Source of the DNA: a virus
Taxonomy: Duplodnaviria; Caudoviricetes
Reading direction: 5' to 3' (one strand)
IMG/VR virus record: IMGVR_UViG_3300047551_001440
Location: 1 to 34,291 of that record
DNA: 34,291 nt
Shown: positions 1 through 34,291 of the stretch, in pieces
Position numbering within the stretch: position 1 is the first letter of the stretch
How the letters are laid out: each line of letters begins with the position of its first letter
Notes under the pieces: generated by a model
What the model was told of the DNA's origin: nothing
Databases searched by the model: none
The model's input: only the letters and a program-made list of their open reading frames with translations
Program-made: the position numbers and the translations under genes

Positions 1-145
1 GTATACGAGCGGAGGGTGGTCACTTGCATACAGCGGGGGTGGGGGTACGGTGGGGTTAAACCCCGCGGCGTTTACACATGGGCACCCCGGCTGCAACCCG
101 CATGGATGCTCGCTCTCCCGATACCCGTACCCTCCCCCTCTCGCG

Positions 146-802
146 TCATGCCTTCTTCGCTACGCTGCCGAGGAGGCGCAGATGCCCTGCCAACTCTTTC
201 CTCAACTGCTCCGCGGTGACTGGTGCCTGCTTCTGCTCGACGGTGTCGCGGAACATTCCCGCGGTGCGTCCCAGGAGTTCCAGAGCGCGGAGTCGGGTGT
301 TTTCCTGCTTCCCGCCTCTGCTCAGAGCCACCAATGCCCTCCCCACATAGCGTCTGGTCGCCTGTACGTCATCAGCCAATGCCTCCTGGGTCTCTTCCCA
401 TCCTGCTTCGACCATCCGTTTAATCCGGGGGTCTTTCATCAGTCTGGTTGCTGCTGCTCCGATGGTGGATGTTTGGGCGTTGGTGTTGTTGTAGGCATCC
501 CTGTAAGCCTGGACTCTGCTCTTCCCTTCTATGACACCCTGTGCAAACGCTATCTGTGCCTTTGTGAGTGGTCTGCTCCTTCCCTCTGCTATCCCTACGA
601 TCTGACCGTCTGCCCTTACTGGTGGACTGTCTGCGGCAGCGGCAGCCTGTTCCGCTTCGCTGATCTCCTGGCCATCGTCTGCTAGTGCTGCGAGACGTTG
701 GGCGATAGTCTCTTCGAGGGCAGCATCGTCCACCTCCCGCTCAACAGCGTCCCCGGCTTCGTCCAACATCCGCTCGTAGTCATCCCTGAGTACCCTGGTC
801 AT
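146..802 (-). CDS. terS: Terminase small subunit
   Basis: HTH-like TerS pattern LTKAQIAFAQGVIEGKSRVQAYRDAY...AATRLMKDPRI; start placed at ATG 802 after GAAAGGG (ORF track starts at 835). Confidence 0.7.
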   Translation of the reverse strand: MTRVLRDDYERMLDEAGDAVEREVDDAALEETIAQRLAALADDGQEISEAEQAAAAADSPPVRADGQIVGIAEGRSRPLTKAQIAFAQGVIEGKSRVQAYRDAYNNTNAQTSTIGAAATRLMKDPRIKRMVEAGWEETQEALADDVQATRRYVGRALVALSRGGKQENTRLRALELLGRTAGMFRDTVEQKQAPVTAEQLRKELAGHLRLLGSVAKKA

Positions 803-898
803 CGCGTCATCCCTTTCACCTGTACAGATTCCCATACTGTATGGGCATCCATGACTGTTCGCATTCTGCGGGTTCTCCCGGCCTCAGGTCAACCTTTC

Positions 899-1085
899 TG
901 TGGATAAACCTGTGGACAACCTGTGGACAACCCTGTGGATAACTACGTTAGTGCTTGCTCACAAAAACCTGTGGATAACCTGTGCAAAGGTGGCAAGTCC
1001 GAGTTCTTTTCGGGCCACCCATACCTGACCCTCACCCCACACTTATCCACAACCTACTTGCCACTTATCCACAGACTTATCCACA
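899..1085. repeat. Array of DnaA boxes in two oppositely oriented clusters
   Basis: TGTGGATAA at 899, 934, 970; TGTGGACAA at 911, 922; TTATCCACA at 1043, 1065, 1077. Confidence 0.9.
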
Positions 1086-1230
1086 GATTATGTTAGTGCC
1101 CACCAACCTCCAGGCAGGGCAACTATATAGAAATGTCTTCGAAACCAGTCTCTCCTCTGGGCATGGATGAATACCGTCCGACCACTACTGGATAAATACC
1201 CATCAGTGCTTACCCTTGTGCCGCTAGTGC

Positions 1231-1260
1231 TTGTGTAAACGGTCGGACTAGTGCAATAAT
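1231..1260 (+). promoter_or_regulatory. Putative sigma70-like early promoter
   Basis: TTGTGT-N18-AATAAT preceded by GCTAGTGC; same architecture as the element at 2779-2808. Confidence 0.5.
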
Positions 1261-1305
1261 CGGGATCACCGCAGCACGGTGCTGCTCAACCCGGAGACCC
1301 TGACC

Positions 1306-1527
1306 ATGTTCCACGTTCCCGCCCACAAGAACACCCAGAACCCCCCTGCTCAGTTCCGCCCCTCTATTCGCACCGACATCCGGGTGCGTCCGCTCCTCAA
1401 CGGTTGGAAGCACCTGTGGATTGCTGAACTGGTAGAGGAAGGAAAGGTGGTCTGGGCCGATTGCTATGGATTCGGCGCCACCCCGGAGCAGGCCCGGAGC
1501 GAACTGCTTGCAGTGCTTGCCGACTGA
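1306..1527 (+). CDS. Hypothetical early protein (73 aa)
   Basis: ATG 1306 after CCGGAG RBS; first gene after the promoter. Confidence 0.7.
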   Translation: MFHVPAHKNTQNPPAQFRPSIRTDIRVRPLLNGWKHLWIAELVEEGKVVWADCYGFGATPEQARSELLAVLAD

Positions 1528-1600
1528 CCAACCCCCGCTGCTGATCGCAGCGGTCTGGCTCGGGCCAGACCAGTGCGATCCCCGCACTTAACCGGAGACC
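1528..1600 (+). repeat. Structured intergenic leader, copy 1
   Basis: Hairpins CCGCTGC/GCAGCGG, GGTCTGGC/GCCAGACC, AGTGCG/CGCACT, then CCGGAGACC; homologous to 1911-1971. Confidence 0.75.
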
Positions 1601-1604
1601 CCCC

Positions 1605-1910
1605 ATGAACGTGACTCAGTCCCCCGTCGCCACCCTGACCCAGGTCCTGCGCCTGCGTCTGAAGTCCGCCCAGGCCGACTTCGCCAAGAACAGCAACGCC
1701 AACAACTGGGACCGCACCCTGTGCGTCATGTTGGCATGGCAGCAGTGGTCCTATGCCACCCGCACCGCCGACCGTCATCACCGTTGGGACCTTGAGGGCA
1801 TCGCCACCCGCGCCCTGTCCGACCGGGATGCCAACGTCTGCGACATCGTCGTGCGGGGCATCACTGGGCAATCGACCCGAGACATCCTCAGGGAGTTCGC
1901 CGCAGGCTAA
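1605..1910 (+). CDS. Hypothetical early protein
   Basis: ORF with GGAG RBS and phage-typical codon usage. Confidence 0.75.
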   Translation: MNVTQSPVATLTQVLRLRLKSAQADFAKNSNANNWDRTLCVMLAWQQWSYATRTADRHHRWDLEGIATRALSDRDANVCDIVVRGITGQSTRDILREFAAG

Positions 1911-1971
1911 CCGACCCCCGCTGCGGTTGCAGCGGTCTGCCTCAGGGCAGACCAGTGTGACCCCGGAGACC
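1911..1971 (+). repeat. Structured intergenic leader, copy 2
   Basis: CCGCTGC/GCAGCGG and GGTCTGCC/GGCAGACC hairpins, then CCGGAGACC. Confidence 0.75.
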
Positions 1972-1977
1972 TACCAG

Positions 1978-2139
1978 ATGGAACCCATCTACGTCCGACT
2001 GCTGATTGCCCTGGCCCTGCTGATCATCTTCCTGATCTGCGGGTGGCTTGATTCCCGTGCCCGTCGCCCCTCCCAGGTGGAGCGGCGGGATGTTGAGGTG
2101 GAGTTTTTCGAGGCCCTGCGCCGCCACCGTTCCCGTTGA
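1978..2139 (+). CDS. Small membrane protein (53 aa)
   Basis: MEPIYVRLLIALALLIIFLICGW, one TM helix; GGAG RBS. Confidence 0.65.
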   Translation: MEPIYVRLLIALALLIIFLICGWLDSRARRPSQVERRDVEVEFFEALRRHRSR

Positions 2140-2165
2140 TCTGTTTACACACTAGGAGAGAAACC

Positions 2166-2750
2166 ATGAACCTGACCCATCCCCGCGACATCGCCACCTT
2201 CGCCACCTTCGCGGCCAACAATGCCGCCGAGGCCCAATGGCTCATGGACAACCATGAGCGCTCGGACTTCGCACGATCCCTCCTTCGCGGTCTGCTTCAA
2301 TGGGGCAACCTGACGCCCCGTCAATTGGCCGCGGTCACCAAGTGCGCCGCCCCTCGCCCCGCTGCCCTGGCGGTGCAGGACGATGCCCTGCGTCAGTGCT
2401 TTGAGAGGGCAACGGCCAAGGGTCTGAAGCGCCCCGTGCTGCGCCTGGACTCCATCAAGGTCAGCCCTGCCCCCGCGACGGGCAAGAACCCTGGTGCCTT
2501 GTACGTCAAGGCAGTCGATGCCGAGGGCACCTACCTGGGCAAGGTCATGGGTGGATCGTTTACACGGTCGTTCGCCTGCTCCGACGATCAGGCCGCCCAG
2601 GTCGCGTCCCTGATGTCAGACCCCGCGAAGGCCCTGGACGCATACGGTCGGCGCACCGGGAACTGCGGGTGCTGCGGTCGCCCCCTCACCGCAGCCGAGT
2701 CGGTCGAGCGCGGCATCGGCCCGATCTGTGCCGAGAAGTTTGGCCTGTAA
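2166..2750 (+). CDS. DUF6011-family zinc-binding protein
   Basis: C-terminal CGCCGRPLTAAESVERGIGPIC; RBS AGGAGAG before ATG 2166. Confidence 0.75.
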   Translation: MNLTHPRDIATFATFAANNAAEAQWLMDNHERSDFARSLLRGLLQWGNLTPRQLAAVTKCAAPRPAALAVQDDALRQCFERATAKGLKRPVLRLDSIKVSPAPATGKNPGALYVKAVDAEGTYLGKVMGGSFTRSFACSDDQAAQVASLMSDPAKALDAYGRRTGNCGCCGRPLTAAESVERGIGPICAEKFGL

Positions 2751-2778
2751 TACCCGAGTAAACTGTGGGGGCTAGTGC

Positions 2779-2808
2779 TTGTTCAAACGTCGGCACTAGT
2801 CCTACACT
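2779..2808 (+). promoter_or_regulatory. Putative sigma70-like promoter
   Basis: TTGTTC-N18-TACACT preceded by GCTAGTGC, ACTAGT in the spacer. Confidence 0.55.
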
Positions 2809-2843
2809 CCACCCTGTTGTTCGCACCTAAACGAGGCACCGCC

Positions 2844-3431
2844 ATGAACCAGACCCCCATCTTCCCGACCCGCGAGGAGTGGTTGCTCGCCGCCATCGCG
2901 GAGGTCAAACCCCTGTTTGACGCATCGCAGCACGTTCTGTCCGACCGCATCCGCGTCACCTGCGGGTTCCCCTCGACTGCCTCCCGCAGCGGCGCAGTCG
3001 GTCAGTGCTTCGCCTCTGCCGCATCGGCGGATCAGCACTACGAGGTCATGGTGTCGCCCGTTGTGGACGATCCCGCCGAGGTCCTGGCGATCCTCATCCA
3101 TGAGTTGTGCCATACGTTGCCGGGGTGCATGAATCACGGCATCACGTTCCAGAAGGCCGCGTCCGACCTTTTCCTCGCCCCCGGTTGGTCGAAGGGTTGG
3201 AAGGCCACCGTTCAAGGTCCGACCTTCCTGCAAACCTACGGTTCGATTCTGTCGGGCCTGGGTGCCTACCCCCATGCCCACCTCAAGGTCGGGGCAACGA
3301 AGAAGCAATCCACGCGACTGCTGAAGGCTACCTGCCCTTGCTGCGGCTACACCATCCGAGTCACCAAGGTCTGGGCCGACAAGGGTCTGCCCGTCTGCTG
3401 CCTCGACGGCACCCAGATGACCCTGGCCTGA
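2844..3431 (+). CDS. SprT-like zinc metallopeptidase with C-terminal Zn ribbon
   Basis: HELCH...H motif; CPCCGYTIR...PVCC; GAGG RBS before ATG 2844. Confidence 0.7.
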   Translation: MNQTPIFPTREEWLLAAIAEVKPLFDASQHVLSDRIRVTCGFPSTASRSGAVGQCFASAASADQHYEVMVSPVVDDPAEVLAILIHELCHTLPGCMNHGITFQKAASDLFLAPGWSKGWKATVQGPTFLQTYGSILSGLGAYPHAHLKVGATKKQSTRLLKATCPCCGYTIRVTKVWADKGLPVCCLDGTQMTLA

Positions 3432-3459
3432 TGCCCGTACCCTCTAGGAGAGAACAACC

Positions 3460-4929
3460 ATGCAACCCTTTGAAATCGCCATCGAACTGGGCAAGTTGTC
3501 CGGTCCCGCCATCTACGCTGCAACGTCGGCCCTGCTGCCTGGGTCGCAGTCGAACGACAAGGCCGCCAACTGCAAGGTGCTGATGCATGCCATCAAAAAC
3601 GGCACCATCACACTGTCCCAGGTGCAAAACCATACCTATGCCGTAACGCACGGCACCGTGATGCGTCCGGTCGCCACCTCCACGGTCATCGCGCCCGATC
3701 CTGCGATGGTGCAGTCGGTCCAGGCTAGTGCATCGGCGGCATCCCGCGCCGAGTCGGTGGCCCTGGAGGCTAAGGCCCTGGCCGATGCCCTCGCGCCTCA
3801 GGTCAAGTCGGTGCGTGACGGTCTGACCGGACTGTCCGAATCCATCATCAAGACCCAGGCCGAGGTTGCTGCGGCCCTGAGTGGCAAGGGGCAGAAGGCG
3901 GCAGTCGAGCGCACCATCGCCAAGGCAGTTGCCGAAGCGTTCGCGCCGATCCGCGCCGCCGCTGAGGCCAACGGCACCCAGGCCGAGGTTGCTGCTGCTG
4001 CTGCTGCCCCGGTGCGGCAGGACACTGCCCTGGCCGTGTTTGGGGTGGACATCCGCGACGTCAAGGGCAACCCCGTGATGGTCGATGTTTGGGATAACCC
4101 CGAGGCGCCCCAGGTCGATCCGTATTTTGTCTGGGGTGCCACCAACCTCGCGCCCCTGCTTGCGGCTCAGTCCATCCGCGCCAATGTGTGGATGGGTGGC
4201 GAGAAGGGCACGGGCAAGACTGAGACGGCGCGGCAGTTCGCCGCTCGGACGGGTCGTGCGTTTACACGGGTGAACTTCCACAAGTTCACGACCTCCGAGG
4301 AGTTCATCGGTGCGACGGGTCTGGTCAACGGCAATACCGTGCATGAGCCTGGGCCTGTGCTGCGGTCGCATTGCGGCACCCCTGGCGCAATCACCCTGCT
4401 TGATGAGATCACCCTCTGCGATCCCGGTGAACTTGCCACCCTTCATGCCCTGCTTGAGCCGAATGGGCGTGTAAACCTGGGCGGCAAGGTCTGGACCGCA
4501 GCCCCCGGTGCCCTGTGCTTTGTGGCCGACAACTCGGGCGGCAACGGTGATGCGTCGGGTCGCCATGCCGGGGTGCGCGTGATGAACAGCGCCCTGCTCG
4601 ACCGTTTCGCGCTCAAGGTGCCCTTCACCTTCCTCCCTTTGGATCAGGAGGTGGCGGCAGTGTGCAAGCACACTGGATGCAGTGATGCCCTGGCACGTTG
4701 CGTGATGCGCGTCATCACGACTGCCCGGAACAAGGTGCAGAAGGGTGACATCGTGGACGCACCGTCGATCCGCCAAGTCATGGCATGGATTCGGTCGATG
4801 CCGATCCTGGGGGTGCGTCAAGCCTGGGACATCTCGGTGGCATCGGCGCAGCCTGCCGAATCTGTCCTGGCCCTGGAGGGCATCTATGCCGCCGAGGTCA
4901 ACGAGGTTGAACTGCTGAACCTGCTGTAA
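3460..4929 (+). CDS. MoxR/CobS-like AAA+ ATPase
   Basis: Walker A GEKGTGKT, Walker B LLDE, NSALLDRF; N-terminal coiled coil; adjacent VWA gene. Confidence 0.85.
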   Translation: MQPFEIAIELGKLSGPAIYAATSALLPGSQSNDKAANCKVLMHAIKNGTITLSQVQNHTYAVTHGTVMRPVATSTVIAPDPAMVQSVQASASAASRAESVALEAKALADALAPQVKSVRDGLTGLSESIIKTQAEVAAALSGKGQKAAVERTIAKAVAEAFAPIRAAAEANGTQAEVAAAAAAPVRQDTALAVFGVDIRDVKGNPVMVDVWDNPEAPQVDPYFVWGATNLAPLLAAQSIRANVWMGGEKGTGKTETARQFAARTGRAFTRVNFHKFTTSEEFIGATGLVNGNTVHEPGPVLRSHCGTPGAITLLDEITLCDPGELATLHALLEPNGRVNLGGKVWTAAPGALCFVADNSGGNGDASGRHAGVRVMNSALLDRFALKVPFTFLPLDQEVAAVCKHTGCSDALARCVMRVITTARNKVQKGDIVDAPSIRQVMAWIRSMPILGVRQAWDISVASAQPAESVLALEGIYAAEVNEVELLNLL

Positions 4930-4943
4930 TAGCAATGCGGGTG

Positions 4944-4972
4944 TTGACACACTAGCACCCGTATTCGATAAT
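4944..4972 (+). promoter_or_regulatory. Sigma70-like promoter within an imperfect inverted repeat
   Basis: TTGACA-N17-GATAAT; arms AATGCGGGTGTT / AGCACCCGTATT. Confidence 0.7.
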
Positions 4973-4995
4973 CTGTTCGTACTTTGGAGCCGCAA

Positions 4996-6540
4996 ATGCA
5001 AAACGATTCGTTCATCGTAGGTCTGTCCCGCCGCCCGTGGGTGTACGGTTGGGAACTGCGCCGCGCCATCACCGCACTGGTCGAGTCCATCGGTGCGAAG
5101 GTGCCGCGCAACAAGGTCAGCATCACGTTGACCTGGGCACCGATCCAGACTGCCTGTGTCAACGGCTCGGGCGATATGAAGTTGGCATCGGTGCGCGACG
5201 ATGCCCAGGTGCCCCGCGCCCTGTTTTTGAGGTACGTCGGGTTTGTTGTGCATGAGGTGCTGCACCTCGTTTACACCGACTTCACGGTGCGCGGCAACGG
5301 TCAGTACCTCGACCAACTCCACAACGCGGTGGAAGATGTTTGGATTGAACGCCGGGGCATTGCCGACCAGTTCACTGGCAACATCCAGACGATCCTGGCC
5401 GACCTGATGGACCAGATGGTTGCTGAAGCGATGGATGCGGTGCAGGACTGGACCGATCCCGCCCAGTACCCGTTCGTTCTGGCAGTCACGGGTCGGCGCT
5501 ACGGTGCCAAGGTCCCGGTGGCCGAGGGCCTGGGTCCCATCTTCGATGAGGCATCGCGCCGCATCGATGATGCCAAGTCATCCCGCGACACTCTGCGGAT
5601 CGCTCAGTGGGTCTATGACCAACTGAAGGGTCTGCCAAAGGATCAGGAGAAGAAGGGCAAGGGCAAGCCGCAGGGTGACAACGGTGCCGATAGCGGCGAT
5701 GGTGACAAGGCAGCCGATGGTCAGGCCACCCCTGGCAAGGCCACCGCGCCCAAGTCATCCACGGTCGCGGCCAATCCTGAGCCGAGCCTCCAGATCGAAG
5801 ACGGCATGGGCGGCGCATCGATCCCGGATCACGGCATCTCTGCGGACGGCACCTACCTTTCGTCCAACCCGCGGCGCGAAGTCGAGGCCGCGGTCCCGGC
5901 GAAGTTGCGCTACGAGGTTCGTCGCCTGTTCGATAACAGCAGCACAACCCTGTTCAGCCCAGGTCGCCGCTCCGGTTCGCTCAACGTGCGGTCCCTGCAT
6001 AAAGTCTCAATCGATGACCGTCTGTTCCAGAAGCGCGAGGACCTCGACGGCATCGACAGTGCGGTCAGCATCGTGCTCGACGTTTCCGGCTCTATGTGTG
6101 ATCGGCTGAATCAGTCCTGCAATGTGGCCTATGCCCTGGCCGACTCGCTGATCAGTGCCGAGGCCCAGGTCGAGATCGTACTGTTTGGGTCGAGCGCAGC
6201 ACGGGCTATGCCCTTCTGCTCCAACAAGGCCAAGGCAAAGGATGTTCTGAGCCGCGTTCACCTGGGCGGCGGCACCAATGACCGGATGGCAGTTCGAATG
6301 GCCCTGGATCATCTGCTCCTGCGCCAGGAGCGCCGCCGAGTGATGTTCGTCATCACTGACGGTCAGGGTTGTGTGCATGACGTCAACCTCATGTGCCAAT
6401 CCGCAATGGCACTGGGCATCACGGTGATTGGGGTGGGTATCGGGTGCGATGTCAGCACTTCGTATCCGCAGTCGGTCACCGTTCACAACGTGAGCCACCT
6501 GGGCCAAGTGGTGTTCCGCGAAATCAAATTGGCCGCTTAA
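4996..6540 (+). CDS. CobT-like protein: N-terminal HExxH domain plus C-terminal VWA domain
   Basis: HEVLH...NAVED, low-complexity linker, MIDAS DVSGS, GGT, ITDG. Confidence 0.85.
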   Translation: MQNDSFIVGLSRRPWVYGWELRRAITALVESIGAKVPRNKVSITLTWAPIQTACVNGSGDMKLASVRDDAQVPRALFLRYVGFVVHEVLHLVYTDFTVRGNGQYLDQLHNAVEDVWIERRGIADQFTGNIQTILADLMDQMVAEAMDAVQDWTDPAQYPFVLAVTGRRYGAKVPVAEGLGPIFDEASRRIDDAKSSRDTLRIAQWVYDQLKGLPKDQEKKGKGKPQGDNGADSGDGDKAADGQATPGKATAPKSSTVAANPEPSLQIEDGMGGASIPDHGISADGTYLSSNPRREVEAAVPAKLRYEVRRLFDNSSTTLFSPGRRSGSLNVRSLHKVSIDDRLFQKREDLDGIDSAVSIVLDVSGSMCDRLNQSCNVAYALADSLISAEAQVEIVLFGSSAARAMPFCSNKAKAKDVLSRVHLGGGTNDRMAVRMALDHLLLRQERRRVMFVITDGQGCVHDVNLMCQSAMALGITVIGVGIGCDVSTSYPQSVTVHNVSHLGQVVFREIKLAA

Positions 6541-6557
6541 TCAACTGGAGAGAGATC

Positions 6558-6929
6558 ATGGAAAGCATCAAGAACCTTGCCTTTAAACGTGCTCTGGCGA
6601 TGCTCGACGCATCGGGCAGCAAGTACTTCATCATCGATCCCGAGGGGGTCGAGCACAAGAACGTGGACTTCGAAGTGGTGCAGAAGAAGCGCCAACGTGT
6701 GGTGTCCCGCCCCTATGGGGCGATGGTCGGCTACTACAAGAAGTTCCTCGAAACGGTGGAGCCGGGGGGCTACACCAAGGTCCCGGCGACCTCGGAGTTC
6801 ACCTTGCAGGAACTGCGGTGCGGAGTGACCGCATGGTGTACCGCGAACTGGGGGAGGAAGACCTACATGAGCAACACACGCGAGGACGGCATCGAAGTCC
6901 TGCGCCTGGACATCACTGAGGGGGCCTAA
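6558..6929 (+). CDS. Hypothetical protein
   Basis: ATG 6558 after GGAGAGAG. Confidence 0.75.
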   Translation: MESIKNLAFKRALAMLDASGSKYFIIDPEGVEHKNVDFEVVQKKRQRVVSRPYGAMVGYYKKFLETVEPGGYTKVPATSEFTLQELRCGVTAWCTANWGRKTYMSNTREDGIEVLRLDITEGA

Positions 6930-6931
6930 TC

Positions 6932-7291
6932 ATGTTCACTGAACGCGACAAGAAACTGGCGGAGAGGATTATCTACCTGTCCACCATCCCGGTCCATCAG
7001 CAGGAGGTGACCATCGAATCCCTGAACGAGGACAACGATGCCCTGTGCATCAAGGTCGGGTTGCAGGTGCAGCAGCAGGGCAAGATGTTTGTCGTGTTTG
7101 AGCCTGTTTACACGGCAGCAACCCGGTGCGAACCGGAGGACATCGACTACAGGGTTGCGGGGGTGTTTGGTCTTTTGGAATCAGCACTGAAGCACTGCTG
7201 CACCCTGTACATGGAGACCGAGATCGACAACCTGTTGCAGGCAGACGCCGAGTACGAGGCGCACTGCAACCCCATCACCGAGGAGATGTAA
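6932..7291 (+). CDS. Hypothetical protein
   Basis: ORF tightly coupled to neighbours. Confidence 0.75.
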   Translation: MFTERDKKLAERIIYLSTIPVHQQEVTIESLNEDNDALCIKVGLQVQQQGKMFVVFEPVYTAATRCEPEDIDYRVAGVFGLLESALKHCCTLYMETEIDNLLQADAEYEAHCNPITEEM

Positions 7292-7293
7292 AC

Positions 7294-7725
7294 ATGGACA
7301 TCGATACTTACATCAACATCGTCAGCGATAGCCGATACACGCTCGGCGGGATTCGGTATCTCATCAATGGCACCGATCCAGACATCGAATGGGGCCGTCC
7401 GTGGAAGGAATCTCTACGGTCTGAATACGAGTACTGGGTAAAGCGGCATGGGGTGGCATCACTGCCCGACGTCCATATCGCCATCCGCCCGATTGGGTTC
7501 TGGAGTGATGTCATCACCCTCCGCACCCGTGCGCGATATGGGTGCCCGACTGAGGTTGATCTGAGTTGGAGCACGGGCGGAATCGATCCTAAGGAGGAGT
7601 TCGACATCAGCAGATCGGCAATGCATTTTTCATGCGCCCTGACTGCGGCGGCACAGACCCGATCATCCATGCTGTTTCGGATTCGTGCGGCAGAGCAAGC
7701 CGCAAAACAAACCACTGAGGTGTAA
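7294..7725 (+). CDS. Hypothetical protein
   Basis: ATG 7294 in the junction GAGGAGATGTAAACATG. Confidence 0.7.
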   Translation: MDIDTYINIVSDSRYTLGGIRYLINGTDPDIEWGRPWKESLRSEYEYWVKRHGVASLPDVHIAIRPIGFWSDVITLRTRARYGCPTEVDLSWSTGGIDPKEEFDISRSAMHFSCALTAAAQTRSSMLFRIRAAEQAAKQTTEV

Positions 7726-7727
7726 AC

Positions 7728-7955
7728 ATGAACTGGGAAACATTCTGCCGCCGCACCAACGATCCGAAACTGTCCGTGATTGAGCGGATGCTGACCGAGC
7801 GAGGGATCGCGCATCGTCGCAACGGTGAATCATTTCATGCGCCGATCCTTGAGGTGGACAGTCAACAAGCCGACAAGGCATGGGCAATGCTCTCCGAAAC
7901 GATTGACGGCAGGGAACTGGACGAGATACCTGACAACGATCCCATTTTTTACTGA
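7728..7955 (+). CDS. Hypothetical protein
   Basis: GAGGTGTAAACATG junction. Confidence 0.75.
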   Translation: MNWETFCRRTNDPKLSVIERMLTERGIAHRRNGESFHAPILEVDSQQADKAWAMLSETIDGRELDEIPDNDPIFY

Positions 7956-7964
7956 GGTGTAAAC

Positions 7965-8186
7965 ATGAACAGCACTCAAGTCGAAGCACTGCTTTCCCGC
8001 CGCGTCGGCGTGAACACCGAGGGCGATCCGGTCTGGATCGTCTGGCGTGAGGGCACCGCATGGGAGCCTGAGAAGGACAAGACCTTGAACATCACGGTGG
8101 GGGTCGGTGCCTATCAGCACACTACCCTGACGGCCAAGCAAGCCCGTGATCTGGCGATCAACATTCTCGACATGGTGGGGGTGTAA
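7965..8186 (+). CDS. Hypothetical protein
   Basis: GAGGTGTAAACATG junction. Confidence 0.75.
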   Translation: MNSTQVEALLSRRVGVNTEGDPVWIVWREGTAWEPEKDKTLNITVGVGAYQHTTLTAKQARDLAINILDMVGV

Positions 8187-8188
8187 AC

Positions 8189-8437
8189 ATGAAGTGGAAC
8201 CATCGCATCGTCCACATGAACGAGGGCTATCCTGAGGAACCCTGGTGCGAGGTGCAGGAGGTGTACTACCGTGATGATGGGACCATCGCAGGATACTCAA
8301 AGCCCTGCCTGGGTTCTGAGTATCCCGGCCAGATCATCGCCCTGCTTGAGCGGATGCTTGATGACATCAAGCGCAATCCTGATGTTGTCGGTCCCTTCCG
8401 CGCCGACGATCAATCCGACGAACCCAATCCTTTCTGA
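8189..8437 (+). CDS. Hypothetical phage protein (WNHR...EVYY type)
   Basis: GGTGTAAACATG junction; MKWNHRIV...EVYY pattern common in phage early proteins. Confidence 0.75.
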   Translation: MKWNHRIVHMNEGYPEEPWCEVQEVYYRDDGTIAGYSKPCLGSEYPGQIIALLERMLDDIKRNPDVVGPFRADDQSDEPNPF

Positions 8438-8445
8438 GGCGAAGC

Positions 8446-8658
8446 ATGAAAGACCATGTATCCAACCTGACCGTCGTGATGGAGTTCCTGCTCGACGCCT
8501 ACAGCGCCAAGCACGAGGACTGTGATTTAAATGATGTTCTGTCCGCGGTCGCACTCATGTTCATTTCGTTGTGCAAGCAACACGATGTTTCACGCACCAC
8601 GATGCTTGGTGGACTGAACCAGATGTACGAGGACATCGAAAACGAGAGGGCGCACTGA
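8446..8658 (+). CDS. Hypothetical protein
   Basis: GAGG RBS; helical composition. Confidence 0.7.
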   Translation: MKDHVSNLTVVMEFLLDAYSAKHEDCDLNDVLSAVALMFISLCKQHDVSRTTMLGGLNQMYEDIENERAH

Positions 8659-8768
8659 TGAACGACAAGCGCATCGAATCGGGGACCATGATGGCAGTCT
8701 ATGTCGCGGTCTACATCCTGGCCGTTGCGGTCATCCTTCTGGACCTTCTTGTGTGGAGACCCTGGTGA
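8658..8768 (+). CDS. Small membrane peptide (36 aa)
   Basis: TGATG overlap; VYVAVYILAVAVILLDLLVWRP TM helix. Confidence 0.65.
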   Translation: MNDKRIESGTMMAVYVAVYILAVAVILLDLLVWRPW

Positions 8769-8986
8769 TCTACGCAGTGACGCACCATGACCCGACCTTC
8801 CTCAAAGAAGCCTACAAACACTCCGACATCGAACTGATCAACCATGAAGCGTTCGTCCCCCCAGGCCAGAAATACCTCACCTGGGACGGGCAGTGGAGAC
8901 TGTGGAAGATGCTGCCCGAGAGGGTGCCGATACCGCAGGGTAGATACCAGACGCTGAACGCCGCGCTGTTCTACTCCAAGCGATAA
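8765..8986 (+). CDS. Hypothetical protein
   Basis: GTGA overlap with the upstream stop; GGAG RBS. Confidence 0.6.
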   Translation: MIYAVTHHDPTFLKEAYKHSDIELINHEAFVPPGQKYLTWDGQWRLWKMLPERVPIPQGRYQTLNAALFYSKR

Positions 8987-9002
8987 CAATCCAAGCGATA
9001 AC

Positions 9003-9029
9003 AAGGGACCCTCGGGTCCCTTTTCTTTT
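9003..9029 (+). terminator. Intrinsic terminator of the early region
   Basis: AAGGGACC-CTCG-GGTCCCTT followed by TTCTTTT. Confidence 0.8.
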
Positions 9030-9202
9030 GTTATCTATTTTGTTTGTTGGTGCGTTTACACGGGGTGGCTCACGGGATGAGCCTGCTGCTTTTATACCTG
9101 CGCCGGGGCGTAGGTATAAAAGTCCCCCAAATTTGATATGCGTGTAAACGGTATGGCCGGAGAGGCCCGCCGGAGCGGGCGTAAGAATTTTTACGGTGAT
9201 GT

Positions 9203-10897
9203 TTAAAAGTTGTCGAGGTTCTCCGAGTACGTCCCGGCGATCTTGTTGAAGATCAGGGTTGTCTCGCCCTGAGTACCCACCCAACGGTATCGGCACTTCC
9301 AGACGGCGATCTCGACATGGTCCACCTGACGGTGGACGGTGACCCCGCAGTCGGCCTTTGCCCACCATGCCATCGACCCGCTGATGGACATCCCGTCCGG
9401 TCGGGGTTGCTCCACCCCTGCCCGTTGAATCTTGGATGGGTGGGCGATGAAGAAGGTGTGGACCTCATGCGCCTTGCAGAACTTCTGGACCTTGGTCAGC
9501 ATCTGACTGATCGCGTCGGTCTCGGTCGTATTCTGTCGGTCCAGTTCAATGTAGTTGTAGGGGTCGATGACCAACCCGCGGACCCCCATGCGTTTAACTG
9601 CCCCACGCGCGCGCATGAGGATGGAGTCCAGGGTGTTCGGTTCTTCCCCGTTTGAATCGATGAAAAGGAAGTGGTCCTGCACCCACCGGAATGCCTGCTC
9701 CTTCTCCTGCTCGGTCATCCTGCTGTTGCCCTGGAAGAAGCGCCGCTTGGTGTAAATCTCCATGAGCCTGGAGATATGAATCTCGGGTTGGTTCTCAAAC
9801 GAACAGATGGCGAACTTCCAATCGTGGTCCCTGGCAAGGTTGACCATGATCTGGTCCACGAAGTTGCTCTTGCCCGATGATGGGTATCCGGTGATGACGC
9901 TGAGTTGTCCCGGCGCAATCGTGTAAATGGTGTCCAGGGATGAATACCCGGTGGAGAAGCCCTTGCCTGACCCGCGGCTGAAGAGATCGTTTAACCGCTC
10001 CGCGTAGGTGCTTGCGTCGGAGAGTCCCGCGATGGGATAGGGCTGCGCCTTGTCGAGGATGTCCTTGACCGCCGCGGCAGCGAGACCAGTTCCCTCCCGA
10101 GAAGGGTCGTTGAAGACTTCGTTCAGGTCCTTGGCTTCAAACTTGGCTACGCGACATTTCTCCTTGCCTATGCGTCTTGCGAGTTCTTCTGCCAACGCTT
10201 GACCGGGGGAGTCCTGATCAGTGGCGAGGATGACGTAGGGGGCCTTCTCCAGTACCTCCCGCGCATTCCATACGAAGGAAAACTTCTTGTCCTCCGAGGG
10301 CAGGACCTTGCCGTCTGCCACCTTGACCGGAGCGCCGCCTGGGACCGACAGGACGTTTTCCACTCCCGCTTCGTGAAGGGTCAATGCATCGATCTCACCT
10401 TCCACGATCACGATGGGCTTGTCGGGTACGACATTGTCCAGACCGAAGAAGTCGTGCGCCCCGCCTGACTCCTGTGTGAAATCCTTCTCCGGGAAGGATC
10501 GGTACTTCACTCCAACCAACGCACCGTTTCGGAAGTACGGGAACCCTATGCAGTCTGCCTCCTTGTTTAGACGGGCAAACCATTTACGCCCCGCAAACAG
10601 TTTGTACTTGTCGGCTGTCTCTTTCGAGATGCCCCGTGTCAGGAGGTAGTCGTAGTGACTGGACTGGAGTGCGCTCTCCAGAATCTTGGGTTGCGGGACT
10701 GCTGACAATTGATACTCCTTGCGTTGCGGTTGGACTGACCCACTGGAGTCACAGTGGTGGCAGTAGTACAGAACAGCCCCATCCGGCCTGCGGGTGAGGG
10801 TCATTTCTTTTAAACGGGATTTCTTCCGCTCAGAAGAACAAAAGGGACACTGCACTCGGGCAGTATCCCCATCGAAATCATCAAACTGAAGGTTCAT
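9203..10897 (-). CDS. T7 gp4/Twinkle-like DNA primase-helicase
   Basis: Zn finger CPFC...CHHC, TOPRIM EGEIDAL and DQD, SF4 Walker A GYPSSGKS, VIDP, AHP. Confidence 0.92.
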   Translation of the reverse strand: MNLQFDDFDGDTARVQCPFCSSERKKSRLKEMTLTRRPDGAVLYYCHHCDSSGSVQPQRKEYQLSAVPQPKILESALQSSHYDYLLTRGISKETADKYKLFAGRKWFARLNKEADCIGFPYFRNGALVGVKYRSFPEKDFTQESGGAHDFFGLDNVVPDKPIVIVEGEIDALTLHEAGVENVLSVPGGAPVKVADGKVLPSEDKKFSFVWNAREVLEKAPYVILATDQDSPGQALAEELARRIGKEKCRVAKFEAKDLNEVFNDPSREGTGLAAAAVKDILDKAQPYPIAGLSDASTYAERLNDLFSRGSGKGFSTGYSSLDTIYTIAPGQLSVITGYPSSGKSNFVDQIMVNLARDHDWKFAICSFENQPEIHISRLMEIYTKRRFFQGNSRMTEQEKEQAFRWVQDHFLFIDSNGEEPNTLDSILMRARGAVKRMGVRGLVIDPYNYIELDRQNTTETDAISQMLTKVQKFCKAHEVHTFFIAHPSKIQRAGVEQPRPDGMSISGSMAWWAKADCGVTVHRQVDHVEIAVWKCRYRWVGTQGETTLIFNKIAGTYSENLDNF

Positions 10898-11112
10898 TGC
10901 AGTGAGTCAGAGGGCATCTGAAGACGGAGGTGAAACCGGATCAGTTCGAATGCCCTGAAGACGCGATCCGACTCCTCCAGTACCTCAAGGGTCTCTTGCC
11001 TTGTGAGGGACTCCGGGTCATCTCTGAGTGTGATCAGTTTGGGTCCCAGGTTCTCAAGCCTGATGGTCCACTCACGGACCAACTCCATCACTTCCGTGGA
11101 GGGTCGGCTCAC
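10894..11112 (-). CDS. Hypothetical protein
   Basis: 4-bp overlaps with both neighbours. Confidence 0.7.
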   Translation of the reverse strand: MSRPSTEVMELVREWTIRLENLGPKLITLRDDPESLTRQETLEVLEESDRVFRAFELIRFHLRLQMPSDSLQ

Positions 11113-11357
11113 TTCATGCTCCCGTCAGGGTTGCGTTTAAAACTGCGGTTCTTGGATGGAGCCTCAAGACGTATACCGTCCTTGTTGCTGCCACCCTTGG
11201 ACAGGGCCTTGACATGACCGACATCCTTGCCCGTGCGGTCAACGCCCTTCTTGTCCAACGACCGACGCGCCCGTTGGCGCTCCATCCGTTTGTCGTGCTC
11301 ACCACGCTCTACCTGGGTCTTGTACTCTTGTTTGTAGTTCCTCTTGAGCATCGGCAT
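11109..11357 (-). CDS. Small HNH-like protein
   Basis: KDVGHVKALSKGGSN...NRS; AGGAG RBS. Confidence 0.7.
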   Translation of the reverse strand: MPMLKRNYKQEYKTQVERGEHDKRMERQRARRSLDKKGVDRTGKDVGHVKALSKGGSNKDGIRLEAPSKNRSFKRNPDGSMK

Positions 11358-11412
11358 GGTTGTCTCCTGATCGAAGGATCGTAGATGGTTTGGTCTGCCT
11401 GATCAATCCGGG

Positions 11413-11829
11413 TCAGAACGGTTTGAACTCTTTCAATGGAAAGACTGCCGTTGGCTCCGTGTCCTGCCAGTCATTCCTGTCTACCCTGCCCCACATCACG
11501 ATCTCAAACCGTTCCTGTTTAACCTCTCGCCAGTAAATTTCATCCCCGAAGGCCACGGCCAACAGGAATGGAAGGCCAGTCACTCGACTCAACTCAAGTC
11601 CTGCCATGACCTTGTGCAGGGACAGTTTGATGTCCTGCTTCTTGGCCCGACACTTGATCTCAAGCCACGCCTTCACTTTGTCATCCTCGGAGGTCAGTGC
11701 GTAATCCAACTGGTAATGCAAGGGCAACTTCCACCACTCACAGTGCCACCTCTTGCACAGGGCATCGATGACGGTCTGTTCAGCCTCCCGATCTTTCGGG
11801 GTTTCATACAGTCTTCTGAGTGAGGTCAT
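11413..11829 (-). CDS. PD-(D/E)XK nuclease-fold protein
   Basis: LDY...WLEIKCR; start placed at ATG 11829 because the upstream part of the listed ORF is structured, leader-like sequence. Confidence 0.65.
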   Translation of the reverse strand: MTSLRRLYETPKDREAEQTVIDALCKRWHCEWWKLPLHYQLDYALTSEDDKVKAWLEIKCRAKKQDIKLSLHKVMAGLELSRVTGLPFLLAVAFGDEIYWREVKQERFEIVMWGRVDRNDWQDTEPTAVFPLKEFKPF

Positions 11830-12060
11830 ACAGGTTAGATCACCAAAGACTCCCCCTACCCCAACACTAGTGGGTAGCGGGAGGATCACCACCCCCGAAG
11901 GGGCACTGTCATGTGCCATCGCTGACACCCCCGAGCCTGACAGTACGACTAGCCCCACGGATTGTTCGGGAACTGCCCCCTAGTCCGAAGACGTACCGTG
12001 TCGCGGTTTCCTTCCGAGCAGCCCCACTTGCGGCCCTTGCTGTCGTGCGGAGTACGGGCG

Positions 12061-12176
12061 AAAAAAAACCGCTAAGACAGACCCCGGTGGCAACAATCCT
12101 TTTAGTGGAAGGATGTCCCCTTGCGGGGTCGGAGTCTGACTTAGCGGTTCTTCCTGCTTGTTGCCACACGAGCAGG
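12061..12176 (-). ncRNA. C4-antisense-like structured RNA with upstream complementary hairpin
   Basis: Outer stem AACCGCUAAG-U-CAGACUCCG / CGGGGUCUG-U-CUUAGCGGUU ending in a run of 8 U; GCAA tetraloop hairpin; second hairpin; UUGUUGCCAC complementary to the upstream loop GUGGCAACAA. Confidence 0.65.
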
Positions 12177-12183
12177 TGTTCGC

Positions 12184-12213
12184 ACTTTAATCCAAGGGAC
12201 AAGACCTTGTCAA
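12184..12213 (-). promoter_or_regulatory. Leftward sigma70-like promoter
   Basis: TTGACA (12213-12208)-N18-TAAAGT (12189-12184). Confidence 0.65.
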
Positions 12214-12234
12214 CACCCCCTGATTGGGTATGAT
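12207..12234 (+). promoter_or_regulatory. Rightward sigma70-like promoter overlapping the leftward -35
   Basis: TTGTCA (12207-12212)-N16-TATGAT (12229-12234). Confidence 0.6.
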
Positions 12235-12239
12235 GACGA

Positions 12240-12314
12240 AGACAGGTTCACGCCTGTCTCTCTCCTAGTTCATGTGAAGACATGTTGGCCCCGCTTCTTG
12301 CGGGGCTTTTCTTT
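12240..12314 (+). ncRNA. Putative anti-Shine-Dalgarno small RNA (~75 nt)
   Basis: Upstream promoter, 5' hairpin AGACAGG/CCUGUCU, free CUCUCCUAGUU, small hairpin, plus-strand terminator. Confidence 0.6.
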
Positions 12315-12701
12315 GGGCGGGAGAGTCTCAATGATGATCTCTGACCGCGGGTTCTCCTTGTCCAGGCCCCAGAAGATGTGCTTCTCCTTGACCTGCCTGT
12401 CGTTTACATAGGCCACCCCCTGCAAGAGGTCGAGGATCAGGGACTCATCCAGATCAGGACGCCGGGAGGCATAGAAGATGCGGATCGTGATCCGTACATC
12501 CTGATCGATCAGCGGGCTGACCGGCGTGGCCTGCGCTTTAAACACATCCGAGTACGTCAGCGCCTTCTTGCTCTTGATGAGCCGTGAGATGCCGCCGATC
12601 CTGGCGATCTTCCTGCTGTTGGCCTTGGATGCAGGCTCACCACAAATAACGAACACAAGTGCTTGCGTTCCGTTCCAGATGGTGCTATCGTCTGTTCCCA
12701 T
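12270..12701 (-). CDS. rusA: RusA-like Holliday junction resolvase
   Basis: PASKANSR...RRPDLD...LDLLQG...NDRQV; start uncertain (12701 or 12728). Confidence 0.8.
   Translation of the reverse strand: MGTDDSTIWNGTQALVFVICGEPASKANSRKIARIGGISRLIKSKKALTYSDVFKAQATPVSPLIDQDVRITIRIFYASRRPDLDESLILDLLQGVAYVNDRQVKEKHIFWGLDKENPRSEIIIETLPPKEKPRKKRGQHVFT
12288..12314 (+). terminator. Intrinsic terminator (plus strand only)
   Basis: GCCCCGC-TTCTT-GCGGGGC-TTTTCTTT; no U-tract on the minus strand. Confidence 0.75.
12663..12691 (+). promoter_or_regulatory. Putative promoter of the recombination operon
   Basis: TTGCGT-N17-TATCGT with extended -10 TG; AGTGC precedes the -35 as in the early promoters. Confidence 0.45.
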
Positions 12702-12728
12702 GTTCCACAACCAACCTTTCAACCGCAC

Positions 12729-13589
12729 ATGAAAGTGACCAACAAGTTCGGTGTCCCAGAGACACTGGTGACGTTGGCGACCCGCGAATACTACAGTAAG
12801 GGTGGCTCTCAGTACAGCGCCACCGAGTTGCTGTCACCTCCGCGGGTTCGCCGTTTGCGCGAACAATACAGCAGCGAGATTGAGACTGATGTGACTGATC
12901 TGATGTGGCAGATGCTTGGCTCTGCCCTGCACGTTGTGATGGAGCGTGGGCAGACCGATGGTCATATCACTGAAGAACGCATCTATGCCGAGATCGACGG
13001 TGTCACCGTGTCGGGTCAGATCGATCTCCAGTCTGAAGAGATGGGCGGCGTGGTCATCACCGACTACAAGTTCTGTTCTGCCTGGGCTGTGATGAATGAG
13101 AAGCCCGAGTGGGAGCAGCAACTCAATGTGTACAAGTGGTTGGTCGAGACGGTCAAGCGCAAGAAGGTCGTGGGCCTTCGCATCTGCGCCCTGATCCGGG
13201 ACTTCAACCGACATGAGAACCGGGAGAACTACCCCGCCGCTCCGATCCAGATGATCGACATCCCCATGTGGCACAGCGTGGATGCCGAGGTGTTTATACG
13301 CAATCGGCTCAACATGCATCGGGACGCCAAGGTTGCCCATGATCTGGGAGACGCACTGCCCGAGTGCTCCCCTGAAGAAAGGTGGCAGTCAGAAACCACC
13401 TACGCAGTGAAGAGGGAAGGCAGGAAGACTGCCATCCGTGTGTTCAAGACCATTGAAGAAGCCAACGAACTGGCAGAGAAGGAAAAAGGCTATGTCGAAA
13501 CCCGCCCCGGCGAACCAAAGCGATGCACCGGAAACTACTGCGGAGTCTCCGCATGGTGTGAACAGTACCAAAGGAGCCTCAATGCTTGA
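12729..13589 (+). CDS. Cas4/RecB-like PD-(D/E)XK exonuclease
   Basis: GSALH, EER, SGQID, DYK, QLNVY; C-terminal RC..NYC.VS.WC; start at ATG 12729. Confidence 0.8.
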   Translation: MKVTNKFGVPETLVTLATREYYSKGGSQYSATELLSPPRVRRLREQYSSEIETDVTDLMWQMLGSALHVVMERGQTDGHITEERIYAEIDGVTVSGQIDLQSEEMGGVVITDYKFCSAWAVMNEKPEWEQQLNVYKWLVETVKRKKVVGLRICALIRDFNRHENRENYPAAPIQMIDIPMWHSVDAEVFIRNRLNMHRDAKVAHDLGDALPECSPEERWQSETTYAVKREGRKTAIRVFKTIEEANELAEKEKGYVETRPGEPKRCTGNYCGVSAWCEQYQRSLNA

Positions 13590-14217
13590 GCACGAACTCC
13601 TGAAACTGGATGTCTCCGGTTTCACTGAGAAGAAGCAGGGCCTGACCTATCTGTCATGGGCACACGCATGGGCACACGCCCTGCGGGTTGATCCCACTGC
13701 CAACTTCAATGTCCGCTCCTTCGATGGCAAGGCGTACATGGATGTAAACGGCACGGGCTTGGTATGGGTCGATGTGACCATCGGCGGCAGGACCCGCACC
13801 TGTTGGCTCCCCGTGATGGACTACAAGAACAAGGCCATCACCAACCCGGACGCCTTCCAAGTCAACACCGCCATCATGCGCTGCCTGACCAAGTGTCTTG
13901 CCATGTTTGGCCTGGGGTTGAACGTGTATGCGGGTGAAGACCTTCCTCTGTCGTTTGAACAGGACAAGGAAGAGAAGAAGCCCGAGCCGAAGGCCGAGCA
14001 GAAGCCTGCCAAGGACGATCCTGAGATGGAGTCCATCGTCCTGACCGCCGACCTCCTGATCACCTACCTCGACGTTCAGAGGACCGAGGCAGACCTCAAG
14101 TCCTACTGGAAGTCCAATCAGGAGTTCATCGACAAGTTGAAGGTCAAGTCCCCCGATCTGTACGACATCGTTCGTCAGAAATTCACTGAAGCAAAGGAGA
14201 AGGCAATTGCCAGGTAA
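13582..14217 (+). CDS. Sak-like single-strand annealing protein (DUF1071)
   Basis: EKKQGLTYLSWAHAW, LPVMD, RCLTKCLAMFGLGL.VYAGED; AGGAG RBS before ATG 13582. Confidence 0.85.
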   Translation: MLEHELLKLDVSGFTEKKQGLTYLSWAHAWAHALRVDPTANFNVRSFDGKAYMDVNGTGLVWVDVTIGGRTRTCWLPVMDYKNKAITNPDAFQVNTAIMRCLTKCLAMFGLGLNVYAGEDLPLSFEQDKEEKKPEPKAEQKPAKDDPEMESIVLTADLLITYLDVQRTEADLKSYWKSNQEFIDKLKVKSPDLYDIVRQKFTEAKEKAIAR

Positions 14218-14371
14218 CACCAACACCAACCACGCCCTGTCTGTGAGCATCCCCGTCTTTGAGGGCCTCACGCAGGTTAGGAAACAGATGGAGGCAGAAC
14301 TGGGTATCAAACTGTCCTTCACCCAGGTCATCGGCCTTTTGATCAAGAACTTCAAGGAAGCAAACAAGTGA
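14207..14371 (+). CDS. Small ribbon-helix-helix-like protein (54 aa, absent from ORF track)
   Basis: TTG start after AAGGAG; MPGNTNTNHALSVSIPVFEGLTQVRKQMEAELGIKLSFTQVIGLLIKNFKEANK; stop overlaps the next GTG. Confidence 0.6.
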   Translation: MPGNTNTNHALSVSIPVFEGLTQVRKQMEAELGIKLSFTQVIGLLIKNFKEANK

Positions 14372-14652
14372 GTACGTTTGAACAGCGTAAAGACAGCGGT
14401 CGCCTGATGGCATCTCAATCCAAGCGGTCGGAGAAGTCTCCCGACTACTGGGGTGAGATCGCCATCGATGTGAAGGACATGACCAAGGTCCAGAAGACCG
14501 AGGACGGGTTGTACGTCTTCAAGATCAACGGGTGGAAGAAGAAGAGCAAGTCGGGCGTGACCTACTTGTCCCTGGCCGTTGATCGTTTCATCCCGAAGGA
14601 GGAACCCAAGCCCTCCCGTCGTGATGATGACGATGAAGATGTCCCTTTCTGA
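14368..14652 (+). CDS. Single-stranded DNA-binding protein-like
   Basis: PDYWG, GWKK, YLSL and acidic tail DDDDEDVPF; follows the SSAP gene. Confidence 0.75.
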   Translation: MSTFEQRKDSGRLMASQSKRSEKSPDYWGEIAIDVKDMTKVQKTEDGLYVFKINGWKKKSKSGVTYLSLAVDRFIPKEEPKPSRRDDDDEDVPF

Positions 14653-14660
14653 GGTGCGGC

Positions 14661-15047
14661 ATGGCGCTTCAATTTGAGGCCAGGAAGGTCGCACTGAAGC
14701 AGGACCGCACAGGGTTCATCCTGACCCTGTGCCTGCACCCTGACGAAATCCCTGAAGAACTTCTCCGGGACTTCGTTGGGGCGCGGTATGCCTGCGCCTT
14801 TGTACGGATTCAGGATGATGAGTCCGCCACGCCATACAACAACCGAGTCCAGAAGGCAGCAATCCTGTGTAAACGGGAGACGTTCTGGTGGTTCCTTGGC
14901 TCACCTGAGTCGGAAGAAGGGGCCGCCACTACCCTTTGCCAGTTTCTTGGTATTGAGTCACGCGCTGAACTCAACGGCAACAAGAGGGCACAGGAAGCGT
15001 TTGATGACTTGGTTAAACGATACGAGAAAGTCAATGACCCCTTCTAA
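14661..15047 (+). CDS. Hypothetical protein
   Basis: GAGG RBS. Confidence 0.75.
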   Translation: MALQFEARKVALKQDRTGFILTLCLHPDEIPEELLRDFVGARYACAFVRIQDDESATPYNNRVQKAAILCKRETFWWFLGSPESEEGAATTLCQFLGIESRAELNGNKRAQEAFDDLVKRYEKVNDPF

Positions 15048-15372
15048 GAAACCACTGAAGCCTTTCATGGCTTACATCGATGAGGGGCAGTACGCCCGAA
15101 TGCGGAAGTTCTCGACCAAGACCCGTGTGCCCATGAGTCAACTGATCCGAGAAGCCATCGACATGAGGATCGCCCCCAACGCGCCCTACATCGATGGGTT
15201 TAACGCAGGACTCCAGAAGGCCATGATCATCGTGTCAAGCAACAAGGCCGCGGAGATGCGGTTCCCGTCCGGTCGGTCGTTCGCTGAACTCATCAACGAG
15301 GACCTTGAGAACGCAGAAATGGAGGTGAACAATGAAATTGACGGGGCAGAGGAATCAGTGTCGAACGTGTAG
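15034..15372 (+). CDS. Ribbon-helix-helix DNA-binding protein
   Basis: FMAYIDEGQYARMRKFS...PMSQLIREAID; ATG 15034. Confidence 0.65.
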   Translation: MTPSKKPLKPFMAYIDEGQYARMRKFSTKTRVPMSQLIREAIDMRIAPNAPYIDGFNAGLQKAMIIVSSNKAAEMRFPSGRSFAELINEDLENAEMEVNNEIDGAEESVSNV

Positions 15373-15544
15373 TCGGTACTTCAATTCCAACGCCGCATTC
15401 GATAAACACCGCACGGGCGATCACGGTGTAAACCGTCACTGCATGACGGACGAGGAAATGATCGCCAAAGGGATGGTCTTGCGGCCTGATGGATTCTGGC
15501 GCGGCGAGGCCATGATTGGTTACAGAGAAGAGGAAACCCAATGA
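15332..15544 (+). CDS. FDXHR-type zinc-binding protein
   Basis: CRTC..YF....AFDKHRTG......C; GGAGG RBS. Confidence 0.75.
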   Translation: MKLTGQRNQCRTCSRYFNSNAAFDKHRTGDHGVNRHCMTDEEMIAKGMVLRPDGFWRGEAMIGYREEETQ

Positions 15545-15747
15545 AGCACATTCTTTCCGTACTTGCGATCTGTGTGTCTGCCATGACTGCCCCCGCCAAG
15601 GTGGAGGCTCGGGCCGGGACCCTGGTCAGTTGCGACTTCATCCAGACCCGTGAGGGTGGTCGGTATGTCGGCACCTACTGTGCTGACTACCAATGCACCT
15701 ATCACGTTCGTCGGGTGTTTACATCGTACTGCCCGTACAGCATCTGA
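15541..15747 (+). CDS. Small Cys-rich exported protein
   Basis: Signal-peptide-like N terminus; four Cys in the mature part. Confidence 0.65.
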   Translation: MKHILSVLAICVSAMTAPAKVEARAGTLVSCDFIQTREGGRYVGTYCADYQCTYHVRRVFTSYCPYSI

Positions 15748-15947
15748 TGAAGTACCCCTGCTACACAACGAAGACAGGGCTGCGGATCGGGTGTGCGTAC
15801 ATGCCACCCGTCCGTCAGATGACCAACGAAGAGATACGGATTCAATCGATGCTTCTTGATAGCAAGCCCAGGCGGCTGAGTCTGGGAGTGGTGTCATGCA
15901 TCTGTTTACTCCTTGTCATCTCAATTGCCTGGATTTCAAAACCATGA
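15747..15947 (+). CDS. Hypothetical protein with C-terminal TM helix
   Basis: TGATG overlap; MKYPCYTTKTGLRIG. Confidence 0.65.
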   Translation: MKYPCYTTKTGLRIGCAYMPPVRQMTNEEIRIQSMLLDSKPRRLSLGVVSCICLLLVISIAWISKP

Positions 15948-16063
15948 GAAGGCTCAATGAGTTGTTGTTTTCGCTGTGGCTGTTGGCCGTGATGATCTTG
16001 GCCTTCATCGCACCCTTCGTGATGTTGGGGATGTTGGTGGCCTACTTTTGGGGGGCAGTATGA
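15944..16063 (+). CDS. Small membrane peptide (39 aa, absent from ORF track)
   Basis: MRRLNELLFSLWLLAVMILAFIAPFVMLGMLVAYFWGAV; ATGA overlaps at both ends. Confidence 0.6.
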   Translation: MRRLNELLFSLWLLAVMILAFIAPFVMLGMLVAYFWGAV

Positions 16064-16278
16064 GTGAGGCCCTGCGCTTGGCTGATGCGCTTGAGCGCGA
16101 CTGGCACACAGGGGAGCGCGTAAATGTTGTTGCCGAACTGCGCCGCCTTCATGCGGTGAATGAAGAACTGTTGGAGGCGTTGATATTGATGCTTGAGGAT
16201 GCACGCCATGACCGCGTGACGATTGAGGTGTTCAATCAAGCATCGAACGCCATAGAAAAGGCAGGGGGTGCAGCATGA
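16060..16278 (+). CDS. Hypothetical protein
   Basis: MSEALRLADAL...AELRRLH; ATGA overlaps. Confidence 0.7.
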   Translation: MSEALRLADALERDWHTGERVNVVAELRRLHAVNEELLEALILMLEDARHDRVTIEVFNQASNAIEKAGGAA

Positions 16279-16637
16279 CAACACTACGAGCCGCCGCCGA
16301 GCGGGCGATTGAGGCGTTGGACTTGCTTGCCAAGTCTGAACACCCGGCAACCAATTTCACTACAAAGAGTGGTGGTCGAATTTATCCACACAAAGTGGCT
16401 GTTGATGCAGGAGTCGCCCTGCGCACCGCACTGTCGGAGCCTGAGCAGGACGAGCACGACCTGACCACCGTTTACATGGCGGGAAGGATGGATGAGCGGA
16501 AGGCGCAGCGCACGGAGCCTGTGCAAGATGACACCGCCCTGCTGCGGCAGTGCATGGAGGCTTTAATCAACACCACAGCACCAAAAGATTGGGTATTGAT
16601 TAAGGCCCTGCGCGAACGCTTGAAGGAGAGCACATGA
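16275..16637 (+). CDS. Hypothetical protein
   Basis: ATGA overlaps. Confidence 0.7.
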   Translation: MTTLRAAAERAIEALDLLAKSEHPATNFTTKSGGRIYPHKVAVDAGVALRTALSEPEQDEHDLTTVYMAGRMDERKAQRTEPVQDDTALLRQCMEALINTTAPKDWVLIKALRERLKEST

Positions 16638-16846
16638 CCAACGGCGGCCCCGCGTTTCCTGTGCCGATGTTTAGCGTAGGCCACGCAAAGTACGAAGCAC
16701 AACAGCAAGGACTCAGCCTGCGCGACTACTTTGCCGCCAAGGCGATGCAGGCTTTGCTGACGCGCAAGCCCATGTCCGGCGCTGAACAGGCGCGGGAAGC
16801 GTACATCGTGGCAGACGCCATGCTCAAGGCAAGGGGGCAGGAATGA
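16634..16846 (+). CDS. Conserved phage protein (GGPAFP...LRDYFAAKAMQ type)
   Basis: Recognisable motif; GGAGAG RBS. Confidence 0.8.
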   Translation: MTNGGPAFPVPMFSVGHAKYEAQQQGLSLRDYFAAKAMQALLTRKPMSGAEQAREAYIVADAMLKARGQE

Positions 16847-17211
16847 CCAAGGAAGAAGTTATCCACATCAAAGCGGCCAACTACGCCAACGACCTCAAGA
16901 AACAATTTCTCCAGAAGGTCAAGGAGGGGGCCATTGAACCTCGCACCAAAGAGATGGAGGGGTGGATATGGATGGCCCAATACGAAGGCTACAGAGATGC
17001 CCTGCAAGACTTGTTGAAGGAGTTTAAGCAAGAGCCAGTGGCCTGGATGGATAAACAAGTCACGCCGGAGGATCAATCAGTCAGGCTCACCGCATTCAAA
17101 GAAGTGGCAGAGGCTTGGGAGTTTTCAGTTCCGCTTTACATCCGGCCCGTCTTGGATGCAACACTGTTGGCGTCTAAACAGGGCGCACTCAAAGACAGGG
17201 GAAAGAAATGA
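16843..17211 (+). CDS. Hypothetical protein (EPVAW...PLY module)
   Basis: ATGA overlaps; QEPVAW motif. Confidence 0.7.
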   Translation: MTKEEVIHIKAANYANDLKKQFLQKVKEGAIEPRTKEMEGWIWMAQYEGYRDALQDLLKEFKQEPVAWMDKQVTPEDQSVRLTAFKEVAEAWEFSVPLYIRPVLDATLLASKQGALKDRGKK

Positions 17212-17612
17212 CGAAGGAAGACATCATCCGCATGGCGCGGGAGGCGGGTTTTACAGATGCCGACGAAAAAGGCGTCTGGATCACAGACGGGTACTGGACG
17301 GAGGAGATGGAACGCTTCGCCGCCCTTGTTGCCGTGCAAGTCGAAGCAACATGGCAAAACAGATACCTGAAGTTGATGGATTTGATGCAGATACGGGAAG
17401 GCCAACCGAACAAGCCATGCTGTCTAGCCGAGCGTGAAAAGTTTGAGAAGTTGATTGACGAACTGACCAACAAGTCTCTGCATGCACAGTTAAACGCAGT
17501 CGCTGCCGAGCGTGAGGCGTGTGCGAAGGTGTGTGAGAGGCAGTGGGGCATCGACGGGCAACACACCGCAAACGAATTCGCCGCCGCCATCAGAGCAAGG
17601 AGCAAGGAATGA
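17208..17612 (+). CDS. Hypothetical protein (AEREACAKVC type)
   Basis: IIRMAREAG...ERFAALV...EREACAKVCE...AAAIRAR. Confidence 0.75.
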   Translation: MTKEDIIRMAREAGFTDADEKGVWITDGYWTEEMERFAALVAVQVEATWQNRYLKLMDLMQIREGQPNKPCCLAEREKFEKLIDELTNKSLHAQLNAVAAEREACAKVCERQWGIDGQHTANEFAAAIRARSKE

Positions 17613-17812
17613 CTGAAAAGACAAACAAGATTACGTTTGCACCAGGGTGCTTTGATAACTTCGACGGCACTCAGGACGAACTTGACGAACTCATCGCCCA
17701 GATCAAGAAGATGGTGGAGGACGGAACCCTGGAAGAGAACGCCACCCCGCTCACTCCCGAAGAGGAGGAGTTGATGTTTCAAAAAATGAACCAGAGGAAA
17801 GAGCGGCAATGA
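17609..17812 (+). CDS. Acidic hypothetical protein
   Basis: ATG 17609 overlaps the upstream stop; FAPGCFDNFDGTQDELDEL. Confidence 0.7.
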   Translation: MTEKTNKITFAPGCFDNFDGTQDELDELIAQIKKMVEDGTLEENATPLTPEEEELMFQKMNQRKERQ

Positions 17813-18492
17813 ACCCCATCACCATCGCCTGCGTTTACCGCACACAGAAGGTGTATGGGGCCTACAAAAACCCCACATACTCACCCGAGTATGTGGAGAA
17901 ACTCAAGCGCGGGTTTGAGCGACACCTTCCTCTGCCTCATCAGTTTGTCTGCCTGACTGATGCGCCCTTCTCCGACTACTGCATCCCGCTCCTGCATGAC
18001 TGGCCTGGATGGTGGTCCAAGATTGAACTGTTCCGTCCTGGCCTACTGACCGGACGGGTCTTGTCCGTGGACTTGGACACCGTGCTGCTTGGTGACCTGT
18101 CTGCCCTGTTTAACCATGACGAGAGGCTCGTGATGATGCGGGATCGGTCCTTCGGGGTTCCCAACTCGTGCCTGATGTACTGGGACACCGACAACTCCCA
18201 CATTTACACGACCTTCTTGGAAGCCCCCGAAAAGCACATGCACACCTTCAGGTTGGGTGGGCACGGCAGTCAGTTCGGGGATCAGGGGTTCATTGAGATC
18301 GTGCAGCGTGGCAGGCCCATCGCCATGTGGCAGGACATCCTGCCTCCCGGCTCCCTGGTCCACTACAACAAGGACATCCACAAAACCTCGGATTGGAAAG
18401 ACCGCAGCAAGGACGCGATCCTCTGTTGGTGGTCTGCCACGCCGAAGCCCCGCGACACGCAACATCCTCTTGTTCTGGAGAACTGGGTATGA
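17809..18492 (+). CDS. GT-A fold glycosyltransferase-like protein
   Basis: FVCLTD, WWSKIELF, DLD (DxD), NSCLM, GDQ. Confidence 0.75.
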   Translation: MNPITIACVYRTQKVYGAYKNPTYSPEYVEKLKRGFERHLPLPHQFVCLTDAPFSDYCIPLLHDWPGWWSKIELFRPGLLTGRVLSVDLDTVLLGDLSALFNHDERLVMMRDRSFGVPNSCLMYWDTDNSHIYTTFLEAPEKHMHTFRLGGHGSQFGDQGFIEIVQRGRPIAMWQDILPPGSLVHYNKDIHKTSDWKDRSKDAILCWWSATPKPRDTQHPLVLENWV

Positions 18493-18725
18493 AACACATT
18501 GAACTACTTCAGCGGTGCCATGACCTTCTCCGCAAGGTCGATACGGTGACCCCTGAAGGACGGGTTACGCCTGACGGTGACCGCCTCGCCAAAGACATCA
18601 ACGACTACCTCAACCATGTCAGCAGTCACGCTCATGGCTGTTGGTCATGGGGGCCTCAGCACTACATGTGCGCCTACGAACACATCAAACAACTGGAGAG
18701 AGAACTTGCCAACCTCAACGACTAA
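18489..18725 (+). CDS. Hypothetical protein with His/Cys cluster
   Basis: ATGA overlap; SHAHGCWSWGPQHYMCA. Confidence 0.65.
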   Translation: MKHIELLQRCHDLLRKVDTVTPEGRVTPDGDRLAKDINDYLNHVSSHAHGCWSWGPQHYMCAYEHIKQLERELANLND

Positions 18726-19137
18726 GCCGTGGGGCGCAACGGTCGCCAGGATCGAACTGGCGATTAAACAGCATGGCCCCATGACGAGGGCTGACCTTGA
18801 GCGTCACCTGGGGATGACCAAGGATCAGTTCGGCGGTTGTTTAACCCGCATGACCAGGGACCTGCCACTGGCCCCACAGCGCATCCATGTTGCGTCGTAT
18901 GTGTATGACCAAGAGGGTCAGCGTCGATACCCTCGGGCTGTTTACGCCTACGGTCCCGGAGAAAACAAGCCCAAGCCGAAGGCTGATACAAAGAAGAACC
19001 GGATGCTGTACTACAGGCGAAGCCTCAACCGCATCCGCAACGCTTCTGTATTTAACCTTGGGCTGCGCCGGGATGACATCCGGCAGATGAAGAAAGATGT
19101 TTTCTCTTCCTCCGTACACATGGGACAAGGATCGTGA
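18706..19137 (+). CDS. Putative HTH DNA-binding protein
   Basis: GPMTRADLERHLG, RYPRAVY; TTG start at 18706 after GGAGAGAG. Confidence 0.6.
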   Translation: MPTSTTKPWGATVARIELAIKQHGPMTRADLERHLGMTKDQFGGCLTRMTRDLPLAPQRIHVASYVYDQEGQRRYPRAVYAYGPGENKPKPKADTKKNRMLYYRRSLNRIRNASVFNLGLRRDDIRQMKKDVFSSSVHMGQGS

Positions 19138-19408
19138 ACTCTGTAAAAGATGTAAACATTACCGAGAGCGCGTCGAGGATGATCGATACAACTCAAGAGC
19201 ATTGGTCATGCTCTGCGCCGTCAACCCGTACAAAGGCCGGGGCAAGATCGGAACATGCGGTGACAACCGCAACCGCGGCCCGTGTGGAAAAGAAGGCCGT
19301 TTGTTTGAAGCCATCGGACCCGTACCCGACTTGGCCGTTTACACAGATAGAACCAAAGTCACTGGCCCGGTGGTGCAGGAAGAACGTCAAGTCGGTGTAT
19401 CAGATTGA
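19097..19408 (+). CDS. Cys-rich zinc-binding hypothetical protein
   Basis: CKRCKH...C...C...CGKEGRLFE. Confidence 0.6.
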   Translation: MFSLPPYTWDKDRELCKRCKHYRERVEDDRYNSRALVMLCAVNPYKGRGKIGTCGDNRNRGPCGKEGRLFEAIGPVPDLAVYTDRTKVTGPVVQEERQVGVSD

Positions 19409-19420
19409 GGAGGCTCTTCT

Positions 19421-19714
19421 GTGAACTACAGAAACCAGTACCTCCTTGAAGCGGTAAGGGGGTCTGCCTGTCAGCACTGCGGAACGCAGGACGGCACCAT
19501 CGTCGCCGCGCACTCAAATCAGTTGCGCGACGGGAAGGGCAAGGGCATCAAGGCCCACGATTACCGGATCGCGGCCCTGTGCTTTAAATGCCACTACAGC
19601 ATTGACCAGGGTTCCGCCCTGACCAAGTCAGAGCGACAGGACATGTGGGAGGCCGCTCACAGGAAGACCATCGGGTGGCTGTTTGAACAGGGCCACCTGA
19701 TGCTCATCAAGTGA
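19421..19714 (+). CDS. DUF1364/YbcO-like Zn-binding putative nuclease
   Basis: CQHCG...VAAHSN...GKGKGIKAHD...LCFKCH. Confidence 0.75.
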   Translation: MNYRNQYLLEAVRGSACQHCGTQDGTIVAAHSNQLRDGKGKGIKAHDYRIAALCFKCHYSIDQGSALTKSERQDMWEAAHRKTIGWLFEQGHLMLIK

Positions 19715-22700
19715 TCAAGAGGTCTGCTTCTTCAGCATCTGGATGTTCGATGTCATCTGGTTCTCAATCTGGGTGATTGCCCGGATGAGGTCCCGCTTGG
19801 CATCGGCATCCATCGGCAGACTGCGGACCATGTTCTTGGTGTCCCGGTACTGCTTCATGGTCTTCTCAAGGTCGAGGATGTAGTCCTTGAACGCGAACAT
19901 CTTGATGTTCTCCGACATGTACTGACCGTACTGTTCGAAGTTCATGCTGCGCTCAAGGAGGTTGGCCGTCCGGGTTGCCTCATCCACCGAGTTCTTGAGA
20001 TCGTAGTACGCCGTCACCTGACCACGAGCGTCAGGGTCCAGGGCGAAGCGTTTAACCACGGGCATTTGCTCGAAACGCTTACTGGCCTTCGGGTTGTCGG
20101 TGTGCATGTCCCACACGGCATCGATCACATCAGACATGTACTGCCCGATGGTTCCCGTGTATCCCTTGATGATCTGGTCGATCTTCATGGGGGACATGTT
20201 TAACGCTCCACCCAGGCCCTCTGCCAAGCGTGAGGTGCCGGGGCCAACCTGATACCCAGGAGCCACCCCCTCCAACCCTTGTCCCACGATGGGACGGAAG
20301 GTGAAGAAGGAGAAGTTGGTGGTGGCCTCAACCAGGGGCAGGATGGTCTGAGGAATCGGGTTTACAGCAAGGGTGCTCGCCAGATTCCGGGCCATCGACT
20401 TTGTGAAGTCCTTGGCCGTGTCATCCCCAAGGGTCAGCGCAGCGATCCGCTCAGGGATCACCTTGAACAGCACACCCACTTCGAACGGGATGGGGATACG
20501 AATGCCCAGTGAGGGGAAGAGCCAGTTGTTGTCCCTGGTTTCCTGCTCCTGACGCTTGTACTCCTCATCGTCGTGGGTGAGCATCCAGTACATCGTGGAC
20601 AGGGCTGCGATGGTCATGCCCCGCACCCAGAATGCCCTTTGGATTTCCTTTGCGTTCTTGGTGGCGTTCTTCCCGAATCCTGCCCGGTACAGAACGTCTA
20701 AACCCTGCATCCGTGCGTTGAGGAACGGAATGGCCGCGGTCGCTACACGGACGATGGGGTTGTTGCCCTTGCGGTTGAAGTTCATCACCTCAAGCGCACG
20801 GAACAGTGCCTCGGCTTCGTTGCCCGTTTCCTTCAGGGTGGACTTGTAAACCTCAATCCGGGTAGCAGCGTCAGAAGCCTGCGTTCCCTTCTCCAGGCCC
20901 TCCCACAGGTATGTAAACGGGCGCATGGCCTTCTCGCCCGCCGTTGGCTTCCCACCTGCGCGGCGCAGTTCCTTGCCGAACTCCTTGGCCGCTTCCTTCG
21001 TGCCCTGTGAGTAGTCGTACCCTCCGATGATGCCTGCCATCTGAAGGATGTTGAACTCGGGAGACTGACCCGCCAGGGTCTTGGTGAAGTTGGCGAGCGT
21101 GGCCGTAATCGGTGTCATGTTTACACCGCTCGTAGTCCACGCAGCCAGAGAGTCCCGCATCATGTTGGCGAGCATGAAGCCGGGGTCCTTGGTCACAAGG
21201 TTCCGCAGGACGTTGGCCGGGGCGGCAAGCAACCCGATAAACGGCAGATCAGGCATACCCAGAGACTTGATGGCCTCAATGAAGAGCATGTCCGAGGTGT
21301 CGTAATAGACCTTCTCGCCGTCCTCCAGAACGTAGAAACTGTTGATGGGGTCAGGGGTAGCGCCCTTAGGCACCTTGTCCACCATCCGAACATCCATGCC
21401 CACATCAGCGGCGCGACGGGCAGCAATGTTCTTCACCCCTGCCTGAACAGCAGCCTGGGTGTTGCGAACCATGTTCTCAAGGAAGTCCCCAAGCGGGTCC
21501 TCACCGCCCTTGAGTTTGCGGGGTTGTTTAACCGCAGCAATGGACTGGAAGATGCGCGGCCCGACAGCATCATCATCACCCTGAATCTGGCGATAGAAGG
21601 GCAGGTAGTCACCATGCTTGGTGAACTCGTATGCCTGCTTGCGGCTCAGGACCCCGGTATCCACCATGAACTCAACCAGAGCGTCGTTGTAGGCGTTCCA
21701 TTCCTTCTGAATCTTTTCGAAATCAACCCCGTCCTTCAGGAACTGCTGACGCAGTTGTTCAGCCTTCTGGATGTCGGCCTTTTCGAACAGACGCTCCTTG
21801 ACCACCTGCCCTTGGGCGTTGGTCATCCACTTCTCACCCCGTTTAACGCCTGCCCAGAATTGGTAGTACTGATAGGCCATAGGATCGCCGTACTTCGCCA
21901 GGGGGGCGAAGATGGCAAGCGGTCCCTTGATGGTGTTGTTCTTGTTGGAGACGGTCACATAGCCGCGCTCCTTGACTGACCCGCCAACCTTCTTGGCGAA
22001 GGCTTCAGCAGCACGGCGGTCAGTGATCTTCCCGCCCAACTGAATGAACTGATCACCCTGAGGACCGGGCACACGCTTCTCAACCGCGTAGTAGCGGTTG
22101 TAAACGGGCACACCACCGATCTTGTCGTACACACCCAGAGCGCCTGCCACGATGCCTGCACCGAGGTCAGACAGCAGAGCAGCCGATTCTGCGGTCTGGT
22201 CCGCGTACATTTCTGCCCCGCCACTGCGGGCGAGTTTCAACTTGTCGGCATCGCCAAGACGGTTGTATCTGTTTAACGCGGCAGCACGATAGCGCGAGCG
22301 AGACTCGGGCGCGATGGCGTCAGTGATGCGCTGCTCAAAACCCTTCTCTTGCCGAACCGTCGTGGTCTGGAGGGTCCGGGCAGTGATGGCAGGATCAATC
22401 TGGGACTTCAGGCTGAACCGGATGTCAGGGCTTGTTGGTTCAAACGTGCCCACATTCCCAATGGCAGACTTGACCTGAGTCGGCTTGTAAACGGCTAGGT
22501 TTTTGCGACCTTCCTCTTTTACATAGAAAGAATCAAAGCCTGCCAGTTGTATTGCTTCTTGGACTTCTGGTAATTCAATAATTTCCCAATTACCACTACG
22601 AATATCGCTCCAAAAATAATCATCATCAAGATTTAATTCTTCTTTAATGCGACGAATGTGACGAGTATTTTGATAATCAAATGGGTTTTCTGCCTTTACA

Positions 22701-25700
22701 AATAAAGGCATGATGTGAGGTCCTGTCAATGGCTCAAACCCATATGTTTGACTTTCTTTGGCAAATTTTTCCGCAAATACCGGATCATCTGTTAAGAAAA
22801 TGGGCGCACCACGCTTGGTTTTCCGGGTGAAATCAGTTGTGTCTTTGGCAAGGCCGTGATACATCAACTTTGGCTCACCATTGGCATCCACAACCTTGCT
22901 GTCACCGAACCACCGCCTGAACGCTTCGGTCTGAGGAGCACGCAGGCTGAACTTGACTTCACCTTCGCCGCCGAATTTCTGTTTAACCTCATCGCGGTAC
23001 TCCCAACTCAGGGGAGTCATCTCCACATTGCGGATGCCTGCGATGGCTTTTCCTTGGGAGCCAAATGACTGCGGCCTGAGGTAAACGCTTTTGGGCTTGG
23101 CACTCTTTTCGTGACTGCCACCAGACAACCCAAGGTAAACAGGAACTTCCTCAATGCCTGCGTCCCGAAGAGCCATCATGCGGTGGCGACCCTCGTGTCC
23201 CGTAATTTCGTATTCATCAGGGCTGATGCGGCGGATGTCGAGCGTTATCGGCTGACGCTCATTTGCAAGTTCTTCGCGCCGCAGCGGTTCACGCTCTGTC
23301 TCAAGCCGCTCCCGGTAATCTCGGGTTGCAGTGGCATCAAGGAAGTCACTTGGACGGATAAACGCAGCGTAGCCCTTGGTATCACCCTCTCGACCATTCT
23401 GCGTGTACATGTTGGACGAAATCAGAGACTCAATGCGCTTGTCAGTCCAACGGCCCGAGCGCAGGCTGAACCGGATGTCACCCGCCTTCTGAGCCTCCAC
23501 AGCCTGCTCTTCGGTCATGCCAACCCGAGCAGCCTCTTCTGCCGTGGGGGGACGCTGTCCGAAGGTGCCGACGTTCTTGTCGATGGACTTGATCTTGGTG
23601 ATGTCGTACACACCAAGGTTCTTGGTCCTGCCCTCGCTGACATAGAACGAGTCGAAGTTCTTCCGGATGGCCCTCTGGACCTCGGGCGTCTCAATGTCGC
23701 TCCAGTCGCCCAGGCTGACCGTCTCCTTGTACCTGTCGTTTACCGCCTTCTGGAACTCCTTCGGGGTGCGCTCCAGGGTCTGCTTGAGCATGAAGTTCTC
23801 AGGGGCGAAGATGTCCACACCCTTCGGGGCAGGCTCGTACCCGTACTTCCTCTTGACCTCCGGGTCAGAGAGCATGTTCTTCATCACCGTGTTTACATGC
23901 TCTTTGTTGTCGTAGTCGAACGGCCTCTCTGAGAGGACGTACAACTCCATCACCTGTTCCTTGGCCTCAGGAATCTTGGAGAAGGCGATGTCGTACCAGA
24001 TGTCTTCCAGTTCACCCTTGAACTTGTAAACGCCCGTCTCCTTGGCGTCCATCAACGTGTCGTTGATGCTGTCCATGAACTGCATCGTGGTCTTGCTCTG
24101 CTTGCCGTACTCCGCGTAAACCCTCTGCCGCAGTTCTTGGACGATGGGCCGGATTTCAGATACGGGCAGGAACTCACCAATGTGCCGCACCATCCAGTTG
24201 CGGGATGCTGATGTAAACGGTTGGGCAAACCGGGGGTTGGGACTGACGAAGGTAGCCCCCGCCTGCTTGGGACGGAACTTGAAGAAGGTCAGCCCAGTGC
24301 CGTGGTACATGGGAATCAGGTTCCCATCCTTGTCCACGATGGCCGACTTCTTCGCGGCCTCCTGCAACTCGGGCGTGGTTAAACGAGTCTCTGCAAGGCT
24401 GAACTTGGGAGGCGTTACTTCTGTGGGTTCTGCTTGGGCAGGCTCTCCACGAACTTCTGTAGCGCCTGCGACCTCTCCTCTGGCGACATCCCCACGACCA
24501 TCGCGCTCAGGGAAGACCACAGAGGGTCCCTCTCGTCTATCAGTCTTTTGGGACTGGGCGATGATGGCTTCTTCGTATCCGATGTCATCTGCTTTCCTTC
24601 CGCTGAGTTTTTCGTATAAACGCTTCTCGTAATACCAAAGAGCGGCTTGGATGTCTGCCAACGTCAAGTCAATGCCCTCGCTCCTCAGGATGCCCTGAGC
24701 ACGGCGAGCCGCCCGGTACATAAAGTCACGGTCATTGGCTGTAAACGGCGCCTCTTCCAGACCTTCAAACTCGTTCTTGTAGATGGTGTTTGCCATCTTT
24801 TCGAGGTTGTGGTCATACAGGAGTTGGTCATAGGCGGGGCCTGCCACTCGCTGTGCCTTGGTAAACCAAGCGGGCTTGGCTCCCTTTTTAGATGGCTCCT
24901 TTGAGCCAACCAGATGCTCCAGTTCGGTGGTGTACCCAAACTCTTCGTACTTGTTACGCAAGGGGATCGTTGCCGCCACCAGATCATCACGATCCATTGA
25001 CGGGTCACCGATCATGTCCCGGAACTTTTCGATTGAGGCATCTGTGGCGCGGGGGATGAGCAGGCCACGCATCCGATTGATGGAGCGAGTCCACCACAAA
25101 TCCATCGTCAGGTAGCCTTCAGAGCCGGAGAGGTTGGCGTAGAAAGCCCCCAGTTTTGGCCCGAAGTAAACAGCCGCCGCAGGAACAACGGTGTTGTACA
25201 GGTAACTTGTGTCTGGCTCTTCACCCATTGCCCGCAGTTGGGCATTCATGTCCTTGACGGTGATTTCTTGCTTGAGCACCTTCTCAAAGTCGGTGCCATG
25301 CTTTGCCAGAAGGTCTTGGATGACCTGAAGGTTGTTCTCTAAAGCGGTTGCTCGACGGTTGCCCATCGCAACCAATGGCTTTCCACTACGCAACTTGGAG
25401 TACAGCGTGATGGCGTTGTCGATGTTCTTGTTGACCTTTTCGCCGTTGGAGGTCACGGCAACCAGTGCCGTAAATACCGCCCGTGCGTGTCGGTTTGTGG
25501 CAAGTTCCGGGAACCGATTGCCAAGCCGTTTAACGGCCCGTGGATAGTTGTTTGAGTACCACCCAAGCCCGGTTCCAGTCTCACGCTTGCCTGCCGTCAG
25601 TTGATATGCCACCTCATCCGCGATGGCCTTGGCGATGGCCGTCTCGTTGAGCAGGTTCAACTTCTTGCGGTCCATCTTCCCCTGTTCGCGGAGGGTTTGC

Positions 25701-28700
25701 TCGTTTAACGCAATACCAATGTCACGAACCTTGTTGGCGATGCCGCGCTTGGTTGCAATGTTCAGTCCAAGTTCTGCCCGCGCAAACTCATCGTTGGCCT
25801 CCATGATGGCCCGTGTAGACAGGGGCACTTCACCACGCAGGCTGAACTTGCCTTCGGGGGCTTTTTGTTCAATTGGGATGTTGTGCCGACCAATCAGGAC
25901 GGCAAAGCCCTGCTGCCCTATCGGATCACGGTGCAGGTATCCATCAAACCCTGCCCGCATGATCGAACGCTCAAGGTTGGAGGCTCGGTCATTGGCGTCT
26001 TCACCACGGTTGTTCTTGATGATGCCAAGCGGGTCAGCAATGACATCGTATAAGTTGTTTAGACGAACAATGTGCTGAACGCCACCAACCCCTGCCTCTT
26101 GGCGCACACCCTTGCCCGTGTTTACATAAAAGTAAATGCGGGGCTTGATGTCTGAGTTCTTGGCGTCAGAAAGACGGTCAGCCTCGGCACCCCGAAGGCC
26201 GGTGCCGTAGTAACCCGAGATGAGGGTGTCTCTGGGCTTTTGGCTGAAATGAACGCCAATGGCGCTTACTGCGCCTTCTCGGGGGCTTCCGTATTCTGCT
26301 TGGGGTTCACCAGTCTGAGGAGCGATTCCTCCGCTGACTGAGCGAGTGATTGCTCTGGAGTCAATCCATCGATCCCTGAGTTTGAGCGCTTCTTCTGATA
26401 GGTACTGAAGCCGATTGCGCCCTTCCCGCCGAGCATCTGGCCCTGGGGCACCGTCACGGTATTTACTTTCGCCATATCGAGTCCCCTCAAGGTAGTCTTC
26501 ACGCTTGTCGGGCCAAACAAGTTCGCTATGGAAACGAACAGGCAACGACACATCGATGCTTCCATCATAGTCAAACGACTCAATAGCGTCAACGATGGCA
26601 GACCGATATTGGTCATCCGTCAGGGTTTCAATGCTGTCGTTGTAGGCCGAGAAGTTCCCGTACAACAGCGCACCATCGCGCAACGTGTCGCCTTCAGCCT
26701 GGGGAACCCGGTCTGCGATATGCCTGCGAAGTTGTGTGATCTTCTGATCGTCCATGCCCTTGGGCAAGAAGACCTTGACGAAGCCCGCTTGGTTGTCTGA
26801 TGTGGTGTTGAACTCATCAAAGGCAACCATCGCCTTCTGATCCAACACATACCCCAACACACTTGCCAGTTCAGACAGGTCTTCTGCCGACGCACTATCA
26901 GGGGCAGAGATCAAAACATTTGGATTCCTCTGGCCTTCGTATGTCCCAGATGAAAACTGATACTTGTAGCCTTTAAACCCAAGGTAATCGAGTACGCGGC
27001 CCACGACTTGGTTGGCAACAGACTTGGTCGCACTCATGCGCTCTTCGTCCGTCATCTGCTTCCAAGACTCGGATACAGGCTGATCTGGGTTGGGGGCAAC
27101 CTCTGCAATAACGCCGCGAGGAGATGGGACTCCCTGTTGGGCAAGGCTCGCTTTGGGCTGAGTTGGCGTCTCTTGTTTAACAGTCTTCTGCGGTGCAGAA
27201 ACCTGCCCCTTTTCAACCCGCTCAAACAGACGCTCGGGCGTGACCTCTGCCATGCCAACCGATTCCTTGATCGACTGGAAGAGATTACGCATCTTGGCGA
27301 TCAGCGCCCGGATCATGCCCGGAGGTGCCTTGGCGACGGCGAAGTCCCCAAACGCATCCGCGATGGCCTCTTCAACCATCGACTCCTGAATGGCGGCGTC
27401 ATCCAACCCTTGCTGTTTGAACAGACGGGTGTATGCGTCGTACCTGCTTTCCTTGCCCGGTTGCAGGTAGTTGCCGTCGATGTCCCGGTTACGCAGGTAG
27501 GTGTCGATCCAAGTCGTGTTGGCCTGTTTAACCAGAGACTGCCACTGCGCCGGAGTGAAGAACTCCAACTCCTTGAGCGCGTGGATGGACTCATGTTTAA
27601 GTGCCCGCACAGGGTCAGCCGTGTTCACGGCCAACTGGATCAGGCCCTTGGAGTAAACACCGTTGGCGTTCTTCAGGTCATCGATGACCTTCACGCCCAC
27701 GTTGGTCAGACCGTAGCGTTTAACCTGCTCTTGGAGGAGGCCCTGGAACTTCTCCATCTGCGATGAGATGACCGATTCCTGCTCCGCGATCAGTTCCTGG
27801 GTGGTCGGAGGCTTGAACTCAGCAGGAGTTACTGGAGCGGGTGGGACTCCTTCTCCTGCAACAGGCGCTCCAACATCCGCGACAGGAGGAACCACTCCAG
27901 TTCGTTCAACTCCCTCAACTCCTGGGGCGGGTCCAGTGTCAGTGGGTCCAACAGGAACTGGAACGCCTTCTCCACCTGCTGTTTCGACAACTTGTCCAAC
28001 ATCAGGCACCTCCCTCGTGCTCAGGTACTCGTTGATGACGTTTAACGCATCAGTGGCTGCTTGACGCTGCCCTCGACTGACCTCGGGACTGGTGCTTGCG
28101 GCACTCAGGGTTGCCTTGATCTCTTCAGCCTGTGCGGGGTCGTTGATGTCCTTGTTCAGGAGGATGTTGTACAAGTCACCCTTGCGGAAGCCAAGGTCCT
28201 TCAGGGCATCCTTATCAAGACGGTTGCGGCCCTCTTCATCTGCCTGGGCACGGAGTTCTTCAAGGAACGCCTTGCGGGCGATGATGTCGGACTGGGTGTT
28301 GCGGATGTCCTCATCCAGAGACTTCATCTCGGGGGTCAGGCTCTTCTTGCCGAGCACCACATCTGTGGTGCCAGACACCACACCACCACCCAGACCGCCC
28401 TTCAAGCCTGCGTTGAGGAACCGCTCAAGGTTCTTCTCGGAGAAGAACTCTTGGTTCTCATCCACGAACTTCTCAGCAGCAGCGGAGGACATCTCCTGAG
28501 CCGCTTCCGTTGCACCCTCGGTGAGGAATCCCTTGGATGCCCCGACACCGAAGCGTTTAATCCAGGCACCAACGGCCTGCTCTTCAGGGATGCCTGACTT
28601 CCTGAGTTTGGTCAGGATAGACAGCGGAAGCGCGGCATCAAGTAGGCTGTTGAACCCACCAAAGAGGAGGGCTGACCCGATGCTTTCCTGCTCCGTCTCG

Positions 28701-29329
28701 TCCTTGATGTTCTTGTAAACCTCAGGGACGTTCTGGAGGGATGATCCGGCGACGATACCGACCGCGTCGTACTTGATTGCGGTGCGTCGTGCGGCTTCGA
28801 TTCCGGCCTGTCGGATTTCATCCTGAACTTCTTTCTTGGCAAGGGCCTCTGCTCCTTGCTCTGCCACCTTCTTCTTGGCCGCAGCCTCTGCTGCTTCCTT
28901 GGCGGCAATGACCGCACCACGACTTGCCACGCCCGCGATACCACCTGTAAACAGGGATGGCAGGATGGACGGGATCAGTTCACCGACCGACTCCGTGATG
29001 TAAGTGATCGCATCGCCAACGCCCTTGACATCCTTGTAGGACGGTACGGCAGCGGCGTACTTCTCCTGAATCTTCTGTTCGGTTTCAGCGGCCTCTCGGA
29101 ACTGACGCTCCGCATACTCGTTTGCACCAAACAGCCGTCCTGCCATCGCGGGCAGGATGTCACCCATGAGGATTCCGGTCTGAAGGAATCCACGTTGCAC
29201 GGCAGGGATGAACCCGCCCTGCGGCTTCGGTGCCGCAGCGGCAGGCTCAGTCTCCAACTGAAATCCCGGTGGAAGTTGAACGCCTTTGGAAGGCTCCTCT
29301 TCAAGGACGAATCCGGGCGGCAGGGCCAT
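19715..29329 (-). CDS. Giant polyvalent virion/ejection protein (3204 aa): metallopeptidase, ART-like, HhH glycosylase-like, two ART-PolyVal-like, ParB-like and LPD38-like domains
   Basis: HESIH (aa 579); GVHFS...RIYFY; GPKLGAFYANL/TMDLW/QAALW; two MYHG...PFDY...FDSFYV repeats; GHEGRHR; C-terminal RIPIPFE...SPMKIDQIIKGYTG. Confidence 0.85.
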   Translation of the reverse strand: MALPPGFVLEEEPSKGVQLPPGFQLETEPAAAAPKPQGGFIPAVQRGFLQTGILMGDILPAMAGRLFGANEYAERQFREAAETEQKIQEKYAAAVPSYKDVKGVGDAITYITESVGELIPSILPSLFTGGIAGVASRGAVIAAKEAAEAAAKKKVAEQGAEALAKKEVQDEIRQAGIEAARRTAIKYDAVGIVAGSSLQNVPEVYKNIKDETEQESIGSALLFGGFNSLLDAALPLSILTKLRKSGIPEEQAVGAWIKRFGVGASKGFLTEGATEAAQEMSSAAAEKFVDENQEFFSEKNLERFLNAGLKGGLGGGVVSGTTDVVLGKKSLTPEMKSLDEDIRNTQSDIIARKAFLEELRAQADEEGRNRLDKDALKDLGFRKGDLYNILLNKDINDPAQAEEIKATLSAASTSPEVSRGQRQAATDALNVINEYLSTREVPDVGQVVETAGGEGVPVPVGPTDTGPAPGVEGVERTGVVPPVADVGAPVAGEGVPPAPVTPAEFKPPTTQELIAEQESVISSQMEKFQGLLQEQVKRYGLTNVGVKVIDDLKNANGVYSKGLIQLAVNTADPVRALKHESIHALKELEFFTPAQWQSLVKQANTTWIDTYLRNRDIDGNYLQPGKESRYDAYTRLFKQQGLDDAAIQESMVEEAIADAFGDFAVAKAPPGMIRALIAKMRNLFQSIKESVGMAEVTPERLFERVEKGQVSAPQKTVKQETPTQPKASLAQQGVPSPRGVIAEVAPNPDQPVSESWKQMTDEERMSATKSVANQVVGRVLDYLGFKGYKYQFSSGTYEGQRNPNVLISAPDSASAEDLSELASVLGYVLDQKAMVAFDEFNTTSDNQAGFVKVFLPKGMDDQKITQLRRHIADRVPQAEGDTLRDGALLYGNFSAYNDSIETLTDDQYRSAIVDAIESFDYDGSIDVSLPVRFHSELVWPDKREDYLEGTRYGESKYRDGAPGPDARREGRNRLQYLSEEALKLRDRWIDSRAITRSVSGGIAPQTGEPQAEYGSPREGAVSAIGVHFSQKPRDTLISGYYGTGLRGAEADRLSDAKNSDIKPRIYFYVNTGKGVRQEAGVGGVQHIVRLNNLYDVIADPLGIIKNNRGEDANDRASNLERSIMRAGFDGYLHRDPIGQQGFAVLIGRHNIPIEQKAPEGKFSLRGEVPLSTRAIMEANDEFARAELGLNIATKRGIANKVRDIGIALNEQTLREQGKMDRKKLNLLNETAIAKAIADEVAYQLTAGKRETGTGLGWYSNNYPRAVKRLGNRFPELATNRHARAVFTALVAVTSNGEKVNKNIDNAITLYSKLRSGKPLVAMGNRRATALENNLQVIQDLLAKHGTDFEKVLKQEITVKDMNAQLRAMGEEPDTSYLYNTVVPAAAVYFGPKLGAFYANLSGSEGYLTMDLWWTRSINRMRGLLIPRATDASIEKFRDMIGDPSMDRDDLVAATIPLRNKYEEFGYTTELEHLVGSKEPSKKGAKPAWFTKAQRVAGPAYDQLLYDHNLEKMANTIYKNEFEGLEEAPFTANDRDFMYRAARRAQGILRSEGIDLTLADIQAALWYYEKRLYEKLSGRKADDIGYEEAIIAQSQKTDRREGPSVVFPERDGRGDVARGEVAGATEVRGEPAQAEPTEVTPPKFSLAETRLTTPELQEAAKKSAIVDKDGNLIPMYHGTGLTFFKFRPKQAGATFVSPNPRFAQPFTSASRNWMVRHIGEFLPVSEIRPIVQELRQRVYAEYGKQSKTTMQFMDSINDTLMDAKETGVYKFKGELEDIWYDIAFSKIPEAKEQVMELYVLSERPFDYDNKEHVNTVMKNMLSDPEVKRKYGYEPAPKGVDIFAPENFMLKQTLERTPKEFQKAVNDRYKETVSLGDWSDIETPEVQRAIRKNFDSFYVSEGRTKNLGVYDITKIKSIDKNVGTFGQRPPTAEEAARVGMTEEQAVEAQKAGDIRFSLRSGRWTDKRIESLISSNMYTQNGREGDTKGYAAFIRPSDFLDATATRDYRERLETEREPLRREELANERQPITLDIRRISPDEYEITGHEGRHRMMALRDAGIEEVPVYLGLSGGSHEKSAKPKSVYLRPQSFGSQGKAIAGIRNVEMTPLSWEYRDEVKQKFGGEGEVKFSLRAPQTEAFRRWFGDSKVVDANGEPKLMYHGLAKDTTDFTRKTKRGAPIFLTDDPVFAEKFAKESQTYGFEPLTGPHIMPLFVKAENPFDYQNTRHIRRIKEELNLDDDYFWSDIRSGNWEIIELPEVQEAIQLAGFDSFYVKEEGRKNLAVYKPTQVKSAIGNVGTFEPTSPDIRFSLKSQIDPAITARTLQTTTVRQEKGFEQRITDAIAPESRSRYRAAALNRYNRLGDADKLKLARSGGAEMYADQTAESAALLSDLGAGIVAGALGVYDKIGGVPVYNRYYAVEKRVPGPQGDQFIQLGGKITDRRAAEAFAKKVGGSVKERGYVTVSNKNNTIKGPLAIFAPLAKYGDPMAYQYYQFWAGVKRGEKWMTNAQGQVVKERLFEKADIQKAEQLRQQFLKDGVDFEKIQKEWNAYNDALVEFMVDTGVLSRKQAYEFTKHGDYLPFYRQIQGDDDAVGPRIFQSIAAVKQPRKLKGGEDPLGDFLENMVRNTQAAVQAGVKNIAARRAADVGMDVRMVDKVPKGATPDPINSFYVLEDGEKVYYDTSDMLFIEAIKSLGMPDLPFIGLLAAPANVLRNLVTKDPGFMLANMMRDSLAAWTTSGVNMTPITATLANFTKTLAGQSPEFNILQMAGIIGGYDYSQGTKEAAKEFGKELRRAGGKPTAGEKAMRPFTYLWEGLEKGTQASDAATRIEVYKSTLKETGNEAEALFRALEVMNFNRKGNNPIVRVATAAIPFLNARMQGLDVLYRAGFGKNATKNAKEIQRAFWVRGMTIAALSTMYWMLTHDDEEYKRQEQETRDNNWLFPSLGIRIPIPFEVGVLFKVIPERIAALTLGDDTAKDFTKSMARNLASTLAVNPIPQTILPLVEATTNFSFFTFRPIVGQGLEGVAPGYQVGPGTSRLAEGLGGALNMSPMKIDQIIKGYTGTIGQYMSDVIDAVWDMHTDNPKASKRFEQMPVVKRFALDPDARGQVTAYYDLKNSVDEATRTANLLERSMNFEQYGQYMSENIKMFAFKDYILDLEKTMKQYRDTKNMVRSLPMDADAKRDLIRAITQIENQMTSNIQMLKKQTS

Positions 29330-29337
29330 TCATTACC

Positions 29338-31023
29338 TCACGCGGGTTGCCAAGTCTTTCCACCATCCGTGGACATGATCCGTTGACCAGTCTTTGGGTT
29401 GGATGCGTACATCGGTGCGGCAGACGATTGTGTTGGGGCCTTCTTGACCGCCCCAGGACCATAAATCATCGTCTGCAATCTATCAATCTCTTTGCGGATG
29501 TCGGAGGTCTGAGCATCGATCTCCTGCTGCATGCGCCGCTGAGACTCAAGATAGGCCCTTTGAGCCTCTGGGGTCACGGCCTGTTTACCTAACTGCATGG
29601 CGTTGTATGCCATCGTTGCCGGGTCAGTCTTGGCCCAACGGTCCTTGATCTGATCGACGGCCCGGTTGTACTCAGCGTTGTTTGCACGCAGGAGTTCGGC
29701 CATCTTCTGATCGATGCCCGTCTGGCGCATGGTGGCACGATCTGCCGCACTGGATTCCACCTGGGCACGAACCCGAGCCTCCGCGCTGTTGATCTCTGCG
29801 CGGGTCTTGGCGATCTCCAGTTCAAGCAACTTCTGCTTGCGGTTGGCGTCCACAACGGCCATGCGCTCCTTCTCTGCGTTCTGGTAGTGACCCATGTCGG
29901 TCTCGTACTTGAACTTACGCAGTGAATTGACTCGCTCGGCCTTGACGGACTCCAAGTCCATGCGGAGGTCTTCGATCTTCTCCAGGCGGTTCCGCACCCC
30001 TTCGTCATAGGCCATTGCAGAGCGAGCACCAGAGGCGAGTTCTGCCCCGATACCGCCCTGGCCCTTGATTCCACGGGCACCAAGCAGGAACTCCTTGATC
30101 CCGCCCAGGCCCTTCTCGGATTCAAGTTGTGCGGCGCGGCGGGCCAACTTTTCATCCTGACGGCGGTACATGTCCTCGTACTGACTGATCTGTTTAAGCA
30201 CCATGTCCGGGTCATTCCCGGTGGCCCTTGCGTACTGATCAGCAGCGTTCTTCTTCTCCAACGCATGTTGGACATTGCCTTCTGCGCTAGGCAGGATGGG
30301 CAACTTCGACAATTCCTGAGCGATGGTTTGCATCGCAGCAAGGTCCTTCTGAGAAGAAGAAGCCAAGCCCTCGGTCGGACGCACAGCAGGGGCGCGTTGA
30401 GCCGCGGGGAGCGTTTGAACGATGCCACCTTCGGGCGGGGCAGGCGGGGCAGGCGGCAACGCAACAGGCGCGTTTACAGACCCATACGGGACATCCTGCT
30501 CAAACCGGGCGGCTTCTTTCTCAGTGTCTTCAACGATGCGACGATCCTTCAGCACATCAGAGAGTCTTGAGCCGGAAGGTGCCATACGAGAAAGCGCATC
30601 AAGCACCCGCTCATACCCGCGCCGCTGATCCGGAGAGGACTCCATGCCGCTCCTCTCGCGCATCAATCGCTTCCACCAAGGCTCTTCCGCAACCGAGCCA
30701 TCTTGGCCTGAATAGCCAACGATGCCGCCATCGGCGTAGTTGCCCATCTGGGGGTTTAACCCCTCAATACCCGCCGGAGGGCGTTGTGCCATTGCCTGCT
30801 GCATCAGAGCCTTCTGGGCTTCTTGCATCTGCATGGCCTGAATCTGCCCGCCCAGACCAACCTGTTGGGCGATCTCGTTTACAGCAGGGGCGACCGCCTT
30901 CTGCATGAGTTGAGCCGCGACCGTGGGCTGTCCGTCCTTGGTCGTGGGTTGGAACTCACCGAATTGCGCGGCCTTGTCGAGCGTCATTGCAGCCGCGAGC
31001 GCAGGATTGATGGCGGTTTGCAT
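29338..31023 (-). CDS. Internal virion (ejection) protein
   Basis: Ala/Gln-rich coiled coil, YADGGIV motif, position upstream of the giant gene. Confidence 0.7.
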   Translation of the reverse strand: MQTAINPALAAAMTLDKAAQFGEFQPTTKDGQPTVAAQLMQKAVAPAVNEIAQQVGLGGQIQAMQMQEAQKALMQQAMAQRPPAGIEGLNPQMGNYADGGIVGYSGQDGSVAEEPWWKRLMRERSGMESSPDQRRGYERVLDALSRMAPSGSRLSDVLKDRRIVEDTEKEAARFEQDVPYGSVNAPVALPPAPPAPPEGGIVQTLPAAQRAPAVRPTEGLASSSQKDLAAMQTIAQELSKLPILPSAEGNVQHALEKKNAADQYARATGNDPDMVLKQISQYEDMYRRQDEKLARRAAQLESEKGLGGIKEFLLGARGIKGQGGIGAELASGARSAMAYDEGVRNRLEKIEDLRMDLESVKAERVNSLRKFKYETDMGHYQNAEKERMAVVDANRKQKLLELEIAKTRAEINSAEARVRAQVESSAADRATMRQTGIDQKMAELLRANNAEYNRAVDQIKDRWAKTDPATMAYNAMQLGKQAVTPEAQRAYLESQRRMQQEIDAQTSDIRKEIDRLQTMIYGPGAVKKAPTQSSAAPMYASNPKTGQRIMSTDGGKTWQPA

Positions 31024-31024
31024 A

Positions 31025-31891
31025 TCAGGCAGGCTTCGTGGTGGTGGAGGAAGACTTCTTGACAGGCTCTGTGGGGAACATGCGCTGATAAATATCCATC
31101 AAACCCCCGGTCGTGTTCATCCAGTTGCTCAGTGAACTGGGCTGTTGGTACGAGGCTGCGATGGACTGAATCGGCATCCCCTGGAGCATGGACTGTTGGA
31201 ACTGCAACTGTTTATACGGGTAATCCCGCTGTCGCTCAAATTCGGCCAGATCGGCTGCAATGCCTTCGGATTCGATGCCACGCTGTGCTGCCCCGGCGCT
31301 GCTCAACATGCCTGCCAGACCCATTCCTTGGGCCTGCTCTCGGTTGAACTGATCCATCGCCTTGTCGAAGGCGGTGGCGTACCCCTGGCCGATGGTGCTG
31401 CCCATCTGCGTCATCAGGTTGCGCTGCAACTCGGCATCCATGATGGCTTGCCGACTGCCCCCGAATGCCCCGGCCTGGGTCATCCGAGATGCGTTCTGCA
31501 TCTGCTGAATCTGAGACTGACGGCGCAGTTCTTCCAGTTGCGGCTGAAGCACGTTCTGGAGATACGGGTTCATGTACTGACCCGCGATCCCGGTCGGGGC
31601 AGTAACACCTTGCGTCGGGCCAGAGGTCGAGGCGGTGGGGAGCGTGGGCGCACCAGTCGATGTAAACGACTGACCCAGTTGTCCGGGGAAGCCGATCTTC
31701 CCCAGGCCCTCAAAGTATTGGGTCTGAAGGCTCGACGGGCCTGCGGTCAGCGGTCCACCGTATACCTGATAGGGCTGCTCGGTCAGGGCCTCTGCCTTGC
31801 CGAGCATGGAGGTCACATACGGGCCTGCCCATTCGGATAGGGTTTCCTGACGGCCAGTCTGCCCTGGTGCGACTGCGGGTGCTGTTGCCAT
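31025..31891 (-). CDS. DNA transfer/pilot-like ejection protein
   Basis: YMNPYLQNV, GAFGGSRQAI, Gln/Gly-rich. Confidence 0.7.
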   Translation of the reverse strand: MATAPAVAPGQTGRQETLSEWAGPYVTSMLGKAEALTEQPYQVYGGPLTAGPSSLQTQYFEGLGKIGFPGQLGQSFTSTGAPTLPTASTSGPTQGVTAPTGIAGQYMNPYLQNVLQPQLEELRRQSQIQQMQNASRMTQAGAFGGSRQAIMDAELQRNLMTQMGSTIGQGYATAFDKAMDQFNREQAQGMGLAGMLSSAGAAQRGIESEGIAADLAEFERQRDYPYKQLQFQQSMLQGMPIQSIAASYQQPSSLSNWMNTTGGLMDIYQRMFPTEPVKKSSSTTTKPA

Positions 31892-31900
31892 GTTTAATCC

Positions 31901-32791
31901 TCAGGCCAACTTGTTGAGTTCACGATCAGCGCCGGATGGCTTGCCGCGCTTTGATTTCTTGGCGCGAGCCTCGACACGATCAAGCATTGCGTAGAGTTTG
32001 CGGGCACCCGCATCAGACGAGCCGTTGCCGATCTCTGACACCACGCGGGCCGGGACAACGAACTCACCGTCTGCAAGGCGGGCCTCTTCACCAGAGCCTG
32101 CGAAGCGGGCAGGGATGGAGTCCGACACCCCATCACCATTGCCCTTGAGGTAACGACCACGATTGAGCATCACGATGTCGTGGCTACCACCTTGGGCGAG
32201 GGAGGCAATGCCACCGGGCATAGAGCCGCCCGCAGCCGCTCCGGGGGCCGGAGGGGGAGGAGGGGGAGGCGCAACAAGAAACTCTTCTGCCGTCTTGGGT
32301 GTGTAGCCTGCGGGCACAAACTTACCCGGAGCGAAGTAAGAGATGCCGCCCTGACCCGGACGGTAGTTCTCGGGGCGCTGTTGGGCGACCGGAGTCTGGG
32401 CGCGTTCGTAGGTGAACTTCGGGATGCCGCCTTGGTAGCCAACGGGTTGTTGCTGTTGGCTTCCGAACATCTTGTTCAGCAAGGCAGCGATGCCTCCAAA
32501 CGCCGCAAGTTGGGATAGTTGTCCATAGCCACCGCCGAACAAACTGCTGAGAGCATTACCGAAGCGCCCCTGCTCCATGTCGGTAAGGAACGTGCCCCAG
32601 GCGCCTGGAGTTCCCCATCCTGAACCGGGTGTTCCCGGCGTTACACCGGGCGGAAGGCCAGTTTCTCCAACATAACCAAAGTCATCTGTTGGAACAGTCA
32701 GTCCGGTTTCTGCACGCTCTCCACCCCCCTCTCCAGGGAGAACTTGAAGTCCATCACTGGAACCAGTCCAAGGGCTGTATTCATCGGACAT
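31901..32791 (-). CDS. Virion protein with GDGxSDSIPA...DGEFVV domain
   Basis: GNGDGVSDSIPA...ARLADGEFVVPARVVSEIGNGSSDAGA; start placed at ATG 32791. Confidence 0.7.
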   Translation of the reverse strand: MSDEYSPWTGSSDGLQVLPGEGGGERAETGLTVPTDDFGYVGETGLPPGVTPGTPGSGWGTPGAWGTFLTDMEQGRFGNALSSLFGGGYGQLSQLAAFGGIAALLNKMFGSQQQQPVGYQGGIPKFTYERAQTPVAQQRPENYRPGQGGISYFAPGKFVPAGYTPKTAEEFLVAPPPPPPPAPGAAAGGSMPGGIASLAQGGSHDIVMLNRGRYLKGNGDGVSDSIPARFAGSGEEARLADGEFVVPARVVSEIGNGSSDAGARKLYAMLDRVEARAKKSKRGKPSGADRELNKLA

Positions 32792-32792
32792 G

Positions 32793-34291
32793 TCAATCCC
32801 TTCCAATAATCTTCATCAGTTCATTGACGGTTGCCACAGGATTTTCCTCGGCAAGCGACATTAAACGGGTGTAGGCATCTTCTGCCCCATTCTCCCCGCC
32901 CTCACCCTCTAGGGCAAGTTCCACAGACCGTCGAGCCTGCTCCTTCCTTCCCTGGAAATCCGACACATCGGCCATCGATTTTGCACCTGGGCCGAACTGC
33001 AACGCACCCCTGCCGTAGAACACATCGGCCAATCCTGGCCGGAACGGTTGAACGGGGGCCTGTTGCTGCGGCTGCTGTTGGAACCGCGGCATAGCAACGG
33101 GGGCGCGAGTTGGCGTCGGCCTCGGAGTTGGCCTTGATGGCGGCTTTGGAGCAGGCGCCGGAGTCGGCGCGGGCGTGGGTGCCGGAGTAGGCGCAGGCGT
33201 AGGAGTCGGGCCTGGAGGAGGCTCGGGGGCAGGGGCAACGGGCGCCGGAGCAGGTGCAGGTGTCGGTGCGGGTGGCGGCGGTGGCGGCTCCGGTGATGGC
33301 TTAGGTGGCTCAGGCACAACTACGTTTGGCGCAGGAGCCGGGACCGGGGCAGGAGTAGGTGCCGGAGCAGGCGCCGGGGTCGGCGCAGGAGCCGGAGCAG
33401 GTGCGGGAGTCGGCGCAGGAGCCGGGGTCGGCGTGGGTGTAAACGTAGGAGCCGGAGCCGGAGCCAACACAGGCGCCGGGGCAGGGTTATACCCAACCCC
33501 GCTTTCCATGTCTTTGTTGATGGACCGGACATCCCCAATATCAATCACACCATCCCCGTTGTAATCGACGGCAGGAACACCATTCGATGAAGACGGTTCA
33601 ACACCGGACCTGACGGCACGGACGTACTCGGTGATTGAGTCTTGGACCCGTGAAGCCAGGGATGGCGCAGGCGGCGCAACTTCAGCAGGAGCGGGTGCCG
33701 CAACAGGTGCCGCACCAACATCCGCTGCGGTCAGCACATTCCCATCCTGATCAATGGCAACCACTGTCTCCGGCGCAATTATTGGTGCAGGAGCGGGGGT
33801 TGGCGTCGGGGTCGGCGCAGCAGCAGGCTCAGGCGCAGGTGCAGGCGCGGGAGTGGGCGCAGGACTGGGCGCAGGCGTAGGAGCCGGGGTGGGTGTCGGC
33901 GCGGGACTCGGTGTTGGCGCAGGGCTAGGTGCAGGCGTTGGCGCAGGCGTCGGTGCGGGCGTCGGTGCCGTAGTAGGCGCAGGAGCCGGAGTGGGCGCCG
34001 GAGATGGTGCGGGTGTCGGAGCAGGTGCAGGCTCAGGCGCCGGAGCGGGGGTCGGTGCCGGAGTGGGTGCAGGCGTCGGCGCCGGAGTTGGTGCCGGAGC
34101 AGGTGTAGGAGCGGGCGCAGGACTAGGCGCAGGTGATGGGGCCGGGCTAGGCGTAGGAGCCGGACTCGGTGCGGGTGCAGGGCTTGGAGCCGGAGCAGGT
34201 CCAGGCGCAGGTCCAGGCGCAGGTGCGGGCGATGGTGCTCCAATCCCTGCTCCGGTTCCCGCTCCAGTGCCTGTTCCAGTGCCTGTTCCAG
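32793..34291 (-). CDS. Pro/Ala/Thr-repeat virion protein, 5'-truncated by the window edge
   Basis: The frame of the listed ORF stays open upstream of 33764 through (PA/PT)n and GTGTG repeats to the edge. Confidence 0.7.

What the first reader, a model, noticed from the sequence alone, without database searches (positions are those of the whole stretch)
12207..12314. Phage small RNA complementary to the ribosome-binding sites of the phage's own genes, expressed back-to-back with the C4-like RNA
Seen: promoter TTGTCA-N16-TATGAT shares its -35 DNA with the leftward promoter. The ~75-nt unit has a 5' hairpin, UCUCUCUCCUAGUU (12257-12270, mostly unpaired) and a plus-strand-only terminator. Its reverse complement AACTAGGAGAGAGA matches the RBS of DUF6011 (ACTAGGAGAGA, 2151-2161, 11 nt), the AAA+ gene (CTAGGAGAGA, 3444-3453, 10 nt), gene 6558 (AACT-GGAGAGAGA, 6543-6555, one bulge) and the same 13-mer before the TTG at 18706 (18691-18703). 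Pairing extends well beyond the GGAG core. Inference: a trans-acting sRNA silencing a subset of early genes; with the divergent C4-like RNA it may form a protein-free, two-RNA developmental switch.
Basis: partly seen in the sequence, partly recalled or inferred. Interest (0 to 1): 0.88.

Follow-up and report, generated by a model that had tools for sequence, protein, structure and literature searches.

The report
Phage sRNA mirroring its own RBSs
A freshwater phage and most of its relatives carry a tiny promoter-to-terminator unit whose exposed C/U-rich stretch is complementary to the ribosome-binding sites of several of the phage's own early genes and changes along with them between relatives, so it likely makes a small RNA that switches those genes off by base-pairing, though no transcript has been seen.

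Summary
In detail: promoter, hairpins, unpaired seed, terminator and all four RBS matches are at the stated places. The four sites are the window's top four duplexes.

The unit overlaps the last 45 nt of rusA on the other strand. It belongs to a clade-wide family: 151 of 203 rusA loci with enough flank carry such a unit. Seeds differ between phages and match each phage's own RBSs better than relatives' (z about 6; coding control null). The excess sits in the left gene block containing the AAA+ gene (29 of 399 genes versus 7.6 expected), is weak in the replication block and is absent from virion genes. Near the sister phage's swapped seed, the AAA+ RBS has changed to match.

Against: about half of near-complete relatives show little own-target match, and no RNA evidence exists. 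The 'C4-like two-RNA switch' is not supported: no Rfam C4 match, the promoter overlap is not conserved, and integrase is present in only 2 of 18 genomes.

Verdict: probable trans-acting anti-Shine-Dalgarno sRNA repressing an early-gene regulon; a new variant of a known kind. This scan noted similar systems on other DNA.

The parts
12207..12234 (+). sigma70-type promoter of the sRNA (TTGTCA-16-TATGAT)
   Evidence: family-wide TAnAnT box upstream of the unit in 92 of 113 units vs 19 on the opposite strand and 9 further upstream; 59 vs 15 and 9 after masking the GTTTAAAC-type motif
12240..12314 (+). predicted ~75-nt sRNA (start inferred from the -10 position)
   Evidence: fold z -5.4; positional homologues in 151 of 203 rusA loci
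12240..12259 (+). 5' hairpin
   Evidence: a hairpin starts within 4 nt of the predicted 5' end in 88 of 116 unique units
12257..12270 (+). anti-Shine-Dalgarno seed (12260-12270 unpaired)
   Evidence: best CUCC/UCCU site unpaired (>0.7) in 93 of 104 units
12271..12284 (+). second short hairpin
12287..12314 (+). intrinsic terminator, inside the rusA 3' end on the other strand
12270..12701 (-). rusA Holliday-junction resolvase; last 45 nt antisense to the sRNA
   Evidence: Pfam PF05866; stop at 12270; overlap in 100 of 109 convergent units, median 42 nt
2151..2161 (+). predicted target: RBS of the DUF6011 gene (ATG 2166), 11-nt match
3444..3453 (+). predicted target: RBS of the AAA_5 (CobS/MoxR-like) ATPase gene (ATG 3460), 10-nt match
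   Evidence: RBS and seed both differ in sister L063
6543..6555 (+). predicted target: RBS of gene 6558 (123 aa, no family), 13 bp with one bulge
18691..18703 (+). possible target: RBS before TTG 18706 (143 aa, weak MarR-like hit); also codes QLERE of the upstream ORF
12184..12213 (-). leftward promoter (TTGACA-18-TAAAGT) of the replication block
   Evidence: conserved in relatives
   Evidence: fold z -6.0; X/X' fully complementary in 20 of 26 loci with motif calls, six sequence types; no Rfam C4 match

Best explanation
The unit 12240-12314 is likely a phage small RNA that represses translation of several of the phage's own early genes by pairing its unpaired C/U-rich seed with an extended, phage-specific ribosome-binding site. 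Shown: the promoter-hairpin-open seed-terminator anatomy, its conservation at the rusA 3' end across the clade, and seed-RBS matching that tracks each phage and is concentrated in the left block (AAA+/VWA, p6361, DUF6011, small genes), with primase-helicase and exonuclease in some lineages. Inferred: host sigma70 polymerase transcribes it; it accumulates after entry, blocks 30S loading on the tagged mRNAs (possibly with Hfq, given the U-tail), and so limits or ends expression of that early block. Also inferred: convergent rusA transcription, which carries its full complement, may titrate or degrade it and set the timing.
For: Architecture. Family: 151 of 203 loci; -10 enrichment; 5' hairpin and open seed. 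Own versus foreign RBS: 35 dereplicated loci, top-3 match 8.52 vs 7.73, z 5.8, coding-window control z 0.4; holds at <65% Exo identity (n=12, z 4.2). Own matches of 9 nt or more: left block 29 of 399 vs 7.6 expected, exo block 17 of 691 vs 16.5. In 22 large records plus the window: left 19 of 293 vs 4.7, virion 3 of 888 vs 3.6. Accessibility-corrected energies z 5.7. Motif-masked z 6.1; GC-matched 34 of 49 positive. Single-base tracking in the GGAGGCU subclade: L028 14 nt at primase, L228 and L182 13 nt at primase, L314 10 nt at Exo. Window vs L063 at the AAA RBS: own 10 and 14 nt, crossed 7 and 6. The 10-nt site plus ATG occurs 20 times in 81 bacterial genomes (about 277 Mb) vs twice in 34 kb here. 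Only 13 of 116 units have an opposite-strand ORF of 30 aa or more behind the SD-like site.
Against: No transcript evidence. In one search, 9 of 23 genomes have no own RBS match of 9 nt or more, and several others have only one. Dropping the 8 best phages lowers z to 2.2-2.3. Sister pairs are modest: 15 positive, 5 negative, 5 ties by printed values, largely driven by a few pairs. L063's 14-nt match includes the genome-wide TTTAAAC motif. Six of 56 foreign loci match the window's RNA as well as its own RBSs do. The -35 box is poorly conserved. A second motif, GCAGUUG (60 of 116 units, absent here), has no identified partner. Gene starts come from my own caller.
Confidence: 0.62

Rival explanations
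1. OOP-like cis-antisense RNA: its job is to pair with and destabilise the rusA mRNA 3' end, and the RBS matches are secondary.
For: 100 of 109 convergent units overlap the rusA ORF, median 42 nt; lambda OOP overlaps cII by 52 nt and acts through RNase III (PMC5869508, passages).
Against: 9 convergent units do not overlap and 7 are inverted, yet keep the C/U seed. Cis-antisense needs no seed that tracks distant RBSs. There is no own-match excess at the rusA start. It may act in addition to the trans role.
Confidence: 0.12
2. Generic anti-SD RNA aimed at host mRNAs (like the betaproteobacterial 'toxic'/double-hairpin sRNAs); phage RBSs match because both follow the host's RBS style.
For: Some relatives score 25-31 bits against RF02278 (gathering 50); many relatives lack clear own targets; CU-rich RF02278 RNAs pair with host RBSs and slow growth (PMC5688073, PMC11722255, passages).
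Against: Excess is block-specific (left yes, exo and virion no), which a host-wide style would not give. The window's 10-nt site is rare in 81 genomes of a candidate host order (host not established). Matches extend into spacer bases that differ between close phages.
Confidence: 0.15
3. The RNA pairs with these RBSs but serves immunity or a carrier state (C4/CI-like superinfection exclusion), alone or with the leftward RNA.
For: Phage-specific seed/target pairs resemble P1/P7 heteroimmunity (PMC12197685, passage). The two integrase-bearing relatives (G010, G011) aim their seeds at primase-helicase. No CI-type repressor was found.
Against: Integrase in 2 of 18, resolvase in 0 of 18. Promoter overlap not conserved. 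No C4 match. This differs from the best explanation only in purpose.
Confidence: 0.07
4. No functional RNA: a convergent terminator plus a leftover minus-strand RBS in the phage's own style.
For: The seed reads AGGAGAGA on the minus strand right after the rusA stop, followed by a GTG 13-codon ORF. In a few relatives (L101, L115, L216) the called site is a real RBS of a downstream gene.
Against: Strand-specific -10 enrichment, 5' hairpins of unrelated sequence, open seeds, and no ORF of 30 aa or more in 103 of 116 units. A dead RBS would not keep tracking its targets.
Confidence: 0.04

Closest known systems
Betaproteobacterial CU-rich 'toxic'/double-hairpin sRNAs (Rfam RF02278; B. cenocepacia ncS03/05/27/62, BdhR1; B. 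pertussis S17)
   Same: 57-92 nt, own terminator, unpaired CU-rich stretch covering target RBSs, many targets (PMC5688073, PMC11722255, PMC4603805, passages).
   Different: Those are chromosomal, keep a conserved seed and target host metabolic genes. Here the RNA is phage-encoded, the seed diverges and tracks the phage's own RBSs. The window has no RF02278 match; relatives reach at most 31 bits against a gathering score of 50.
c4 antisense RNA of phages P1/P7 (Rfam RF01695)
   Same: Phage RNA blocking a phage RBS in trans, with phage-specific pairing (PMC12197685, passage).
   Different: c4 acts on the adjacent ant operon in an immunity region. This unit is a stand-alone promoter-terminator gene aimed at several genes 6-10 kb away. 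No Rfam match for either RNA.
lambda OOP RNA
   Same: About 75 nt, convergent, own promoter and terminator, overlaps the 3' end of the opposite gene (52 nt of cII; here 45 nt of rusA) (PMC5869508, passages).
   Different: OOP is known as cis-antisense only. Here a seed co-varies with distant RBSs, and some homologues do not overlap rusA.
P22 sar RNA
   Same: 68-69 nt phage RNA inhibiting antirepressor synthesis by pairing with ant mRNA (PMC12197685, passage).
   Different: Single target; no multi-gene RBS tag.

Membership tests
RF02278 Betaproteobacteria toxic sRNA | Covariance-model score at or above 50 bits | tested here: not met
   No listing for the window at E<=10, 0 matches (whose controls did not ring either); relatives 24.9-31.1 bits
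RF02278 Betaproteobacteria toxic sRNA | Unpaired CU-rich stretch complementary to RBSs, followed by an intrinsic terminator | tested here: met
RF02278 Betaproteobacteria toxic sRNA | Growth inhibition / host mRNA repression on overexpression | not testable with these tools
   needs experiment
C4 antisense RNA (RF01695), for the leftward RNA | Covariance-model match | tested here: not met
   0 of 5 records at E<=1 (weak control)
C4 antisense RNA (RF01695), for the leftward RNA | Complementary target sites both in the leader and downstream (recalled feature of C4/CI systems) | tested here: inconclusive
   Leader X / inner X' complementary in 20 of 26; no second X within 11801-12200
C4 antisense RNA (RF01695), for the leftward RNA | Temperate-phage immunity context | tested here: not met
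   integrase 2 of 18, resolvase 0 of 18 near-complete relatives; window record 57% complete
OOP-type cis-antisense RNA | Convergent promoter-terminator unit overlapping a gene's 3' end | tested here: met
   45 nt of rusA; 100 of 109 units
OOP-type cis-antisense RNA | RNase III-dependent decay of the overlapped mRNA | not testable with these tools
   needs experiment
Trans-acting anti-SD sRNAs (class) | Seed-target complementarity beyond the SD core that co-varies | tested here: met
Trans-acting anti-SD sRNAs (class) | Expressed discrete RNA that represses its targets | not testable with these tools
   no RNA data available

The most novel reading that the evidence does not exclude
These largely repressor-less freshwater phages run a programmable RNA regulon. 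A private tag written around the Shine-Dalgarno sites of chosen early and replication genes is read by one small RNA, and tag and seed are rewritten together as lineages diverge. This gives each phage its own protein-free off-switch, and possibly its own exclusion specificity against co-infecting relatives, with convergent rusA transcription acting as the RNA's antidote.
Probability: 0.3. Interest if true: 0.87.

Novelty: new variant of a known kind. Interest (0 to 1): 0.7.

Why it matters
The phage RNAs acting on phage genes in the review I read (OOP, sar, aQ, c4; passages of PMC12197685) each control one gene or operon, mostly in temperate phages. Multi-target anti-SD sRNAs are known from bacterial chromosomes. 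A clade-wide phage sRNA whose seed co-evolves with a tag on several of its own RBSs would add a post-transcriptional layer to early-gene timing in mostly integrase-less phages. It gives natural compensatory pairs that make the mechanism directly testable in reporters without culturing the phage. It would also explain why some phages show genome-private RBS motifs, and it supplies orthogonal sRNA-RBS pairs.

Tried and rejected
Exact 16-nt seed scan of viral contigs: 19 of 19 hits were unrelated to this phage (no BLAST similarity) and looked like reverse-strand RBSs. The seed alone is therefore no family marker.

PDDEXK_14 query found no relatives. Annotated phages: one weak DNA hit, and RusA relatives at no more than 50%. 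No cultured close relative. The genome scan gave mostly short MAG contigs, so the host is not established.

Rfam: no match at gathering level for either RNA.

Sequencing runs: no RNA holder listed. Contigs of four DNA runs gave nothing on the sRNA. Variation of the sRNA among very close strains stays open.

The first gene-calling attempt picked antisense shadow ORFs (z 4.5 but window targets missed) and was replaced. Five doubtful unit calls (L095, L233, L038, L129, L154) were dropped. Only 62 of the 153 unit-bearing loci (11 kb or longer, unique) entered that set. In one search the L026 and L141 rows were anchored on the primase RBS by mistake and are not used. The alignment had wrong coordinates and was discarded. 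In one search the script's 17/6 count includes rounding noise; 15/5/5 is read from the printed values.

DUF6011 was found in 1 of 26 relatives, so that target could not be tested for co-variation. The protein atlas was unavailable for genes 6558 and 18706.

Literature searches listed no paper describing this family. Kimelman 2012 was not held. The sequence supplements of Fremin 2023 (files 1, 2, 4) could not be searched and may list the unit as an unnamed candidate.

Full report
CONTEXT. The window is a 57%-complete linear virus record. The listed runs holding it at large share are freshwater metagenomes. Gene map: a left block L on + (DUF6011, phrog_6361, AAA_5 ATPase, VWA, small genes; ends at a terminator near 9003); a replication block R on - (rusA to primase-helicase); a block E on + (exonuclease, Sak, small genes, HNH); and a virion block V on -. 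Relatives are 55-65 kb with the same layout.

OBSERVATION. All coordinates hold. The unit folds into a 5' hairpin, an 11-nt open stretch, a short hairpin and a terminator (z -5.4). The four claimed sites are the four strongest duplexes in the window. A flank shuffle that keeps GGAG reaches the same top-4 sum in 1 of 3000 trials. The basic rusA tail (PKEKPRKKRG) is not conserved among relatives and coincides with the terminator on the other strand.

FAMILY. RusA searches gave 214 oriented loci including the window. Of 203 with at least 200 nt beyond rusA, 151 have a terminator preceded by a C/U-rich stretch and a -10-like hexamer; there are 116 unique units, 109 convergent on rusA and 7 inverted, median 68 nt. 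The detector required C/U content and a terminator, so the independent checks matter. TAnAnT occurs on the RNA strand in 92 of 113 units, vs 19 on the opposite strand and 9 further upstream. After masking an over-represented GTTTAAAC-type motif, which embeds 34 of the -10 boxes, the counts are 59 vs 15 and 9. A 5' hairpin is present in 88 of 116 and the anti-SD site is open in 93 of 104. Primary sequence is not conserved; position and architecture are. The -35 is weakly conserved.

CO-VARIATION. For 57 loci (62 long unique loci less 5 doubtful calls) I scored each RNA against every locus's RBS windows (-22..+3) and permuted the pairing. Own beats foreign: z 7.8 (57 loci), 5.8 (35 loci, Exo <85% identical), 5.8 (26 loci), 4.2 (12 loci). 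Coding windows of the same genes show nothing (z 0.3-0.6). By gene, p6361, Exo, AAA and g14368 show signal; VWA, rusA, RHH, HNH and g11357 do not. Own matches of 9 nt or more: L 29 of 399 (7.6 expected), R 10 of 201 (4.7), E 17 of 691 (16.5). In 22 large records plus the window: L 19 of 293 (4.7), R 6 of 132 (3.0), E 11 of 491 (11.3), V 3 of 888 (3.6). The result survives accessibility-corrected energies (z 5.7, the window second strongest), motif masking (z 6.1) and GC matching (34 of 49 positive).

Distinct private tags occur: GGAGGCUCA at seven RBSs of G011, AAGGAGUA(G) in G018, AGGAGAAAG in G016, and (A)AGGGGUAAGU in L033. Within the GGAGGCU group, single bases track, with primase-helicase the usual best target. 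The sister L063 (Exo 90% identical) has another seed and another AAA RBS: own 10 and 14 nt, crossed 7 and 6, though its match includes the TTTAAAC motif.

Against: 9 of 23 genomes have no own match of 9 nt or more; removing the 8 best phages leaves z 2.2-2.3; sister pairs are 15 positive, 5 negative, 5 tied; 6 of 56 foreign loci fit the window's RNA as well as its own RBSs do. So the self-targeting signal is strong in a subset that includes this phage, and weak or absent in others, which may aim at host mRNAs.

ALTERNATIVES. A leftover RBS on the minus strand is unlikely: 103 of 116 units have no ORF of 30 aa or more behind it, and the promoter and terminator point the other way. A host-wide RBS style is unlikely: the excess is block-specific, and the window's 10-nt site plus ATG occurs 20 times in about 277 Mb of 81 genomes from the order of a betaproteobacterial MAG that holds a relative (the host is not established). 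An OOP-like action on rusA is possible as an added role (overlap in 100 of 109 units), but non-overlapping and inverted units keep the seed.

THE LEFTWARD RNA. It is real and conserved: promoter, leader motif X, long stem with inner X', U-tail. X and X' are fully complementary in 20 of 26 loci across six sequence types. It fits a leader/attenuator of the replication block, or a CI/C4-like element by analogy (recalled), but matches no Rfam family. The shared -35 is not conserved (2 of 28 within 30 nt). Integrase is found in 2 of 18, HTH_3 in 2 of 18, S24 in 0 of 18 and resolvase in 0 of 18 near-complete relatives. A conserved two-RNA developmental switch is not supported. In this one phage the overlapping promoters could compete for polymerase (inference).

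MECHANISM. Shown: anatomy, family, seed-RBS tracking, block specificity. Inferred: sigma70 transcription, pairing over the SD to block 30S loading, shut-down or dampening of L-block (and in some lineages primase/exonuclease) synthesis as the RNA accumulates, and possible titration by rusA read-through, since no minus-strand terminator is called between rusA and the leftward promoter. Confidence 0.62.

KNOWN SYSTEMS. It works like the CU-rich anti-RBS sRNAs of Betaproteobacteria (RF02278, S17; passages of PMC5688073, PMC11722255, PMC4603805) but is not a member. It sits like lambda OOP (passages of PMC5869508) and pairs with phage RBSs like c4 and sar (passages of review PMC12197685). Seven searches listed no description of this family. 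Fremin 2023 (passages; three supplements unsearchable) could hold it unnamed. This scan's earlier notes describe similar anti-RBS RNAs in other phage genomes; they were seen after my tests and are not independent evidence.

VERDICT. Probable phage-encoded trans-acting anti-SD sRNA with a co-evolving own-gene regulon; new variant of a known kind; interest 0.7.

Noticed in passing
whole window (e.g. 2143, 7720, 7957, 8181) and G001-G024: The palindrome GTTTAAAC is hugely over-represented in most relatives (up to 98 both-strand counts vs about 2 expected); the window uses GTGTAAAC/GTTTACAC instead (18 vs 0.7). It often sits at gene junctions and overlaps the sRNA -10 box in 34 of 113 units: possible operator or methylation site.
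   Followed up: partly
window 12061-12177 (-) and relatives: Conserved, Rfam-unlisted leader RNA with a co-varying leader/inner-loop pair upstream of the primase-helicase block; likely an attenuator or CI-like element.
   Followed up: partly
window about 11925-12000: A further strongly conserved stretch (27-nt pattern in 15 viral loci) downstream of the leader RNA; coding or structural role not resolved.
   Followed up: no
60 of 116 sRNA units (e.g. L134, L127, L113): Second conserved motif GCAGUUG beside the C/U seed, absent from the window's RNA; partner unknown.
   Followed up: partly
L111, L163, L182, L224, L228: Two such small units back-to-back on opposite strands next to rusA.
   Followed up: no
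L163:2331-2446 and L164:1173-1290: Rfam Betaproteobacteria-1 RNA (RF02932) above the gathering score in two relatives, in L164 right behind the leader RNA; hints at betaproteobacterial hosts.
   Followed up: no
window 4944-4972 (+): Near-consensus promoter (11 of 12) between the AAA+ and VWA genes; the VWA RBS is not matched by the seed in this phage.
   Followed up: no
window 19715-29329 (-): 3204-aa polyvalent protein with ART-PolyVal and LPD38 domains.
   Followed up: no
L073 right of the leader RNA: tRNA-like sequences seen by eye in the intergenic region; not run through a tRNA finder.
   Followed up: no

Follow-up and report, generated by a model that had tools for sequence, protein, structure and literature searches.

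A Ser-centred junction motif bounds exchangeable cassettes in a giant phage polyvalent protein and is a candidate cut site for its HExxH domain

The window analysed here is the whole 34,291-nt stretch of the virus record IMGVR_UViG_3300047551_001440 (Duplodnaviria; Caudoviricetes), which is 57% complete. It carries a giant gene whose parts are listed in Table 1 together with the gene upstream of it. The encoded protein is a phage polyvalent protein with an HExxH...E domain, ART-PolyVal and LPD38. It joins unrelated effector-type domains in one large polypeptide, and its LPD38 domain (E 7e-33) is a phage-specific marker, listed as phage-type only in PMC5512222. The C-terminal block is 52-67% identical across 80 viral loci. 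The virus record itself, the DNA ejection match upstream and the virion-protein match of the N-terminus place the gene in a phage virion/ejection module. From this context and the proteomics of phi24B gp47, we infer that virions package the protein and deliver it together with the DNA.

Table 1. Positions of the giant gene, its parts and the gene upstream in the window.
Feature	Position	Strand	Remarks
Giant polyvalent protein, predicted virion ejection, 3,204 aa	19715..29329	-	ORF; LPD38 + ART-PolyVal; N-terminus matches PHROG virion structural protein, E 1.4e-8
Conserved C-terminal block (about 900 aa), LPD38 at 20054-20569	19715..22405	-	PF18857 E 7e-33, above cut-off
Junction motif 6, RFSLK (aa 2304-2308)	22406..22420	-	19-bp repeat copy 22409-22427
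Cassette family F0, ART-PolyVal (about 175 aa)	22421..22939	-	PF18760 E 3.5e-21
Junction motif 5, KFSLR (aa 2126-2130)	22940..22954	-	17-bp repeat copy 22939-22955
Cassette family F6 (about 170 aa), invariant HEGRxR	22955..23458	-	Weak ParB/sulfiredoxin-like lead
Junction motif 4, RFSLR (aa 1953-1957)	23459..23473	-	Within 19-bp repeat copy 23462-23480
Cassette family F0, ART-PolyVal with insert (about 310 aa)	23474..24391	-	PF18760 E 1.6e-9
Junction motif 3, KFSLA (aa 1642-1646)	24392..24406	-	
Cassette family F3 (about 480 aa), DUF7178-related	24407..25834	-	Family members match PF23802, E 8e-6 and 9e-5
Junction motif 2, KFSLR (aa 1161-1165)	25835..25849	-	17-bp repeat copy at 25834
Cassette family F8 (about 430 aa), unnamed	25850..27139	-	8 members; SAM-lyase-like and ART-like clusters, Atlas 0.87 and 0.77, weak lead only
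Junction motif 1, KASLA (aa 726-730)	27140..27154	-	First site after HExxH domain
HExxH...E domain, aa about 520-710 (H579, E580, H583, E653/E654), predicted zinc metallopeptidase	27200..27772	-	
N-terminal region aa 1-519, without junction motif	27773..29329	-	phrog_6958 aa 28-146; phrog_2206 aa 71-349, E 3e-4
Gene upstream of giant protein, matches DNA ejection protein family	31025..31891	-	phrog_4287 E 3.3e-6

A preliminary description of this DNA had reported six motifs and an HESIH at aa 579; all were found at the residues given, the motifs starting at K726, K1161, K1642, R1953, K2126 and R2304 and spanning 22406-27154. [KR]FSL occurs five times in the protein against 0.06 expected from composition, and every copy reads TTC AGC CT(G/T), as had been noted. 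The 11-mer MRGTTCAGCCT has five occurrences in the whole record, all at motif sites, and its reversed control has none. The identical words reported earlier, of 19 bp at 22409 and 23462 and of 17 bp at 22939 and 25834, are likewise present; the 19-bp identity is the common tail (D-I-R-F-S-L) of two paralogous ART-PolyVal cassettes. The motif sites are located in polar, Pro-rich linkers. Since contigs of the possible source run, which are not independent support, bridge all six motifs without a mismatch, mis-assembly was ruled out as the origin of the array.

The HExxH domain is predicted to be a zinc metallopeptidase on the strength of its sequence motif. H, E and H together with EEA are invariant in 51/51 and 65/65 aligned members, HExxH is present in all 150 representatives listed, and both HExxH and the downstream E653/E654 fall on predicted helices, as gluzincin ligands do. 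No curated peptidase family passed its cut-off for this domain, the best matches below it being Peptidase_M13 (E 0.044, 3/51), M91 (E 0.031, 1/51) and M4 (E 0.11). Ahead of HExxH the sequence alternates in a strand-like manner, and two AlphaFold2 models (pLDDT 88 and 91) are all-helical, also at the position of the zincin sheet. A Foldseek search of the first model against the PDB gave no match at E<=0.001, an absence compatible with a zincin fold; the best VIA Z scores of the models were 5.4 and 4.8, to unrelated chains, and the BFVD matches were other giant phage proteins only. The Atlas neighbours of the domain (0.96 and 0.91) are polyvalent-protein clusters (LPD23 at 18-20%, and LPD1). Prediction of a complex between the domain (65-row alignment), a 34-aa motif linker (38 rows) and Zn scored 0.02 against a mark of 0.32, which is no evidence either way.

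The preliminary description took [KR]FSL as the motif. This form does mark cassette borders, but the family consensus is [KR]-x-S-[LI]-[RK], to which F does not belong. The consensus has 305 sites in 63 related proteins, where shuffled sequences give 23-47. In these proteins its density is 3.2 per 1000 aa between the HExxH domain and the C-block, against 0.23 (N zone) and 0.19 per 1000 aa outside, an excess of about 15-fold, and all 124 of the 124 strict matches lie in this middle zone, which holds 49% of residues. With the pattern kept fixed, the excess recurred in 150 more representatives (2.83 against 0.34 and 0.21 per 1000 aa outside). Eight of the 150 (P0002, P0101, P0102, P0106, P0117, P0121, P0131 and P0138) are long, have an intact HExxH and contain no pattern match; variant words stand at the cassette ends in most of these long, pattern-free proteins. 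Furthermore, distant cultured phages carry lineage-specific Ser-centred motifs at the corresponding joints: ESAR four times in Synechococcus phage MinM2, LAS[LI] three times in Vibrio phage 1.232.O, and [KR][FM]SQ (e.g. KFSQ) in the Aeromonas phiARM81mr clade.

Loss of the peptidase can be compared in two or three distant proteins only. The short homologues L089 and L091, which are without HExxH, lack a cassette array, and inspection by eye showed no motif ahead of the C-block. In Vibrio phage FGH the HExxH domain abuts the C-block directly and no motif was seen, which counts against a cut site, as does the looseness of the motif, some joints having N, A, Q, K, T or G in place of Ser. Among 120 short-form matches listed, none has the N-terminal region or the HExxH domain; these are probably fragments and no control. 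Viral contigs scanned with the HExxH domain and with the C-block of MinM2 gave no confirmed relative, and the C-block of Pondi gave one only.

The statement that the motifs stand between recognisable domains holds in so far as the borders are seen by comparison with relatives; Pfam names only two ART-PolyVal cassettes and LPD38. Cassettes related to F3 match PF23802 down to E 1e-30, whereas the window's own F3 copy has no match. F6 gave leads only (SbnI, E 0.44; PFIN, E 0.05-0.06), F8 had no notable Pfam or PDB match, and profile searches of PDB sequences with F8, F3, F6 and the HExxH domain gave nothing below E 0.04. The cassettes of relatives add GNAT, RelA/SpoT, Topoisom_I, methyltransferase, ParB_N, GP88 and DUF7178, and the 63 proteins together comprise 50 segment families in 58 architectures.

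The motif bounds exchangeable cassettes, which relatives gain, lose and swap at the motif codons. In alignments of close relatives, 13 of 25 DNA breakpoints fall inside the motif (3.1% expected) and 22 lie within 60 nt of it, while three are far from it in at least one partner; the pairs are not independent, as three of them share one junction. Several pairs resolve the crossover to the Ser-Leu codons, within a few bases around AG(C/T)CT. The earlier proposal of an in-frame site for swapping cassettes thus stands as regards the exchanges, which keep the reading frame and cross over within the motif codons, but not as regards a selected DNA recombination site. At the protein level the raw enrichment of HSP ends was set aside since a shared motif biases ends; with motifs masked, 48-71% of alignment ends still lie within 15 aa of a site, against 10% expected. 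Raw DNA block ends (31/151) were similarly replaced by ends with unrelated flanks. Vibrio phage D274 lacks a 130-aa cassette between two LAS sites, and its DNA identity stops in the first LAS. In another run, one contig passes directly from 22940 to 23460 and lacks 519 nt (F6), and a contig of another run tracks F3 to 25853, at motif 2, beyond which its sequence is unlike. Runs X3 and X4, whose near-identical tables were counted as one, have no cover over F8 and F6 and over most of F3 and most of the second ART cassette; these stretches were not counted as evidence.

We propose, with a probability of roughly 0.6, that the motif peptide is a cut site for the built-in HExxH peptidase and that its codons double as microhomology for shuffling. 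The giant protein would be packaged in the virion and injected, its own HExxH domain, as a predicted zinc peptidase, would cut at the motif after ejection to give separate effectors, and crossovers would be products of ordinary microhomology recombination, among which selection keeps those that are in frame and retain intact cut sites. The candidate bond is the one before Ser or that between Ser and Leu; a cut before Ser would yield pieces of 77.8, 48.1, 53.7, 35.7, 19.8, 20.5 and 100.0 kDa. Release of polyvalent-protein domains by their peptidase was predicted by Iyer, Burroughs, Anand, de Souza and Aravind (2017, PMC5512222), who likened such self-processing to RNA-virus polyproteins.

The preliminary description held the motif to be conserved at DNA level, which did not survive comparison with the family. 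No tyrosine or serine recombinase was found in 16 near-complete relatives and, since silent mismatches are as frequent in the motif as in the codons flanking it (Ser 113/331 against 187/505, Leu 143/272 against 168/318, Arg 71/189 against 222/575, Lys 12/47 against 228/801) and both Ser codon boxes are used, function appears to reside in the peptide rather than the DNA. It is improbable that the motif is an ancestral linker with no peptide function, kept only as the sole microhomology for cassette recombination. Such a linker would fit the clustering of breakpoints in the motif, the AGY codons of Ser (258/305 sites against a 33% background), the within-gene Ser codon identity (0.45 against 0.20 expected from codon usage) and the unusual uniformity of the window's five sites (2.5e-4 under family motif frequencies), a uniformity that is a property of this genome and not of the family. 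However, selection for DNA identity would reduce silent change and no such reduction is seen, Ser codon identity between genomes is likewise 0.44, as descent predicts, and TCN-type sites (47/305, the codon box going with the downstream cassette), as in F4 (19/19), are joined to several different upstream segments. Very improbable is an integron- or shufflon-like system in which a dedicated recombinase would act on a site with the motif codons at its core. The few bases at which crossovers fall do provide a fixed short core, and the window has exact 17-19 bp repeats, but no DNA site beyond coding need is apparent: there are 249 different 15-mers among the 305 sites, flanking third positions carry no information, and each genome has 15-35 copies of a degenerate DNA version of the motif, spread over both strands. 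Tyrosine and serine recombinases (PF00589, PF00239) had no match in the 16 near-complete relatives, with controls positive in 14/14 and 12/14, a result that bears on phage-encoded enzymes and not on a host recombinase. Two further families, Erf and AAA_24 (Sak4-like), were sought with the same outcome (0/17, including the 16). An in-frame excess of the DNA pattern (178, 29, 10) is circular and hence was not used.

Two other readings grant the peptide a function. It is unlikely, though less so than the DNA-level alternatives, that the motif is an uncut mark for docking, unfolding or refolding, recognised by the ejection channel, by a phage chaperone or by the HExxH domain in the role of a binder, while the domains are threaded or handed over in turn like beads. 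All positional and peptide-level evidence fits this equally well, and the motif tolerates many substitutions. Moreover, an HExxH domain also occurs in N4 vRNAP, whose beads-on-a-string chain stays uncut: PMC5512222 describes this enzyme as packaged unprocessed, and ArdC and TraC1 as transferred full length despite HExxH, and the full-length recombinant N4 enzyme with its HExxH domain was imaged in PMC13434306, all of which speaks against cleavage. On the other side, release is favoured by the unrelated activities of the cassettes (ART, GNAT, RelA/SpoT, topoisomerase I-like, methyltransferase, ParB); in 'empty' forms two motifs remain, separated by 14-16 aa that leave nothing to fold, and the catalytic Glu of HExxH is invariant. 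Somewhat less likely still is cleavage by another protease, of the host or an unrecognised one of the phage, with the HExxH domain acting elsewhere, for example on the cell wall or host proteins; peptidoglycan digestion has been proposed for such domains (bioRxiv 10.64898/2026.04.10.717836; 10.1101/2020.03.07.982082). The search for another protease covered one prohead-protease family, S78, which was absent from all 16 near-complete relatives (0/17 overall). A foreign protease fits poorly with a motif whose version is constant along each protein but changes between lineages that have different HExxH clades, and neighbouring ORFs show no enrichment (0.25 sites per 1000 aa). Autoproteolysis in cis at Ser, Thr or Cys by N-O acyl shift involves an invariant nucleophile inside a conserved fold; it was rejected, as the motif is flanked by unrelated linkers and some joints have N, A, Q, K or G in place of Ser. 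A beta-clamp-binding motif was also rejected, its consensus not fitting.

The protein resembles the phage-type polyvalent proteins with a zincin-like MPTase of PMC5512222 in its size (>2,000 aa), LPD38, ART-PolyVal and other effector-type domains, HExxH...E domain and virion-module context. No junction motif was found in its main text, from which 'linker', 'boundar' and 'rfs' are absent, whereas here an explicit candidate site is put forward and swaps are mapped to the base; a literature search found no paper naming a cut motif for polyvalent proteins. The 2,811-aa LPD38 protein gp47 of phi24B (bioRxiv 10.64898/2026.04.10.717836) was detected in virions and proposed to be a packaged ejection protein, but the proposed target of its metallopeptidase is peptidoglycan, and the available text reports neither processing nor a motif. 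N4 virion RNA polymerase gp50 (PMC13434306) and crAss-like gp65/gp66 (10.1101/2020.03.07.982082) are comparable in their giant size, HExxH/zincin-like domain, flexible connections between subdomains and, as predicted here, ejection; unlike N4 gp50, which is reported as unprocessed, the present protein has no polymerase and carries a variable array of cassettes as payload. Phage mosaicism through recombination at short flanks, conserved or diverged (Martinsohn et al. 2008, PMC2327257), similarly exchanges modules via short common sequences without a site-specific recombinase, RecET acting on 5-13 bp at low rate. Here, by contrast, all modules belong to one gene and are in frame, and selection on the peptide would maintain the sequence that they share. 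The result is an example of a single gene evolving as a cassette array without a dedicated recombinase. In RNA-virus polyproteins and in T4/phiKZ prohead-protease processing, a short repeated protease site punctuates one polypeptide; the present case differs in being a DNA phage with a predicted cis metallopeptidase, interchangeable payload and putative cleavage.

With the motif as candidate cut site, the 2017 self-cleavage proposal gains a named candidate substrate with exact sites and predicted fragment sizes. We consider it an even chance that a 'plug-in polyprotein' is widespread in DNA phages, in which the own metallopeptidase of one injected giant protein would read a lineage-private five-residue code and release reshuffled anti-host enzymes, the cut-site codons being the crossover point. 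If so, a newly captured domain would arrive in frame and already cleavable, and the code would allow rule-based excision of thousands of unnamed effectors from metagenomic proteins. Already, the motif parses the 63 proteins into natural effector units, most of them unnamed and candidates for counter-defence. Analogous motifs are carried by the cultured phages PTXU04/Pondi, MinM2, Vibrio 1.232.O and D274.

The junction motif recurs well beyond the giant protein of the window. A scan with the conserved C-terminal block gave 97 confirmed matches, from which 80 loci were kept; with the window added and 6 duplicates removed, these provided 75 proteins. The analysis was run on the 63 with an HExxH domain, since the remaining 12 are truncated. 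All 124 matches to the strict pattern in these 63 proteins lay between the HExxH domain and the C-terminal block. Since the second residue is variable (Y 96, L 88, F 55, A 31, and others), the consensus is [KR]-x-S-[LI]-[RK]; the F in the [KR]FSL of the preliminary description does not belong to it. A broad pattern, widened after inspection of the same 63 proteins, found 305 sites (2-9 per protein) against 23-47 in 20 shuffles, with a density of 3.2 per 1000 aa between the HExxH domain and the C-terminal block versus 0.23 and 0.19 outside. Applied unchanged to the best 150 of 2,549 representatives retrieved with the HExxH profile, a set that may share clusters with the first, it found 427 sites (2.83 per 1000 aa versus 0.34 and 0.21 outside). 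The density in neighbouring ORFs was 0.25 per 1000 aa, and joints lacking a match mostly show variants (RYNLR, KLSFP, KKALK, RYQIR).

The window itself is a 34 kb record of 57% estimated completeness, in which the gene upstream of the giant-protein ORF matches a family of DNA ejection proteins. Its protein has five [KR]FSL motifs where 0.06 are expected. A check of the window sequence found all of the motifs, codons and repeats first described in their places, and contigs from what may be the source run span all six junctions with zero mismatches. Two paralogous ART cassettes share a tail, and this tail is the 19-bp repeat.

Features of the window and rare cassettes of its relatives
Feature	Location	Strand	Observation
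Giant-protein ORF	19715-29329	minus	3,204 aa; LPD38 and ART-PolyVal domains
LPPGF words	29261-29323	minus	Twice at giant-protein start (aa 3, 19)
Cassette F8	25850-27139	minus	Atlas leads only: SAM-lyase-like 0.87, ART-like 0.77
AAA ATPase adjoining VWA protein	3460-6540	plus	CobS/CobT-like pair
Glycosyltransferase-family gene	17809-18492	plus	phrog_1962, E 4.8e-33
TAAAC/GTTTA word family	1-34291	both	Strongly over-represented; observed vs expected GTTTAAC 23 vs 1.4, TAAAC 102 vs 18, TGTAAAC 39 vs 1.8
Rare cassette	L065:5003-5764		Topoisomerase IB-like catalytic core, E 7.6e-19
Rare cassette	L077:7973-8860		RelA/SpoT, E 5.5e-7
Rare cassette	L070:6386-8068		Methyltransferase, E 5.6e-7

Cutting the 63 proteins at the motif gave 50 segment families, 25 of them singletons, in 58 distinct architectures, the typical order being HExxH domain, variable array and C-terminal block. 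Among 62 proteins (one near-duplicate omitted), only 4 of the 26 pairs with at least 90% identity in the C-terminal block shared an architecture. With the motif masked, 48%, 56% and 71% of alignment ends fell within 15 aa of a site at identities of at least 30, 50 and 70%, against 10% expected, which bears out the suggestion that the motif marks borders between domains; as judged from these comparisons, a border code is real and well supported. Named payloads among 57 scanned segments include ART-PolyVal, DUF7178, GP88, RelA/SpoT, GNAT, ParB_N, Topoisom_I and methyltransferase, and the majority of the segments matched no named family. Cassette F8 of the window may join a SAM-lyase-like domain to an ART-like one that comes after it.

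At the DNA level, blocks sharing 85% identity or more over 200 nt or more had 145 ends, 25 of them with unrelated protein beyond. In thirteen of these 25 cases the breakpoint lay within -6 to +21 nt of a motif start in each partner, where 3.1% would be expected; nine others were within 60 nt and three farther, the 25 being pairs rather than independent events, with three sharing one junction. The coincidence that had been named beforehand as the check was observed: a peptide-level junction code coincides with recombination breakpoints. In several pairs DNA identity starts at the Ser codon or stops after the Leu codon, so the upstream cassette tends to bring K/R-x and the downstream cassette the final basic residue. 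Contigs of other runs are consistent with this, with reservations. One joins 22940 to 23460, omitting exactly the 519-nt F6 cassette; it is a single case (depth 2.2, side 65), and with likeness set at 88 its joints may derive from other organisms. Another links 22398 and 22944 through a stretch of 11 letters (side only 24), so that the second ART cassette is gone. Three proteins (P0051, P0053, P0059) are near-empty forms with two motifs approximately 10 aa apart, and compared with P0034 their ART cassette was lost by deletion just inside the motifs, not within them.

Conservation at the DNA level, and with it a recombination site, had also been proposed, and this part of the proposal is not supported. 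Across 331 junction pairs with a common downstream cassette, silent mismatch in motif codons equalled that of the flanks (Ser 0.34 vs 0.37, Leu 0.53 vs 0.53, Arg 0.38 vs 0.39, Lys 0.26 vs 0.28); the 305 sites comprise 249 different 15-mers, and a search of 16 near-complete relatives turned up neither a tyrosine nor a serine recombinase. Ser is encoded by AGY at 85% of sites (background 33%), but Ser codon identity is 0.45 within a gene and 0.44 between genomes, and the codon box tracks the downstream cassette (TCN at 19/19 for family F4, AGY at 76/77 for the ART family F0), as descent predicts. Uniformity among the five sites of the window exceeds what the frequencies in the family would give (2.5e-4), which counts against the view that the DNA is not selected; AGC is the sole Ser codon in 5 of 53 proteins with at least four sites, and recent exchange among the five or codon bias may contribute. 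A site-specific recombination site is highly improbable, and neutral microhomology as the sole role of the motif is very unlikely.

We propose, with a probability of about 0.6, that the virion packages and ejects the giant protein and that the protein's own predicted HExxH peptidase then cuts it at the motif, which would free five cassettes of 20-54 kDa. Crossovers would begin from short shared sequence, and their products would survive because frame and cut site are kept. H579, E580, H583 and E653/E654 do not vary across the 65 aligned members, all of the best 150 of 2,549 representatives carry HExxH, and the ligand pattern fits the polyvalent-protein MPTases as described in PMC5512222. When the domain is compared with curated peptidase families, none passes its threshold. 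According to PMC5512222 and PMC13434306, N4 vRNAP, ArdC and TraC1 stay whole despite an HExxH-type domain, whereas P1 DdrB is processed. We regard an uncut docking signal as unlikely, and cutting by another protease as slightly less likely still; a search of 16 relatives for an S78 prohead protease was negative. Loss of the peptidase is a weak control, since the cases are mixed: loci L089 and L091 have no HExxH, cassettes or visible motif, Bacillus phage Page has no HExxH yet shows an FK word three times, and Vibrio phage FGH has HExxH but no motif ahead of the C-terminal block. A search of mostly non-subscription literature, which included bioRxiv 10.64898/2026.04.10.717836, PMC13434306, 10.1101/2020.03.07.982082, PMC9503650 and PMC2327257, turned up no publication that names such a junction or cleavage motif for polyvalent proteins, although the supplementary alignments of PMC5512222, outside that scope, may show it.

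Distant lineages appear to use other words. From 52 phage records matching the C-terminal block, 11 were compared together with one phage found via the HExxH domain, the motifs being spotted by eye or with a pattern derived from them. Four ESAR copies occur in Synechococcus phage MinM2, the last one directly ahead of the C-terminal block, and three LAS[LI] sites in Vibrio phage 1.232.O; Vibrio phage D274 is without the cassette between the first two of these sites, and DNA identity stops within the first. In Aeromonas phiARM81mr the motif is [KR][FM]S[QK]. Among 54 proteins of this clade the common layout places only 14-16 aa between two motifs, and in filled forms this gap grows to 123-236 aa. 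Of 156 breakpoints, which are not independent of one another, 87 lay in the motif (6.5% expected). Protein P0002 (4,460 aa) has no [KR]xSL motif and carries four copies of one HExxH domain between payload regions, which by its domain layout is a putative second mode of chain punctuation.

Only 4 of 58 relatives have an LPPGF-like word in their 60 N-terminal residues; at the N-terminus of the giant protein the word is a possible packaging tag. The TAAAC/GTTTA words are unconnected to the junction motifs, and whether they serve as a methylation, modification or protein-binding word is raised only as a question. Related words rank first in relatives L002, L003, L004, L010, L011, L012, L030, L043, L050 and L062 but are seldom seen in MinM2 and in the Aeromonas locus checked.
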